Positions 1 to 64,000 are shown, numbered from the stretch's first letter. The stretch: DNA of 64,000 nucleotides from Planctomycetota bacterium (GCA_015075375.1 JABTUM010000002.1:853393-917392); one strand, 5' to 3'. Notes: generated by a model not told the origin, from the sequence alone. Numbers and translations are program-made.

Positions 1-673
1 ACTGCTCCGCCGCGACGGGCGCGAACCCGAATCGGCGTACGCGTGGTTGCTCGCCGCCCAGACCCTGCTGCAGGACGACAAAGTTTCCGGAACCTTGGAA
101 AAGGTGAATCGAGCGGGGTTGATCACGTGGGCCGAGGAGGGTCTCAAGGAACTCGAGCCTCAGGCCCGCGGCAAGGCGCTGGAAGCGAACGTCGCGCGGG
201 CGGTGGCCACCGTGGTAACTCGCGCCGGCGCGCGCTGGGACGATTCGAAACTGAAGCTCCCCGCCCTGCCCGCCGGAGCGCCCGATGCGCCGGCGCCGGG
301 CGCCACGGCCACGACGGACCCCGTCGCACCCACGCCCGGCGTTGCTCAGCCGCCGGCCGTCGCGCCGGAAGGACAAAAGCGCTCGCGCACGGAGCTATAC
401 CACCGCTACTACGAAGCCTTCCGCGCCTTCGCGGCGAAAAACGGCAACGAGAATCCCAAGCAGCTTGCCGACCTCGTCGCCGGCGGCTTCATGAACGCCG
501 ACGAAGCCTGCCTGGATGCCGAAGGCCGCCTGCACTGCCCCGCCACTGGCGCCAAGTTGCTCTACATGCGCGGCACCAAGCTGGGCAGCGAGAAGATGCC
601 GCTGCTGTACCCGCGCACCGACGATCCGGATCAGGCGAAGCTGTGGGGCGACGGGCGCATTGCGGAACAATAA
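1..673 (+). CDS. Hypothetical protein, C-terminal fragment. The ORF runs off the 5' edge of the window.
   Basis: The frame of ORF 47..673 stays open back to position 2 with no upstream stop. It has an Ala/Pro-rich linker and a C-terminal region (LYHRYYEAFRAFAAKNG...HCPATGAKLLYMRGTKLG) that I do not recognise. Confidence 0.4.
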   Translation, partial: LLRRDGREPESAYAWLLAAQTLLQDDKVSGTLEKVNRAGLITWAEEGLKELEPQARGKALEANVARAVATVVTRAGARWDDSKLKLPALPAGAPDAPAPGATATTDPVAPTPGVAQPPAVAPEGQKRSRTELYHRYYEAFRAFAAKNGNENPKQLADLVAGGFMNADEACLDAEGRLHCPATGAKLLYMRGTKLGSEKMPLLYPRTDDPDQAKLWGDGRIAEQ

Positions 674-676
674 ATT

Positions 677-1009
677 TTAGGGAATGCCGATCAGTTTGAG
701 CAACTGCTGGCAGAAGCCCAGATTCAGGATTTTGGCTCCGGCATAAACCAGGATCAGCCCCAGCAATCCGAAGCCGATCACGGTAATTACGAGGTTCTTA
801 ACGCTTCCGAACAGTCGGGCGAAGAAGCCTTGGGGACGCTCGCCCTTGTAACGCGCGTGGAAATGCGAGTAATTATCGCGGCACGCGCCGCCGCAGAATG
901 TACTGCCTTCGTGCCGCACCACGCAATCTTCGCAGACGGGTTTATGGCAGGTGATGCAGCGCGCGGTGGCGGGGCGGTTGGTGTGGTTGATGCAAACGCT
1001 GCTAGCCAT
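677..1009 (-). CDS. Small Cys-rich (zinc-ribbon-like) protein with a C-terminal transmembrane helix.
   Basis: ORF 677..1027 trimmed to the internal ATG at 1009. It has CxxC...CxxC...CGGAC Cys clusters followed by a hydrophobic helix (LVITVIGFGLLGLILVYAGAKIL). Confidence 0.35.
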   Translation of the reverse strand: MASSVCINHTNRPATARCITCHKPVCEDCVVRHEGSTFCGGACRDNYSHFHARYKGERPQGFFARLFGSVKNLVITVIGFGLLGLILVYAGAKILNLGFCQQLLKLIGIP

Positions 1010-1066
1010 ACTTGCAGGATACCCCAAACGGCAAGTTAGGCCAAGACGAAGGCCGAAGCGCCCGCG

Positions 1067-2569
1067 CTATTCCTGAAGCTCCACCTTTGAGCGAGCCGCC
1101 ACGCCAACCGCCTCGCGCACCTGGCCGCTGGGGAAACGCACACGCACGTCCACGGCCGCCTCGGACCCGATCCCCACGTGAAGCTTTCCGTCTAGCACCA
1201 CATCGTTGGTATGGAAGCGGTCCATGAAGCATTGCCGGTAATGGAGCAGGCCTTCGGGCTTGCCCAGCGTTCCCGCTTTATAGACCCATATCTTGCAGCC
1301 CACCTGTTGAATGGCCGTTACCTTGGGCCGGACCTGCACTTGGACGGCCGCGTTCGGCGTTCGGTTGCGCCGCAGCACCAATTGATTTCCCTGCGTGTGC
1401 ACTACGTCGAGCGCGCGGTCGCCGTCGACGTCGCCAAAAGCCACGTGGACCCGTTGCAGAGGGAAGTCCGGAGCCCACTCTTCGAACCGGTCGCCACGAT
1501 TCAGAAAAATGCCCGAGGTCATCGTATGGTTGCTTGTGAGAACCAGATCGCGGCGGCCGTCGTTGTCGAGATCCAGCAACTCGAAGCGCCCGTCGCCGTC
1601 GAAGGGCGCGCCGCCTTTGCGCTTGGATGCATCGAAGGCCCGGAACGGCGCCTTCGCGAAAGAGCCTTTTCCATCGTTCAAGTAGGCCTCGCCATTCGCC
1701 AAGTCCAGCAAGTCCAAGCGCCCATCCGCGTTCAGATCTTCCGGATAGAAATAGTGCCCCTTCCCAACCGGCAAACCGCGGGAGGCGGTGGTATCCTTCC
1801 AGCCGGCGGGGCCTTCCGCCCCCGGATCGCGTTCGAGCACCCAGGCGTATAGGCCCGAGCCGCGAAACGTAACGATCAGCTCGTTCCGGTCGTCACCGTT
1901 CAAATCGGAAGAGAAAGCCGCTTCGAACGCAGGCGCCATGGGGTGCGGAGAGCGCGTTTCGCCTTCCGGCCAGCCCAAGATGTCTTCGGCCTTCCACGCC
2001 AAGGTCCAACCGACCTTCTCGGGCATGGTGCCGTTCCAAGTGTCGGGCTTGGGATTCAAGGCGCCCATGCCCTGCCTGCGCATCCACATGGACTCGTATT
2101 TCCCCGAGCCGTCGGCATCCACAAAGAGTCCGAACCCGCAGGCGTTGGCTTTTGTCCATTTTCCCGAACCGTCGTTTACATAGAAGCCTTGCGTGGCCCA
2201 CGAGGACATGGCATCCAGACGGTCCGTTCCGCTCACGTTCCACCACAGCGGCGAAAAGGCATGAAACTTCCAACGCGTGTCGTATTTCTCGCCGCAGAAC
2301 TGAAAACGGCCCTTCCCGTTACCCCAGAAAAAAGCCGCTCCGCTTGATGTATGCCCATACCAGTGGATATCCGCGTGACCGTCGCCGTTTAGGTCCACCA
2401 GCGGTCCCAGGTACGGCGTTTCGAGCCGGCCCAGATTCGGATCGGCGTTGAGTTTGTGGTCGAGTCCGCTCAGTTCGGCGCCCACCGTCTCGAAGAGCGG
2501 GAGCGCATCGCCCGCCGAGAGTCTCCCCAAGCCGCAGGCAAGGACCACCAAGCACCATAGTGCGCGCAT
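1067..2569 (-). CDS. Secreted FG-GAP repeat / ASPIC-UnbV (CRTAC1-like) protein.
   Basis: The ORF track gives 1067..3319, but only the part from the ATG at 2569 is real. It starts with signal peptide MRALWCLVVLACGL, preceded by GGAGG. It contains DxNxDGxxD FG-GAP-like repeats (LNGDGHADI, DLNGDDRNELIV, DLNADGRLDLLD, DLDNDGRRDLV) and a C-terminal UnbV/ASPIC-like segment. The upstream 250 codons are antisense to argH. Confidence 0.6.
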   Translation of the reverse strand: MRALWCLVVLACGLGRLSAGDALPLFETVGAELSGLDHKLNADPNLGRLETPYLGPLVDLNGDGHADIHWYGHTSSGAAFFWGNGKGRFQFCGEKYDTRWKFHAFSPLWWNVSGTDRLDAMSSWATQGFYVNDGSGKWTKANACGFGLFVDADGSGKYESMWMRRQGMGALNPKPDTWNGTMPEKVGWTLAWKAEDILGWPEGETRSPHPMAPAFEAAFSSDLNGDDRNELIVTFRGSGLYAWVLERDPGAEGPAGWKDTTASRGLPVGKGHYFYPEDLNADGRLDLLDLANGEAYLNDGKGSFAKAPFRAFDASKRKGGAPFDGDGRFELLDLDNDGRRDLVLTSNHTMTSGIFLNRGDRFEEWAPDFPLQRVHVAFGDVDGDRALDVVHTQGNQLVLRRNRTPNAAVQVQVRPKVTAIQQVGCKIWVYKAGTLGKPEGLLHYRQCFMDRFHTNDVVLDGKLHVGIGSEAAVDVRVRFPSGQVREAVGVAARSKVELQE

Positions 2570-2785
2570 ACAGGGCCTCCGTTTCTCTAAAGCGTGCCTT
2601 CGAGCCGTACAACTAAAATACTTTAGCCCATTCTTGATACACCGCCCCCTGGCACTCCAGGCCCCCATTTTGACCTTCCGCAAGGGAATGGGCTCCTGTT
2701 CTTTACAAGATGGGCGCGAGCGGCATAATACGTGGCCTCCAGACGAGCACCGGTTAGCTCGCGAGCCCAAGAGCAAGGACGTTCC

Positions 2786-2866
2786 ATGGCCTTCAAGCCT
2801 CGCCGCCGCCGAAAAATCGGCAGCAAAAAGCGCCGTCAACGGCGCAACCGCCGCAAGAAGCGGTAA
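2786..2866 (+). CDS. Candidate 26-aa Arg/Lys-rich upstream peptide (MAFKPRRRRKIGSKKRRQRRNRRKKR), a possible arginine leader peptide.
   Basis: It starts at ATG 2786 with an AAGGA RBS 8 nt upstream, and stops with TAA at 2864-2866. It has 11 Arg and 6 Lys in 26 residues, including four consecutive Arg codons. It ends 100 nt upstream of argH on the same strand. Confidence 0.3.
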   Translation: MAFKPRRRRKIGSKKRRQRRNRRKKR

Positions 2867-2966
2867 GCACCGCGCGCCGCGGGTCGCGCCCGCCCATCCG
2901 AAGGTTGGAAGCGTTCGCCGAAGCCTCGGCGCCGCGTCACGTGGCCCCCTGCCCAGGAGACCTCGG

Positions 2967-4373
2967 ATGGCACGCGTGTCGAAACGCGAACGATCCCCCG
3001 CGCGTAGCGGCGTATTCAGCAAACCCGCCGATCCCCTGACCGAGGCGTTTACGCAATCGGTCAGCTTCGACCGGGAACTGGCGCGCCACGATCTCGCCGG
3101 GTCGCTGGCGCACGCCCGAATGCTGCTCAAGGTGGGCCTGCTGACCCGAGCCGAAGAGGCCGCGCTGCGCAAGGGGCTCGAAGCCATCCGCGCCGAAATC
3201 GAGGCCGGGCGCTTCGCCTGGAATCCCGCCTTCGAAGACGTGCACATGAACATCGAAAAGGCGCTCGCCGACCGTGCCGGCGCCGCCGCGGGGAAGCTCC
3301 ATACCGCGCGCAGCCGCAACGACCAGATCGCGCTCGACGAACGCCTCTGGGTCCGCGAGCAGCTCGATGCGATCCGCGCCGAACTCCATGCGGTGCAGCG
3401 CTCGCTATTGGCGCTCGCCGAGACTTACGCCGGTGATCCGATGCCCGGCTACACGCACCTCCAGCGCGCGCAGCCCGTCACCTGCGGGCATTACCTGCTC
3501 GCCCATGTCGAAGCCTTGGAGCGCGACGCCGATCGCTGCGCCGAAGCGCGACACCGCGCCAACGTGCTGCCCTTGGGCGCCTGCGCCCTGGCCGGCACCA
3601 GTCTGCCCATCGACCGCGCGTACACGGCGAAGCTGCTGGGCTTCGAAGGCGTCACGCGCAACAGCATGGACACCAGCGCCGACCGCGATTACCTGCTCGA
3701 TTTCGCCTACGCGATGTCCGTCTGCGCCATTCATCTCAGCCGCCTCGCCGAGGATTTCATCCTCTATGCGACCACCGAGTTCGGCTGGCTCAAGATCGAC
3801 GACGCTTGGTGCACGGGCAGCAGCATCATGCCGCAGAAGCGAAACCCGGATCTCTTTGAGCTGATCCGCGGCAAGGCCGGACGCGCCGTCGGGGTGCTCA
3901 ACCATTTGCTGATGCTTCTGAAAGGCACGCCGCTCACCTACAACCGCGACTTCCAGGAAGACAAGGAAGTTCTCTTCGACGCAACCCGGCATTTCCGCGC
4001 CAGCCTGCAGGTGCTGGCCCGGATGCTCGAAAACGTGAGCTTCGACCGTGCCAAAATGGAAGCGGCGTGCGTCGGGGGCTACATGGACGCCACGGTGCTG
4101 GCGGAATTCCTCGTGCGCAAAGGCCTGCCGTTCCGGCAGGCGCACCACGCCGCAGGGCAACTGGTCAAGGTGGCGGCCGCACAGGGCAAAACGCTGAGCG
4201 AACTATCGGTGCGGGAGATGCAGGCGGTGCATCCGTTGTTGGACGCTTCCGTAAAGCCGGTGCTGGGCCCGCGCGGCGCGGTGAACAGCTACGTTTCGCA
4301 GGGCTCGCCCAATCCCAAGCTGGTGCGTAAGGAAGTCGCGGCTTGGAAGAAGCGCCTGGCTCGAGGGCGTTAA
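2967..4373 (+). CDS. argH: Argininosuccinate lyase.
   Basis: ATG at 2967 with a GGAGA RBS. It is 468 aa and carries the fumarate-lyase signature GSSIMPQKRNPD. It is alignable end-to-end with ArgH (TARSRNDQ..., HLSRLAEDFILYAT...). Confidence 0.9.
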   Translation: MARVSKRERSPARSGVFSKPADPLTEAFTQSVSFDRELARHDLAGSLAHARMLLKVGLLTRAEEAALRKGLEAIRAEIEAGRFAWNPAFEDVHMNIEKALADRAGAAAGKLHTARSRNDQIALDERLWVREQLDAIRAELHAVQRSLLALAETYAGDPMPGYTHLQRAQPVTCGHYLLAHVEALERDADRCAEARHRANVLPLGACALAGTSLPIDRAYTAKLLGFEGVTRNSMDTSADRDYLLDFAYAMSVCAIHLSRLAEDFILYATTEFGWLKIDDAWCTGSSIMPQKRNPDLFELIRGKAGRAVGVLNHLLMLLKGTPLTYNRDFQEDKEVLFDATRHFRASLQVLARMLENVSFDRAKMEAACVGGYMDATVLAEFLVRKGLPFRQAHHAAGQLVKVAAAQGKTLSELSVREMQAVHPLLDASVKPVLGPRGAVNSYVSQGSPNPKLVRKEVAAWKKRLARGR

Positions 4374-4427
4374 CCGCCCAGCCGAGGCCCTCCTAGGCGT
4401 TCCTGGCGTCCGGGCGGCTAAAGGGTT

Positions 4428-5504
4428 TCAAGCGCTCTTCACCGGCGGCGCGGCCTCGCGCACCGCGGCGGCCATCTCGCGCAGCAGGGTCTCGGTCTCC
4501 TCGAAACCGATGCAGCCGTCCGTGATCGAGACGCCGTAGGCCAGTTTCGCGCCTTCCTTCCAAGTCTGCTTGCCGGGCTTCAGGTTGCTCTCGAGAGAGA
4601 TGCCCATCAGCCGTCCTTCGCCGGCACGGTACTGCGCGCAGACATCGCGCCAGGCGATGGCCTGCTTCGCCGGATCCTTGGAGCTGTTCCCGTGCGAACA
4701 GTCCACCAGCACCGGCCGGGCGACGCCGCCTTCGGCCGCCAGCGTCGCGGCGCGCTTCACGTCTTCCGTGCCGTAGTTCGTCCGCCCTTCCCCGCCCCGC
4801 AGCACCACGTGGCAGTCGGGATTGCCCGTCGTCTTTACGATGGCCGTGACGCCGACGTTGTTGATGCCCAGAAAACTGTGCGCTTGCCGGGCCGATACCA
4901 GCGCGTTCACCGCCGCCTGGAGCGTCCCGTCGATCCCGTTCTTGAAGCCCACGGGCATCGAAAGCCCGCTGGCCATCTGCCGGTGCGTCTGGCTCTCGGT
5001 CGTGCGCGCCCCAATCGCCGCCCAACTTACAAGGTCTGCGATGTACTGCGGCGTGATCGGCTCCAGGAATTCCGTCGCGCAGGCCATGCCCAGCGCGTTG
5101 ATCTTGACCAACAACCCCCGCGCCACCTCCAGGCCGATGGCGATATCGCAGGAACCGTCCAGATGCGGATCGTTGATCAGTCCCTTCCAGCCTACCGTGG
5201 TGCGCGGCTTCTCGAAATACGTCCGCATCAGCACCACCACTTCGCCCCGAATCTCGTGGGCCACCTGCTTGAGGCGCGTGGCGTAGTCGATCGCGGCCTC
5301 CGGGTCGTGGATCGAGCACGGGCCCACGATGGCCGCCAGCCGCCGCGTATCCCGGCCGTGGATGATGTCGCGCAACTCACGCCGCGTGGTGCGCACCGTC
5401 TCCGCCGCCTGCTCGTTGAGCGGAAACTTGGACTTCACTTGAGCCGGGGACTCCAGCGGACGCATCTCCGCGATACGTACGTTTTCCAGCCGTTCGCCTT
5501 GCAT
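4428..5504 (-). CDS. 3-deoxy-7-phosphoheptulonate (DAHP) synthase, class I (AroG/AroF/AroH type).
   Basis: It matches E. coli AroG strongly (IVGPCSIHD, YFEKPRTTVGWKGLINDPH, GARTTESQTHRQMASGLSMPVGFKNG, ILRGG). The start is trimmed to the ATG (MQGERLENV...) with a GGGAG RBS 7 nt upstream. The ORF-track start (TTG at 5564) lies inside the terminator U-tract. Confidence 0.88.
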   Translation of the reverse strand: MQGERLENVRIAEMRPLESPAQVKSKFPLNEQAAETVRTTRRELRDIIHGRDTRRLAAIVGPCSIHDPEAAIDYATRLKQVAHEIRGEVVVLMRTYFEKPRTTVGWKGLINDPHLDGSCDIAIGLEVARGLLVKINALGMACATEFLEPITPQYIADLVSWAAIGARTTESQTHRQMASGLSMPVGFKNGIDGTLQAAVNALVSARQAHSFLGINNVGVTAIVKTTGNPDCHVVLRGGEGRTNYGTEDVKRAATLAAEGGVARPVLVDCSHGNSSKDPAKQAIAWRDVCAQYRAGEGRLMGISLESNLKPGKQTWKEGAKLAYGVSITDGCIGFEETETLLREMAAAVREAAPPVKSA

Positions 5505-5562
5505 CTGCACACTCCCAGGTTGATCCCGCCGCGGCCGCCTAGCTTTCCCATCCCGCGGGCAC

Positions 5563-5590
5563 AAAAAAAGCCCTGAGGATCGCTCAGGGC
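5563..5590 (-). terminator. Intrinsic terminator (attenuator) in the DAHP synthase leader, reading on the minus strand as GCCCTGAG-cgatc-CTCAGGGC followed by TTTTTTT.
   Basis: It has an 8-bp GC stem, a 5-nt loop and a 7-U tract. It lies 60 nt upstream of the aroG-type ATG and downstream of the leader uORF. Confidence 0.6.
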
Positions 5591-5617
5591 TTTGGGGTTC
5601 TGTTCTCGTTCCGGCTT

Positions 5618-5695
5618 CTACGCAGCACCCCTCCGCCCTGGCTGTCGCCAGCCAAAGTAGGAATACCCAAAATAGAAGCCCGTCCGCACGTTCAC
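5618..5695 (-). CDS. Leader peptide MNVRTGFYFGYSYFGWRQPGRRGAA (GTG start), rich in aromatic residues.
   Basis: GTG at 5695 with a GAGGG 7 nt upstream, and a TAG stop at 5620-5618. Seven of ten consecutive codons are Phe, Tyr or Trp. It lies between a promoter-like element and the terminator in front of DAHP synthase. Confidence 0.5.
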   Translation of the reverse strand: MNVRTGFYFGYSYFGWRQPGRRGAA

Positions 5696-5715
5696 GCTAA
5701 AGCCCTCACAGGAGG

Positions 5716-5745
5716 ATACTTACCACCGGCCGGGCGGTCTGTCAA
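5716..5745 (-). promoter_or_regulatory. Sigma70-like promoter on the minus strand: TTGACA, a 17-nt spacer, then TAAGTA(T).
   Basis: The -35 hexamer is a perfect consensus. The -10 is a weak A2/T6-type match. It is positioned about 20 nt upstream of the leader uORF. Confidence 0.35.
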
Positions 5746-5763
5746 TCCCCCGCCCTCGGTGCA

Positions 5764-5790
5764 CAAAAAAACCGGCCCGAAGGCCGGTTC
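5764..5790 (-). terminator. Intrinsic terminator for the beta-barrel/decaheme operon: CCGGCC-ttcg-GGCCGG followed by TTTTTTT on the minus strand. It also forms a hairpin plus TTCTTT on the plus strand.
   Basis: It lies 30 nt downstream of the TAG stop at 5821-5823. It has a perfect GC stem and a 7-U tract. Confidence 0.6.
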
Positions 5791-5820
5791 TTTAGGAAGT
5801 TGCCTGCAAGCCGGGAGCGA

Positions 5821-8800
5821 CTATTCGCCCTTCAGCTTCTTCAGTTCCTGCTCGATCTTGCGCTTCTTGATCGGGTTCTTCTCGTTCGCCAAGGCCGCTT
5901 CCAACTCCTTGATCTTCTCGGCGTTGGCGCCGGCGCTGGCTTCCTTGATCTTCTTCTCCAGATCCTCGATGTCCTTCTGGATCTTGCGCTTCTTGATCGG
6001 GTTCTTTTCCTTCTCCAGGTCGGCCTTCAACGCTTCCAGCTTCGCTTCCAGTTCGGCCGTACCGCCGCCCGCGGCCTTCATCTCCAGCGGCTCGCCCGGG
6101 GGCTCGTTGGCGACGGAGAAGAACTGGCCGTCGAGCATGTACATCGCCTCCATTTCCTTCTTGTTGAAGGGCCGCGAACCGACGCGGTTGAAGACGCTGA
6201 GCTGATTGCCGCTCTCGTCCACCGCACGGTCGCGCTGGAGGCCTTCGCTGATGTTCAGCGCCACGCCCGGCAGGTCCTTCTTGGCGATGAGGAACGGCTT
6301 CGGTTCCGGCGACCAGCCTTCGAAGTTGGGTACCGTTTCGGGCGAGGTGAGCTGCACCACCGCCAGCCCGCGCTTACCGTTGGCCAGGTAGGCGAAGGAA
6401 GAGGTGTTGGTCATGCCCAGCTTCACGTCGCGGACGTCGTTCAGCCAGCCGTCGCCCGTGAACTTGGTGAAGAGCTTCGGCGCTTCGGCGTGTTCGATGT
6501 CCACGATCGCCAGACCTTCCGCGCCCGCCGCCACGTAGGCGTACGTGCGCGCCAAGTACAGGCTGTGCGCGTTCTGGAACGGCACCGTCGCGCCTTCGAC
6601 CAGCCGAGGTTTGTCGGGGTGCGTGATGTCGATCACCTTCAGGCCGTCGGCGTCCAGCACGAAGGCGTAGCGGAACTGGATGCGTACCGCGCGCGGCTTG
6701 TTCAGCGGCACCACGCTCAGCACCTTCAGTTCGTCCGGATTCGGCGCGCGCGCCTCCTCCACGACCTTCTTGATCTCCAGCTTCTTCTTGCCGTCCGGAT
6801 TCATCTTCAGCGCCGCTTCCACCAGCTCGGTGCCGATCTTGCTGATGTCCACGCAGACCAGGCCCGCATCGCTGCAGACCCACAAATTGGTCCCGGCCAC
6901 GATCCCGTGCGTGGAGCCCGTGAGCACCCCGTTGGGATTGAAGGTCAGATGGCGTTCGAGGAAGTTGTTCGTCGGATCGCCGTCCAGCAGCGTCGCGGCG
7001 TTGATCGTGAAGAGCCCTTCCTCGCGGTCCAGACAGTACAGGAACGCGTAGATCGGATGGATGCCCTGCTCCTGGTTCAACGGATCGCGGGGCATGAACG
7101 GAACCTGCCGCGTCGGGTCGACGCCCAGGACCGTCGGGCTGATCACCTGCGTGCAGTCCTTCGACTTCACGTACATGCGCTGGCCCAGCGGGCTGACCGG
7201 CGCGGTGCTGATGCGCTGGCTGAAGCCCTTGTTGTCGATGTTCGCGACGTCGTAGATCGTCACGCCGCCGCCCCCGCGCGCCGCGTACAGATATTCGCCG
7301 CGGAGCTGGAGCTGCTTCACCGTGCCGTACTTGCCGTACTCGTGTTCCAGCGACATGTCGCGCTCCAAGTGCTCGGCGTAGCGCTCGCGGAACGCGTCGC
7401 GGTGCAGCGTGCTGCCAATCACCGCTTGCGGCTCATCCTGTTCCGTCACCACCACCGCATGCGTGCCGCCGTCGTCACAGGCCACATAGACGTAGCGGTA
7501 CATGAAGTTGGTCGTGTTCGTGCCCAGCATCAGGACCTGCGACATCCAGGCGTTGTTGTCGCCGGCCTTGCTGACGTGGCAGTCGACGCACATCTTGGTT
7601 TCGCCGGCCCCGCGCACCGCGTGCGGATAGTGCGGGCTGAACGCCTGGCCGCTGAAGCCTTCGGCGCTGACCGTCTGCTGCTGGCTGTAGATCCACTCGC
7701 GCTGAGCGTTCTGCGAACCGACGATCACGGCGCAGGCCGAGCGGACCGGGGCGACCTTGTTGCCCTTGACCGTGCCGTCCAGACCCAGCATGAAGACGTC
7801 GCCGCGCAGCGTCTGCCAGTTGTACTGCGTCCAGTTGCGGCTGTGCGCGCCTTCGTAGTGGATGTTGTCGCGGTTCTGGTTCGCGCGCATCGGCAAGTGA
7901 CAGCCGAAGCACGAAGCCATCCACGACGTATGGCAGGTGTAACAGTCCATCTTCTCGGTCTTGTGCGCCAGGACGCTGGGGTCTTCCGGCACGTCGCCCC
8001 AAGTTTTGTTGTCCTTGCGCATCGTCTTGGCCAAGCGCGCCTTTTCGTTGTAGTGCGGATTGCCCGGGGTGATCGTGTCGATCACCTGCGGCACTTCCCA
8101 CTTCACGTTGGCGTCGACGGCCGACTGCTGCATCAACTTCCCGCCCAGCACGCGGAAGCGCTTGCCGAATGGCGTATTGCTCGCCGCCAAGTCCGTGCCG
8201 CCTTCCGGCGCCGCGTTGCCCGTCGTCTTCAGCGTCGCGCGCTTGTAGATCGTTCCGTGGCAGTCCGCGCAGGTGATTTCCGTCGCGTTGCGGACCTCGG
8301 TGTACAATAAGCCGTTGCCGTGGTTGTCGATGTTGAAGTGACAGTCGATGCAGTGCATCCCCTTCTCGAGGTGGATGTCCTGCATGTGCACGGCCGAGCC
8401 CGCGAGCGGCTCACCCTTTTCGCCCTTCTTGAATTTATTGGGCGCATCGTGCGCAACCTGCTTGCCGTCCTTGTCCAACAGGTTGCCCTTGCGGTCCATC
8501 TTATAAACGTTTTTATAGAGCCAGCCGTGGCCGTGGTAGTCGGCGAACTGGATCTGCTTGAACTGGTCGTTGCGTTCCCAGACCGACTCCATCCACTCCA
8601 CATCGCCCCAGCGCCCGCGCAGCGCCGCCGCTTCCGGATTGCGGTACTTGATCTTCAGCTCTTCGCGCTCCGACATGTTCGGCAGGTGGCTGTCGAGGTA
8701 CGTCTTGCTGCCTTCGGTCTCGTTGTCGTACCAGGTGTTGCCGTAGTAAGTGACCGTCACCGTCGTGCCGGGGTGCATATGGCAGACAACGCACTGGCTG

Positions 8801-10206
8801 GACGGGATCGAGCGCGTGAAGACGTGTTTGATCGGGTGCCCGCTCGACTTGCCCTTCTCGACCACTTCGCCCTTATCGTTTTCCTTGCCCGCGACGTGGG
8901 CCAGCGTGGCGTCCTTGCTGAAGGAATGCCCGCTCTTGCCGTATTTCGCGTACGGACCGCTGTGCGACGGATCGCGGTCGTTGGCGTAGATGACGTGGCA
9001 GGAACTGCAGCCCGAGCTGCGGTAGTCGCCGGCCTGATCGTTGGTGCCCGGGTGCCAGAGAATCGGGTCGAGCAGGCGCGTCTTCTGCAGGCCCAGGAAG
9101 ACCGGGTCGGTGCTCAGCAAGGTGCCGAAACCGCGGATCGAGAGCTTCAATTCCGGCTTGCCGCTCTCGTCGATTTCCACCTTGCCGGGCGTGATCTGCC
9201 CGATGGGCTGCGCCGTCTCGAGCAGCACGCGGCCGCCGCGCTCGAAGGCGCGCAGCACGTTGCCCGATTGGGTGATGTTGTAGCGCGGCAGCGGGTCCAG
9301 GTACGGCAGGATGCCGCGGTTCTTGATGTCGTCGTTCGTCGGGCGGAAGACTTCCCACTTGCCCGAGTCTTTGTTCTGCTTGAGCGACTGGATCCGCGCG
9401 GGCTTGCCGTCCCACATGTACGCTTCGCCGTAGCGGCCGTACTTCTGGTTGCTCGCGCCGTTGTTGTACAGCGCGGCGTTCCAGAGCATGCCGCCGTGCG
9501 CCATCATGCTGGTGCTAACGCGTTCGAAGTAGCCCGGATGGCAGCCGCCGCAGGTGAACTTCGCCACGCGCAGGTCGCCGGGGTTGATGAAGCGGATGAA
9601 TTCAGGGTCTTCCTTCATCCAGACCGCGCCGGTCCGCTTCGGCCAGGCGCTGGGGTGCTGCCCGCCGTGCGCGCCATGCGAACCGTGGGAACCGTGTGCC
9701 GCCGGCGTATCGCCGTGCGCCGCACCGTGAGCTTCTTCGGTCTTGGCGTGTTCGCCATGTGCATCGCCGGTTTTGGCGGCATGATCGGCCGGAGCCGCGT
9801 GCGCGGCCGGTTCGGCGTGAGCGCTGCCGTGGTCGTCGTGCTTCGGACCGACCAGCCCATGGTGGCCGATGTGGTACCACGGACCGCGGGCCTGTACGTG
9901 GGCTTCTTCCTTTGTCGTTGCCTGCCCGTTGCCGCCGTGGCAGTCGGCGCAGCCGATCTTGACCGCCTCGGACGCGTGCATGCTCGGGTTTTCGATCCCG
10001 ACGTGGCAACTCATACAGCCGGCGGACTTCTTGAGCACGTCTTCGTCGGATTGCGTCGTGGGAACGGACGTCATCCGGGGTTCGGGCGGGAAGTCCGAGC
10101 CTTTATCGTAGTACAAGTCGGCCGGGTGGTCACAACCCGTGCCCAAGGCCAACGCCGCCAGAAGCAGCGAGCCGCCCAACCAGGAAAGTTTGCGCATCCG
10201 TCCCAT
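5821..10206 (-). CDS. Decaheme c-type cytochrome lipoprotein fused to an LVIVD-repeat beta-propeller, with a C-terminal Lys-rich coiled-coil tail.
   Basis: It has a lipoprotein signal peptide (LLLAALALGTGC). Ten CxxCH motifs are present (CMSCH, CADCH, CGGCH, CSSCH, CVVCH, CIDCH, CADCH, CYTCH, CFGCH, CVDCH). LVIVD-type repeats follow (VTIYDVANID, LVCVDISK, LKVIDITHPDKP, LAIVDIEHAEAPK, LAVVQLTSPE). The tail contains a duplicated EKNPIKKRKI motif. Confidence 0.8.
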   Translation of the reverse strand: MGRMRKLSWLGGSLLLAALALGTGCDHPADLYYDKGSDFPPEPRMTSVPTTQSDEDVLKKSAGCMSCHVGIENPSMHASEAVKIGCADCHGGNGQATTKEEAHVQARGPWYHIGHHGLVGPKHDDHGSAHAEPAAHAAPADHAAKTGDAHGEHAKTEEAHGAAHGDTPAAHGSHGSHGAHGGQHPSAWPKRTGAVWMKEDPEFIRFINPGDLRVAKFTCGGCHPGYFERVSTSMMAHGGMLWNAALYNNGASNQKYGRYGEAYMWDGKPARIQSLKQNKDSGKWEVFRPTNDDIKNRGILPYLDPLPRYNITQSGNVLRAFERGGRVLLETAQPIGQITPGKVEIDESGKPELKLSIRGFGTLLSTDPVFLGLQKTRLLDPILWHPGTNDQAGDYRSSGCSSCHVIYANDRDPSHSGPYAKYGKSGHSFSKDATLAHVAGKENDKGEVVEKGKSSGHPIKHVFTRSIPSSQCVVCHMHPGTTVTVTYYGNTWYDNETEGSKTYLDSHLPNMSEREELKIKYRNPEAAALRGRWGDVEWMESVWERNDQFKQIQFADYHGHGWLYKNVYKMDRKGNLLDKDGKQVAHDAPNKFKKGEKGEPLAGSAVHMQDIHLEKGMHCIDCHFNIDNHGNGLLYTEVRNATEITCADCHGTIYKRATLKTTGNAAPEGGTDLAASNTPFGKRFRVLGGKLMQQSAVDANVKWEVPQVIDTITPGNPHYNEKARLAKTMRKDNKTWGDVPEDPSVLAHKTEKMDCYTCHTSWMASCFGCHLPMRANQNRDNIHYEGAHSRNWTQYNWQTLRGDVFMLGLDGTVKGNKVAPVRSACAVIVGSQNAQREWIYSQQQTVSAEGFSGQAFSPHYPHAVRGAGETKMCVDCHVSKAGDNNAWMSQVLMLGTNTTNFMYRYVYVACDDGGTHAVVVTEQDEPQAVIGSTLHRDAFRERYAEHLERDMSLEHEYGKYGTVKQLQLRGEYLYAARGGGGVTIYDVANIDNKGFSQRISTAPVSPLGQRMYVKSKDCTQVISPTVLGVDPTRQVPFMPRDPLNQEQGIHPIYAFLYCLDREEGLFTINAATLLDGDPTNNFLERHLTFNPNGVLTGSTHGIVAGTNLWVCSDAGLVCVDISKIGTELVEAALKMNPDGKKKLEIKKVVEEARAPNPDELKVLSVVPLNKPRAVRIQFRYAFVLDADGLKVIDITHPDKPRLVEGATVPFQNAHSLYLARTYAYVAAGAEGLAIVDIEHAEAPKLFTKFTGDGWLNDVRDVKLGMTNTSSFAYLANGKRGLAVVQLTSPETVPNFEGWSPEPKPFLIAKKDLPGVALNISEGLQRDRAVDESGNQLSVFNRVGSRPFNKKEMEAMYMLDGQFFSVANEPPGEPLEMKAAGGGTAELEAKLEALKADLEKEKNPIKKRKIQKDIEDLEKKIKEASAGANAEKIKELEAALANEKNPIKKRKIEQELKKLKGE
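5846..6007 (-). repeat. In-frame direct DNA repeat (ATCTTGCGCTTCTTGATCGGGTTCTT, two copies) encoding the duplicated KNPIKKRKI motif.
   Basis: Two copies of about 26 bp occur at roughly 5846-5871 and 5982-6007, inside the 3' end of the decaheme CDS. Confidence 0.5.
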
Positions 10207-10253
10207 GAGTCTCGTTCCGTGTTTCGTAGCGAGGGCCTAAGTCGAAAATCCGG

Positions 10254-12293
10254 CTAGTACTTGACGATGACGTTCATGAACCCCGAAAGCTGAACGCCGC
10301 TGGTGTCGTAAATCTTCTTGTACCCATCGAAAGGCTGCAGCGCCGCGACGCCGCCGGTCAGGATGATCTGCTGGTTCAGCAGCGGGCGGTAGATCAAGCC
10401 CAAGCTGTAATCCAAGCCGATCTCCTTGCTGATTGCTTCCTGCCCCAGCAGGAATTCCAGCGAGGTGGTGTCCGCGAACTTCAGGTAGTTAATGTTCGCC
10501 ACCGCGCGCAAGCTGGGCGTCAGTTCGGCGTCGTACCCGATGTTGAACAGGTGAACACCGGGGTTGACGAAGTTGGCCTGACCTTCCTCTTTTCCCGCGC
10601 TCAGGTTTGGAATCAGCGAGTTGCGGCTCTTCAGGAGCGTGAAGGTATTGCCCGCGCCGAAGCCTTGACGCACCCAGTAGCTGAATTGCCCGCCCGCGAA
10701 CTCGGGATTCTCGAAGATCGAATCGAAACCTTCGGCCTTGTCGTCTTCCGGATCTTCATCACCACTCGAATAGAAGTAGCTCGTGCGGAAGCGCATCCAG
10801 TCCCAGTCGTAGGACAGCTCGGCCGCGAACATATGCGCCAGGATGTCCGTCTGCTGGCCGGCGATCGGATTCAGCGTGTCTTCGCCGTAGGCAAGGTAGT
10901 ACTGGTGCGAAAGATTGAAGCGGCCGATGTGCCCGTTGCCGCCGAAGCCTACGTAGCCCACCTTGTTCGAATGCGGCTGTCCGCTGCCGATCGGCGTCGG
11001 GCGAACCGGAACCCCGTTCTGGTTGAATTCCACGCTTGCTTCTTCGACGCTCAGGCCCACCTGCCCGATGATGTTGTAGCCCTTCACAAACGTGTCCTGC
11101 CGAATCAGGTTCGCCAGGAACACATGCTCGTCTTTCATCTGGAAGAGCGTGTTGAGCCCCGAGTTCGTGTCCTTATTCAGCATTTCCCAGTAGGTGAAGT
11201 TGTACTGGAGGCGATTGTTCTCGTACGTGCCGAAGAGGCGCGCGCCGAGCTGGTTGTCGGCGAAGAGGAAGCCGCGGAAGTCGTGGTTGTAGAACTGAAT
11301 GCCTGCGCGGCCCGCGATGAAGTCGTAATTCGGGCTGATGTCCACGAAATGGTATTCGCCGAACAGTTCCTGGAACGCGATCTGGTGGTCCAGGCGGTCG
11401 CGGCCTTCGCGGCTGTCGATGTTCACCGCCAGCCGTTCGTCGGTGTTGATGTAGTTGATGTTGAAGACCGGCGTCACACGGGCTTCCCAAGCGCGCGGCT
11501 TGAAGGCCGTTTCGCCGCCGAAGAACTCGACCGAAAGGAAGAAGTTCTGCTGGACGAAGGTGGCTTCCGGCGAACCGAAGAAGTCGAAACTGCCCGGGCG
11601 GAATGGCGTATTGCCCGAGGGAGTCGGGATCTCCCGGAATTCGGCCGTCGTGTCCGAGCCGGCGTTGATGACCAGGAACTTATCCTGGCCCAGGATCGGG
11701 TAATCGCCCTTCAGTACGTTCTGGCGGTAAGGATTATGCCAGGCGTTGTTGGTGACGTGCCGGGGGCTGTGAGGGAAGCCGATACCCCAGCGGTTGCCCA
11801 CCGGCAGCAGCGGCTCCTGATCGATCGCCCAGCGCGGAACTTTATTCTTTTTCCATGCCGCGCGGCCCAATTCTCCGCCTAAGCGTCCGTTGGTCGGTTC
11901 GTCCTTCTTCTCGGCGTCGTGGTAGAGGTCCACGAGTTCCGGCTCATCCGGATCCTCGCGCTTGGCCTCTGGCTTAGGTTGCTCGCCCTCGGCGGCCGCA
12001 GCCGTCTCGGCGGGCTTGGCTTCAGCCGCGGGAGCCGCCGTGCCTTCGGCGGGCTTCGCTTCGGCCGCAGGAGTCGCGGGGGCCGCGGTCCCTTCGGCGG
12101 GCTTGGGCGCCTGCCCTTCCGCGGGCTTTTCGCCTTCGCGGAAGCGCTTGTAGCGCTCTTCTTCCGTTTCGGGCTTCGCTTCGGCTTCGCCGGCGCAGCA
12201 CCGCTGAGAGCCCAAGCCGGCGACCGTCGCAAGCAGCAGCACCCAGGAGGATAGAATGAGTCCGAGTGGGATTTTCACACGTGCAAGGTACAT
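10254..12293 (-). CDS. Putative outer-membrane beta-barrel (porin-like) protein with an N-terminal Ala/Pro/Glu/Lys-rich linker.
   Basis: It has a signal peptide (LILSSWVLLLATVAGLG) and 87 aa of AEAKPAEGTAAP-type repeats. A roughly 550-aa region with alternating hydrophobic/aromatic beta-strand patterns (YNFTYWEM, FNLSHQYYLAYG, LSYDWDWMRFRTSYFY) ends in an aromatic residue (...NVIVKY). No enzyme motif was seen. It sits directly upstream of, and co-oriented with, the decaheme lipoprotein. Confidence 0.45.
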   Translation of the reverse strand: MYLARVKIPLGLILSSWVLLLATVAGLGSQRCCAGEAEAKPETEEERYKRFREGEKPAEGQAPKPAEGTAAPATPAAEAKPAEGTAAPAAEAKPAETAAAAEGEQPKPEAKREDPDEPELVDLYHDAEKKDEPTNGRLGGELGRAAWKKNKVPRWAIDQEPLLPVGNRWGIGFPHSPRHVTNNAWHNPYRQNVLKGDYPILGQDKFLVINAGSDTTAEFREIPTPSGNTPFRPGSFDFFGSPEATFVQQNFFLSVEFFGGETAFKPRAWEARVTPVFNINYINTDERLAVNIDSREGRDRLDHQIAFQELFGEYHFVDISPNYDFIAGRAGIQFYNHDFRGFLFADNQLGARLFGTYENNRLQYNFTYWEMLNKDTNSGLNTLFQMKDEHVFLANLIRQDTFVKGYNIIGQVGLSVEEASVEFNQNGVPVRPTPIGSGQPHSNKVGYVGFGGNGHIGRFNLSHQYYLAYGEDTLNPIAGQQTDILAHMFAAELSYDWDWMRFRTSYFYSSGDEDPEDDKAEGFDSIFENPEFAGGQFSYWVRQGFGAGNTFTLLKSRNSLIPNLSAGKEEGQANFVNPGVHLFNIGYDAELTPSLRAVANINYLKFADTTSLEFLLGQEAISKEIGLDYSLGLIYRPLLNQQIILTGGVAALQPFDGYKKIYDTSGVQLSGFMNVIVKY
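11990..12130 (-). repeat. Coding low-complexity tandem repeat (KPAEGTAAPAxPAAEA) in the beta-barrel gene linker.
   Basis: Visible as repeated GGCGGGCTTCGCTTCGGCCGC-type units in the DNA and as repeats in the translation. Confidence 0.5.
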
Positions 12294-12525
12294 GAGTGTA
12301 CGAACCGCCCCCCAAGGCTAGTTGGTCCAGCCAGAAGGCCATATTTCAGGCGCGAAGGTTCACAGTCTGGTAACGAGGCATTCGTTTACCATAGTTCAAG
12401 CACGAGGGCAACGGAAAATAGCGTTTTTGGGTTGCCTGCACATGCGCTTGTGCTATGGTCCCGTCATCAACTTTGAAGCTGTTTGCGCGGGGCCATTCCC
12501 ACTGCGGGATACAAGGAGTTTTACC

Positions 12526-14721
12526 ATGTCCTTCAAGCCGGGACGCGCTACCTCTTATAAGCGCGTGGGGTTCCCATTTGCCGTTTGGGCCGCATTAGGG
12601 ATCGCCACCTCTGTTTTCGCTCAGACCCCTCCCCTGACTGTTGTAAATGATATCGCCAACGGTGGATTGGCGCCTCAGCCCGACCCGGCGCTCCTTGCTA
12701 CCGATGTCGATTTGATCCTCGCGCGCGCCGTGGCGCTGTTGACGAACCCCCGCATTGCTGAGGCCGGCATCATTGCGGTCACGGACCGCGAAGGCCACGT
12801 GCTGGGCGTATTGCGCATGACGCCCAGCGGCACGGACATCCGAATCAGCGAGCAGGCGATTCAAAAGGCTCGCACCGCCGGCTTTTTCCAGTCGGATTTC
12901 GGCGCGTTCACGACCTTGACGGCCGGATTCATCGTCCAAGAACATTTTCCACCCGGCTTTGGGAACCTCGAAGGCGGTCCGCTCTACGGCGTGCCGTTCT
13001 CGTCATTCCCCAAGGGAGCTGCCCTGAACTCTTATACGGGTGGCTTCGACGGACAGCTTCAGGTCCCACGTTTCATCGTCTTCGTCAACAACGTCAATAC
13101 GGGCGGTTCCGATCCGGACGGCATTAACCCGGAACGCCCGGCCGACGACAGCCAGTCGCTGGTCATTACGCCGGTGACGGACGATCTGGGCGGCGTGCCG
13201 CTCTTCAAACTGGGCGGGCTGCCTAAGGGCCGCTTGGGCGCCATCAAGCCGCATCGCCGCGGCGTGGGCGGCGTGGGCGTCGAGATCGACGGCTTTGGGA
13301 CCTTGGCCGACTACGGCACCGACCTTTCCCCCGGCATCATCGATGAAGGTGTCAACCGTCTCGCTCCGGGCGGATCACGTCGTGCACTGGAAGAGGCGAC
13401 CGCCTTCTTTGCGCAGGTTCCGTTCAAGCCGCCCGGTGGGGTGCAGGCTACGCGTGTGCTGGTCAACGGTTTCCGCTTCCCGTACGCCTTCCGCGCGGGC
13501 GCCGGCGTACGTGTGCGGCAGGCCGATATCGACGCGGTGCTTTTGGCCGGCGTGGGGACCTTCGGCACGCTGGAAGATTACCTCGATACGGACGGCGGCG
13601 AACGCGATCCCAACGGCACGCAGGTACCGGTCGGCGCGATTACCGAAGTCGTGGGCGGCGGCGGCGCCACCCGCGATACGCCGGAACAAGAATTCCCGCG
13701 CCAAGGTTGGGTGCCGCGCTACCTGCCGGTGGACAGCACCTTCCCCGCCACGGCGGACGGCGGCCTGACGACCGCGGACGTGAACCTGATCGTGGGTCAG
13801 GCGGCGGCGGTGGCCGAACGCACCCGCGCCGCGATTCGCCGCCCCATCGGCCAGCCGATGCGTATTTTCATCTCGGTCGTGGACCTCGCCGGCAACGTCT
13901 TGGGCGGCTTCCGCACTAACGATGCGACGGTCTTCTCCTTCGATGTCTCGATCCAGAAGGGCCGCACGGCCGCCTTCTTCAGCACCGATCAGGTCGGCTT
14001 CTCGGCGCGCGCCATCGGCTTCATGAGCCAAGTCATGTTCCCGCCGGGCTTGGGTCGAAATCCCACCGGTCCGCTTAGCGGCCTGTTGGGACCGGGTGGC
14101 GGCATCGATCCCGCCACGCTGGATGCCGACGGCGTTACGGGCGACCTGACCCAAGGCAGCGGATTGCTCAAGGAAATCAGCCACCTGCTCAATGACGAAG
14201 CCGTAGGTTTTGCGCCTGCCGACCTCGATGATGCCGTTCAGATCCTCTCTCGGCGCATGGTTCATATCCGCGACGGCCGCCTTAGCCCGCTCCAGTTGTG
14301 CATGACGGTCGCTTTGACGCTCGATGCGCGCGGCGTGGGTGCGGTGGCCACGACGGTGCCGAACGGGATCACCATCTTCCCGGGCGGCGTGCCGCTGTAT
14401 AAGGTGAATCCCAATACCGGTCAGACCGTGCTGGTCGGCGGCCTGGGCATCTCCGGCGACGGCGTGGACCAGGACGACGCGGCGGCCTTTGGCGGTTCGT
14501 TGGGCTTCCGCCCGGGTCCGGGGGTTCTTTGTGACGAAGCGAGCCCGCCTGCGATTCAGGCCGCTTTGCTGAACGCCGTGACCAAACTGCGCAACGAGTT
14601 CCCCAACCTGGGCCAGGGCGACGGGGTTCTGGACGTGCTCGAAGCGCGCATCCTCTCCGGAAACATCCTGCAGGGGTTGCGCTTGCCTTACATCAAGCTG
14701 CCCAGGAGTCCCGGGCGCTAA
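12526..14721 (+). CDS. Secreted protein with two GlcG/HbpS-like (DUF336) heme-binding domains.
   Basis: ATG at 12526 with a CAAGGAG RBS, and a signal peptide. Two segments match the DUF336 pattern (IIAVTDREGHVLGVLRMT...QKARTAGFF and ISVVDLAGNVLGGFRTND...IQKGRTAAFF). The end is domain-typical (GGVPLY...GGLGISGDG). Confidence 0.55.
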   Translation: MSFKPGRATSYKRVGFPFAVWAALGIATSVFAQTPPLTVVNDIANGGLAPQPDPALLATDVDLILARAVALLTNPRIAEAGIIAVTDREGHVLGVLRMTPSGTDIRISEQAIQKARTAGFFQSDFGAFTTLTAGFIVQEHFPPGFGNLEGGPLYGVPFSSFPKGAALNSYTGGFDGQLQVPRFIVFVNNVNTGGSDPDGINPERPADDSQSLVITPVTDDLGGVPLFKLGGLPKGRLGAIKPHRRGVGGVGVEIDGFGTLADYGTDLSPGIIDEGVNRLAPGGSRRALEEATAFFAQVPFKPPGGVQATRVLVNGFRFPYAFRAGAGVRVRQADIDAVLLAGVGTFGTLEDYLDTDGGERDPNGTQVPVGAITEVVGGGGATRDTPEQEFPRQGWVPRYLPVDSTFPATADGGLTTADVNLIVGQAAAVAERTRAAIRRPIGQPMRIFISVVDLAGNVLGGFRTNDATVFSFDVSIQKGRTAAFFSTDQVGFSARAIGFMSQVMFPPGLGRNPTGPLSGLLGPGGGIDPATLDADGVTGDLTQGSGLLKEISHLLNDEAVGFAPADLDDAVQILSRRMVHIRDGRLSPLQLCMTVALTLDARGVGAVATTVPNGITIFPGGVPLYKVNPNTGQTVLVGGLGISGDGVDQDDAAAFGGSLGFRPGPGVLCDEASPPAIQAALLNAVTKLRNEFPNLGQGDGVLDVLEARILSGNILQGLRLPYIKLPRSPGR

Positions 14722-14751
14722 GTCCACCCCATTCCTGCACCTGCCTTTCCA

Positions 14752-14785
14752 GACGGCAGCGTGGTCCGCAAGGCCCGCTGCCGTC
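14752..14785 (+). terminator. Terminator-like hairpin with a 10-bp stem (GACGGCAGCG...CGCTGCCGTC) after the DUF336 gene.
   Basis: It is a perfect 10-bp inverted repeat with a 14-nt loop, 30 nt after the TAA stop, followed by a T-rich stretch (TTTCCTGTGCTTT). Confidence 0.4.
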
Positions 14786-14955
14786 TGGCATTTCCTGTGC
14801 TTTGGTAAGGGTTTGGAGTACCATACTGCCGCCTGAGGATGCACCGGAATTCGGCATGTTGCTTGGGGATTCATTGATGGCCGCGGCCACCTCGGCGCGT
14901 CTTTTGGGGACAGTCTTACGCGAGAGCTGCTGAGCAGCTCGAATTGGGAACCGGC

Positions 14956-16953
14956 ATGCTCCGCTCGATCTTCCGTTTCTGTGGCTCGCTCAAGCTGGCC
15001 ATTATCCTGCTCATCGTGCTTGCGGCCGCCTGTGCCTACGGCACGATCGTCGAAAGCAACTTCAATACCGAGGTGGCCCGCGCGTACGTGTACAACGCGA
15101 TGTGGTTCAACGTCTGGCTGGCGGTCCTGATCGTAAACCTGTTCTGCGCCGCGATGGTCCGCTATCCCTGGAAGCCGCACCTGACGGGCTTCGTGATCAC
15201 CCATGCCGGCATCATCTTGCTCCTAATCGGCGGGATCATCGACCGTCTTTGGGGCATCGAAGGCTTCGTGCCGCTCACCATCGGCGAAGCGCCCACCAGC
15301 ATCATGGAACTGCATGAGGAAGAAACCACGCTTTGGGTGGACGGGAAAGAGATCACGCGCACCCCGTTCAAGGTGGACCTGCTGAAGCAGAAGAAAGAAA
15401 AGAAGTTCAGCATGGAGACGGGAATCGAGGGCCTGGCGGTCGATTTCATCGACCTGGAGCCGGTGGCGGCGACGATCACGGGCCTGGAACCGGTCGAAGA
15501 CGATTCGGGCATGCCGGCGCTGCTCTGGACGCTGGACGCGCCGCAAATGGGCGGGGCGCACGACCAGGTCCTGTTCCTCAATCAGCAGGAAAATCTGGGT
15601 CCGGCCACGGTGAGCTTCATCAAGGGCCTCCCGCCCGAGCCGAACGCCTCCGCAACCACCCCCGAAGGGACGCCCGGCGAGGGCAAGATGGTTCCGCGCC
15701 GCGAGCGGCATTATCAGTTCTCCAAGGATGCGCTTAAGGATCAGGTGCCGGCGATCGTGGTGGCGGGCGAGGCGACCGGGGCGAAGTCGGAAGTCTCGGT
15801 CAGCGAGGACGGCCAGATCGTGATTTTGCGCGTCACGCTGGAAGGCAAGTCGGCCGATTTCGGCGTCCGCGGCAAGATCGGCCAGGATCAGCCGTTCGAA
15901 GGGCTGCCGGACTGGAAGGTGATCGTCCGGGGCTACTTCCCCAACTTCCGCATGCAGGGCAATCAGCCGGCGACGCTGAACGAGAAGCCCGAAAATCCGG
16001 CCGTCGCGTTCGAACTGGTCGGTCCGCTGGTCAAGGACGAAGGCCCCAAGCCGCAGGCGAATCCGCACGGCCAGCCGGCCGGTCCGCACGGCAAACCGGC
16101 GGGCGAATTCGGCGATCCGAACCTCAACCAGTTGACCTTCTTCCTGGGCGAGGACGGCAAGCTGCGCTATTTCATGAAGTCGCGCCAGAAGGGCGAACAG
16201 CGCGGCGACGTGGTCATGGGCGAAGCGTTCGAAGGGTTCATTCCGGGCTCGAAGATCTCGGTCAAGGAGTTCAACCCCAAGGCGCGCCCCAAATTCGCCT
16301 GGGCTCCCGTGGGCGATACGACCCCGATGGCCGCCAAGCGCCATGCCTACGGCTTGCACGCGCACGTCACGTACAACGGCGAGACGCAGACCCTGTGGGT
16401 GGGCAAGAGCGGCGATCCGTTGAAGCCGGTGCGCCAGGCGCTCACGTTTGGCGATAAGACCGTCGAACTGGCCTTCGCCGCGCGCACGATGGAACTGCCT
16501 TTCGGGCTTGAACTGGTTCAGACGGCCGCGCCGCACCAGGAAGGCCTGGAAGGCTCCAACGCCTTTGCGGCCTTCGAGAGCACGCTGCGCTTCGACGGCG
16601 ACCATCAGGCCAAAATCTACATGAACCACCCCACCACCTACCCCGTCACCGCGGCGGGGCCTTGGCTGGGGACGACGTACAAGTTCTCTCAGGCCAGCCA
16701 CGGCATGCTCTTGACACCCCCCCGCCCCGATTGGTCGGGGATTCAGATATTGCGCGATCCGGGCTGGGCGCCCAAGTGGGTGGGCTGTCTGATGATCTGC
16801 TTCGGCATCTTCACGATGTTCTACTTGAAGCCGTACTTTAAGAGCGGGCCGGTGAAGCGGACGGCGAAAGCCGCGCAGTCTCCGGCCGCCGCGGCCGCCA
16901 GCGCCGGAAAACTTGCGGCGGTCGCGCAGGAACAAGTCGGCAAGGAAGCTTGA
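14956..16953 (+). CDS. ccsB: Cytochrome c biogenesis protein CcsB/ResB (system II).
   Basis: The N-terminus (MLRSIFRFCGSLKLAIILLIVLAAACAYGTIVES) matches the ResB family start. There is a large periplasmic domain and C-terminal transmembrane helices. The gene is immediately followed by ccsA, 1 nt after its stop. Confidence 0.8.
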   Translation: MLRSIFRFCGSLKLAIILLIVLAAACAYGTIVESNFNTEVARAYVYNAMWFNVWLAVLIVNLFCAAMVRYPWKPHLTGFVITHAGIILLLIGGIIDRLWGIEGFVPLTIGEAPTSIMELHEEETTLWVDGKEITRTPFKVDLLKQKKEKKFSMETGIEGLAVDFIDLEPVAATITGLEPVEDDSGMPALLWTLDAPQMGGAHDQVLFLNQQENLGPATVSFIKGLPPEPNASATTPEGTPGEGKMVPRRERHYQFSKDALKDQVPAIVVAGEATGAKSEVSVSEDGQIVILRVTLEGKSADFGVRGKIGQDQPFEGLPDWKVIVRGYFPNFRMQGNQPATLNEKPENPAVAFELVGPLVKDEGPKPQANPHGQPAGPHGKPAGEFGDPNLNQLTFFLGEDGKLRYFMKSRQKGEQRGDVVMGEAFEGFIPGSKISVKEFNPKARPKFAWAPVGDTTPMAAKRHAYGLHAHVTYNGETQTLWVGKSGDPLKPVRQALTFGDKTVELAFAARTMELPFGLELVQTAAPHQEGLEGSNAFAAFESTLRFDGDHQAKIYMNHPTTYPVTAAGPWLGTTYKFSQASHGMLLTPPRPDWSGIQILRDPGWAPKWVGCLMICFGIFTMFYLKPYFKSGPVKRTAKAAQSPAAAAASAGKLAAVAQEQVGKEA

Positions 16954-16954
16954 A

Positions 16955-19009
16955 ATGATGACGAATGTGAAGCAAGTGTGGAGCCTGTGGGCGGCGGCGT
17001 TGCTGCTGGCCTTCAGCGCGGGCATGGCTTGGGCCGGCGAGGACCCGCACGGCGGCACGATCGATCCGCACGGGAAACTGGCCGATCCGCATGCCGGGCA
17101 CAACCACGGGTCCGATCCGCACGGCGCGCCGGCCGCCAACGAGGAACCCGAAGAGAAGCTCCCGCCGGCGGTGCTGGAAGGCGAACTGGATTTCCGCGCC
17201 ATCGAGAGCTTGGCGATTCAGGAAGGCGGCCGCAAGAAGCCGCTGCATACGTACGCCGTCGAAAGCCTGGAGCAGATCTGCGGGCGCTCCATCGCGCTGA
17301 TCAACAGCGCGCCGACCTTCAAAGACCCCTCCACCGGCGCTCCGCGCGAAGCCATCGACCTGTTCCTGGCCATGTGGCTCAATACGAGGCAGTGGTACAA
17401 AGAGCCCGTCGTGCTCGTTTCGCACCGTCCGCTGCGCGTCGAACTGGGACTCGATCCGGCCAAGAAGCATTTTTCCATCCAGCAGCTCATCGAGAATGAG
17501 GCGTTCAACAAGCTGTACGGGGAGGCCCTCGCCAAGCGCCACGCCGAGAAGGAAAAAGAGATGTCGGCGCTTGAGCAAGAAGCCGAACTGGTGGGCGCGC
17601 GGCTGGAATTGATGCGCAAGATCGTGACCGGGGAGGCCGTGCATATCGTCCCCCACCCCGCCGATCCGGACGGCACCTGGATCAGCCTGCGCGAGTTCCG
17701 TGCGATCGAGCAGAATCCGCCGCAGGCCACCGAGATCGTCGCGCAGCAGCGCTACAGCGGGAACGCCGAATTGGCTCAGAAGCTGGTGATGGATTACGCG
17801 AACAATTACAGCGAGGACCAGCTCTTCGCGCTCAACGATAAAGCCAAGCAATTCATGCTCGCCTACCGTGCGCGCGACAAGGAAGCCTTCTCCAAGACCG
17901 CCGCGGATCTGCGTACCTCGCTGGCCTCGATGAGCCCCGGCGTGTACCCCGACCAGACGGCGCTTTTACGCGAAATTCGCTTTAACGAAGCGCGCCCCTT
18001 CGGCAGCGCGTGGCGCTGGTACGTGATCGCCGCCATCGTCTGTTCCGTGGCCTTGAAGTTCGCCAACAGACCCTTCTACCTGGGTGCATGGGGCTGCTTC
18101 GTTCTGGGATTGGGTTACCACGTGTGGGGCTTCACCCAACGCTGCTTGATCGCGGGCCGTCCGCCGGTGACGAACATGTACGAATCGGTGATCTGGGTCG
18201 GCTTCGGATGCGTCGCGTTCGCGCTGGCCTTCGAAGCGATTTACCGGACCCGGTACTACCTCCTCGGCGGTGCGCTGGGCGGGTTCCTGTGCCTGATGCT
18301 GATGGATCTGGTGCCCTATTTCGCCGGGAATGCGCATCTGCCGGGCTTCGAGGCGAAGATCAACCCGCTCGTCCCGGTGCTGCGCGATAACTTCTGGCTC
18401 ACCGTCCACGTGCTCACCATCACCGCCAGCTACGCCGCCTTTGCGCTGGCTTGGCTGATCGCCCACGTGACGCTGGGCTCGTACATCGTCAATCCCGGCG
18501 CTCAGATCCGCCACCGCCAGTTGCATGGCTTCGTCTACCGAGTCGTGCAAGTCGGCGTGTTGCTCCTGGCCACCGGAACCATCCTGGGCGGCGTCTGGGC
18601 GTACTATTCCTGGGGCCGATTCTGGGGCTGGGACCCCAAGGAGACCTGGGCCTTCATCGCGCTGCTGTGCTACCTGGTCTTCTTACACGGGCGCTTTACC
18701 GGCTGGTGGGGCAACTTCGGGCTCAGCGTCGGAGCGGTGGTCAGCTTCGTTTCGGTGGTGATGGCCTGGTACGGCGTGAATTTCGTCCTGGGCTCGGGCC
18801 TGCACAGCTACGGCGCCGGCGCCAACATGGGCCAGCAATACGTCTTCGGACTGGTCTGCTTGGACCTGCTTTTCGTCACCGTGGCGATCTGGCGCAACTA
18901 CGCCTTCCGGCACGACTCCAACGCCGAAGAACCCGATGCCGACGCGGAAGAGAAGCTCACCGCCACCGACCCCATCGACGAAGAGCTGGAAGTCACCGCC
19001 AAAGCGTAA
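16955..19009 (+). CDS. ccsA: Cytochrome c biogenesis heme exporter CcsA/ResC with a roughly 300-aa N-terminal periplasmic extension.
   Basis: ATG at 16955 with a CAAGGAAG RBS. It has a signal peptide, then four DPH(G/A) repeats, then the CcsA core with the WWD signature (WGRFWGWDPKETWAFI). Confidence 0.8.
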   Translation: MMTNVKQVWSLWAAALLLAFSAGMAWAGEDPHGGTIDPHGKLADPHAGHNHGSDPHGAPAANEEPEEKLPPAVLEGELDFRAIESLAIQEGGRKKPLHTYAVESLEQICGRSIALINSAPTFKDPSTGAPREAIDLFLAMWLNTRQWYKEPVVLVSHRPLRVELGLDPAKKHFSIQQLIENEAFNKLYGEALAKRHAEKEKEMSALEQEAELVGARLELMRKIVTGEAVHIVPHPADPDGTWISLREFRAIEQNPPQATEIVAQQRYSGNAELAQKLVMDYANNYSEDQLFALNDKAKQFMLAYRARDKEAFSKTAADLRTSLASMSPGVYPDQTALLREIRFNEARPFGSAWRWYVIAAIVCSVALKFANRPFYLGAWGCFVLGLGYHVWGFTQRCLIAGRPPVTNMYESVIWVGFGCVAFALAFEAIYRTRYYLLGGALGGFLCLMLMDLVPYFAGNAHLPGFEAKINPLVPVLRDNFWLTVHVLTITASYAAFALAWLIAHVTLGSYIVNPGAQIRHRQLHGFVYRVVQVGVLLLATGTILGGVWAYYSWGRFWGWDPKETWAFIALLCYLVFLHGRFTGWWGNFGLSVGAVVSFVSVVMAWYGVNFVLGSGLHSYGAGANMGQQYVFGLVCLDLLFVTVAIWRNYAFRHDSNAEEPDADAEEKLTATDPIDEELEVTAKA

Positions 19010-19115
19010 GGACCGGTTTCCGTTCGCCAGTTCGTAGTTTCCAAGTCACGCCAAGCGCGTCGCAAGCGGCTGCGCGCCACCCGTGTAGCCGTTGGCTGCC
19101 AACTGGAAGCAAGCT

Positions 19116-19868
19116 TTACTCAAGCGCTTGGCGAACCGCCTCTGGCCATATCGTCCCCACATCGCCTTCCAGCCGCAGGGTCACGCAGGCTTCGCCATCT
19201 TGGTCGGTCGGGCCTTGGTTGACGATGACGTAAGGCACACCGCGTCTGGCCGCGGCCAGCGGAATCCCGGCGGCCGGATGAACCGATAGCGTACTGCCCA
19301 GCGCCACGCACAGGTCGCAGCGCCGAGCCGCCTCGTACGCGTTCAAAAGGTCTTCTTCGCGCAGGGACTGCCCAAAGCTGACCGTCGCCGACTTGAGCCA
19401 CCCGCCGCAGGCGCAGACGGGCGGCGTGCGCGTGCGCGCGAAGGCTTCGAAGTGCGCGGCCGGCGCGCTGCGCGCTTTGCAGGTCTGGCATTCGACTTCG
19501 GTAGCCGTGCCGTGGACTTCGACCAGCGCTTCCCGCGGCAACCCCGCCGCCTGATGCAAGCCGTCGATGTTCTGCGTGACGCAACGCTCGAGCTTGCCCG
19601 CCGCGTGCAGTTCGGCGACGGCCCGGTGCGCCGCATTGGGTCGCGCCTTCGAAAAGGCCTCGAAAGCGTGCAGCTTCTGGCCCCAGTACTCCACCCGGGC
19701 GGCGTGGTCGGTCATGAAGTCCTGATAGTAGACGGGCTGGAACGTCTTCCAGACGCCTTGCGGCCCGCGGAAATCCGGGATGCCGCTGCCGGTGGAGATG
19801 CCCGCGCCGGTAAAGACGAGGATCCTGCGCGCGGCGCGAAGCAGGTCGGCGAATCGACCGCTTTCCAT
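19116..19868 (-). CDS. cobB: NAD-dependent protein deacylase (Sir2/CobB family).
   Basis: It has the Rossmann motif FTGAGIST, the TQNIDGLH motif and the CxxC...CxxC zinc site. The start is trimmed to the ATG at 19868 (MESGRFADLL...). Confidence 0.8.
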   Translation of the reverse strand: MESGRFADLLRAARRILVFTGAGISTGSGIPDFRGPQGVWKTFQPVYYQDFMTDHAARVEYWGQKLHAFEAFSKARPNAAHRAVAELHAAGKLERCVTQNIDGLHQAAGLPREALVEVHGTATEVECQTCKARSAPAAHFEAFARTRTPPVCACGGWLKSATVSFGQSLREEDLLNAYEAARRCDLCVALGSTLSVHPAAGIPLAAARRGVPYVIVNQGPTDQDGEACVTLRLEGDVGTIWPEAVRQALE

Positions 19869-19971
19869 AGGCCCTCGATTCTTGCGCCTACCGCTTGGGC
19901 TTCCGCCCCACCCGTTCGTTCCCGGCTTCGTGGCGGTCCCGATGCCCCTGGGCGCCCGGCCTGGGCCCATG

Positions 19972-20000
19972 AAAAAGCCCCGCTCGCAGGCGGGGCTTTT
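19972..20000 (-). terminator. Bidirectional intrinsic terminator (AGCCCCGC-tcgcag-GCGGGGCT) flanked by A and T runs.
   Basis: It has an 8-bp GC stem. The minus strand has TTTTT after the stem, downstream of the tetraheme gene stop at 20026. Confidence 0.6.
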
Positions 20001-20025
20001 CCAAAAGGTTCGTCTACCGGCTTCG

Positions 20026-21726
20026 CTACTTGCCGGCTTCCTTCATGATCTTCTCGATGTCCGGCAGGCCGTGGCCGCAGCGGACACAGTACTTGTAGTC
20101 CTTCGGCCATTTCACGCCGCATTCCGGACAGAAGACGAACTTACCCCATTCTTCCTTGGTCAGCGGCGCGCGCTTGGACGGATCTTCCTGGGCGGGCGGC
20201 GGCGTCGATTCGACCTTGGGCGGCGTGGCCGCAGGAGCCTCGGTCTTGGCTTCGACCTTCGGGGCTTCGGTCTTCGCTTCGGGAGCCGCGGCCGGAGCTT
20301 CGGTCTTCGCTTCGACCTTGGGCTCTTCGGTCTTGGCCGCGGGCGGCGGTTCGGGCGTCTTGGCTTCGGCAACGGCCGGAGCGGAGGCCGCGCCGCCGCC
20401 GGGGCCGCCCGGAGGCAGCGGAATCGCCGTCCCGCCCTTGAAGGTGTCCACGAGCGTCTTCGCCACGGGGATAAACTTCTTCTTGTCGAAGTCCTCGCGC
20501 GTGGCGAGCACTTCGTAAAGCTTGTCCATCGTCGCCTGCCGCGCGTCGGCGTCGCCCTTGCCTTCCTTGTCCAGAACCATCGAGAGCGAGGTGAGGGACA
20601 AGACAAGCTGCTCTGCGGCGCGGAAGCCGACGTTGCCGCAAGCTTCGCCTTCGGCGGCGATGCCCGAACGCCACTTGGTCGTCACTTCTTCGCTGAAAGT
20701 GAACTTGTCCACGGCATCGGCCAGCGCTTCCGCCGTTTTGGCCATTTCCTTCAGGGCCCCGGCGGCCTTGGCCGGATCGGTCCAGCCGTCGTGCGCCGCC
20801 TTGAGGTGTTTGTCCAGCTCGTCGAGCTTGGCCTTATCGACCAGCGCCGCGACGTGGCGCGTCATCAGCGCATGCGCGGCCAACTGGTAGTAGCTGTCCA
20901 CGACCAGGTCTTCGCGCGCCTTTTGCTCCAAGCGCCCGGCAAGCTGATACGCCGATTCGCGCAGCGCGACCGTCTGGCCCATCGCCCACGCTTTGGTCCC
21001 CGACCACGGCGTCTTGTCGCGCCAGTGGATCCAGGCTTCGTCCGAACTGAAAACGTGCAACTCGAAGGGAAGCTCGGGGTGGCCGGCCTGAATCAGTTCG
21101 GAGCTGATCTGCAAGTGGCAGGAGATGCACTGGTTGGCGCGGAACTTCATGTTCTTCGTGTCGTACAGCCCCCATTCGTCGTAGAGCTTCTGGGCGCCTA
21201 ATTCTTTGCGCAGCTTATCGGTCCAGCCCTTTTCGGTGTGCGCTTTGAGGTACTTGTCGGCCGGGCCGTGGCAGCTATCGCAGCTCACCCCGTCCTCGAT
21301 GCTGTATCCCTTGGCCTGAATGTCCTCGGGCTTGAGCACGATGCGCTTAGAGCCGTTGGCCAGGTGCAAACCGGACAGCGCATGGCAGTCGATGCACTTC
21401 TCGCTCTTCGTCGGATCCGGAATGTTCAGCTTCTTGGCTAGGTCCTTGGAAACATCGTTGGAGAGCGAGGTATAGGCCTTGGCATGCTTATCGTTGTTCG
21501 ACCAGACGTGATTTTCGTTGTGCCGGGTGGCGCCGCCCTCTTTGGGCGTCGCCGAACCGTGGCAGGCCGCCGCGCTGCACGCGCCCGCTCCGGTGTATTT
21601 GATCCCCTGCGGATCGGCCAGAACTTCGCTTTCCAAGCCGGTCCAATCGCTGAACGCCGCCAGCAGCGCCCCCAGCAGCACGACGGCGCCGATGGTAGCC
21701 CACTTTACCCGTGCACGAATCGCCAT
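20026..21726 (-). CDS. Membrane-anchored tetraheme c-type cytochrome with a TEA/AKTE-repeat linker and a C-terminal double zinc ribbon.
   Basis: It has an N-terminal hydrophobic anchor and four CxxCH motifs (CSAAACH, CIDCH, CDSCH, CISCH). A low-complexity AKTEAPKVEAKTEAP linker follows. The C-terminus is FCPECG...YCVRCG. Confidence 0.75.
   Translation of the reverse strand: MAIRARVKWATIGAVVLLGALLAAFSDWTGLESEVLADPQGIKYTGAGACSAAACHGSATPKEGGATRHNENHVWSNNDKHAKAYTSLSNDVSKDLAKKLNIPDPTKSEKCIDCHALSGLHLANGSKRIVLKPEDIQAKGYSIEDGVSCDSCHGPADKYLKAHTEKGWTDKLRKELGAQKLYDEWGLYDTKNMKFRANQCISCHLQISSELIQAGHPELPFELHVFSSDEAWIHWRDKTPWSGTKAWAMGQTVALRESAYQLAGRLEQKAREDLVVDSYYQLAAHALMTRHVAALVDKAKLDELDKHLKAAHDGWTDPAKAAGALKEMAKTAEALADAVDKFTFSEEVTTKWRSGIAAEGEACGNVGFRAAEQLVLSLTSLSMVLDKEGKGDADARQATMDKLYEVLATREDFDKKKFIPVAKTLVDTFKGGTAIPLPPGGPGGGAASAPAVAEAKTPEPPPAAKTEEPKVEAKTEAPAAAPEAKTEAPKVEAKTEAPAATPPKVESTPPPAQEDPSKRAPLTKEEWGKFVFCPECGVKWPKDYKYCVRCGHGLPDIEKIMKEAGK
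20205..20345 (-). repeat. Coding tandem repeat (AKTEAP/KVE units) in the tetraheme gene linker.
   Basis: Repeated CTTCGGTCTTCGCTTCG-type units appear in the DNA and as repeats in the translation. Confidence 0.5.
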
Positions 21727-21822
21727 GGCCTCGGACGCTCCCTAAAAGTTCGCACTCGAACCGGCTGTGCGCCGGCCCCCTGAAGGGCTGGACGCCTCGG
21801 CCGGAGGCTTATTCAGTTCCGG

Positions 21823-23586
21823 CTACTGCTGCAACTGCGTTCCGCAGCGCGAGCAGAACTTCGTCTTGCCCGGCCAGCGCAGACTGCAATTGGGACAAAG
21901 GATCGAGTTGCCCGCCTGAACGCCCACGCCTTCGGTTTTGGCCGGCGCGGCGGCAGGAGTTTCGGTCTTGGCGGCTTCCGTTTTGGCAGCTTCGGTCTTG
22001 GCTGCGGGAGCCGTTTCCGTCTTGGCGGCTTCGGTCTTCGCCGCGGGCGCTTCTTCGGTCTTGGCCTCCGTCTTGGCAGCCGGTTCGGGCTCGCCGCCGC
22101 CTACGTCGCGCGAGACGATCTTGCCCGCTGGGACGCCGCCCATATCCGTCCCTTGTTCCAGTTCCAGAATGGTGCGCATGCCGATGAAATTCGAGAAGGA
22201 CTTGTCGTGATACAGATGGCATTCCACGCAGCCCGACCGGGCGCCGCCCTGCGGCGAGTGGCACTTGAGGCACTTATCGCGGCTGGGGATCAGAATATCC
22301 GCCGTCGTGGTGCTTTGCGCCGCTTGCACGTGGCATTCGGTGCATTGGAGCACGCGATGGCTCTCGTGGTCGAAGAAGACGCTCTTGGGCGACTTGGCAT
22401 GCGCCGGATTGCGCGGGAACCAGCTTCGCGGCACCTGCGGATCGACGTACAGAGGCAATTCGGTACCGGGAACCTTTCCGTTCACTTCATGGCAGTACGC
22501 GCACGTGCCGCCGTCCTTGAACATCGGCTCAAGAGTGGCCTTCACGTTTTCGTTGAGCCATTCTTCGACCGGGCGGTCGTCCGGCGACTCGACGAACTCG
22601 GGCTCCGTGGGCTTCTGTCCCGGGCGCGGCTTCTTGTACTTGGGATTCTTGACCTTCTTGGGCGGCAGCTTCCCGCCGGATTTGATCAGGTAGTCCTTGA
22701 AGGCCGCGCCGACCTTGGCCGCGACGAGGTCCGACTGCGCGTGCGGCAGCGGCACGTCGCCGATGTTCGCGATCGGCGCAAGCTGCAGCGGGTGGCACAT
22801 CTGGCAGTGCATCTCGAAGTTCACCGGCGCCATGTAGGCGCGCTGCGTATCGGGCGCGTGGCAGTCGAAGCAGTCCAGCGTCGCGCCGGCCACTTTCTTA
22901 AAGCCCGCTTCCAGGCCCATGCGCTGCTTGATCTGGTCGTCCGACCACTTCACTTCCATATGCGCCTTGTGGTTGTACTTCAGCGGCGTCGTGTCCTTCT
23001 CCTTATCGGTGAACATGCGGAATTCGGGGTGGCCGTCTAGGGTCCCAAAGTCGGTTACCTTCGCGAAGAACTTCGCTCCGCCATCGGAGACTTGCAGGTT
23101 TTCGTGGCACTGCGTGCAATGGCGGTCGGCCGTTGCGGCGAGTTCGGCATGGCCCTTGTGCTCGACGTGGCAGCTCGCACAGGTGGCCGTCTGGACCTGC
23201 ACGGGTTTGCCGCCGCGCATCACGGTCATCGTGTGCCCGCCGGGATGGACCATGTTGAGATGGTGGGCCGGACCGTCGTGGCAGCTCAGGCATTTCGCGT
23301 CGGTTACTTTACCCCAGCCGTTGGGGCCGCTTTCGTGGCATTCGATGCAGCGATGCCCGAAAATCGCGTGCTTGCTGCTCACCGGGCCGGGCAAGTACAC
23401 GTTATCGCCGGTCTTGGTGTAGAGCAGCGCCGCCATGCCCAACCCCGCCGCCAGGAAGAGCAGCCAGTTGAGCGTTTTGTACATGCTGCGCCACGGATGC
23501 GGACGCGCGTGGTAGCTGCGGTCCACTCGTTGCGCGCGGGCCTTCTGCTGCGTCGTCAGCTTATCGGCGGTTACGTCTCGGGACAT
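21823..23586 (-). CDS. Membrane-anchored decaheme c-type cytochrome with an AKTE-repeat linker and a C-terminal double zinc ribbon.
   Basis: A 37-aa N-terminal tail is followed by a transmembrane helix (NWLLFLAAGLGMAALLY). Ten CxxCH motifs are present. A linker reads AAKTEAAKTETAPAAKTE... The C-terminus is LCPNCS...FCSRCG. Confidence 0.8.
   Translation of the reverse strand: MSRDVTADKLTTQQKARAQRVDRSYHARPHPWRSMYKTLNWLLFLAAGLGMAALLYTKTGDNVYLPGPVSSKHAIFGHRCIECHESGPNGWGKVTDAKCLSCHDGPAHHLNMVHPGGHTMTVMRGGKPVQVQTATCASCHVEHKGHAELAATADRHCTQCHENLQVSDGGAKFFAKVTDFGTLDGHPEFRMFTDKEKDTTPLKYNHKAHMEVKWSDDQIKQRMGLEAGFKKVAGATLDCFDCHAPDTQRAYMAPVNFEMHCQMCHPLQLAPIANIGDVPLPHAQSDLVAAKVGAAFKDYLIKSGGKLPPKKVKNPKYKKPRPGQKPTEPEFVESPDDRPVEEWLNENVKATLEPMFKDGGTCAYCHEVNGKVPGTELPLYVDPQVPRSWFPRNPAHAKSPKSVFFDHESHRVLQCTECHVQAAQSTTTADILIPSRDKCLKCHSPQGGARSGCVECHLYHDKSFSNFIGMRTILELEQGTDMGGVPAGKIVSRDVGGGEPEPAAKTEAKTEEAPAAKTEAAKTETAPAAKTEAAKTEAAKTETPAAAPAKTEGVGVQAGNSILCPNCSLRWPGKTKFCSRCGTQLQQ
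21925..22090 (-). repeat. Coding tandem repeat (AAKTE units) in the decaheme gene linker.
   Basis: Repeated GGTCTTGGCGGCTTCGGT-type units appear in the DNA. Confidence 0.5.
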
Positions 23587-23631
23587 GCCTCACCTCGGGA
23601 TTCATGGTCCTGCGCGCAAAGCTGCCACCGC

Positions 23632-24594
23632 TTAGTAGTAGAACGTCGCCTTCACGGCATGGAACGCCGAAAGCACCAGCAGCGCGTACGAGAGCGGCGC
23701 GTGCAGGAAGAGCCAGCAGTGAAGCCAGAAATGCAGGCGCTCCTGGAGTTTCAACTGGCGCCGTTCTTCGCAGATCGATTCCAGGTCGCGCAACGGCTCG
23801 TGCAGTGCTGCCGGCAGCAGCGTGCGCGTATGCTCGAAGAGCGCCATGCTGCTCTGCGGTATCGCCAGCTTCGTTTCTTCGGAGTACTCGCGGCCCAGGA
23901 ACGGGCGGATCACTTCGAGGTAAAACGCCTTGAGCGGCCCGCTGCCTTCCACCGGTCCGCCCGACCCGCCGCCACGGGCATGCGCCACGCGGCCCTTCAC
24001 GGCGCCTTGCGTGCGCACCGTTCCGGACATGCCGCCCGGCATTCGGTCCGCATCCTCGGGTTCCGCCGATTCCACGCCCAGCGGCCCGCAGAAGTTCCCC
24101 ACCAGCCGGTCGGCTTCGCGCCGCAGCGTCTCGATCACCTGCGGAATCTGCTCGAACGTGCTCTCCGCGGGTAACCGGTCCAGCATCGTCCGCGGGACCA
24201 GATTCTGCATGACGATCCCGAAGATGCCGCTGACGAGGACGATCGTAAAGAGGACCATCAGCCAGAAGCTGACGCCGTTTCCGAACTTCATTCCGGCGTG
24301 GAAAAGGATCAGCGGATAGGCCAGCAGACCCAGCCAGATGTGCGCCCGCAGCCAGCCTTGCACGCGCCCCAGCCGCCAGATGCGGAAGTGCTTACGCACC
24401 CCCAGCAAGCCGCAGAAGATCATCATCGAGTACCCGATGATGCCGAAGGTCAGCCCCGACCAACTGCCGCCGGACGGGCCGTTACCCCCGCCGCGGTAAG
24501 CGGCTTGGCTGTAGAACGTGTAGTAAGCGGCGGCCACGACGAAAGCGACGACCGTGAACGTAATCCAACTGCGATGGCTCTTATCGATGAGCAC
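23632..24594 (-). CDS. Polytopic membrane protein with conserved His in its transmembrane helices, possibly a b-type heme/quinol-interacting anchor. It is the first gene of the cytochrome operon.
   Basis: GTG start with a GGGGAG RBS. It has at least five predicted transmembrane helices with His in TM3 and TM5 (LAYPLILFHAG, HFWLHCWLFLHAPLSYALLVLSAFHAV). No recognisable enzyme motif was seen. Confidence 0.45.
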   Translation of the reverse strand: MLIDKSHRSWITFTVVAFVVAAAYYTFYSQAAYRGGGNGPSGGSWSGLTFGIIGYSMMIFCGLLGVRKHFRIWRLGRVQGWLRAHIWLGLLAYPLILFHAGMKFGNGVSFWLMVLFTIVLVSGIFGIVMQNLVPRTMLDRLPAESTFEQIPQVIETLRREADRLVGNFCGPLGVESAEPEDADRMPGGMSGTVRTQGAVKGRVAHARGGGSGGPVEGSGPLKAFYLEVIRPFLGREYSEETKLAIPQSSMALFEHTRTLLPAALHEPLRDLESICEERRQLKLQERLHFWLHCWLFLHAPLSYALLVLSAFHAVKATFYY

Positions 24595-24813
24595 CGGAAG
24601 CTCTCCCCTGACTAAGCTCCTGCTCGTGACCCCGGCACCGGCGGCTTAGCACCTCAGGCTGGCGTAGACTCCACTTCGAGCCGACACAAATCGCCCTGAG
24701 GCCCTCACTTCGGGCGGTGCAATAGGGCATGCGCATTGAGATGTTCAGACTCTAGCGGCCTCCTGGGGTTTGCGTCAAGAAAAACACCGATAAAGGCCGT
24801 CCATATAAAGACT

Positions 24814-26190
24814 TCAAGGTCCCTTATTAAGCTTCCGCCGCACCAGACCCACGAGATATAAAGACCCCGTCACCGCCACCAACCCGCTGCCATCACCCGC
24901 CAAGCGATCGGCTTCAGATAGGGCTTCTTCCACAGAAGCGTAGGCGGGAGCAGACCTTCCAGTAAGCTCCAGCCAAGTTGAGGCCAGTTCTTCGGGGCTT
25001 CGCGCGCGCGGGTTCTGGGATTGCGTAAGCACCAGTGCATCCGCGTGCCGCGCCACGGCCTTCAAGATCGCCACATGATCCTTATCTTTTGCGCATCCGA
25101 GGACCACGACCAAGCGCGAGCGGTCCGGACGCAGTTCGCGCAGCGCACCGAGTGCACGGTCCATGGAGGCTTCATTGTGCGCACCGTCCAAAAAGAGCAG
25201 CGGTTGCCCGGCTTCGCGCGGGACGAACTCCAGCCGCCCCGGCCAGCGCACCTCCGCGCTGCCTTGCTGGACCGCCGCCGCCGGAAGCGCGCCGGTGCGA
25301 TGCTTGAGCCAGTAGCGCTGCGCCAAGCGGACCGCGACAGCCCAATTTTCGGCCTGGTAGGTCCCCGCCAAGCCTAGCCGCGCTTGGAAACGCCAGCCTT
25401 CGGCGGGCGATTGCAGCGTCGCTTCCGTCTGCCGCAGCGGCGCGGCATCGGGTTCGAACGGGCGCAGCCGTGCGCTTAATTCCAGATCCCGGCCCACGAA
25501 TTCCAAGGGCGTCCCGCGCTCTTGAGCGGCGGATTGCAGCGCCGCGGCGGCCTCCAGAGCTTGCGGCGCGCTCGTCGCCGGCACCCCGGCTTTGAAGATC
25601 CCCGCCTTTTCCCGCGCGATGAGATCCAGCGTATCGCCCAGGAACGCCATGTGGTCGAAGCTGATCTGGGTAATTCCGCAGGCCACGGGCTGGACGATGC
25701 TCGTGGCATCCAGCCGCCCGCCCAAGCCCACTTCGATCACCGCCACATCCACGCGCTCCCGCGCGAAGTACAAAAACGCCAGATGCGTCATGATTTCGAA
25801 GTAGGTGGGCCGCCGCGAGCCGTCCTTGCGCGCGCGCATCTCCTCCAGGTGCGGCCGGCACCGTTCCAGCAGGTCGACGAAAGCGCTTTCATCGATCCAG
25901 CGGCCGTTGACGGTGATCCGTTCGCGCAGGTCGTCGAGGTGCGGCGACGAATAGAGTCCCACCTTAAGCCCCGCCGCGCGCAGGATCGATGCGGCGAAAG
26001 CGCAGCAGGAGCCTTTCCCTTTCGTGCCCGCCACGTGCAAGGTCGGGTAAGCCAGGTGCGGCTGCCCCAGCCGCGCGGCCAGTTCCTCGATGCGCTTCAA
26101 GGTGAACGCGCCGCGATCCTTGCGTACGGGCACGCTTCGTTCGTAGTTCACGAAGCTGTCCAGGTAGGCTTGGGCTTGGGTGTAGTTCAT
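24814..26190 (-). CDS. folC: Folylpolyglutamate synthase / dihydrofolate synthase.
   Basis: It has the P-loop GTKGKGS, and Mur-ligase-like middle and C domains (VIEVGLGGRLDATS, FLDGAHN). Confidence 0.85.
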   Translation of the reverse strand: MNYTQAQAYLDSFVNYERSVPVRKDRGAFTLKRIEELAARLGQPHLAYPTLHVAGTKGKGSCCAFAASILRAAGLKVGLYSSPHLDDLRERITVNGRWIDESAFVDLLERCRPHLEEMRARKDGSRRPTYFEIMTHLAFLYFARERVDVAVIEVGLGGRLDATSIVQPVACGITQISFDHMAFLGDTLDLIAREKAGIFKAGVPATSAPQALEAAAALQSAAQERGTPLEFVGRDLELSARLRPFEPDAAPLRQTEATLQSPAEGWRFQARLGLAGTYQAENWAVAVRLAQRYWLKHRTGALPAAAVQQGSAEVRWPGRLEFVPREAGQPLLFLDGAHNEASMDRALGALRELRPDRSRLVVVLGCAKDKDHVAILKAVARHADALVLTQSQNPRARSPEELASTWLELTGRSAPAYASVEEALSEADRLAGDGSGLVAVTGSLYLVGLVRRKLNKGP

Positions 26191-26300
26191 GGACGCGCAG
26201 TGTATTGAAAGAAGTAAGTTAGGCGAGGTGGTCTTTCGTGCGGCACGCGTGCGGTTGACGGCGCGTCCGGCTCCAGCGGACGCTCGCCGCTCCCCAGGGC

Positions 26301-27200
26301 CTACTCCACTCGCTGAATCAAGGTATGCCCCGCGCCGGGACGTAGCGGGCGGGGGTCGAACTGTTCGGCCGCCAGGAAGGCGCGGACTTCCTTATGGATG
26401 CGCACCAGGAGTTCCAGCAGCGAACCCAAATCCTCGATCTTGAGCATGTTGGGTCCGTCCGACTTGGCATGATCCGGGTCGGGGTGGACTTCCAGGAACA
26501 AGCCGTCGACGCCGGTGGCCACCGCCGCGCGCGCCAGCGGCGGAACGAACTGGCGGTCGCCGCCGCTGCGGTCGCCCAGCCCGCCGGGCAATTGGACCGA
26601 ATGCGTGGCGTCGAAGACGACCGGATAGCCCAGCATCCGCATCGACGGGAGCGCGCGCATGTCGTTGACCAGGTAGTGATAGCCGAAGCAGCTCCCGCGT
26701 TCGGTCAGCATGATGTCTTCGTTATCGGTGGACTTGATCTTATCGACGACGTTGCGCATATCGCCGGGGGCCATGAACTGCCCCTTCTTCACGTTCACCG
26801 GTTTGCCGGTCTCGCCGGCCGCCACCAGCAGGTCGGTCTGGCGGCAGAGCATGGCGGGAATCTGGAGAATATCGACCACCTCGGCCACCGGTTCGGCCTG
26901 GTGCGGCTCGTGAATGTCGGTCAGCACCGGCACGCCAACCTCCTTGCGCACGGCCGCGAGCACTTCCAGCCCTTCCTTCTGGCCGCCGCCGCGGAAACTG
27001 GTCACCGACGAACGATTGGCCTTGTCGAAGGAAGCTTTAAAGACCAGCGAGATTCCAGTCTGCTTGGCGATTTCCTTAAGCCGGTGCGCCGTATCCAGAC
27101 AGAGTTGGGCGCTCTCGATGACGCAGGGGCCGGCAATGAGGAAAAGTGGGTTGTCGCCGCCCAGCTTGGTGCTGCCGATCGCAATCTCGCGGGTATTCAC
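26301..27200 (-). CDS. kdsA: 2-dehydro-3-deoxyphosphooctonate aldolase (KDO-8-phosphate synthase).
   Basis: GTG start with a GGAGGAGG RBS. The full-length match includes [10 protein letters not shown] and [13 protein letters not shown]. It is a DAHP/KDO8P synthase-family (TIM-barrel) protein. Confidence 0.9.
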
Positions 27201-27312
27201 GGCGCCTCCTCCATCGAGAGAATAACCAGATTAAGCGAGGCCGTAAACTCCGCCAGCCCACAACGCACCCGTGCGATAGGAATAGGGGATCGGCGCCGCC
27301 GGAGGCGGGACG

Positions 27313-29289
27313 TTAGGCGCCGACCTGCGCGAGCAGTTCGCGTACCCGCTCCACCAGTGCCGCGGGAGCAAAGGGCTTCTCGAGCAGATGCAATCCGGCT
27401 TTCAGTTCGCCGTGCTCCAGAATCCGCTCCTGCGTATAGCCGGAAATGAAGAGCACCTTGACGCCCGGATAGCGCAACCGTGCTTTTTCGGCCAGCTCCT
27501 GCCCGCCCATGCCGGGCATGACCACATCGGTGACAAGCAAATCGATGCGGCCGGGGTACGCGGCCATGGTATCCAATGCGGCCTGCCCGTGATGGGCCTC
27601 CAGCACCTCGAAATTCGCGCTGCGCAAGACTTCCGCAAGGAGTTCCCGGACATCCTGCTCGTCTTCCACCAGCAACAAGGTCGCCTTGTTCGAGGCGGGC
27701 TGCTTGGGCGCCGGGGTTGCGGGCAACAGCATGGCCGGAGTAGCGGTGGCTTTGGGGAGGTAGAGGGTAAAAGTCGTGCCGCGCCCCGGAGTGCTATCGA
27801 CCTGAATCCCCCCGCCGCTCTGGGTCACGATGCCGTAGGCCGTCGAGAGTCCCAGACCGGTGCCTTTCCCCGGCGCCTTGGTGGTGAAGAACGGCTCGAA
27901 GATCCGGCGCTGCGTGATTTCGTCCATCCCGCAGCCCGTATCGCGAACGTGCAGCGTCACGAACGGACCGGGCACGATGCCGGGCCAGGTTCGCACCGCT
28001 TCGGCATCCAAAACCGTCTCGCCGGTGGAAAAGCTCAGCGTTCCGCCTTGCGGCATGGCGTCGCGTGCATTCACGGCCAGATTCATCAATACCTGCTGGA
28101 TCTGGCTGGGGTCCACGCGCACGGTGGCCGGCACGCCGGGATCGGGCAGTTCCAGCTGGCAATTCTCGCCCAGCAGCTTGCGCAACATGGCTTCCATCTC
28201 GACGATGGCGGCGTTCAGGTTCAGCGTGCGCGGTTTCTGGACCTGCCGCCTGCTGAACTGGAGCAGTTGCTTGGTCAGGCTTGCGGCGCGCTGCCCCGTA
28301 TCCTGGATCAGCCCCACCTGCTTCTGGACGTCCTCCGGAAGGTCGTTTCGCGTTCGGATCAGCGTCGTGTAACCCAGGATGACGGTGAGCAGATTATTGA
28401 AGTCGTGCGCCACGCCTCCGGCCAGGCGGCCCACGGCTTCCATTTTCTGCGATTGGCGCAGCTCTTCCTCGAGCTGCCGCTGCTCGGTCACGTCCCGGTT
28501 TACGGACACGAAACCGCTGATCTGGCCCGATGCCTCGCGCAAAGCGAGGCTTTGGCCTTCCACGAGAATCGGCGTTCCGTCACGCCTCTTTTGGAGCCAC
28601 TCGAACCGCGCACTCCCCGCGGATGCCAGCTCGTTTCGAAAGCGCTGGAGTTCCTGCGCGGAAAGTTCGCTCCGCACTACCTCATGAATATCCTTCCCTA
28701 GAACTTCCTCCAACGTCCATCCGTACAGTTGTTCCGCGGCGCGATTCAGGGCCGATATGCGGAACTCCTTGTCCAGGCCGATCACGGCATCGCTGACCTG
28801 CTCGAGCAGACGCGCGTGGTACGCCAAGCGCAGTTCGGATTCCTTGCGCTTGGTGATGTCTTCGGTGAACAGGATCTCGCCGCCGATTTGGCCCGATGCG
28901 TCGAACCAGGGCCGCGCGTCCCAGCGCAGCCATTGACGTCGCCCGTCAGGCAACTCCCAGGAGTCTTCCGCGGCCGATTCGTTGGCGCCGGCCAATACGC
29001 GCCGGTGAATCTCGCGCCAACGTTCCGGAATATGCGGAAACACCTCGTAGTGGCTGCGACCCAGCAACGGGACTCCATCCAGCTTGTAGTCGCTGATCCA
29101 GCGCGGCGTGGCCAGCAGGTAGCGCATCTGGGTATCGAAAATGGCCAGCGCGAACGGCAACTCGTTCAGGAAGGTCTGCAACTGGGTGTCGAACGGAGCG
29201 GACGAGACGGGCTCTGGTTTAGAGCGTTTGCCGGGTGCATGGGGTTTAATGTCCATTCTTACCCACGCCCTCGAAGCAGGTTCAGCCAT
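27313..29289 (-). CDS. Hybrid sensor histidine kinase with PAS domains, HisKA, HATPase and a C-terminal receiver.
   Basis: It has the H-box [13 protein letters not shown] and the G-box [13 protein letters not shown]. The receiver reads [13 protein letters not shown]...[13 protein letters not shown]. Two PAS-like segments lie upstream. The start is ambiguous: ATGs occur at 29289 and 29256. Confidence 0.8.
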
Positions 29290-29418
29290 GCCCGAGCCAA
29301 GCCGCAAATGGGCCTCACCCCGCGTCCGGCCACCTCAAGGTCCAAACCCGATAGCGAATACCAATATCCAGAATCTAGACCAGGAACGCAAGGAGGGAGT
29401 TGAACGGATTTGGCAAAA

Positions 29419-32400
29419 TCAGCGTTTCTTGCGGCAGACCGCGATCAGCTTATCCGCTTCGCCTGATTTGACCGCCCAATGATTGGGAAAGCGCAGGGAT
29501 AGCGCTTCGAGGAGCGACATGGCGCCGGCGTAATCGCCGAGCCGCATGCGCACGTCGGCTTCGATCCAGTGGGCCTGTCCTTCGGCCACCGGGGCCAGCG
29601 CTTCGTGCTTCTCGCGGACCGTCTGGACGTTGCGGACGGCTTCCGTCCAGATTCCGTACCGCGCCTGCAGTTTGGCGTAGCGCCACAGCGATTCGCCGTC
29701 CTGATGGGCCGCGTGTTCGGGATAGGCCTGCCGGAAGACCTGAAGCTGCGCGTACGCATCCAGTTCACGGAACAGCGGGCCGGCCAGTAGCTGAATCAGT
29801 TCCCAGGATTCGTCGGCCGTGAGGAAATCGGTCTTCCCATTCTTCTGCTTCTCGAGCAACACTTCGGCGCGGGCGCGGGCGGCTTCGAGATCGTTCAGCC
29901 AGGTCTGCGCCTGCGCGATCTCGGCCTGAATGCCTTCTTCGTCGACGGCGGGCCGCGCGGGTGGCGGAGGCGGTTGGCGGCGGCCGGTACCCACCGGCGG
30001 CGCCGGCGGACGGGGAGCCGGCGCGGTGGCGCCGGCCAAGTGCTGCGCCGCCAATTTGAGGTGGTCCGCGCTGGCCTTCGGGTCGTTCTTGGCGCGAGCC
30101 AGGTGCGCCTTGAGCACGTAATAGCGGCCATCGACGTACGCCGGATCCCGGTCGACCCCGCTGATCGGCACGAAGCTGAGGGACTGCTCCGCGCGGTCGT
30201 AATCCTGGAGCGCGCCCATCAGGCGCGCGAGGCCGAAGTAGTCTTTCGCCGCCTGGCGCGCGCGGCTCTCGTTCTGGGCCGCGGCCTGGGCCACTTGCGT
30301 GGCGCGCGAAAGCTCTCCCAGCGAGCCCTTGAGCTTGTCGACCAGCGCCGAGCGTTTTTCGGCTTCCTCGATCAACCCGTTCAATTCGCCGGCCTGCTGT
30401 TTGATTGCTTCGGCGTCCGGAAACTCGCGCTGCAGATCCGTCCAGAGCTTGCGGGCGGCGGGCGTGCGCAATTCGGCGATGTGCGTGCGCACTTCGGCGA
30501 GCTTCGCCGTCAGTTCGTCGCCCTTCGCGTCCGCGACGAGCGGTTCGAGTTGCGGGAGCAGACTTTGGAGGCGCGGATCGGACAGTGCGTTGGGAATCTT
30601 GGTCGCCCGGTCTAGGACCGCTTTGGCGCGCTTGCCTTCCTTGATTTCCAAAAGCAGGCGCAGCGCGCCGGTATGCCAGAGCACGCGCTGCGGTGCGGGA
30701 TGCGATTCGGAATCGGCGACGGCGAGCAAGTCGTCCGGCGCCAATGCGGACAGATCGACCGTGCGTTCAGCAGAACCGAGGCTGAGCTTCAGCTTATCCT
30801 TGTCGATCCCCAGAATGCGCCCTGCCTGAGGTTGCGCTCCGTCCAAATACCAAAGGATGCGGTCGCCGGCTTTAAGCACGGGCAAGCTGGCTTGGGCTTG
30901 CCGCACCAGCGCGGCCGGCGCTTCCAGATCGTCCAGCAGCGGCTTCAGGTCCGCGGCCCGGGCAGTGAACCGGGCATCTCCGGCCAAGGCTTTCAGTTCG
31001 GTTTCGGCCTGAAGCCAGCCGGCGGGGTTGGCTTTCAGGGCCATCGCGGCGGTGCGGCGTTGTTCGAATTCGTTGCGCTCGGTTTCCGCTGCCAAATCGG
31101 CCAGCCGCGCCGCCATTTTCGCGCGCGCCGGCTGGACTTGCGCGGCCAGGTCTTCGGGCAGGATTTTCTCGGCCTGGGCCAGCTTCTCCTCAAGCGCTTC
31201 GGCCTGTTTCTTATCGGCTTGCCCCAACTGGCCTTCCAGCGCCTTCCACCACTCGGCGGCCTTCTCCTGCACCTGCGCCACGGCCGCATCGTGTTCGGCG
31301 CGTACCGCTTCGGAGCGGTACTCCGCGCCCGGCGCATTCAACGCGGCCAGCGCCGCGCGAAAGTCCGGCGTTCCGGATGCTTTGCGGCTCTCGGCCAAGC
31401 GCAGTTCCAACGCTTTACGTTCCACTTCTTCCAAGCGCTTTTGGACTTCGGCCCAGCGGCTCTTCGCCGCTTGCTTGACTTCGGGATGTTTCTCCGTTTC
31501 GCCGGCCGCATGAAGCCGGTCGCTGAGCGCCACCAAGGCAGCGCTGTCTGCATCGGGAGCCAACTCCGCGATCCAGGCATCGAATTCGGCCACCTTGGTC
31601 TTGGCGGCCGACTGCGGCATGCCCGGGTTATCGGTGGTGTTGGAGTTGGCGGTTTCGGTTCCTCGCTCGGTGTCGTTGGGCTGCGGCCGGACGGATGAGG
31701 AGGAGAAGAGTACTGCTCCGGCCACGATCGCCACCGCCACCAGGATCAGCACGGTAATCACGCTGCTTCCGCTTTGGCGTACCGGGCGCAAGGCACGCGG
31801 TGCGGTGCGCTGAATCGTGCTGCTGGAGCCCTTGGCCTTGATCTGACTGCCTACCCGCAGCCGGGAGGCGCTGCTGTCGCTCTTGCCTCCGCCCAAGTGG
31901 GGGGGCTTGATTCGATGGATCGACGAACCCTTGCGCTTGCCTTCCGGTTCGGCGACGGGAACTCGAGTCGCGGAACTGCCGGCTTTAGACTTCAGTTCGG
32001 CCGCGGGAATGCGCTTGGACGAATCGGTCAAGCGTTCGGAGGGCCGCTTCTTGGGCTCGACCGGGATCAGACCTTTGACGGGCGACGCCGCATCCGAGTC
32101 GGAATCTTCTTCAACCGGATCGGCCTGAGGCGCAGGCTTCTTCGCTTCGGGCTGCAACGCTTTGTTCGAGGGTTTAGGATCCGGCGCCTCGTTGGGCAGA
32201 CCGACGCGCGTAAAGCCCGCGCGGCGCGGGCGGCGCTTGGGTGGGCGCATGGTACGCGAGGTTCGCTTGAGCGCTTCCGGCGGCGGGTACTTGATCCCAA
32301 ACTCTTTGATGGCTGCGGCCGTCGACGACATGCTCGAAGGCCCCAACTCCTCGAGCGCCGCCTCCGGAACTTCGCCACGCCTCAGGCGTTGCAGGTCTTC

Positions 32401-33303
32401 GAGTAACTCGGACGGTTCGGCGTAGCGGTCCTCGCGATCCTTGCATAGGCATTTTTCGATCACGTAAACCAAACCAGGATCAAGGGATGGCTTGATGGTG
32501 AGGATCGATAGGGCAACCCCTCGAACCTGCTTTTTCATCACCTCGCGGCTGCGGCCGGTAAAGATATAATTCTTAGTCAAGAGCTGATAGAGGGTTGCAC
32601 CAAGGCTGTACATATCGGCGCGGATGTCGATGTCGTCCTGCGCCTTAGCTTGTTCGGGGCTCATGTACGCCGGCGTTCCGACGGCCTTCTTGCCGCTGGT
32701 CAGCGTATCGGCGTCGTTCTCTTCGGCATTGGATTTGGCAAGGCCCAGGTCGGCCAGCTTGATCGCACCGTCGCGATCGAGCAGGATATTGTCTGGCTTG
32801 ATGTCCCGGTGCACGAGGCGGTGCTTGTGCGCATGCTCCAACGCTTCGGTGATCTTGATGGCAATACCAAGTGCATCTTCAGCTTTGAGCGCACCTTCAC
32901 GCTTCAGCTTCGCGAGCGCCGACTCACCCTCCACGAACTCCATGGCAAAGTAATGGAGGCCGCCCGATTCGCCTACGTCGATCCCGGCTACTACGTTGGT
33001 ATGATTGAGTTTAGCGGATGCCCGCGCCTCGGCGTAGAAGTTCTCGATGAACTTCGGATCCTTGGCTAAGCGCGGCGGGAGTAGCTTGAGGGCCACGATG
33101 CGATCCATGGCCACTTGGCGGGCCTTATAGACCGCGCCCATCGCGCCTTGGCCGACTTTTTCAATGATTTCGTAGCCTTCGATCTGGATCTTGCGCGGGG
33201 CTTCTCCAGGCACCGATCGGTTTCTGGAACCCGATGCCGATACTTTATTTAGACCGGTGGCGCTGGCCTTTGGCGAAGGAGATTTGGAGGGCTGCTCGGC
33301 CAT
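29419..33303 (-). CDS. Transmembrane Ser/Thr protein kinase (1294 aa) with a large extracytoplasmic coiled-coil/helical domain.
   Basis: The N-terminal Hanks kinase has GQGAMGAVYKA, HRDIKPDNILL, DLGLAK and GTPAYMSPEQ. A Ser/Pro/Lys-rich disordered region follows. One transmembrane helix is present (ITVLILVAVAIVAGAVLFS). About 800 aa of helical, Ala/Leu/Glu-rich sequence lie after it. Confidence 0.8.
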   Translation of the reverse strand: MAEQPSKSPSPKASATGLNKVSASGSRNRSVPGEAPRKIQIEGYEIIEKVGQGAMGAVYKARQVAMDRIVALKLLPPRLAKDPKFIENFYAEARASAKLNHTNVVAGIDVGESGGLHYFAMEFVEGESALAKLKREGALKAEDALGIAIKITEALEHAHKHRLVHRDIKPDNILLDRDGAIKLADLGLAKSNAEENDADTLTSGKKAVGTPAYMSPEQAKAQDDIDIRADMYSLGATLYQLLTKNYIFTGRSREVMKKQVRGVALSILTIKPSLDPGLVYVIEKCLCKDREDRYAEPSELLEDLQRLRRGEVPEAALEELGPSSMSSTAAAIKEFGIKYPPPEALKRTSRTMRPPKRRPRRAGFTRVGLPNEAPDPKPSNKALQPEAKKPAPQADPVEEDSDSDAASPVKGLIPVEPKKRPSERLTDSSKRIPAAELKSKAGSSATRVPVAEPEGKRKGSSIHRIKPPHLGGGKSDSSASRLRVGSQIKAKGSSSTIQRTAPRALRPVRQSGSSVITVLILVAVAIVAGAVLFSSSSVRPQPNDTERGTETANSNTTDNPGMPQSAAKTKVAEFDAWIAELAPDADSAALVALSDRLHAAGETEKHPEVKQAAKSRWAEVQKRLEEVERKALELRLAESRKASGTPDFRAALAALNAPGAEYRSEAVRAEHDAAVAQVQEKAAEWWKALEGQLGQADKKQAEALEEKLAQAEKILPEDLAAQVQPARAKMAARLADLAAETERNEFEQRRTAAMALKANPAGWLQAETELKALAGDARFTARAADLKPLLDDLEAPAALVRQAQASLPVLKAGDRILWYLDGAQPQAGRILGIDKDKLKLSLGSAERTVDLSALAPDDLLAVADSESHPAPQRVLWHTGALRLLLEIKEGKRAKAVLDRATKIPNALSDPRLQSLLPQLEPLVADAKGDELTAKLAEVRTHIAELRTPAARKLWTDLQREFPDAEAIKQQAGELNGLIEEAEKRSALVDKLKGSLGELSRATQVAQAAAQNESRARQAAKDYFGLARLMGALQDYDRAEQSLSFVPISGVDRDPAYVDGRYYVLKAHLARAKNDPKASADHLKLAAQHLAGATAPAPRPPAPPVGTGRRQPPPPPARPAVDEEGIQAEIAQAQTWLNDLEAARARAEVLLEKQKNGKTDFLTADESWELIQLLAGPLFRELDAYAQLQVFRQAYPEHAAHQDGESLWRYAKLQARYGIWTEAVRNVQTVREKHEALAPVAEGQAHWIEADVRMRLGDYAGAMSLLEALSLRFPNHWAVKSGEADKLIAVCRKKR

Positions 33304-33518
33304 GCTTCGTCCAAGGTGCGTCGTTTAGGAAGCTCAAGGTGCAGCTTTCTGATCCTACGATCAATAGGTGTAACGAACAAGCCCCAATATCCGGCACGCA
33401 AAAAACTCCTAACTGTAGTCAGAACACAGATCTACTGAATTACTTTACTGTTAGCAGAATGAAAAAGTGAAAGACTTGATCCGAAAATCATAGAACGGTT
33501 GTTCTGTAAATAGATACA

Positions 33519-33550
33519 GAGCTCCTCCCGCCTTTACTTGGCGGGCAGGA
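33519..33550 (-). terminator. Imperfect hairpin (CTCCTCCCGCC...GGCGGGCAGGAG) downstream of the Rieske gene.
   Basis: The 11-bp stem has one bulge. It lies in an AT-richer intergenic region with only a weak T-tract. Confidence 0.3.
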
Positions 33551-33594
33551 GAAATCCATCCGCGTAAATCTATAACCTTAATAATTATAATATG

Positions 33595-33966
33595 TTATAC
33601 GATCAGGAAGACCGTTTCCTGCTCCACCTGGATCTCATAGGTCTTGAGATGGCACTTATGTGGCTCGTGGAGGCTCTTGCCGTCCTTGAGGTCGAATTCC
33701 CAGCCGTGCCAAGGGCACTGTAGGATCTCCCCATCCCTACCCCATTTGTATTCGTTCGGCTTGGAGGGTACCCGAGTGCCGACCACCTTGCCTTTGCAGA
33801 CCGGAGCCAGTTCGTGCGGGCAGATGTTCAAGACCGCTCGATATTGCCCTCCAACATTGTAAACCCCTACCTCCCTTCGACCTACGGTGATTATTTTGCT
33901 CTGACCAGGTGGCAGTTCACTCACCTTGGCGACTTCCACTTTCGTCTTCTCGCGGTTGGCAACCAT
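33595..33966 (-). CDS. Rieske [2Fe-2S] ferredoxin-domain protein.
   Basis: Rieske motifs CPHE...(17 aa)...CPWHGW are present in a 123-aa protein. Confidence 0.8.
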   Translation of the reverse strand: MVANREKTKVEVAKVSELPPGQSKIITVGRREVGVYNVGGQYRAVLNICPHELAPVCKGKVVGTRVPSKPNEYKWGRDGEILQCPWHGWEFDLKDGKSLHEPHKCHLKTYEIQVEQETVFLIV

Positions 33967-34077
33967 GCTGGGGGCCTTTCGTTCTGAACAATGCGCGTAC
34001 GGTTCTAAAGCTCGATTTTGAGCCTCTAAGCGTTATGGGCGGGCTTTGGAAGTACCTCTCACGGTTTTGGAAACGGC

Positions 34078-35178
34078 TTATTCCAATCCGAACAGGTCAA
34101 TCGCGTTCTGAGCCATCACATGGTGCTTGAAATCGGCGTCGAAGCCGCGCAGGGCAAACTGAGGCGTATCGCCGTCCCAGTGCGGGAAGTCGCTCGCGAA
34201 CAACAGCATCTTCTTGGCGTCAAACATGTTAAAGAGTTGAACCAAGTGCTCGTGGTTATCGGGCTCTTCGATCGGTTGGGTCGTGAGGTACACGTGATCC
34301 CGGATCACTTCACTGGGCTTGCGATCTAGCCACGGGACCGTGGAACGCAGAGCTTTCCAGTTCTTATCGAGGCGCCACATAAGCGGCACGATCCAGGAAA
34401 TCCCGCCTTCGACGAGCACCACCTTGAGCTTGGGGAACTTCTGGAAGACGCCTTCGCAGACCATGCTCGTCAGGTGCGCTTGGAAGACTTGGATAATGCC
34501 CGTATGCCACTCGATATAGCGCGTCGGGAAGCCCGCAGCGGTAGGCGCGGCAGAAACGCCGCACCCCTCGGCTCCCGGATGCATCATCAGAGGCAGTCCC
34601 ATTTCTGAACAAGCAGCATAGAGCGGGTGAAACTGGCGTTGGCCCAACGGCGCAGTACAGGCGGAACTGATGATCGCTCCGGCTACCTTGGGATGCGCGC
34701 CCAAGCGGCGAACTTCGGCCGCTCCGAGTTCGGCGTCGCGGGTCGTGACCGCGATAGCCATGTGCATCCTATCGTCTTGTGGAATCCAGGTTTCCAAAAG
34801 TGCATCGTTGTAGGCGCGGCAAAGGATATCGGCCCAATCGGCGTCCGGATGGATCCCGCCTTGGCTGTAAATTCCACCGGTAAGGATAACGCGGTCGATC
34901 CCGTAAGGCTCCATCAGACAATCATTTAGGCCAATCGGTGAGCACGCGCCGTGTTTCCCGCTGCGGTCTTTACAGTCCTGGCGCGTGACCCCCACGGGAT
35001 TGTGCAGTCCTAAGTGACCTACATGGCCCCCGGATTGGAAACGGTCTTTCCAAGCCTTGGGCACATGCTTGAGCATAGCGTCGCGATCCGGGCCGGATTG
35101 GTGGACGTCGCAGTCCACGCAGCGAATGGCCTTCTGGATGGCCGGCTTGGATTCGGTTTCGGGTGCGCTGACGGTCAT
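34078..35178 (-). CDS. Amidohydrolase-2 family protein (ACMSD / o-pyrocatechuate decarboxylase-like metal-dependent hydrolase).
   Basis: The TIM-barrel amidohydrolase_2 pattern is present (DCDVH..., ...MMHPG..., ...FASDFPHWD). It is co-oriented 110 nt downstream of the Rieske gene. It has an AAAGGGA RBS. Confidence 0.7.
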   Translation of the reverse strand: MTVSAPETESKPAIQKAIRCVDCDVHQSGPDRDAMLKHVPKAWKDRFQSGGHVGHLGLHNPVGVTRQDCKDRSGKHGACSPIGLNDCLMEPYGIDRVILTGGIYSQGGIHPDADWADILCRAYNDALLETWIPQDDRMHMAIAVTTRDAELGAAEVRRLGAHPKVAGAIISSACTAPLGQRQFHPLYAACSEMGLPLMMHPGAEGCGVSAAPTAAGFPTRYIEWHTGIIQVFQAHLTSMVCEGVFQKFPKLKVVLVEGGISWIVPLMWRLDKNWKALRSTVPWLDRKPSEVIRDHVYLTTQPIEEPDNHEHLVQLFNMFDAKKMLLFASDFPHWDGDTPQFALRGFDADFKHHVMAQNAIDLFGLE

Positions 35179-35388
35179 GCGGGTCCCTTTCGATTCGTGC
35201 CTTGGACTTCGTGTGCCGATGTGGAAAGGTACTCCACGCGGAGTGTCTCGGGTAGACGTATACTTATGCCATAACCTGTCGTTTCTTACCCTATCTCATT
35301 TTCGAAACCCCTAGGCGGATCAGCGCTGAGTCTTTCTAACTTGCCCTTGATTGTCATTTATGTCTCCCGATTGCCGAGACGTGCTCAA

Positions 35389-35446
35389 AGTGCAATTTAA
35401 ACCCGTTTCTTTATAGAGCAAGGGGCTTTGGCGAGCAAATTGCACT
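35389..35446. promoter_or_regulatory. Perfect 10-bp inverted repeat, AGTGCAATTT-N38-AAATTGCACT, upstream of the amidohydrolase/Rieske operon. It is a candidate operator.
   Basis: It was read directly from the sequence. It lies 210-270 nt upstream of the amidohydrolase start, in a lower-GC intergenic region, with a GntR-family regulator encoded 500 bp away. Confidence 0.3.
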
Positions 35447-35569
35447 AGGTGCTCTTGGGCCGCAATCCTAGTGTCGTTTCGTTCGGTTGACCAACGGAAG
35501 CGCGTTGGCGGATTGGACGGAGAGATAAACCTGTGGGGGTTCCCCACACGAGACGAAGGGGCGTACGCT

Positions 35570-35755
35570 ATGCGTCAGTCGGAACGGGTGCGATCCATGG
35601 CGGCGGAAAAGAAGCTCTCGGCATCGAAGACCGTGCCTACGCCGAAGTTCGAGGTGCCGGACGAACAGATCATGGAGGATCTGATTAAACCGCTTTTAAT
35701 TGGGTTGGTGGCGTTTTCGGCGGCAGTCTTGGCGTGGGTACTGACCGCGCCTTAG
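35570..35755 (+). CDS. Small (61 aa) tail-anchored membrane protein, hypothetical.
   Basis: ATG at 35570 with a GAAGGG RBS 9 nt upstream. It has a C-terminal transmembrane helix (LLIGLVAFSAAVLAWVL). The longer track ORF 35471..35755 has no RBS at its GTG. Confidence 0.25.
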   Translation: MRQSERVRSMAAEKKLSASKTVPTPKFEVPDEQIMEDLIKPLLIGLVAFSAAVLAWVLTAP

Positions 35756-35772
35756 TCAGAGGAACAAACAAC

Positions 35773-35867
35773 CGGAGCGCACGCGACGGGGAAGCGGCTC
35801 ATTCGTAACCTGGACGGCAAGCCGGGCGAGTGAGTGGTTGAGCCGCGCGCGGGCGCTCCGGTTTTGC
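35773..35867 (+). other. Long stem-loop built on an 11-bp perfect inverted repeat (AACCGGAGCGC ... GCGCTCCGGTT), followed by TTTGCGTTGC.
   Basis: It was read from the sequence. It lies immediately after the small ORF. It could be a terminator or a structured RNA element. Confidence 0.3.
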
Positions 35868-35949
35868 GTTGCACGAAGCTGCCATTCGCGCTGCGATCGC
35901 GGCCCGCAGGAGTCTCGCCCAAGGGTTGGAGTCAGACCTGGCCTTAGGC

Positions 35950-37032
35950 TCAATCACCCGGCCGCTCGATGCTCTGCCCTTCGGCCCAGACGGCCGAGAT
36001 GCGGCGAATCTGCGTCGGACGCTTGGGTTCCTTCAGCAGCAGCGCCGCTTGGCGGGCAAGTTCGGTAAAGTCCACGCGCGGGCCTGAGAGTTCGGGGTGT
36101 TCGGGATCTTTCTCCTGAAAGCAGGCCACGCTGAGTTGCCGGGGCGTATGCAATCCACCTTGTCGCGCGGCTTCGCGTACCAGGATCGCTTTTTGAGCGT
36201 CTACGGCCAGCACCGCAGTGGGACGCCGGGCGCCGGAGAGTAACGCGCGAAAGGCGGGACTGGCCGGTGTGTCGTTGGAGAGCGAGTTGACAATCCATTC
36301 CTTTTTGGGCCGCAGCCCGGCCGCACGCAACGCGCGTTCGTAGCCGCGCTGGCGCTCGATGGTGTCCGGATCGGTATGCCGTGCATGGACGGCAATCTGG
36401 CGGATGAACGCGATGCGGCGGTGGCCGTATTCGATGAGCCTGCGCGTGGCTTCTTCGGCGGCGGCCTCATTGTCCACGCAAGCGCTGTGCATGTTCCACG
36501 CTTCGGGCGGCCGATCGACGAAGACCACCGGCATTTCCATGCGCTCGAAGGCGCGCAGAGCTTCGCGAACGAAATGCCCCCACAGCAGGACGCCGTGGGC
36601 CTGGAGGTTCTCGAAGCTCGCGGGCGCCGCGTAGGTGAAGCGCCAGTGATGCGCCAGAAGCAGCGCGCGGCCTTGATTAGCCACCTCGAGTGTAAGTCCG
36701 TCCTGTATTTGTTTGCCGTAGCGCGTGCGCAATTGGTGATCGAGAAACCCACTGACCACTTCGACGACGAGCCGATGCGTGGCCGATTGGATTCCGTTTG
36801 GATCGCGGACGAGCAGCCGGCCGCCGGGCTGCTTCTCGAGCCAGCCTTCGGCCTGAAGGATTTCCACGGCGGCGCGGACCGTGATGGGGCCGGCGCGATG
36901 TTCATGGGCCAATGCGCGCAGGGAGGGCCAGACGGTTCCGGTGGGCCAGCGTCCGGTTGCGAGACCGTCACGCAGGCGTTGGGCCAAGCGGCGGTAGAGG
37001 GCGTGTGGACCGGGCGGACGTCCGCGGCGCAT
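35950..37032 (-). CDS. GntR-family transcriptional regulator with a periplasmic-binding-protein-like (LacI-type) effector domain.
   Basis: The N-terminal winged HTH (LYRRLAQRLRDGLATGRWPTGTVWPSLRALAHEHRAGPITVRAAVEILQAEGWL) is followed by a sugar-binding-like domain. Confidence 0.7.
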   Translation of the reverse strand: MRRGRPPGPHALYRRLAQRLRDGLATGRWPTGTVWPSLRALAHEHRAGPITVRAAVEILQAEGWLEKQPGGRLLVRDPNGIQSATHRLVVEVVSGFLDHQLRTRYGKQIQDGLTLEVANQGRALLLAHHWRFTYAAPASFENLQAHGVLLWGHFVREALRAFERMEMPVVFVDRPPEAWNMHSACVDNEAAAEEATRRLIEYGHRRIAFIRQIAVHARHTDPDTIERQRGYERALRAAGLRPKKEWIVNSLSNDTPASPAFRALLSGARRPTAVLAVDAQKAILVREAARQGGLHTPRQLSVACFQEKDPEHPELSGPRVDFTELARQAALLLKEPKRPTQIRRISAVWAEGQSIERPGD

Positions 37033-37258
37033 GAGGGCCTCCGGGTTGGCTATCGCAAACGGCTAATAGGACATGAAAGACCACCCTCACCCTTGCGCTT
37101 CTCCCTGAGAAAGCAGGCACCCAAGAGCGCGTTTCGCGGATGGTTCGGCCTCAAGGTTCTCCGCTCTATTTATAGCACAGAAATAAACAGCGCTCTGCTT
37201 TAAAGCGTGGAGTGAGCGGGGGGCGGGGTATGTTGTTTCGGAACGGAGGGCGCGCGCG

Positions 37259-39895
37259 ATGCACAGGTTCACGGCGGTCTGGCTGGCGGCGGTGTGGCTG
37301 GCGGGGGTGGTTCAAGGCGGCGAGGCCGTTCCGGCCACGGGGCCGGGGGTCTGGACGCCGCTGGGCCCGACGGGCGGTTCAATGGGCGGTGCGCTGGTGT
37401 ACGCGCCTGAACGCGGGCAGGTGCTGCGTTGGGGGAGCATGGGAAACCCGCACAGCGGACAAGCCACGAACGAAGTGAGCGCGTTCGAAGCCGGCCAGAG
37501 CGCCTGGGCGCATGACTACGCTCCGAACACGGCTTCGCTCGGCGGCAGCTTCTACGGCGGACAGGAGCACGCCGGCTGGGTGGCGGCAAGCGGCCGGCCG
37601 GCTCCGTTCATGCTTTTTCGGTTGGCGTGCTGGGATTCGAAACGCAAGCGGATGGTAGTCGCCGCGCACAACCTGACGGCAGCTTACGACCCGGCGACGA
37701 AGGCGTGGACGGATCTGAAAGCGGGCTGGATCGGCGCGGACGGTAAGCGCGTGGAGGGGTGCGCGCCGACGAGTTACGAGGGCGTTTGGTTCGCGCCGGT
37801 GCCGGGGCAGTGGGGTTCGATGTGCTACGACGAAGTGAACGACGAGTACCTGATCTTCCCGCTTTGGATCACTCGTTCGACGCGGAGCTGGCGCTACCCC
37901 GAACTGGCTCGCACGGAATTGCCGGACGAAGCGGGGGTCGCGGCCGGGCATTTGGGGACGCTGATTTACGATCCGAACACGAACGCGTGGCGTGCACCGG
38001 AACTGGGCGCGAAAGAGATGCTCGCCGCGCGCGCGAAGCTGGGAGAAGCGATTTGCCTTCAGCGGTTGGCGGCGGCGGCGGGCTGGAAGGCACTGATGGC
38101 CTTCCGCCAGGAGAAGGCGGAGGACGCGGCACAGGCGCTCCCGGCAGCGGGCGCGGCGCAGAAGCAAGCGCTGGCCGCTCTGATTGCGCTGCGCGGCGAA
38201 TGGGAGAAGCCCGCGGGGTCGATTTCGGCCGAAGATGCGGGGCAGTTCAAGGAAGCGGCGGCGCAATTGGCTCGTTCGATCGAGCGCGGCGAACGTGCGC
38301 TGGCGGGGATGAGCGCGGGGAAATTCCCGGAGTTGCCGGCTCTGTGCGCGCAGCAGCAGGCGCTGTACCGCGAACTGCGAATCGTCCTGCGCGAAGACCT
38401 GTATGTGCAGCCGACGCCGCGGTGTTCGACGAGCGTGGTGTACGACGCGAAGAACCGCTGCATCGTGATGGCCGGCGGAACGCGGCTGGACCGGCTGCTG
38501 AACGACACCTGGGTGTACGACTGCGCTTCGCGGCGCTGGCGGCCTAAAACGCCGGCGCCCGAAGCAGCCGACTGGCCGGGGATGTGCTTCGATTCCAAAC
38601 GCGGGGTGGTGCTCTACGCGGCGACGAACGGGACGTACGCCTACGACGCCGCGCAGGACCGTTGGAACCAAGTTGGGGCGGGACGGCCGAAGGGCCTCTA
38701 CTGCGACCTGGCCTACGACGCGAAGCGCGACCGGTACGTCCTGACGGTCTCGAACAACAAGCACGGCAAGGACGAGGCGGCGTTCGAAATGGTTCCGGCG
38801 GATGGCGCGCCCGTCGCGGCGCGTGCGGCGGCTCCGCGGGAAGCCGCGGACGACGCGGCTTTCCCTCCGCCGGCGGATGCGGAGATGTTGGCCCGGCTGA
38901 AGGCGCTTCCGTCCAACACGTGGACGCTCGCGAAACCGCCGAAGGAAGTGACGGGGCGATCGTGGAGCACGATGAGCTGGGATCCGGCCCTGCGCTGCGT
39001 GATTTACCAAGGCGGCGGGCACGGCGGGACGATGGACAACACGATCAGCGCGTACTTTCCGGAGAGCAACCGCTGGGTGAATGCGTTCCCGTCGCAGTAT
39101 CCGCCGGCGATCTTCGGATATTGGTCGGACGCGCTGAGCATGCCCAGCTTCGAGCGGGGCGTGGGGTTATCGTTCCACGCGCGCGGATACGAGTCCTACG
39201 CGGGGCGGATCGTGTACGGCGGACAGGGCGGCTTCGAGTGGGCGACGCGCGATAAGCCGAGGACAACCTATGCGCACGTGCTGGGCGAGAAGCGTCCGGC
39301 GATGCCCGGGTCCAGTTGCCTGCATCCCGCCAAGGCCCTGCTGGTCGGGTTGGGACGCGGTCAGAATTCCGGCGATCCGATCAACGGATCGACGCTGCAT
39401 CTGGGCGATCTGGTTACCGGCGAAACGCGCAGCGTGACCCTCACGGGGCCGGTGCCGAAGATCAACTGCGAATGGAGCGGGCTGGCGGTGCATCCCGACC
39501 GGAACGTACTTTTGCTTCACGGCGCGGGGGATTCGAAAAAGCAGCAGGATACCGAGACGTGGGTGCTGGACCTCGCGAATCCGAGCGCGTGGGCAAAGGT
39601 GGAGACGGGCGCTAACGCTCCGCGCTGCGGCATGGGGAAGCTCTCGGCCATACCCGGAACACCGTACGTGGTGCTGGCCTCGCAGCATTACGAAGATCTG
39701 TGGGTGCTGAACCTGGATAAGAAGAAGTGGGCGGCGCTGGGGAGCGTGTACGCGACGGGCGCGCCCAAGAAGAAATTGAATCTGTACGGGCAATGCGTGT
39801 ACGCGCCGGAAACCGGAGTCTTCGTCCGCAAAGGCGACTACGACTTCCCCACCCTGCTGCTGCGCCCGGATTTTTCAGGGATCAAATTTGAGTAA
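37259..39895 (+). CDS. Secreted Kelch/galactose-oxidase-like beta-propeller repeat protein (878 aa).
   Basis: It has a signal peptide (AVWLAAVWLAGVVQG). Repeated Kelch-like blades carry GG/W/Y spacing. No catalytic motif was recognised. Confidence 0.5.
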   Translation: MHRFTAVWLAAVWLAGVVQGGEAVPATGPGVWTPLGPTGGSMGGALVYAPERGQVLRWGSMGNPHSGQATNEVSAFEAGQSAWAHDYAPNTASLGGSFYGGQEHAGWVAASGRPAPFMLFRLACWDSKRKRMVVAAHNLTAAYDPATKAWTDLKAGWIGADGKRVEGCAPTSYEGVWFAPVPGQWGSMCYDEVNDEYLIFPLWITRSTRSWRYPELARTELPDEAGVAAGHLGTLIYDPNTNAWRAPELGAKEMLAARAKLGEAICLQRLAAAAGWKALMAFRQEKAEDAAQALPAAGAAQKQALAALIALRGEWEKPAGSISAEDAGQFKEAAAQLARSIERGERALAGMSAGKFPELPALCAQQQALYRELRIVLREDLYVQPTPRCSTSVVYDAKNRCIVMAGGTRLDRLLNDTWVYDCASRRWRPKTPAPEAADWPGMCFDSKRGVVLYAATNGTYAYDAAQDRWNQVGAGRPKGLYCDLAYDAKRDRYVLTVSNNKHGKDEAAFEMVPADGAPVAARAAAPREAADDAAFPPPADAEMLARLKALPSNTWTLAKPPKEVTGRSWSTMSWDPALRCVIYQGGGHGGTMDNTISAYFPESNRWVNAFPSQYPPAIFGYWSDALSMPSFERGVGLSFHARGYESYAGRIVYGGQGGFEWATRDKPRTTYAHVLGEKRPAMPGSSCLHPAKALLVGLGRGQNSGDPINGSTLHLGDLVTGETRSVTLTGPVPKINCEWSGLAVHPDRNVLLLHGAGDSKKQQDTETWVLDLANPSAWAKVETGANAPRCGMGKLSAIPGTPYVVLASQHYEDLWVLNLDKKKWAALGSVYATGAPKKKLNLYGQCVYAPETGVFVRKGDYDFPTLLLRPDFSGIKFE

Positions 39896-39907
39896 GGCGG
39901 AGCGAGG

Positions 39908-41725
<1,818 letters not shown>

Positions 41726-41901
41726 GCGAGGCGATTCCTATCGAGTGGCGTGGACGGAAAGCAGTGCGAAGGGTACGGAGTGCGGCGCGGGAGTCAACGC
41801 GCGGAACGACGGAGTTTGGCTGAAAGCCGATACGTGCGGATGCGACGCCCGCAAGGCCTATCCGCCTTGGCTGCCGGCGAGACTGCGGCGCTACAGGTGG
41901 C

Positions 41902-43683
41902 TTACTTCGAAGCGCGCGTGCCGTAGTGCGGCATTGTGGCGCCCAGTTCGAAGGCGCCCAAGTCGGGGGCCTCGCCATTAAATCCGTCGTTGAAGCCGGG
42001 GAGCTTAATGCCGGCATCGATGGCGTCGCTGCCCTCCTTGAGGCGCAGGTCGTTGATGGCGATCTCGAACTGGGTCTTGCCATCAGCGGGCTGTTTGATG
42101 CCGCTGGCGAAGAGTTTTTCGGGGGTAACGATGCGTACGTTTTTGTAAACCGGCGCGGTGGCGCGGACTTCTTCGACGGTTTTGTAACGCTTGTCGTTCC
42201 ACTTCAGGAAGTCGCGCCAGGGGCCGCCGCCGTAGCCGTCGTAGTCGAAATCGTTTTCGCGGCATTCGGCGATGGTTTCGTAGGCGTAGGTGCTTTCGGT
42301 GCCGATGAAGAGGTTGTTCTTCGAGACGCAGTTGGCGATAAACGGCCCGTAGCTGGCGTTGCAGGCGCCGTTCTTGACGAAGGTATTGTGGAACATCAGG
42401 ACTCCGCTGGGACCGTTGTGAAGCTTGAACGGTTCGCCGACGAGATTGTAAACGGCGTTGCGGAAGATGTAGACAGGGCCGCCGAAAGTGGGCTGGCAGG
42501 TGATGCCCTGATACACATTGGTGAAGCGGTTTTCGAAGCAGCGCGTGTTGCGGAACGAGTAGTCCATCTCGATGCCGTCATCGGTCTGCTCGCTGATCTC
42601 GTTATTGTGGAAGTCGATGGCGGCGCATTCGACGCTGGGGAAGGTGTCGATGGCGTCGGCGAATCCGGCAATCCGATTGTAGGCGATCACGTGCCCGCGG
42701 CCGGTGGCCTGGATGCCGCGGCGGCCTTCGATGCCTTTGGTGCGCGGCCACGTGGCGCGGCCTTGGATCACGCAATCGAGCACCCAGAAGCCTTCCACTT
42801 TGCCTTTGTCGTTGTTGGTCCAGGTGATGCCGTATTCGATATCCTGGATGCGCAGGCGGCGCATGACCATCCGGATGCTGCGATGTGCGACGATTCCGTA
42901 ATCGGCCTGAGTCACGGCCATGTCTTCGAACCAGACATCGTTCAAATCGCCGCACGAGATGCACCGTCCGGCTGGCTTTTCGGCGCCGGCCGTGGCATCC
43001 AGAATGGTTTTATCCATCCCCGCGCCGCGCCAGATCACGGGCTTGCCGGGTGCGCCGCTTTTTTGAACTTCAAACACACCTTTATAGGTGCCCGCGCCGA
43101 GCAAAAAGAGCGTGCCGGGCTCGGCGTGCGCATGCGCCGTGGCGAGCCCTTTGAACGGATCGGCTTCGGTCCCGCTGCCTCCGCCTTCGCCGGGAATAAC
43201 GTGAAACGTTTTGAGATCCTTGGGTGCCTGAGGTTCGGCTGCGGTACGTGCTTTGAGCAGTTTTTCGGATTCGCTGCCGTCGGGATCCTTGAGCGTAAGT
43301 CGCCATTCGTACTCGGTATCGGGTTCGAGCAGCAGAAGGCTTCCCGCAAAGAGCCAGCCGTCCTTGGGCGTGCCGACGGTGAAGCCTACCTTTTTATCGC
43401 TGCGTTCGGGCGCGCCCTTTTCGGCCCGGAACAATGGAAGCATCTCGCGCCATTCGGCGGCGCCGGCTTTGCGGTAGTGGCTCTCGACCGTCGCGTTGCG
43501 GTTGTCGTCCCCACCAATCTTCCAATAGACACCCAGGCTGCGCAGCGTTGGCGGCTCGAGTACGGGTTCGCCTTGGGGGCGGCTGGCGTTTTCGGCGTAG
43601 GCTGCGCTAGCGAACAGAGACACGAAGAGAATCATGAGAGTTAAGCGCACGAGAGGTCTCCTTTTACGTAGCCTACACCACAA
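41902..43683 (-). CDS. Secreted right-handed parallel beta-helix repeat protein (pectate-lyase-fold; possible polysaccharide lyase/hydrolase).
   Basis: It has a signal peptide. Repeated NN/HNN-containing beta-helix rungs are present (FHNNEISE, FENRFTNVYQG, FRNAVYN, FHNTFVKNG, SKNNLFIG). Confidence 0.5.
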   Translation of the reverse strand: MWCRLRKRRPLVRLTLMILFVSLFASAAYAENASRPQGEPVLEPPTLRSLGVYWKIGGDDNRNATVESHYRKAGAAEWREMLPLFRAEKGAPERSDKKVGFTVGTPKDGWLFAGSLLLLEPDTEYEWRLTLKDPDGSESEKLLKARTAAEPQAPKDLKTFHVIPGEGGGSGTEADPFKGLATAHAHAEPGTLFLLGAGTYKGVFEVQKSGAPGKPVIWRGAGMDKTILDATAGAEKPAGRCISCGDLNDVWFEDMAVTQADYGIVAHRSIRMVMRRLRIQDIEYGITWTNNDKGKVEGFWVLDCVIQGRATWPRTKGIEGRRGIQATGRGHVIAYNRIAGFADAIDTFPSVECAAIDFHNNEISEQTDDGIEMDYSFRNTRCFENRFTNVYQGITCQPTFGGPVYIFRNAVYNLVGEPFKLHNGPSGVLMFHNTFVKNGACNASYGPFIANCVSKNNLFIGTESTYAYETIAECRENDFDYDGYGGGPWRDFLKWNDKRYKTVEEVRATAPVYKNVRIVTPEKLFASGIKQPADGKTQFEIAINDLRLKEGSDAIDAGIKLPGFNDGFNGEAPDLGAFELGATMPHYGTRASK

Positions 43684-43796
43684 GCCGACGAAAAACCGAC
43701 TCCACTATTCGCCCATCGACGCCATAGAAAGGAAAAGGGCGAGCGGCCGCTTGGATTTCCGGCAGCGCTCGCCCTCCGGCTTCATCGAACAGGGGG

Positions 43797-46010
43797 TCAA
43801 GGAGCGCGTTCCAGTGTGATGGATTTCATCAGCGGCTTGGCTTCGCATTTAATGGTGTACGTTTCGGACTCGCTCTTGGCGATGTGCTCGTGCTTCTTCT
43901 CCTGCCCGTTCTCTTCCCATACGTAGGTAACCTTAATGGGAGCGAAGCCACCCTGGGGTTCGGCGTAGTCGGCGTCGATCCGGTAGTGCAACAATCCGGT
44001 CGCGTTGCGGTTCGTGCCGCTGTAGCGAATCCAGCATTTCTTCTGTCCGGCCTTGACGCCTTCGTAGGCGAAATACTCGCTGGTCGCGGCGGTCGGGCCG
44101 GGCATGCGGTGAATCTTCTCGAAATTCTCGCCGTCGTAGCTGATCGATACATCCCAGCCGTCGTTCTTGTCGCGCGCCCGGAAGTGCGTGCCCAGTCGGA
44201 TGCGCTTGAGTTCGCCGGGCGTTTCGATGGTTTGGGTGAGCGAGCCTTCACCGCCTTCGATAAAGAGCGGCCCGTCGCGAAGATTCTTAATCTCGGGCTT
44301 AAAGGCGGAGTAGTGCAGCACGCTATGCTTCTTCGACTCCTGGGCGGAGAGATTGGGTTCGATGGTGAGCGTACCTTCTTGGGGTCCGCTGCGGAACGTG
44401 ATCGTATTCTCGCCGGTATCGAGCGCCGGGAGTGGGCGCTGTGAATGCTGGACGTCGTGGTGCAGAACCAGCGCGGAAAGACCGGTGCCTGCACCCTTGA
44501 GCACGAAACGGACCCTGTATTGATACCGGCGCAGCAGCGCGTCGCTGAGGTCCAGATCCTGAGAGCCGCTTTGCGTGATGTTGCCCAGTTCTTTCCATTC
44601 GATTCCGTGCGTATCGGAGTAACTGACGGAGATGGAGCCACCGTTGCCGACCACCGCATCGAATCGTACGTGCGACTGAAGAAATACGTAGCTGGTATTC
44701 ACGGGGATGATGAGTTCGGCGGGCTGCGCGGCGTCCTTGACGAGCACTTCGGCGCCTTGCGCGCCTTCGCTCTTGGCTTGCAAGTTCTCGGCCTTAAGCG
44801 CGCCGCCACGAAACGCTCCGCTGGCCAGCGGAACGGAGTAGATGTGCTCGCCGTTACCGATGCGGCCTGGAGCCAGATCGCCCTGCTTTGGGCTGTAGCG
44901 GAGGTTATCTGCTCCGATTTTTTGCGTGAGGCAACCGGGCGTGCCGCCGCCGAACTTGCGGTTCACGTGCAAGCCTTTGTTCGACCAATTTCGGATCAGT
45001 TTTTCACCATGGCGGAGTTGGATATTAACGCGATACCCCATGGCCGTGCCGTATTCGTAAATCTGGTTGGGCTCGACGTCGTATTCCTGCATCGTGCTGT
45101 ACCATCCGTGGGTGGCCGCCGGGAACCAGCCACGTTCGTCGTACTGCTGGCAGCCGCGCAGAATCTCGGGGCCGTTCTTCCAGCCCTTTTCCTTCATGAA
45201 CTTGTAGAGCGCATCGTTGTTGCCCTGGAGGGCGGGATTTTCCTTCAGCCACCCGCGCACACCGGCGATCAGCTCGTCGACCGACGCAAATTTTCCGTCG
45301 GGCTGAGGGAAGTAGCAGATCAACGAACCGTCGAGCAACGACCAGTGCCCGTCGATCTCCACTTCCGGCACGCTGTGAGAGTTGATGATTCGGCCGCGCG
45401 CCTTTAGGCCGGATGCACGGGAGAGCGCTTCGACGTTGGAGGAAGCGCTGTTGCACATCGCGTATCCATACACGTTGAAAATCTTGATCGGATCCATCTG
45501 GCTGGCGACGCCGAGGAATTCATCCGGAGGCGTTTCCTGGTGCTGGTACGTAAAGCAAGATTCCCAAGCGATGAGCGCGCGTTCCTTTTCGGAAAGCCCG
45601 TCCTTCAGGTAGGACTTCTTCCATGCTTCAATGCTGGAGATATCTTTCACCTTATCGGAAAGGACGAACACGTTGCTGACGATGCCCGGCCCGCCTGGCG
45701 CGGCGGTTTCAGGACCTTTAACGACCACGATGGACTCGCCCGGTCCTGCTTTCGCGCGCAGGCCCAGAGGCGCGAGTACTTCTTCAAGCTGCGCGCGCGC
45801 GGACCCGGCTTTGGGCGCCGCGGCGAGCTTAAGGTCCGGCGACACCAGCGCATCGCTGTAGACGAGTTTAAGTCCACTTGCCTGCAGCGTGCGTAGCGCA
45901 TCGCCCAGCGGCATACCGGCCTGCAGTTCGGCAGCGCGGGTCCCTTGGGCGCAGAAGACCACTGCAGCCAGCAGAACCACGAGGCCCGGATTTCCGATCA
46001 CGCTCTTCAT
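43797..46010 (-). CDS. Secreted protein with an N-terminal STN (secretin/TonB N-terminal-like) signalling domain and a transglutaminase-like Cys-His-Asp core.
   Basis: A signal peptide is followed by an STN-like segment (LQAGMPLGDALRTLQASGLKLVYSDALVSPDLKL). A transglutaminase-like triad region follows (YGYAMCNSAS...NSHSVPEV...HWSLLDG). It has a GAGGAG RBS. Confidence 0.55.
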   Translation of the reverse strand: MKSVIGNPGLVVLLAAVVFCAQGTRAAELQAGMPLGDALRTLQASGLKLVYSDALVSPDLKLAAAPKAGSARAQLEEVLAPLGLRAKAGPGESIVVVKGPETAAPGGPGIVSNVFVLSDKVKDISSIEAWKKSYLKDGLSEKERALIAWESCFTYQHQETPPDEFLGVASQMDPIKIFNVYGYAMCNSASSNVEALSRASGLKARGRIINSHSVPEVEIDGHWSLLDGSLICYFPQPDGKFASVDELIAGVRGWLKENPALQGNNDALYKFMKEKGWKNGPEILRGCQQYDERGWFPAATHGWYSTMQEYDVEPNQIYEYGTAMGYRVNIQLRHGEKLIRNWSNKGLHVNRKFGGGTPGCLTQKIGADNLRYSPKQGDLAPGRIGNGEHIYSVPLASGAFRGGALKAENLQAKSEGAQGAEVLVKDAAQPAELIIPVNTSYVFLQSHVRFDAVVGNGGSISVSYSDTHGIEWKELGNITQSGSQDLDLSDALLRRYQYRVRFVLKGAGTGLSALVLHHDVQHSQRPLPALDTGENTITFRSGPQEGTLTIEPNLSAQESKKHSVLHYSAFKPEIKNLRDGPLFIEGGEGSLTQTIETPGELKRIRLGTHFRARDKNDGWDVSISYDGENFEKIHRMPGPTAATSEYFAYEGVKAGQKKCWIRYSGTNRNATGLLHYRIDADYAEPQGGFAPIKVTYVWEENGQEKKHEHIAKSESETYTIKCEAKPLMKSITLERAP

Positions 46011-46061
46011 GATTGACTCCTCTTCCCTATTTATCAGTCCACGATCCCACTGAATTATTTT

Positions 46062-47093
46062 CTACTGATTACTCCGTTGAATCAAAATCGATCCGTTTTC
46101 TTCACTAAATTCAAGTCCGCATGAAGCCAGTACCGCGTCGCAAGCCTCACGAGGGGTAAGACCGCGCACAGAGCCGTGCAGGCGCACCGACAGCACGTTC
46201 GAGCGCTGGTCTGGATTGGTCCAGCGAACTTCGAGCGCCGTTTCACGTGCGACCCAAGCCAGAAATTCGCCGAGTGTGCGTCCTTCCAGTTCGAAAGGAG
46301 GCGCGGCTTCCTGCACCCAACCCCATTCGGGTCCGTTGAGCGCGATCTCGCGGCGCGCGTACTGTCCGGCGGCATCTAGGTTAAGTTCGGTGCCTGCCTG
46401 TGCAGACTCGACGCGGCCTTCACGGCTCAAGTCCACGCGGCCTTCACGCACGCGCACGCGTAACGCCGATTCTCCCAGGCGCACCTCGAACTGCGTTCCG
46501 ACGTCCCGCGCAATCCCGTGGCGCGTACGAACCTCCACGGGCGCCGCGTCCTTAACGCCTTCCGTGTCGATGTAAACGGCCCCGCGATCGAGCTGTACCG
46601 TCCCGGCGGCCAGCAAGCGCACGTGAGTCTCGGCATCGAGCCGAAGGGAAGCGCCGCCGGCCAACCGCAGTGCTGCGCGGCATCCCGAAGGGGTGCTGAG
46701 CGATGCGCCACCGGAAAGTTCGGCGCCCAGATCCAACGCTTGGGCGCGCCGAGTGCCGGGCTGTTCGAGGCGCACGGGGCCGGTAGCGCTTTCCAGCGTG
46801 GCAACGACTCCTGCCGATGCCGGTTCGACTCCGGTGCGAAGCACTAAAAAGAGGAGCGCCGCGGCGGCCAGAGGTGCGAGAGCGAAGCTCCAGCGGACGA
46901 TCCGCCGCCTACGCACCGCGCGCTGCCATTCCGATCGAACCGCGCGCCGGACACGCGCAGCACGCTCCTTCGGAACCTCGGGCCGCGGCCCTGCGGCCCG
47001 TAGCAACCGCGCAAGCGGGTCGCGGGGCGTTTCGGGGTTGCCATTTATCGGCGATTGCTTCACGTGTGTGTCCGATTCCTGTAGGTGCTGCAT
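46062..47093 (-). CDS. FecR-family anti-sigma factor / sigma regulator.
   Basis: It has a cytoplasmic N-terminus, a transmembrane helix (WSFALAPLAAAALLFLVL), a FecR domain and a C-terminal STN-like/DUF4974 segment (GRTLGEFLAWVARETALEVRW). Confidence 0.8.
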   Translation of the reverse strand: MQHLQESDTHVKQSPINGNPETPRDPLARLLRAAGPRPEVPKERAARVRRAVRSEWQRAVRRRRIVRWSFALAPLAAAALLFLVLRTGVEPASAGVVATLESATGPVRLEQPGTRRAQALDLGAELSGGASLSTPSGCRAALRLAGGASLRLDAETHVRLLAAGTVQLDRGAVYIDTEGVKDAAPVEVRTRHGIARDVGTQFEVRLGESALRVRVREGRVDLSREGRVESAQAGTELNLDAAGQYARREIALNGPEWGWVQEAAPPFELEGRTLGEFLAWVARETALEVRWTNPDQRSNVLSVRLHGSVRGLTPREACDAVLASCGLEFSEENGSILIQRSNQ

Positions 47094-47229
47094 TTGCGAC
47101 TGAACGGCGAACGTAATTCAAGCCCAATGAGTGCACACAGGCTTATTATGCTGAGTATCTGGGGCATCTAAATCCTTCGCTATAAGCATGGCGATTGATG
47201 CTCCATGCCCTGGAACACGATGGGCAGGC

Positions 47230-47892
47230 TCATGGCTCCAGATCGGCCTGACCTCCGCATACGGCGGCGAATCCGTCGCGAAAGGCAAGCCGCGCTCGCG
47301 TCAAAAGGGACTCCGCGGCTTTGGCGCTGACTTGCAGCCGCTGCGCGATCTCGTTAACGCTGATGTCCTCCACGTACTTCCATTCCAGCACATCGCCGTA
47401 GTGCCCCGGGAGCCGTTCGAGCACCAAGCGGATGAGCGAAGCCAGTTCTTGCTTTCGCGCGGCGCCTTCGGGACTGGTATCGCCCGCGAGCGAGTCGAGC
47501 GCGGCTTGAACTTCCTCAAGGTCTTCGACTCCGCCCAAGGCTTGGGGCTGCCTGCCGCGCTTTCGGCCGTAAGCAGAGATTTCGTGGCGGCAGAACGTGC
47601 AGAGCCAAGTGAAAAGCGGCGCTTCGCCTCGGTATGTGTGGAGTTTACGAAGCGCATCGCAGAGCGTGGCCTGTACGATCTCCTCTGCAGCATCGGCATC
47701 GTAGTTCACCCGAATCAACGCAAAGCGAAACAGTCCCGGGAAGTAGGTCTGAAAGAGGCTTTCAAAAGCAGCCTCTTCGCCCGCGAGTACGCGGCGCGCC
47801 AGGCCCAAATCTCCCAGCGCCGACCGGCTCACTTGGCCCTCCCGCTCTCGCTCACCCTTTGGAGGCTGGATCGGGGGCTTATCCTTCGCCAC
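47230..47892 (-). CDS. ECF (sigma-70 family group IV) RNA polymerase sigma factor.
   Basis: Region 2 (FESLFQTYFPGLFRFALIRV...AEEIVQATL) and region 4 HTH (DISVNEIAQRLQVSAKAAESLLTRARLAF) are present. GTG start. A TATAAT hexamer sits 4 nt upstream, which may indicate a leaderless transcript. Confidence 0.85.
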   Translation of the reverse strand: MAKDKPPIQPPKGEREREGQVSRSALGDLGLARRVLAGEEAAFESLFQTYFPGLFRFALIRVNYDADAAEEIVQATLCDALRKLHTYRGEAPLFTWLCTFCRHEISAYGRKRGRQPQALGGVEDLEEVQAALDSLAGDTSPEGAARKQELASLIRLVLERLPGHYGDVLEWKYVEDISVNEIAQRLQVSAKAAESLLTRARLAFRDGFAAVCGGQADLEP

Positions 47893-48125
47893 TCGTATTA
47901 TATTCCTAAGCTGAGGACAGTGCGGTGGTTAGGTCAATGGTTAAACAGTGATCAGAAGTGTACCACAAGGTGCAGGTTTGACGAACGATTTACTCGCTTG
48001 GGGCGTAGGTTGGGTGAGACTGGTCGCAGGTGCGCCCATGGCTATATAAGGTGAGTACGAGGTCCAAGCCGGGACATGCCTAGCAGCTTTCAAGTTTCGA
48101 AGGTTCGGATCGCGGGAACTTCTTC

Positions 48126-49472
48126 ATGGCGGTGCTGCCGGCGGTTCGCGCCTACTTAGTTCGCCGATTGGCGGGCGTTCTGCGCGGCTGGCGGGGCATG
48201 CCCAAGCTGGATGCGACGAAGGAAGTCGACCCGCGTTACTTTCGCTACAGCACGATCGCCAAACACGGTTGGGTCTTGTATGTCACTCGGCTGACCCAGG
48301 CGGGGCGCTGGTTTCTGTGGCCCACCCTTTTATGGGCCGGATACAGCGGAACCTCACTCGATCTGCAGATGTACATCCCCTTTTGCTACGCCATCAGCAT
48401 GTGGGGCGTGGCGCTGGTGGCGGCATGGTGGTTCAAACCGCAGGCGGAGTTGAGAGTACACCGAGCCGAACGCATTCGGGCGGGCATGACGTTGGCGATC
48501 GACGCGGAAGTGACTCCTGCGGGAAAGCGCGCCTCGACGGACTGGTACCTGTCGGCGCACCGGCTTCCGGCCGCGCTGGATGCGACCGAACCGGAAGGTC
48601 TTCCGCTGGCCGTTCGCGCGCCCGGCGATTCGCAGCGCGTACGCTTGGGGCTTGTCGCATCCAAGCGCGGAGCGTATCGATTGCCGGCTTGGCGCGTGGA
48701 GACCGATTTTCCCTTCGGATTGATGCGGGCGTACCGGGTGTACCCCGATGAGCGTCCTTTGCTGGTGTATCCGCGCTTTCGTGCGCTTTCGCGCATGGAT
48801 CTTCCGGTGGGTCGGCGCTACCAGCCAGGAGGAGTCGCGCTCGCCAGCCACATCGGCGACAGTATGGAGTACAAGGGCAACCGGGAGTACCGCGAAGGCG
48901 ACAACGTCCGTAATATCGACTGGCGTGCGACCGCGCGGCTGGGCATGCCGATCGTGCGCGAGTACCGCGAGGAATTCTTTTTCCGCGTCGGCCTGATCCT
49001 CGATACGCATGTACCCGCACTGGCGCCGGAATCGCGCCACGAGGCGTTCGAGCAATCGGTCGCACTTAGTGCGGCCGTCAGCGATTACCTGTCACGAAAG
49101 GATTACCTTGTCGACCTTTTCGCGGCCGGGCCGAACTTGTACCACTTGATGGCCGGCCGCAGCTTGGCCTATCTGGAGCAGATTCTGGATATCCTGGCAT
49201 GCGTGGAGTCCAGTCCCGACGAGCCGTTCGAGATCCTCGAGCCCGCGTTGGCGGCGCATCTGGAACAACTCAGCACGGTTATTTGCGTCCTCATGGATTG
49301 GGACGAACGCCGGCGCTCATTTGTGTATGGTTTGGCCGGCCAGGGATCTGCGGTGAAGGTAATCATCGTGCGCCAAGGACCATGTACGCTCGATCCGGCG
49401 GGCGAAGGGCGTGCGCTGGGTGAAATCGTGGTGCTGGCGCCCGAAGACGTAGAGATGGTGGAGATGCTGTAG
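48126..49472 (+). CDS. DUF58 domain protein (MoxR-associated, vWA-like).
   Basis: The DUF58 signature YREGDNVRNIDWRATARLGMPIVREYREE is present. Confidence 0.8.
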   Translation: MAVLPAVRAYLVRRLAGVLRGWRGMPKLDATKEVDPRYFRYSTIAKHGWVLYVTRLTQAGRWFLWPTLLWAGYSGTSLDLQMYIPFCYAISMWGVALVAAWWFKPQAELRVHRAERIRAGMTLAIDAEVTPAGKRASTDWYLSAHRLPAALDATEPEGLPLAVRAPGDSQRVRLGLVASKRGAYRLPAWRVETDFPFGLMRAYRVYPDERPLLVYPRFRALSRMDLPVGRRYQPGGVALASHIGDSMEYKGNREYREGDNVRNIDWRATARLGMPIVREYREEFFFRVGLILDTHVPALAPESRHEAFEQSVALSAAVSDYLSRKDYLVDLFAAGPNLYHLMAGRSLAYLEQILDILACVESSPDEPFEILEPALAAHLEQLSTVICVLMDWDERRRSFVYGLAGQGSAVKVIIVRQGPCTLDPAGEGRALGEIVVLAPEDVEMVEML

Positions 49473-49520
49473 CGGACTTGATCGAAACGGTGCAGTCCAT
49501 TCGGCAGACGAGACACGTTC

Positions 49521-51509
49521 ATGCATGCGATCGCCTTGGAGAGCGAACGGTCCGACCGGGATACCACCGTATCCTGGTGGGTCTTGGGAGTCGCGGGCGT
49601 GGCTTACCTCGCGGTGGCGGTTGGCGGCGGACAAGCGCCGCTGATGGGGGTGTTGGGGCTGGCCCTGATCCTCACCAAACTGACGCCCGCGCGTCTGGCC
49701 CGAGGTTCTTGGACGGCCTGGCTGCTGCGCGTACCCATTTTCGGGGGAATCGTATTTCTCAATGTCGTGGTACCGGACATTCATTACGGGCATGGGCTGT
49801 ACAGTTCGGCCGTAGTTACGGCCGTCGCCGAATTGTTGAGCGCCGAGTTGGCGGTCCAGGCTTGGCGCGAGCGGCCGGCGGGAGGTAGGCGCGGCCCGGC
49901 CATCCTATTTCTCTCCGGAGTCGTCTTGCTACTGGCATGCAATACGTTCGACTACCGCTGGTTGCGCTGGCTGGTGCCGCTGTACGCGCTGATGGCGATT
50001 CCGGCGCTGCGCAGTCTGCGCATGCGGAAGACCGATACGGGCGGACTTTCGAGGCGAGCGTGGCTGGCGCGCGGCGCGGCTTTGACGCTCGCGCTGAGCA
50101 TCGGCGGCGGAACGTATCTGAGCCTTTGGGCTTATCGCGCGGAGATTTCGCGTCTAGGCCGCGATCTGCTTTCGGGATGGCAGCGGCGTTCCATCGGACT
50201 GACCGGTTCGCCGCGTCTGGGCGACAGGATGAGCCTGGAGCGGAGCTTGACGCGCATGCTGCGCCTCGAAGGTCCGATCGAAACGACCCATTTGCGAGCG
50301 GCCTCGTTCGAGACCTACCTGGCCGGACGCTGGCTGCCGCCGCTGCAGGAATTGGAACTGATCCCAACGGACATCTCGGAACTTTCGGTCACGGGCCAGC
50401 ACTCCCAAGTACAAGTTACGCGGCTGGTGGACGAACTTGCGTTCCTTCCCGCTCCGTTGCATTGCGCCGAGGTGCGGCCCACGCGCACTCGGCAGGTTCA
50501 GCGCGGCCTCCGCGATCCCGGATTGCTGCGACTCACGATGCCGGCCCCGTATACGTACACATTCGCGTTTTCGAACGATGCGAACCACCAGGGTCCGCTG
50601 GCCCCGCCGATCGATACCGAACGCCGCTCGCTCTGCTTGGCCGTCCCCGAGGGGCTTGACGGCAGACTGTATGCCCTGGCGCGAACGATCTTCGCCGGCA
50701 AGCAAGATACGCGGGAGAAGATTGCGGCGGTGATCGGTCACCTGGCCGCTCATCACAAGTACTCGCTTAACGCCGACCGCATGCACGGCGATCCGGTCGT
50801 CACGTTTTTACTAGAAGGCAAAGACGGGCACTGCGAATACTTCGCGAGTGCGGCCGTGTTGTTGTTGCGCTTGGGCCGCATTCCGGCGCGATACACCATG
50901 GGCTTTTATGCCCACGAGCGCGACGGGGATGGAATGCTGGTCCGGCAGCAGGATGCGCACGCTTGGGCCGAAGCGTGGGTGGAAGGAACGGGCTGGGTGA
51001 CGGTGGAGGCGACGCCAGGCGGCGGATTGCCCGATCAGATCGCTCAAGCGCCGTCCTGGGCGCGGCGGCTGTACGAACACCTCCACGACCTGATCCTGGC
51101 ATTCGGCGATTGGTGGATGAATTTAAGCTGGTTGCAGATCGGTTTGACCTTCGGAGTGATTGCGGCTTTGGTCATCACCTACCTTTGGCTGCGCGAATGG
51201 CTCGCGCGGCGCTGGGCCGCTTTGAAAGTAGTACGGAGGTCCTACACGCCGGCGGACGAGTCGCTGCGCCCGTTGGGCGCTCGTTTCGAACGCTGGCTGA
51301 AGCGGCGCGGTTTCCCCTGCCCCGAAGCGCGGCCCTGGAGCGAACATTTGGAGTTGCTGGCTCGCGAACCGGATGCGCTCCGGCGCGTAAAAGCAGAGGA
51401 TTGGGAATCCGCGCGCGCTTTTACCGAGACCTATGCGCGCGCGCGATTCGGCAGGTCGAGCGAGTCGTTGAAGGATTTGCAAGACCGGTTGCGCAGGATG
51501 GGCGGATAG
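49521..51509 (+). CDS. Transglutaminase-like membrane protein (TgpA-like: DUF3488 N-terminal transmembrane region plus transglutaminase core).
   Basis: It has multiple N-terminal transmembrane helices and the core motif GHCEYFASAAVLLLRLGRIPARYTMGFY...DAHAWAEAWVEGTGWVTVEATP. Confidence 0.8.
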   Translation: MHAIALESERSDRDTTVSWWVLGVAGVAYLAVAVGGGQAPLMGVLGLALILTKLTPARLARGSWTAWLLRVPIFGGIVFLNVVVPDIHYGHGLYSSAVVTAVAELLSAELAVQAWRERPAGGRRGPAILFLSGVVLLLACNTFDYRWLRWLVPLYALMAIPALRSLRMRKTDTGGLSRRAWLARGAALTLALSIGGGTYLSLWAYRAEISRLGRDLLSGWQRRSIGLTGSPRLGDRMSLERSLTRMLRLEGPIETTHLRAASFETYLAGRWLPPLQELELIPTDISELSVTGQHSQVQVTRLVDELAFLPAPLHCAEVRPTRTRQVQRGLRDPGLLRLTMPAPYTYTFAFSNDANHQGPLAPPIDTERRSLCLAVPEGLDGRLYALARTIFAGKQDTREKIAAVIGHLAAHHKYSLNADRMHGDPVVTFLLEGKDGHCEYFASAAVLLLRLGRIPARYTMGFYAHERDGDGMLVRQQDAHAWAEAWVEGTGWVTVEATPGGGLPDQIAQAPSWARRLYEHLHDLILAFGDWWMNLSWLQIGLTFGVIAALVITYLWLREWLARRWAALKVVRRSYTPADESLRPLGARFERWLKRRGFPCPEARPWSEHLELLAREPDALRRVKAEDWESARAFTETYARARFGRSSESLKDLQDRLRRMGG

Positions 51510-51573
51510 GCGAACCATACCGGGATGCGGCGACTGGATGGCCTGATCCCAAGGGTGGCCTGCCAAGAAAGGA

Positions 51574-52542
51574 ATGTACGTGCACGATCTGAATCGAAGT
51601 GCCGGGAAGCGCGCCTTTGCGGAGGTGCTTGAAGCGCTGGAGAAAAGCCTGAGCGAGGTTATTCGCGGCAAAGCGGATGCGTTGCGGCTGGTGCTGGTGG
51701 GCCTGCTGGCCGACGGGCACATCTTGCTGGAGGACGTGCCCGGAACGGGCAAAACCACCCTGGCAAAAGCACTCGCCAAGAGCATCGACGGGCGCTTCGC
51801 GCGCATCCAATTCACGCCGGATTTGCTCCCCGCCGACGTTACAGGCAGTACTTACTACAATCCCAAGGAAGGAAAGTTCGAGTTTCGGCCGGGCCCGGTT
51901 TTTACGAATGTGCTCCTGGCCGACGAAATCAATCGAACCAGTCCGCGCACGCAGTCGGCGTTATTGGAAGTCATGAGCGAGCGGCAAGTAACCGTGGATG
52001 GGCAGCGGCAACCCATGGCTCAGCCCTTTTTCGTGATTGCCACGCAAAACCCCTCCGAATTTCACGGCACCTATCCCCTGCCCGAAGCGCAACTCGACCG
52101 ATTCATGCTGCGCGTTTCGTTGGGGCATCCGGAGCGTGCGCATGAAGTGGAGATACTCTTTCGCCAGCAGGAGCGCGAACCCTTGGACGCGGTGGTTCCG
52201 GTCGTCAGCGGCGCGGAAGTTCTGGAACTGCAGGCGGAAGTGCGCAAGGTCCATGTCGAGACCGCGGTGGCAGAATACATCGTGGCGCTGGTGGATGCGT
52301 TGCGCAGCGACACGAGGCTGCGTCTTGGCGCGAGTACACGCGGCAGCTTGGCGCTGTTTCGCTGCGCTCAGGCGCGTGCGCGGATCGCGGGACGTGACCA
52401 TGCTCAGCCAGAGGATGTCCGTGCCCTGGCGGTGGCGGTGCTGGCTCATCGCGTGCAGCTCGATACGAAAGCGCGGTACGGCGGCGCGACGGGATCCCAG
52501 GTGGTCGAAGACGCGATAGCGGCGGTTCCGGTGCCGCGCTGA
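51574..52542 (+). CDS. MoxR-family AAA+ ATPase.
   Basis: Walker A (DVPGTGKTTLAKALA), Walker B (LLADEINR) and the C-terminal MoxR lid are present. Confidence 0.9.
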   Translation: MYVHDLNRSAGKRAFAEVLEALEKSLSEVIRGKADALRLVLVGLLADGHILLEDVPGTGKTTLAKALAKSIDGRFARIQFTPDLLPADVTGSTYYNPKEGKFEFRPGPVFTNVLLADEINRTSPRTQSALLEVMSERQVTVDGQRQPMAQPFFVIATQNPSEFHGTYPLPEAQLDRFMLRVSLGHPERAHEVEILFRQQEREPLDAVVPVVSGAEVLELQAEVRKVHVETAVAEYIVALVDALRSDTRLRLGASTRGSLALFRCAQARARIAGRDHAQPEDVRALAVAVLAHRVQLDTKARYGGATGSQVVEDAIAAVPVPR

Positions 52543-52551
52543 GCCATCGGT

Positions 52552-54288
52552 TCAAGGTTCGCCGGACCATTGCCCGTTGAACGGATTGGCCGCTCGCGAA
52601 TAGCGTATTTCGCGTTCCACCCGATAGGCTTCGTATCTTTCGGGGTCGGCGTTGCCGAACGCGAACGGCAAGGGCCCCCAGATTTCGGCGTAAAATCCCG
52701 CACCCAACCGGCGGCTGGCGACGGATACGCCCGGCATTAGCGGCGCGACCGGATGGTCCAGGAGTTCCAGCTTTTCGACGGGCGGCTTGTATCCCGAAGC
52801 ATTGTCATGCGGAACCAGCAAAATGTCCCCCGGGGCCATGCGGCAATCGAAGGCATCGATGGCCGTTGCGCCGCGCGCTTCGAGATACCACTGAAAGCCC
52901 CAATGCCCGAAGAACCAGATTTTTGGCGCGCGGCCGGTGTAGCGTTCGGACAGCGTCAGGGCCATGTCGCGTTGGGAAAGCGCCCAACGATAGTCGGCGC
53001 AAATCAGCGCCAGACCCAGCACGATGCCCGTAACGCAAGCAAGGCGGCACGCACGAATGGGAATCGGACGTTCGGAAGGCACGGGCCTTTCGATGCGCCG
53101 TGCGGCAAGCAGGGCTGCGGCGGGCACCAGCGGGAGGAGCGCTCGGCCGCTGGCTGTCCAATTCAAAAAGGAAGCGAAGACAAATACGCCGGCGATCCAA
53201 CAAGCCAGCGTGAGTCCCCACGCATCCCACCCGCGGCGCAGCTCGGCGCAGGCCAGCGCGAGAACGTGAACGCCGGCGGCGCTGAACAGTGCCAAGTGTG
53301 CGAGTCGCGAGGCGTGCATGCGGGCGTCTCCGCCGAGGGCGACCTTACGGAGGGATTCATCGGCAAAGAGGAGGAAGACCAGCGCCAGCACGAACCAGAC
53401 TCCGGCCACCAGAAGCGCTTGGCGGGGCGACCAAATCCATGGCGCGAGGATTAAAAACGGCAGCAGGCACCCGCCGAGATAGGAAATTCCCAGCGTGAGG
53501 TATTCAGGCATGCGCGTCCACGTGCGCGGCCGAACCATGGCCGAGTATTCGCTCATCAAGTTCAATGCGCCGTGTTCGTATTGCCGGTCGAACCAGATGA
53601 AATAGGCCGTGCAGGCCAATACGCCTAGCGCCAGGATGGCCCATCCGCGCATCGCGGACCGCCAGCCCAGTTTGGGAACAGAGAAGAGTGTGTAGGCGGC
53701 CAAGAGCGGATAAAGGCTCAGCCCATTGTATTTGGTGAGGACCGCGAACACGCTGCACGCACAGCCTGCCCAAAGCCAGCGCGCGCGGCGGCCTTCCAAT
53801 CCCCAACGCCAGCAGACCACGGCCAGCACCCACCACGCCACGAGGGGCACGTCGGCCATCAGGGTGCTTGCGGAAAGCAAGAATACCGGCGCGGCGAGCA
53901 CAAAAAACGCCGCCCATTTCGGTTCGCGCAAGATGCCGCGCGCCAACGCATACGTACCCACGACACAGGCCATGGAAGCCGGCAAAAGCGCCAGATGCAG
54001 CACCGCTTCGTGAATGCCGGTTCCCGCGATCCAAACGGCGAGGTAGTACGAGAGTCCCGGCGGACTGAGGTGGATCCAATGCAGCGGAGTAAGGATCCCA
54101 TCCCAATTGATCGAGCCGCCGAACGGATCGAGAGGGGCTTTCAGGATCGTTTGCGCCTGCCAGATAAAGGTGGGATCGTCGAGGTGAATCGGTTTGGCGA
54201 TAAAGGGCAGCAGGCAGGCCAGCAACGTGCCGCACACGAGGGCGAGGTCGCGTCGCGGAGTCGGCGCTTGGGGCAGCGGTTCGGGCAC
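52552..54288 (-). CDS. Glycosyltransferase family 39/83-like polytopic membrane protein (ArnT/PMT-type).
   Basis: About 12 transmembrane helices are predicted. An N-terminal D-D-P motif (LDDPTF) is in the first loop, typical of GT-C transferases. GTG start. Confidence 0.6.
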   Translation of the reverse strand: MPEPLPQAPTPRRDLALVCGTLLACLLPFIAKPIHLDDPTFIWQAQTILKAPLDPFGGSINWDGILTPLHWIHLSPPGLSYYLAVWIAGTGIHEAVLHLALLPASMACVVGTYALARGILREPKWAAFFVLAAPVFLLSASTLMADVPLVAWWVLAVVCWRWGLEGRRARWLWAGCACSVFAVLTKYNGLSLYPLLAAYTLFSVPKLGWRSAMRGWAILALGVLACTAYFIWFDRQYEHGALNLMSEYSAMVRPRTWTRMPEYLTLGISYLGGCLLPFLILAPWIWSPRQALLVAGVWFVLALVFLLFADESLRKVALGGDARMHASRLAHLALFSAAGVHVLALACAELRRGWDAWGLTLACWIAGVFVFASFLNWTASGRALLPLVPAAALLAARRIERPVPSERPIPIRACRLACVTGIVLGLALICADYRWALSQRDMALTLSERYTGRAPKIWFFGHWGFQWYLEARGATAIDAFDCRMAPGDILLVPHDNASGYKPPVEKLELLDHPVAPLMPGVSVASRRLGAGFYAEIWGPLPFAFGNADPERYEAYRVEREIRYSRAANPFNGQWSGEP

Positions 54289-54336
54289 GGCGCGAGTGTA
54301 ACGCTTCTGGGCGGCATTTAAAATCGACGGGCGAGC

Positions 54337-56241
54337 CTAAATCCGCTCGCGGATCCATACTCGCATCTCGCCGGGCTTGCGATTGCCCCAAAGTCCATAG
54401 GGAATGGCCCGCACTCGCTTGGCGCGAAATCGCGATGCACGCACTGCGTACAGCGCACCGTTCCAGGCTTCGCATCCACCTTGAAGGGCCTTCGCTACAA
54501 GAACGATGTGACCGCCCATGTTTTGAATGCGCGCAGGCTTGGGGAGCACACACTCCGGAAGTGTGATGTGGTCCAGATTCGGCCCGTTGTCGCATTGTTC
54601 GAAACAGTACAGCACCGGTCCACGCTGGAGCGCGACTCGCCCAGCGTTCTCGGTTACGAGCGGGTGTGCGTGCACTTTTTCAACCGGCATCACCAGATCG
54701 AGAACAAGACGATCCCCAGCTTGCCACACTCGCGACAAGCGCGCGTAGCCATTCTTGATGGTAAATGCATGCGACTTTCCGTTCAGTGTCAGCTTCGCAT
54801 CCCGGCACCAACCGGGAATGCGCAGTGCAACGCTGAATTTTGCAGACCGCTGAGGCTCGACGTCGATACGCACGCGCCCGGCCCAAGGGTACTCGGTCCG
54901 CTGCTCGATCGAGACCGGGACGCCCCCGCACGTAAATTCGGCACGGCTGGGCATGTAGAGGTGAACCCATACGGCTTGCGGCTCCGTGGCGTAAATATAG
55001 CGAGGCAGCGAGGCCAGGATGCGGGCTATGTTCGGAGGGCAGCAGGCGCACCAAAACCAAGGCTGTCTTGTGGGCCGAACGTGATCGCCGTGCCCGTTTC
55101 TGAAATGCGCGCTGACGGCCAGGGGATTGGCGTAGAAGAATTTCGCTCCGCTTCGGGAGACGCTGGCGAGGACGTTGTTGTAAAGGGCGCGCTCCAAGAC
55201 ATCGGCGTAGCGCCCATCTCGTTCCATACGGAGCATGCGCTCGGCCCAGAAGACCAGCCCAATGGCGGCGCAGGATTCGGCATAAGCGGCTTCGTTGGGT
55301 AGATCGTAATCGACCGTAAACCGTTCGCCCTGGGCGCTGGAACCCACTCCGCCGTGCGCGTACATACGCCGCTGCGTGACGTTATCCCACAAATCCCGGC
55401 AGGCTTTTCGAAGGGCACGGTCGCCGGTTTCGGCGGCCAGGTCGGCCATGGCGCAGTAAAGATACATGGCGCGCACGGCATGCCCTTCGGCGGTTTTCTG
55501 TTGGCGCACCGGACGATGCGCTTGGCAGTAGGCGTGTTCGTACTTCGGCTTTTCGCCGCGCGCCTGCGCTTCGGCGTCAAAAAAGCAGGGCGAGCGGCCG
55601 CGTTCGTCGACAAAGAACCGCGCGAGATCCAGGTAGCGTTTTTCGCTGGTAACGCGATACAGGCGCACCAGCGCCAACTCGATTTCCTGATGCCCGTCGT
55701 AGCCGCGGATTTGACCCGGATTGGGACCGAATGTCCGATCGATGAGGTCGGCGAAGCGGCAGAGGGCGTCGAGCAAGTCGCGCTCCCCCGTGGCTTCGTA
55801 CCAAGCCACGGCGGCTTCGATCAGATGCCCGGCGGTATACAGTTCATGAAGGTCCCGAAGGTTGGTGAACTTCTTCTCCTGGTCGAGCTGAGAAAAGTAC
55901 GAATGAATATACCCGTCAGGTTGCTGCGCAGAAACGATCAGGTCGGCGACGCGCCGCCCCATCTTGTATATCTTGGGATCGTGGCGCTCTTGCAAGGCAT
56001 ACGCCACCGCTTCGAGCCACTTGGCGACATCGCTATCCCAAAACCAGTGCGGGCGTCTCGGATTTCCGGGCTTCCACTTCAATTCAAGGGCTTCGAACCG
56101 CCCCGTTTCTTCGCAGCACCGATATTCGTAGGGCAAGGTGGCCCGGCGGTTGGTGTTCATACGTTCGCGCCATATTCCGCCGGTAATGCGAACCGAATTG
56201 AGGGGCAACGAGTCCAAGGTTTTTACGGGATGGGCGCTCAT
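54337..56241 (-). CDS. Glycoside hydrolase family 127 (DUF1680; beta-L-arabinofuranosidase-like).
   Basis: GH127-typical segments are present (YEYRCCEE..., (alpha/alpha)6 region, C-terminal CxxC...CC cluster WFWCACCPPN). Start trimmed to the ATG at 56241. Confidence 0.75.
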   Translation of the reverse strand: MSAHPVKTLDSLPLNSVRITGGIWRERMNTNRRATLPYEYRCCEETGRFEALELKWKPGNPRRPHWFWDSDVAKWLEAVAYALQERHDPKIYKMGRRVADLIVSAQQPDGYIHSYFSQLDQEKKFTNLRDLHELYTAGHLIEAAVAWYEATGERDLLDALCRFADLIDRTFGPNPGQIRGYDGHQEIELALVRLYRVTSEKRYLDLARFFVDERGRSPCFFDAEAQARGEKPKYEHAYCQAHRPVRQQKTAEGHAVRAMYLYCAMADLAAETGDRALRKACRDLWDNVTQRRMYAHGGVGSSAQGERFTVDYDLPNEAAYAESCAAIGLVFWAERMLRMERDGRYADVLERALYNNVLASVSRSGAKFFYANPLAVSAHFRNGHGDHVRPTRQPWFWCACCPPNIARILASLPRYIYATEPQAVWVHLYMPSRAEFTCGGVPVSIEQRTEYPWAGRVRIDVEPQRSAKFSVALRIPGWCRDAKLTLNGKSHAFTIKNGYARLSRVWQAGDRLVLDLVMPVEKVHAHPLVTENAGRVALQRGPVLYCFEQCDNGPNLDHITLPECVLPKPARIQNMGGHIVLVAKALQGGCEAWNGALYAVRASRFRAKRVRAIPYGLWGNRKPGEMRVWIRERI

Positions 56242-56346
56242 GCGTGGGCCTTTCAATGAGGTCTGTCAATCTTTATCCTGTGCACAAGGGTTGCCACAAG
56301 GCGACGAAGGAGTATAAAATCGGCACGATTCCGACTTCCGGGTGCG

Positions 56347-57201
56347 ATGGGTACCATACGAGCCATGGCCGGCACGGCATATCTCGAACTGGAGCAGGGG
56401 CGAGCTGTGAAGGCGCTCAATGCGGGACTCTTCGTCTCGCGCGGCCAAGGCATGCATCCCGATCGCCGAATCGACAGCTATGAGTTGATTCTGGTCAAGC
56501 GCGGCACTTTGCACATGGCAGAAGAGGCTCAGTCGTTCGCGATTGGCGCGGGAGAGACCTTGCTGCTATGGCCCCACCGACGCCATTGGGGTACGCAACC
56601 CTATGGACGGGACCTCTCCTTCTACTGGATCCATTTCCGATTGCCTGATTTACCGAAATCCCGAAGCAAGCCGGGAAACGCATGGCGAATACCGCAGGTT
56701 TCGAGGCCCGCCAGGCTTGAGCGCCTGACGGAACTCATGCACCGCTTTCTGGACGATCAGACCTCAGATTCGGGAGCGCCAGGCTCCGCCGATCTGCTGG
56801 TAACGATGATGTTGTGCGAAGTCGCCGCGGCGAAACCGGCCGGCGTTCCGCACGCCGCGGCGAACTTGGCCGGGCGAGCCGATTCCTACCTTGCGCAGCA
56901 TTTTCGAAACACGGAGCTTAGCACGTCCGTCGTCGCCGCTGCACTGGATTGCAATCCGGACTATCTGGGGCGAATCTATAAACAGGTTTACGGCCGCACG
57001 CTCACCGACAACCTCCATCGCCGTCGAGTTCAGGATGCCGGGGCATTACTGCGGGAATGCGGTTTGAGTGTCGACGCGGTCGCGGAAGAGTGCGGATTTC
57101 CCAATGCGGGGTACTTCCGGCGTATCTTTCGCCGGCTTACGGGACTGACGCCGCGTGCTTACCGGCGGCTGTATGCGCGGATGCATATCAATACCAGGTA
57201 A
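56347..57201 (+). CDS. AraC-family transcriptional regulator.
   Basis: An N-terminal cupin-like effector domain is followed by a C-terminal AraC dual HTH (YLAQHF...VAAALDCNPDYLGRIYKQVYGRTL...ECGFPNAGYFRRIFRRLTGLTPRAYR). Confidence 0.75.
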   Translation: MGTIRAMAGTAYLELEQGRAVKALNAGLFVSRGQGMHPDRRIDSYELILVKRGTLHMAEEAQSFAIGAGETLLLWPHRRHWGTQPYGRDLSFYWIHFRLPDLPKSRSKPGNAWRIPQVSRPARLERLTELMHRFLDDQTSDSGAPGSADLLVTMMLCEVAAAKPAGVPHAAANLAGRADSYLAQHFRNTELSTSVVAAALDCNPDYLGRIYKQVYGRTLTDNLHRRRVQDAGALLRECGLSVDAVAEECGFPNAGYFRRIFRRLTGLTPRAYRRLYARMHINTR

Positions 57202-57217
57202 CTAGGCGTTAGCGCGA

Positions 57218-58612
57218 CTAAAGGCTTCCAGAACCGAGCAGCATATGCTTAGCCCATACGGTATTGAATAGCGGGTCCGCGATAACCGTAAATTCAGCCC
57301 ACATTTTGCGGCGATATTCGGCCAGTACTTCGGCACATTCGCGATGCGCTGCCCGGTTATTCAACTCCGCGGGATCGGCCGCGAGGTCGTAAAGCTCATC
57401 TTCGTCGGTTGGATTCCAGACATACTTCCATGCGTAGTCGCGATACATGCGTTGGGAGTAAAGCCCGAACTGGCCGCCGTGATAACAGGCCAGCAGCCGT
57501 TCACGATAGGAGTGGCGGTCGTCGCCGCCCATTAGCACGGGCGCCAGCGAGCGGCCTGAATAGGTTTCGGGAACCGTCCCCGTTGCAAGTTCGGCAAAGG
57601 TGGAGGCCAAGTCCAAGGCGTTGCTCACGAATCCGTCGTATCGTTTTCCTGCGGGGGCCATACCGGGCCAGCGCGCTACCATCGGGACGCGCACAATATC
57701 GTCGTACAGGTTGCAGTGCTTATCGTACAATCCGTGTGCGCCGGCCATGTCGCCGTGATCGGTGCTGTAAATGACCAGCGTGCGTTCGGCAAGCCCCGTC
57801 TCGTCCAGGGCGCCGAGCAGTTCACCGACTTGCGCATCGATGAAGCTGACCAGACCAAGATAGCCTGCGGTCTGACGGTCCCAATAGCCGCGCCACGGCA
57901 TTCCATCGAGTTCCCAAACTTTTCGCATCTGGCGCTGCTGGCGCGGCTTTTCGCGCAATTCGTCGGGAAAATTCGGCCACGGTTCGATGCTTTCCGGCGC
58001 ATACATTTGCGCAAAAGGAGCACAAGCGTGGTAAGGAGGATGCGGCTCTTCGTAATTGATCGTCAGGAAAAAGGGCTGCTGGGCACTCGCCGCGCGCTTG
58101 AGGAAGTCCTGGCCCATCCGCGTCATGCGGGTGGCGTGCTGCTCTTCAAACGGTTCTGGGCGCTCCACCGGCAGTGTCGGCGGCATCCCGCTGTTGCCTT
58201 CGACAGGAGGCTTGAATTTCAATTTGGGCGGGTTGCCAAATTCGTCGAAACCGATATCCCCGGGGTTGAAGCGGCTCGATACGTGCCATTTGCCCAGGTG
58301 CGAGGACCGATAGCCCGCTTGGCGTAAGAGGTGGGGATACCAATCCTGCTTCAAATCCGGTTGAGCAGTCAACTCACTGACGTTGAAATTGGTGAGCCCG
58401 CCGTGATGTACGGGCCATCGTCCGCTGGCCAGTGACTGCCTGGCCGGTGCGCAGACCGGAGTATTGCAACCGGCGTGCGTAAAGGTAATCCCTTCGCGAG
58501 CGAGCCGGTCGAGGTTCGGCGTTCGAATCAACGGGTGACCGGCGTATCCGGTGCAATCGTGCCGGTGCTGATCGCTAAGGATAAACAGGATGTTGGGGCG
58601 AATGGCCGGCAT
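57218..58612 (-). CDS. Sulfatase (formylglycine-dependent arylsulfatase family).
   Basis: The sulfatase signature CAPARQSLASGR (C-x-P-x-R) is present, with ILFILSDQHR upstream. Start trimmed to the ATG at 58612. Confidence 0.85.
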   Translation of the reverse strand: MPAIRPNILFILSDQHRHDCTGYAGHPLIRTPNLDRLAREGITFTHAGCNTPVCAPARQSLASGRWPVHHGGLTNFNVSELTAQPDLKQDWYPHLLRQAGYRSSHLGKWHVSSRFNPGDIGFDEFGNPPKLKFKPPVEGNSGMPPTLPVERPEPFEEQHATRMTRMGQDFLKRAASAQQPFFLTINYEEPHPPYHACAPFAQMYAPESIEPWPNFPDELREKPRQQRQMRKVWELDGMPWRGYWDRQTAGYLGLVSFIDAQVGELLGALDETGLAERTLVIYSTDHGDMAGAHGLYDKHCNLYDDIVRVPMVARWPGMAPAGKRYDGFVSNALDLASTFAELATGTVPETYSGRSLAPVLMGGDDRHSYRERLLACYHGGQFGLYSQRMYRDYAWKYVWNPTDEDELYDLAADPAELNNRAAHRECAEVLAEYRRKMWAEFTVIADPLFNTVWAKHMLLGSGSL

Positions 58613-58632
58613 GCAAGGTTCTCGATGGTAAT

Positions 58633-59541
58633 TCAGATTTCGGGTTCGATCCACTTCACGCGCGCGGACTCGGCCAGCCCTTCGCGATAGGTCGGAAACT
58701 TAAGCGTGTAACCGAAATCGCGCTTCACCTTGGCGTTTCGGACGCGCTTATTACTCTGCTTCACCAGTTCGGCGCACGCGTCGGCTGGCGCTTTGAAATC
58801 GATCGGCGGATGCGCCACGCCCATTAGATCGGCGATGGCATTCACGTAATCGCCCCCGCGCTGCGGTTCGTCGTCCGAAAGATTGTACGCCTCCCCTACC
58901 CGGCCCTTTTCCAGAGCCAGCGCCAACAACTCGAGGAAGTCGTCGATGTAAATTCGGTTCATGACCTTGTCGGGGTCCCAGGTCAGGCGATACGTACCCG
59001 AAGCGATCTTTTCGTTGATGACGCCTTGCGGACGATAGATGGATGCAGGGCGAAAAATAACAACCGGCAAACTGCTCAGCCGATGCGCTTCCATAAGAAG
59101 GTTTTCGACGGCTACCCGAAGCTTTCCCATGGCCGAAGCCGGATCGCGCGGCGCATCTTCGTCGAGCCATTCTCCGTCGGTTTGCCCGTAAACGGCCGTG
59201 CTGCTTTCGTACACATAGCGCTTCAACGAAACGCCTTCGAGCGCCGACAAAAGATTGCGCGTTCCCTTTATATGAAGTTGCTCCAATTGCTCGGGCGAGC
59301 CCTGCATACTGCCCATAAGGTGATAGACGGTGTCGATTCCGGTGCCGATGCCACGCAGCGAATGGGGATCGAGGACATCCCCCAAGCGCGGCTCTATGCC
59401 CAAAGCCTTTAGTTTGGGCAGGTTCGCTTCTTTACGGGAAAGTCCGCGAACGGTGTGACCCATGGCGATCAGCCGCTGGGCCAACCGCCGGCCGCGATAT
59501 CCGCAACCGACGATGAGCACACTTCTGTGTGAGCTGGACAT
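58633..59541 (-). CDS. NAD-dependent epimerase/dehydratase family (extended SDR) protein.
   Basis: The Rossmann motif VLIVGCGYRGRRL and the extended-SDR middle region are present. Confidence 0.75.
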   Translation of the reverse strand: MSSSHRSVLIVGCGYRGRRLAQRLIAMGHTVRGLSRKEANLPKLKALGIEPRLGDVLDPHSLRGIGTGIDTVYHLMGSMQGSPEQLEQLHIKGTRNLLSALEGVSLKRYVYESSTAVYGQTDGEWLDEDAPRDPASAMGKLRVAVENLLMEAHRLSSLPVVIFRPASIYRPQGVINEKIASGTYRLTWDPDKVMNRIYIDDFLELLALALEKGRVGEAYNLSDDEPQRGGDYVNAIADLMGVAHPPIDFKAPADACAELVKQSNKRVRNAKVKRDFGYTLKFPTYREGLAESARVKWIEPEI

Positions 59542-59622
59542 GGGTCGTGCTCCGAAAGAGAAGAACCGCAGTTTAGCGCAGACGGAATCCGGAGCAATCG
59601 TACCTCCGGTAGTTTCCGCTGT

Positions 59623-59955
59623 TTACGTGCGAGGCGGCACTTCGCCCGGCTTTAGCTCATAGCGGCTGCCGTCGGCAAAATCGATGTCGAGGTGCTTGGC
59701 ATTTAATCGGAAAAGCTTGATCGTGTTCAGAATCGAATGTGCGGATCCGCGCTCTCGCTCGGCGCCCAACGGACCCAGCGCAAAGGCCTTGCGTTCGGTT
59801 CCGCGATGCAGGAAGGCCAGACGGGTCTGGTCGGCGAGGGTCACCAGCGCTTCGCTGAAATCAGGGTTGGTCTGCCATTCGGCAAAGGCCAGCCGCAGGT
59901 GCTCGGCGGCGGATAGGCCAAGGGGTTCCGGTGGCGGCTCATCGGGAGAAATCAT
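59623..59955 (-). CDS. Hypothetical 110-aa protein.
   Basis: It is the 3' portion of track ORF 59623..60561 from the ATG at 59955. Only the non-overlapping part is plausible, because the upstream portion lies antisense to the SDR gene. No RBS and no recognisable motif. Confidence 0.2.
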   Translation of the reverse strand: MISPDEPPPEPLGLSAAEHLRLAFAEWQTNPDFSEALVTLADQTRLAFLHRGTERKAFALGPLGAERERGSAHSILNTIKLFRLNAKHLDIDFADGSRYELKPGEVPPRT

Positions 59956-60118
59956 GAAGTTAGTGTAGCGGCAAAGCGCTGGACGACCAGGAAGCAAGCA
60001 GGAGTGGTCACGAACCTGGGCCGCCTTTTGGACCGGCGGCTTCCTGTTGTTCCTCCATGCAATGTGGATAGAAGTAACTCTAAATCGAAAAGAAACCTCA
60101 CCAGAAAAGGGGCACGCG

Positions 60119-60850
60119 ATGCGATTGCAGGGCAAGACGGCATTGATTACCGGTGGTGGATCGGGCATCGGCGCGGCATGCGCTCTTGCTTTAGCGGAAG
60201 AAGGCTGTCGCGTAGCGATTTGCGGACGGCAGGCCTCTACGCTGGCAGAGACCGCCGCTCGGCACAAAGGCGAGCCCCGTATCCTAACGCGCGTGTGCGA
60301 TGTCGCGGACCGCAAGGCCTCTCGCGAACTGGTGGCATGGGCCGAAAAGGAACTCGGACGCATCGACATCTTGCTGAACGCAGCGGGCGTGAACGTTCCC
60401 AATCGAACCTTCAAGGATATGTCTCCCGAAGACTGGGACCGCCTGCTGGCGATCAACACCACCGGCGCCTTCCACACGATTTTCTTCGCGTCGCCGGCCA
60501 TGCGCGCGCGAAAAGACGGCTTGATCGTGAACATCGGATCCACGGCCGGAAAACGCGCCAACTCGCTGGGCGGTATCGCCTACAACGCGAGCAAGTTCGC
60601 GCTGGCGGGATTGAGCACCAGCGCTTCCGACGAGTTTCGCGAAGACGGCGTACGGGTGACGACGATCCACCCGGGCGAAGTCGAGACGCCCATCTTGCGC
60701 TTCAGGGCGAAATCGCCGACGCCCGAGCATCGCGCAAAGATGATGCAGCCCGAAGATGTGGCCGCGGCGGTCCTCTTGGTCTGTACGCTCCCCGCACGCG
60801 CGAACGTGCTGGAAATGGTGATTAAGCCTACGGCTCAAGCGTTCGTCTGA
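60119..60850 (+). CDS. Short-chain dehydrogenase/reductase (classical SDR).
   Basis: ATG at 60119 with an AAAAGGGG RBS. It has TGGGSGIGAA, NAAG, and the catalytic S...YNASK. Confidence 0.85.
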   Translation: MRLQGKTALITGGGSGIGAACALALAEEGCRVAICGRQASTLAETAARHKGEPRILTRVCDVADRKASRELVAWAEKELGRIDILLNAAGVNVPNRTFKDMSPEDWDRLLAINTTGAFHTIFFASPAMRARKDGLIVNIGSTAGKRANSLGGIAYNASKFALAGLSTSASDEFREDGVRVTTIHPGEVETPILRFRAKSPTPEHRAKMMQPEDVAAAVLLVCTLPARANVLEMVIKPTAQAFV

Positions 60851-60863
60851 AGCCGCTCGGGTT

Positions 60864-61442
60864 TCACATCTGCTGCGTAATCCAGTGGGCCAGATACGCC
60901 AACCCCACCGCCGTGCTGAAGAGGACGAGCGCGCGGCCGTATTCATCCCACCACGTATAGGTGGGCAAATTCAGCCGGCTTTGGCTGATGCGCGGGGATT
61001 CCGGCTTCGCAGGCGCGGGTTCCGGCTTCTCAGTCATCCGCAGCAAAGTCAGAGGGACGGCGACCCGTACCGTGGAGTTCGGGGCTCGATTGGTGATCGC
61101 GCCAATGCCGGCTTTGGGGTCGTAACGAGCTTGGCTTCGTTGCGCTTCTTGCCGTTTCACCTCTTCGCGCTCGGCCTGGCGTTCTGAATAGATCCGCGAT
61201 GGCGCCGGGCGATCTGGATGGGCCACGGTTGCTTGGTCCTCATCATCCGATTCGCGTAACGCCTCGGCCTGGAAGCCTCGGTTAAAGCAGATCTCGCAAA
61301 CCGGCCTGCCCAGCGGATCCGGGAACCAAGCGGTATCCAGCAGGAACATCCCGCAACTCACGCATTGCGCGTCTTGATCCACGGTGCGCCGCGAACCTTT
61401 GGGCGCCGGTGGCTTGGGGATGCGCAGCAGCTCGGTGTCCAT
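60864..61442 (-). CDS. Zinc-ribbon protein with a C-terminal transmembrane anchor, hypothetical.
   Basis: It has CVSCG...CEIC Cys pairs near the N-terminus, a charged middle, and a C-terminal helix (ALVLFSTAVGLAYLAHWI). ATG at 61442. Confidence 0.4.
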   Translation of the reverse strand: MDTELLRIPKPPAPKGSRRTVDQDAQCVSCGMFLLDTAWFPDPLGRPVCEICFNRGFQAEALRESDDEDQATVAHPDRPAPSRIYSERQAEREEVKRQEAQRSQARYDPKAGIGAITNRAPNSTVRVAVPLTLLRMTEKPEPAPAKPESPRISQSRLNLPTYTWWDEYGRALVLFSTAVGLAYLAHWITQQM

Positions 61443-61632
61443 GGCTTGAACGCTCCACGAGGCCAGCCTGTGAGAATTTCCCACATGCGTTGCACCAATA
61501 AACGGTCTGCATTACCGCTCGTTCGGCCGTTCGAAATAGGGCAAGGGATATGCCAAAAAAGAAGAGCCGCCGGAAGTAATCCAGCGGCGCCTTGTGAGCA
61601 CAGTATGGAGTGATAGGTGGAAGCGCGGCCGC

Positions 61633-62715
61633 TTACACGTGCGGTGTGCGGGGCACCCGTGTGCCGGCGGTCACGATATCCCGCACGCGCGGCCCCTCGA
61701 TGAAGTCGTGGGGAAAGCCGCGTTCGATCGCCGTCGCTTCGTCGAGCCGCAGCAGGTGCTCCTGGGAAAGGGCAAATGCGAGGCTGCCTAAGTTATCTTC
61801 GAGCTGATCTACCTTGCGGGCTCCCAGGATCGGACTAACCACATTAGGTTTGGCGAGAAGCCAGTTCAGCGCGATCTGCGCGGGACTGTGGCCGGTTTCT
61901 TTCGCGATGAGCTGAACGGCTTCGGCGGCGGCGATCTTCTTCTCGGTCAAACCCAATGGACGATTGCCGCCCTTCAGTTGCTTTGGATCGAAGCCCGCTT
62001 GCTGTTGCGCGGCCAGATCGGCGCGGCTGTACTTTCCCGTGAGCACCCCGCCGCCCAGTGGCGACCACGGCAGCACCCCAATGCCCAACGCTTCTGCCAT
62101 CGGCGTCAGCTCGCGTTCGACAGTTCGCTCGATCAGACTGTACTCGATTTGCAGCGCGACGAAACGCGTCCAGCCGCGGAGTTCAGCCATGGTTTGGGAG
62201 CGAGCGATCAGCCACGCTGGCACGTCGCTGACCCCGAGGTACAGAATCTTGCCCGCACGCACCAGATCGTCGAGCGCTCGCATCACTTCATCGACGGGCG
62301 TCGTGTAATCCCAACAGTGCACCCAGTACAGGTCGATATAATCGGTCTTGAGTCTCTTCAGGCTTGCCTCCAGGGACTGAACCAAGCACTTACGGTGATT
62401 CCCGCCGCTGTTGGGATCGCCGCGCCGCATCCCCAGCGTGTACTTGGTGGCGACGACAAAGCGTTCACGCTCGGTGCCCAGAAAGTCGGCGAGAAAGGTC
62501 TCGCTGGTGCCTTGGGTGTAAAAATTGGCCGTATCGATAAAGTTTCCGCCACGCCGGGCATAGGCGTCAAAAATCTGTTTGCTCGTTTCCCGATCCGCAC
62601 CCCAGCCCCATTCGGTGCCAAACGTCATGGTGCCCAAGCAAAGCGGCGAAACGCGCAGTCCACTGCGGCCAAGCAAGCGGTAGTCGTCGAGCATTAGGGG
62701 GCCTTGAACGGGCAT
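61633..62715 (-). CDS. Aldo/keto reductase.
   Basis: The AKR fold signatures are present (LGTMTFG, GGNFIDTANFY, IDLYWVH, VLPWSPLGGGVL). ATG at 62715 with an AAGGAG RBS. Confidence 0.85.
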   Translation of the reverse strand: MPVQGPLMLDDYRLLGRSGLRVSPLCLGTMTFGTEWGWGADRETSKQIFDAYARRGGNFIDTANFYTQGTSETFLADFLGTERERFVVATKYTLGMRRGDPNSGGNHRKCLVQSLEASLKRLKTDYIDLYWVHCWDYTTPVDEVMRALDDLVRAGKILYLGVSDVPAWLIARSQTMAELRGWTRFVALQIEYSLIERTVERELTPMAEALGIGVLPWSPLGGGVLTGKYSRADLAAQQQAGFDPKQLKGGNRPLGLTEKKIAAAEAVQLIAKETGHSPAQIALNWLLAKPNVVSPILGARKVDQLEDNLGSLAFALSQEHLLRLDEATAIERGFPHDFIEGPRVRDIVTAGTRVPRTPHV

Positions 62716-62835
62716 GTCGAGCTCCTTTCGATCTGGAAAAAGCGACGTGCTCTTTGGTAACACCCGCTTCTATACAATCAAGCCGGTCGGCTTCTTCGGT
62801 TGACTTCGAGCACGCATAGTGGACGGTAGTGCGCC

Positions 62836-63501
62836 ATGCGGCAAGAAGCGATTATCTGGGCGCCGAAGCGTGCGCCGTTGCTGGAAATGGAAGCCGTCCT
62901 GCGCGAAGCTGTGCCGGGCGCCTGGTCGCGCACCAGCGCGGTGATCACGCCGCTCTTTCACGCTTCGCCCAAGTACCGCACCGCGGAGGCCGTCCCGGCG
63001 CGCCTTCGGCTCGTCACGCTCGAGAACGGCGACTACCAGCTTATCCACAATCCTCGCGATCCAAATCTCGATGAACTATTCCTCGAGTGGCCGATGATAA
63101 TGCTGTACCACCGCATCGACGAATTTTCCCCGGCGCTTGCCGATGCAGAGCGTGTTTCGGTGCTGGAATGCCACGATCTGGACACCAACTGGGAGAAAGC
63201 GGGCTGGACCACCGGCACGGCGATCGAACAGTTCGCTTCGCGCAAGAATCGTCACAAGCTGATGCTGGGCTTGCCGCCTTGGGGCTGGACCGATCGGGTC
63301 GCGCTGCAGGCCGGCCTTGAAGCGAGCGCCGCGGCGCTCGCCAAAGTCTGCGGCGGAACCTGGGAGTTTTCCGAGCGTTCCGACGGAGCCGAGAAGACGG
63401 TGGAAGCGTTCTTTTCGAAGCAGAAGCAACCCATCGACGACGACATGAGCAGGCACGGCGAGGTGCTTCTGGATGACGATACGATCTTTAAGGGCTTCTG
63501 A
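62836..63501 (+). CDS. Hypothetical protein (221 aa).
   Basis: It is a clean ORF with ATG at 62836, divergent from the AKR gene. No recognisable motif. Confidence 0.45.
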   Translation: MRQEAIIWAPKRAPLLEMEAVLREAVPGAWSRTSAVITPLFHASPKYRTAEAVPARLRLVTLENGDYQLIHNPRDPNLDELFLEWPMIMLYHRIDEFSPALADAERVSVLECHDLDTNWEKAGWTTGTAIEQFASRKNRHKLMLGLPPWGWTDRVALQAGLEASAAALAKVCGGTWEFSERSDGAEKTVEAFFSKQKQPIDDDMSRHGEVLLDDDTIFKGF

Positions 63502-63513
63502 CGCGCCGGCCCT

Positions 63514-63933
63514 TCATCCGCCTTTCAGGAATCTAATCAGCACATACAGCAAAGCTGCCACCAGCACGGCTCCGCCAATGACGGCGACCGGGTTGAGCGC
63601 CTTGCGGTGCTCCGGATCGGCTTGATCGCGCGCGCTCTGGGCCGCGGCATCGGTAAACTGCTTCGAGGGCACCATCTGCGATTCCCGGATGTACTGGTCC
63701 ATGGTGCGTTTCTTGAAGGCATCGGACCCCGAGACGCCGTCCCAATTCTGAATCACGTTTTTGAGGCCCATCAAAATGCTGGACTCGCCGGAGCACTTTT
63801 CGCAGGTGGCAAGGTGCTTTTCGACGGACGCGCGGCCGCCTTCGTCGAGTTCTTTATCGACGTAATCGCTCAGTAGGTCGCGGCACTCTTCGCAACTGAT
63901 CTCGCGCGCCCCCGCGCTCGTTTCGGTACTCAT
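63514..63933 (-). CDS. Anti-sigma factor, zf-HC2 type, with a C-terminal transmembrane helix.
   Basis: The N-terminal zf-HC2 pattern reads CEECRDLLSDYVDKELDE...HLATCEKC. The C-terminal helix is VIGGAVLVAALLYVLI. Confidence 0.6.
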   Translation of the reverse strand: MSTETSAGAREISCEECRDLLSDYVDKELDEGGRASVEKHLATCEKCSGESSILMGLKNVIQNWDGVSGSDAFKKRTMDQYIRESQMVPSKQFTDAAAQSARDQADPEHRKALNPVAVIGGAVLVAALLYVLIRFLKGG

Positions 63934-64000
63934 CGGAGATCCGGCTCCTCATGGCCTGCCGCGGCTCCCCCGCCCCGGCAAGCGCCCCGAAAGTTCTTCT

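Follow-up and report, generated by a model that had tools for sequence, protein, structure and literature searches.

The 64-kb window analysed here carries what is probably an autoregulated module of an ECF sigma factor, a FecR-type anti-sigma factor and an STN-domain partner, in which a soluble periplasmic Cys-His-Asp and beta-sandwich protein takes the place of the usual transducer's plug and barrel while the STN signalling domain has been kept. Cell-surface signalling is defined by the TonB-dependent transducer (TBDT); here the same sigma, FecR and STN parts pair with a soluble partner. Judged from its sequence, the product of the third gene (gene 3) should be a soluble periplasmic stand-in for a TonB-dependent receptor, signalling without an outer-membrane barrel. 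The basis of this reading is the domain architecture, the orthology of sigma, FecR and STN to TBDT systems, a series of protein fusions and the conservation of promoters. A surface-signalling circuit with a soluble, protease-like STN partner had been proposed in an earlier sequence-only reading of this DNA, and it finds strong comparative support in orthology, co-occurrence and fusions.

Gene order, anti-sigma factor and promoters

The genes named in the sequence-only reading were all found where it had placed them. They lie on the minus strand in the order ECF sigma (47230..47892 as the longest ORF), fecR (46062..47093), gene 3 (43797..46010, encoding an exported STN, transglutaminase-fold and beta-sandwich protein of 737 aa) and a beta-helix gene. 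The identities given to the first two genes were borne out by Pfam, with matches of the sigma protein to Sigma70_r4_2 (2e-9), Sigma70_ECF (2e-6) and Sigma70_r2 (2e-6), and of FecR to PF04773 (1e-13). The sigma factor is 53-74% identical to those of sister loci, with which it shares the signature GEAPLFTWLCTFCRHE, and 48-66% identical to sigma factors of TBDT-containing operons; sigma factors at 48-57% identity lie in genuine sigma-FecR-STN-TBDT operons.

FecR comprises a cytoplasmic N-terminus, a transmembrane (TM) segment read from the sequence at about aa 68-85, a FecR/CJM domain (aa 132-220) in which G199-T200 is invariant, and a C-terminal STN-like domain (aa ~262-343; 46065-46310, minus strand). 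Its profile matches the periplasmic domain of PupR (6ovk_R, 1.4e-5) and the anti-sigma factor 4m0n. All seven orthologues share the C-terminal domain, which matches Pfam STN in three of them (best 1e-4) and aligns with the STN domain of gene 3 (hhalign E 4e-5). Thus the STN-like character ascribed to this segment holds, whereas its assignment to DUF4974 does not, as Pfam returned no DUF4974 match among the window proteins.

A conserved motif, CGAAGGATTT-N12-CCCTCTAA, lies upstream of the sigma genes and, at the present locus, upstream of fecR too. Among 72 metagenomic loci of sigma orthologues, 58 have CGAAGGAT in the 200 nt before the sigma gene, and the promoter consensus over such loci is CGAAGGATTT-N12-CCCTCTAAC. 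By motif match, we predict a sigma-dependent, autoregulatory promoter (P1, GAAGGAT-N15-CCTC) at 47862..47887 on the minus strand; it is the sole exact match within the window, and the same bipartite motif, with identical spacing, stands upstream of the sigma gene in eight family loci. A second promoter-like copy (P2, GAAGGATTT...ACTC; 47153..47178, minus strand) lies in the 136-nt spacer between sigma and fecR. It is the sole one-mismatch match in the window and is kept in a relative with 95% identity (L003); the ACTC form of the -10 element is also seen upstream of sigma orthologues. The motif is ready for use in regulon prediction.

P1 falls within the first 30 nt of the long sigma ORF, which starts at GTG 47892. 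The TATAAT hexamer reported 4 nt ahead of that GTG is present, but the leaderless mRNA proposed on its account fails, because a conserved ECF-type promoter sits downstream of this start, inside the ORF as first called. The in-frame GTG 47832, preceded by the Shine-Dalgarno sequence GGGAGGG, is probably the true start, and the sigma gene start is corrected accordingly.

Domains of gene 3 and their relatives

Gene 3 begins with a signal peptide (aa 1-26; 45933-46010, minus strand), followed by the STN domain (aa 27-100; 45711..45932, minus strand). No Pfam or NCBIfam model, STN and Transglut_core included, matches the protein even at E<=10, and the STN segment itself likewise gave no match to the family model (PF07660, the STN domain of SMART SM00965) at that threshold. 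We nevertheless uphold the STN call. PF07660 matches 7 of 11 orthologous N-terminal segments (best 2.2e-4, all below or near Pfam thresholds), and an STN profile built from gene-3 orthologues retrieves the N-termini of real TonB-dependent transducers with E values of 1e-9 to 3e-25. In the AF2 model, residues 27-100 form a beta-alpha-beta / beta-alpha-beta-beta unit (pLDDT 87-94). Pfam STN at E<=0.01 also fails on true TBDTs of the same sigma group, and the miss on gene 3 is therefore a property of the subgroup. The highest identity found, 59%, is to the STN domain of the L088 transducer; gene-3-type STN domains are 30-53% identical between distant loci.

A flexible linker (aa 101-108, pLDDT <50) joins the STN domain to the body of the protein, which opens with a transglutaminase-like domain (aa 109-345; 44976-45686, minus strand) assigned from the AF2 model (overall pLDDT 90.7) and Foldseek. 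The triad residues C186 (45453-45455), H212 (45375-45377) and D227 (45330-45332, all minus strand) are invariant in 61 homologues; in the model, Cys186 is at the start of a helix and His212 at the start of a strand. The best Foldseek matches of the domain model in the PDB are transglutaminase-like cysteine proteases, TGases, arylamine N-acetyltransferases (NATs), factor XIII and LapG, with 3isr, TglA, 3kd4 and 4xz7 among the top hits and a best E of only 1e-3 at a probability of 1.0. By sequence profile the domain matched no PDB chain, and PF01841 (Transglut_core) found nothing in gene 3 at E<=10. Gene 3 has the alpha+beta fold of the transglutaminase/papain superfamily, in which a helix starts with Cys, the next strand bears His and Asp follows, but differs from 3isr, TglA, LapG, factor XIII and the NATs in its large insertions and in three C-terminal beta-sandwich domains (aa ~384-737). 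The model contains no barrel, its residues 400-737 forming beta-sandwiches, and Pfam finds neither Plug nor TonB_dep_Rec in gene 3. The transglutaminase-like, barrel-less core described in the sequence-only reading is thus well founded, although of the Pfam families named there as checks only PF04773 matched, in FecR; PF07660, PF16344 and PF01841 did not match the window sequences of these genes. A neighbouring gene (49521-51509) does match Transglut_core, at 6e-22. A Planctomycetes MAG encodes a hypothetical protein with 100% identity to gene 3.

By sequence, the sigma, FecR and STN parts are orthologues of their counterparts in classical sigma/FecR/TBDT operons; only the body differs. An STN gene follows fecR at 39 sigma-orthologue loci. 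Of these, 35 encode STN with Plug and barrel; the other four comprise one with the gene-3 body, two with STN-VWA proteins and one cut by a contig end. The transducers retrieved by the STN profile sit behind sigma factors 48% identical to that of the window.

Relatives of the gene-3 body (the core) form a family of 2,445 cluster representatives at E<=1e-3, for which sequence profiles found no relative in Pfam, NCBIfam or the PDB. The gene-3 architecture itself occurs in at least nine contigs that are independent of one another and come from different samples. Wherever the DNA upstream of an STN-bearing core can be read, it encodes a sigma factor and a FecR with a C-terminal STN domain (loci counted: the window, L003-L006, L082, L083/84, L085/86, the P0033 locus and L087); where cores stand in tandem, STN is confined to the leading one or two paralogues (L006 has one, L005 two). 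Elsewhere the core is fused directly to signalling proteins: to FecR with neither STN domain present (P0026, P0032, P0045, P0079, P0126, P0130), to FecR-STN (P0123), to sigma-TM (P0100/P0121 by Pfam; L025, L041 and L075 from their N-terminal sequences) and to a Ser/Thr kinase-TM protein whose core has lost Cys and His (P0122). These fusions to FecR, sigma-TM and kinase-TM argue that the body acts as a portable input domain. About 70 of the 79 genome loci of the family are stand-alone, with no sigma or fecR nearby, and their neighbours are deacetylase, sulfatase, enolase-superfamily and lyase-like genes, so that enzymatic activity may be the body's main role. Genes for S41 tail-specific proteases adjoin the sigma gene in four sister loci; none was found in the 64-kb window.

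Proposed signalling, alternatives and precedents

Classical TonB-dependent cell-surface signalling systems would be either ancestral to the module or its siblings. We propose that the gene-3 STN domain docks onto the periplasmic CJM and STN domains of FecR, as the signalling domains of PupB and FoxA do on PupR and FoxR, a mode of docking with structural precedent in PupR:PupB (PMC7186176). Docking would shield FecR from C-terminal processing (S41) proteases, of which Prc and CtpA serve Pseudomonas cell-surface signalling (PMC11637429). The shield would be lost once the transglutaminase-fold body engages its ligand or substrate, the ligand probably being a complex polysaccharide or glycoconjugate; FecR would then be degraded and the freed sigma factor would act at CGAAGGATTT-N12-CCTC promoters, transcribing both its own gene and fecR-gene 3. 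The fusions and the co-occurrence lend indirect support to such contact and proteolysis. Several points count against this mechanism: there is no TonB box or barrel to relay ligand occupancy to the flexibly tethered STN domain, most cores are stand-alone, the window has no S41 protease gene, a terminator-like hairpin parts gene 3 from the beta-helix gene, and, as the triad is retained, catalysis rather than mere binding may matter.

It is unlikely, in our judgement, that gene 3 is instead sigma-controlled enzyme cargo, its STN domain an evolutionary leftover deaf to a FecR that senses something else. The stand-alone, enzyme-like character of most family members in catabolic neighbourhoods fits such a role, as do the invariant catalytic triad and predicted promoters that would co-express gene 3 with sigma and fecR. 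However, STN is kept only beside a separate FecR carrying its own STN domain and is dropped in FecR-core fusions and downstream paralogues; where kept, it is still conserved between distant loci (30-53% identity), and the fusions to three kinds of signalling protein favour an input role. We consider it quite improbable that the gene-3 domain works as a cysteine protease or amidase, recruited through STN as a signal-dependent site-1 protease that cuts FecR or, like LapG, another envelope target: a kinase-fused relative keeps the whole body though Cys and His are lost, stand-alone relatives without FecR nearby number in the hundreds, dedicated S41 proteases lie beside several sister loci, and the large, CBM-like beta-sandwich domains suggest glycan binding. 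In its favour are the fold matches to cysteine proteases including LapG and 3isr, the invariance of Cys/His/Asp in sigma-linked forms, and the fact that cell-surface signalling has a site-1 protease which has yet to be identified (PMC11637429).

The operon position, and the failure of the window protein against the Pfam STN model, might suggest a TonB-dependent receptor whose barrel had gone unrecognised, or an STN-core junction created by faulty assembly or gene calling, but the chance of either is close to nil. The confident model is of an alpha+beta domain with beta-sandwiches, the same architecture recurs across the independent contigs, and Plug and barrel matches are absent, while control partner proteins from the same sigma group, true TBDTs, are readily recognised by their Pfam Plug and barrel matches; the receptor explanation is refuted on these grounds.

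The soluble-partner module resembles FecI/FecR/FecA, FoxI/FoxR/FoxA and PupI/PupR/PupB in its ECF sigma factor and autoregulated operon, in a single-pass FecR regulator with CJM (Pfam FecR) and C-terminal STN domains, and in a partner with an N-terminal STN domain; what sets it apart is a partner lacking TonB box, plug and 22-strand barrel. As gene 3 is soluble and barrel-less, no TonB-energised step or outer-membrane transport is possible. How STN domains control the proteolysis of FecR-type regulators is still debated, and a soluble partner uncouples what STN does in docking and protection from TonB energy and from transport, which makes the locus a simpler setting in which to test the protection model.

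The closest precedent is VreA of the PUMA3 (VreA-VreI-VreR) system of Pseudomonas aeruginosa, a barrel-less, mostly soluble and so probably periplasmic protein of ~23 kDa (about 240 aa), whose STN-like signalling domain, at the N-terminus, is believed to touch the FecR-type regulator and which has a TolA/TonB-C-terminal-like second domain (PMC2729926). Because VreA already fills such a role, the circuit is less unprecedented than the sequence-only reading implied. Like VreA, gene 3 is barrel-less with an N-terminal STN domain; unlike VreA as published, it has a body of ~630 aa with a transglutaminase fold and beta-sandwiches. Moreover, vreA precedes vreI, whereas gene 3 follows sigma and fecR, and Vre is associated with virulence genes, whereas the present system sits in glycan-type neighbourhoods.

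Sigma factors with fused extracytoplasmic sensor domains include the ECF52/53-type fusions. The FecR, sigma-TM and kinase-TM fusions of gene-3 relatives resemble such sensor-fused ECF sigma factors, anti-sigma factors and Ser/Thr kinases; unlike them, the sensor in the window is a separate polypeptide that would be tied to the anti-sigma factor only through the STN pair. Fused extracytoplasmic sensor domains are described for ECF groups with C-terminal extensions (PMC7826278). We suggest more tentatively, and with some doubt, that STN is a portable docking tag coupling FecR to soluble periplasmic sensors or enzymes without TonB or barrel, and that the ~630-aa body is an undescribed, widespread input module. 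If so, the soluble partners would be the transglutaminase-fold protein here and VWA proteins elsewhere; Planctomycetota, Verrucomicrobiota and Armatimonadota would couple the body to anti-sigma factors, to sigma factors tethered in the membrane and to Ser/Thr kinases, and it would most likely report on a complex glycan. The relatives of the body define an unannotated protein family, marked by its fusions as a sensor module, in phyla where ECF sigma factors abound but few signals have been characterised.

The beta-helix gene

The next gene after gene 3 encodes, as had been noted, an exported parallel beta-helix protein (41902..43683, minus strand; PF13229 1e-6, NosD 6e-5). Its start is probably GTG 43650, after AAGGAG, which would lead into the signal peptide MRLTLMILFVSLFASAAYA. 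A terminator-like hairpin with a U-rich tail, predicted by RNA folding (43725..43777, minus strand; -32.4 kcal/mol, z -2.7, then UUUUCCUUUC), divides it from gene 3, and the search of the 64-kb window found no promoter motif upstream of it. The sequence-only reading had suggested this protein as a substrate or partner of gene 3; a link between the two finds some support in 12 family loci that have a beta-helix homologue behind one or more core genes, and in the fusion proteins P0145, which joins beta-helix and core, and P0144.

Organization of the operon and its predicted promoters

The four ORFs that a sequence-only reading had assigned to this operon lie on the minus strand at exactly the coordinates it gave. 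The ECF sigma factor gene (47892-47230) matches the Pfam models Sigma70_r2, r4_2 and Sigma70_ECF, and the gene for the FecR-type regulator (47093-46062) matches PF04773 at 1e-13; a profile built from this FecR and six orthologues matched the periplasmic domain of PupR (6ovk_R, 1.4e-5) and the Bacteroides anti-sigma factor 4m0n. Gene 3 (46010-43797) encodes a 737-aa protein that is 100% identical to one annotated as "hypothetical protein" in a metagenome-assembled genome from Planctomycetes and, searched whole or in segments, yields no Pfam or NCBIfam match even at E <= 10. A terminator-like hairpin (-32 kcal/mol) lies 3' of it, and the fourth gene (43683-41902) encodes a parallel beta-helix protein (PF13229 at 1e-6) for which a search of the PDB gave only insignificant similarity to alginate lyase and PL6 entries.

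Directly downstream of the beta-helix gene is an ABC-F type ATPase gene (39908-41725, minus strand; two ABC_tran domains, ABC_tran_Xtn and a C-terminal domain); several related loci, e.g. L004, L015, L016 and L081, have long ATPase ORFs of similar appearance (clusters c12 and c15, likeness judged without Pfam) at a distance of up to about 6 kb. Divergent from the sigma gene, on the plus strand, are a DUF58 gene (48126-49472), with no MoxR-like ATPase ORF directly upstream, and a classical Transglut_core + DUF4129 gene (49521-51509). The latter has no sequence kinship with gene 3, and two genes for transglutaminase folds may have come to lie side by side by chance.

Eight family loci have a two-part motif, GAAGGAT-N15-CCTC, ahead of the sigma gene, always with the same spacing. 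Of 72 metagenomic loci with an orthologue of the sigma factor, 58 have CGAAGGAT in the 200 nt that precede the sigma gene, with the promoter consensus CGAAGGATTT-N12-CCCTCTAAC; the full spaced pattern has 42 matches upstream of the sigma gene versus 6 on the opposite strand in 0.5 Mb. The only exact match in the window is at 47887-47862 (predicted promoter P1) and the only one-mismatch match is at 47178-47153, within the sigma-fecR spacer (P2); neither scan of the 64 kb placed a motif before the beta-helix gene. As these are the sole matches, the predicted regulon is the operon itself. P1 falls inside the sigma ORF as called from GTG 47892, and an in-frame GTG at 47832 is preceded by GGGAGGG and agrees with the N-termini of orthologues. 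The TATAAT hexamer from which a leaderless sigma mRNA had been proposed is real; however, we rejected the leaderless start because the conserved promoter is on the 3' side of GTG 47892. Elsewhere, the motif recurs in locus L156 at 9792, just 3' of a gene combining STN and VWA domains, and an exact match at L057:1827, beside a 759-aa helicase-like ORF (called without Pfam), was taken as chance.

Fold of gene 3 and origin of its STN domain

Profiles of the N-terminal segment and of the whole gene 3 family gave only chance matches to PDB sequences. In an alignment of 61 homologues, C186, H212 and D227 are invariant, and the AlphaFold model derived from it (pLDDT 90.7, pTM 0.82) consists of a signal peptide (residues 1-26), a small beta-alpha-beta / beta-alpha-beta-beta domain (27-100), a disordered linker, an alpha+beta domain (109 to ~345) in which a helix starts at Cys186 and a strand at His212, and all-beta sandwiches (400-737). 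Plug and barrel are both absent, in agreement with the earlier statement that the protein has no beta-barrel. Foldseek with the whole model retrieved only beta-sandwich proteins (reelin, Cry toxins, CBM-bearing enzymes) and was thus uninformative on the catalytic domain, so that residues 106-400 had to be modelled separately. With this second model, transglutaminase-like cysteine proteases ranked first (3isr, TglA, 3kd4, a TGase), followed by arylamine N-acetyltransferases, factor XIII and LapG; the best E-value was only 1e-3, with probability 1.0. The proposed transglutaminase-like Cys/His/Asp core is therefore correct at the superfamily level, and is missed by the Pfam model.

The small N-terminal domain had been read as an STN signalling domain. 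The segment from the window goes undetected by HMM, an outcome that had been named in advance as counting against this assignment; nevertheless, orthologues, profile alignment and retrieval of TonB-dependent transducers (TBDTs) all show it to be an STN domain. PF07660 matches seven of 11 orthologous N-terminal segments (best 2.2e-4) and three of seven FecR C-terminal domains, and the two families of segments align with each other at E 4e-5 (hhalign). A profile of the N-terminal segments alone retrieves short proteins at E 1e-9 to 3e-25. The two with genomic context, P0274 and P0283, represent N-terminal parts of TBDTs, each encoded by a gene broken into several ORFs, and were rejected as free-standing STN proteins. 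Locus L088 has the order sigma-FecR-STN-CarboxypepD_reg-Plug, its STN being 59% identical to that of the window, and L089 the order sigma-...-STN-Plug+barrel; each of these loci has a sigma factor with 48% identity to that of the window and with the signature GEA(P/S/A)LFTWLC in common with it. As the Pfam STN model also misses intact TBDTs of this sigma group at E <= 0.01, the miss on the window segment is a property of the STN subgroup.

Searching metagenomes with the sigma alignment gave at least 520 relatives; the best 80 loci were retained and scanned with HMMs from alignments made in the present analysis. An STN gene follows fecR in 39 of these best 80 loci: STN is succeeded by Plug/barrel in 35, by a transglutaminase-fold core in one (L090) and by a VWA domain in two (L116, L156), while one gene is cut at a contig end. 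Two full-length TBDTs among the sigma-orthologue loci were confirmed with Pfam. By these counts, the window operon is a rare form derived from an ordinary FecI/FecR/TBDT group, in which STN appears to have been kept and the body exchanged. The STN-VWA genes (L116:9820-11247, which also encodes Big_7, and L156:8642-9781) have neither a TBDT nor a transglutaminase-fold body, and their products add a third type of STN partner that lacks a barrel. In two loci of the classical TBDT type (L097:11356-13035, L115:10826-12064), the transducer gene is followed by one whose product combines a cytochrome c-like region with both copper type II ascorbate-dependent monooxygenase domains, which hints at what such systems import or sense.

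Association of the core with signalling proteins

Wherever the DNA upstream of an STN-bearing core is readable, namely in the window, L003-L006, L082, L083/84, L085/86, the P0033 locus and L087, the core gene comes after a sigma gene and a gene for a FecR with a C-terminal STN domain. Where cores are arrayed in tandem, STN is present on the first one or two copies only (two of six in L005, one of three in L006). Such arrays comprise six genes in L005 (L005:3124-16017), three in L006, and four in each of L067 and L078. The array is followed by a beta-helix gene in L005 and L006, and in L078 such a gene lies ~2 kb downstream; the arrays suggest a diversification like that of CAZyme or sulfatase families.

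The core is also fused to signalling proteins. FecR::core fusions without either STN domain are represented by P0026, P0032, P0045, P0079, P0126 and P0130, the first encoded directly behind a sigma gene 56% identical to that of the window, and a FecR-STN::core fusion by P0123. Sigma factor, TM segment and core form a single ORF in P0100/P0121 (by Pfam) and in L025, L041 and L075 (N-terminal sequences read). P0122 (1238 aa), known from the representative search without its locus, joins a Ser/Thr protein kinase, a TM helix and a Pro-rich linker to a full core in which the Cys186 and His212 positions are substituted and the Asp retained; from these substitutions it looks like a pseudo-enzyme serving as a receptor-kinase ectodomain. 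Together these proteins form a Rosetta-stone series tying the core to signalling, and the arrangement in the window, split and joined through STN, is best understood as a non-covalent version of the FecR, sigma and kinase fusions.

FecR-type regulators without TBDTs have already been noted, e.g. ECF242 in Spirochaetes, and gene 3 with its sigma factor and FecR resembles the VreA system of P. aeruginosa, in which VreI and VreR act with an STN protein that has no barrel, is mostly soluble and is probably periplasmic (PMC2729926); the principle of a barrel-less partner is thus not new. In the literature we found no description of STN on a transglutaminase-fold or VWA protein, and nothing usable on TBDT scarcity in Planctomycetes. 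What is new is the transglutaminase-fold partner together with the STN-VWA partners, the probable origin of both in a TBDT-type sigma group through exchange of the body, the fusion series and the promoter.

Possible ligand and mode of signalling

The core family comprises 2,445 50%-identity cluster representatives at E <= 1e-3 (319 at 1e-30), is strongly conserved, with ~50% identity across Planctomycetota, Verrucomicrobiota and Armatimonadota, and has no relative of known structure by profile search of PDB sequences. Core genes stand alone at about 70 of 79 genome loci, with neighbours encoding PIG-L deacetylases, NHL proteins, sulfatases, enolase-superfamily enzymes, amidohydrolases, GFO/IDH/MocA oxidoreductases, a heparinase II/III-like lyase and beta-helix proteins, and fusions of beta-helix, core and dockerin occur. 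A glycan or glycoconjugate is tentatively proposed as ligand or substrate. In one sister locus a heparinase II/III-like polysaccharide lyase (L085:8214-10583) follows the STN-core gene in place of the beta-helix protein, which is consistent with an acidic-polysaccharide theme.

By analogy with PupR:PupB, the STN of gene 3 would bind the periplasmic domain of FecR and, as in the protection model for FoxR/FoxA, shield it from S41 C-terminal processing proteases. Engagement of a ligand by the core body would lift the shield, the exposed FecR would be degraded, and the freed sigma factor would activate P1 and P2. Gene 3 being soluble, with a flexibly tethered STN, ligand binding would have to be conveyed without TonB in this scheme. 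The 64-kb window contains no S41 protease gene; tail-specific proteases (TSP_NTD + PDZ + Peptidase_S41) are encoded beside the sigma gene in four sister loci (L005:3-1064, L006:1533-3794, L082:1386-3404 and L083:713-2764 of L083/84). Prc and CtpA, the proteases of cell-surface signalling in Pseudomonas (PMC11637429), are of the same class, and the position of the tail-specific protease genes fits the protection model. So does the G199-T200 pair of FecR, invariant in the orthologue alignment, whose position matches that of the GT self-cleavage site described for FoxR (PMC11637429).
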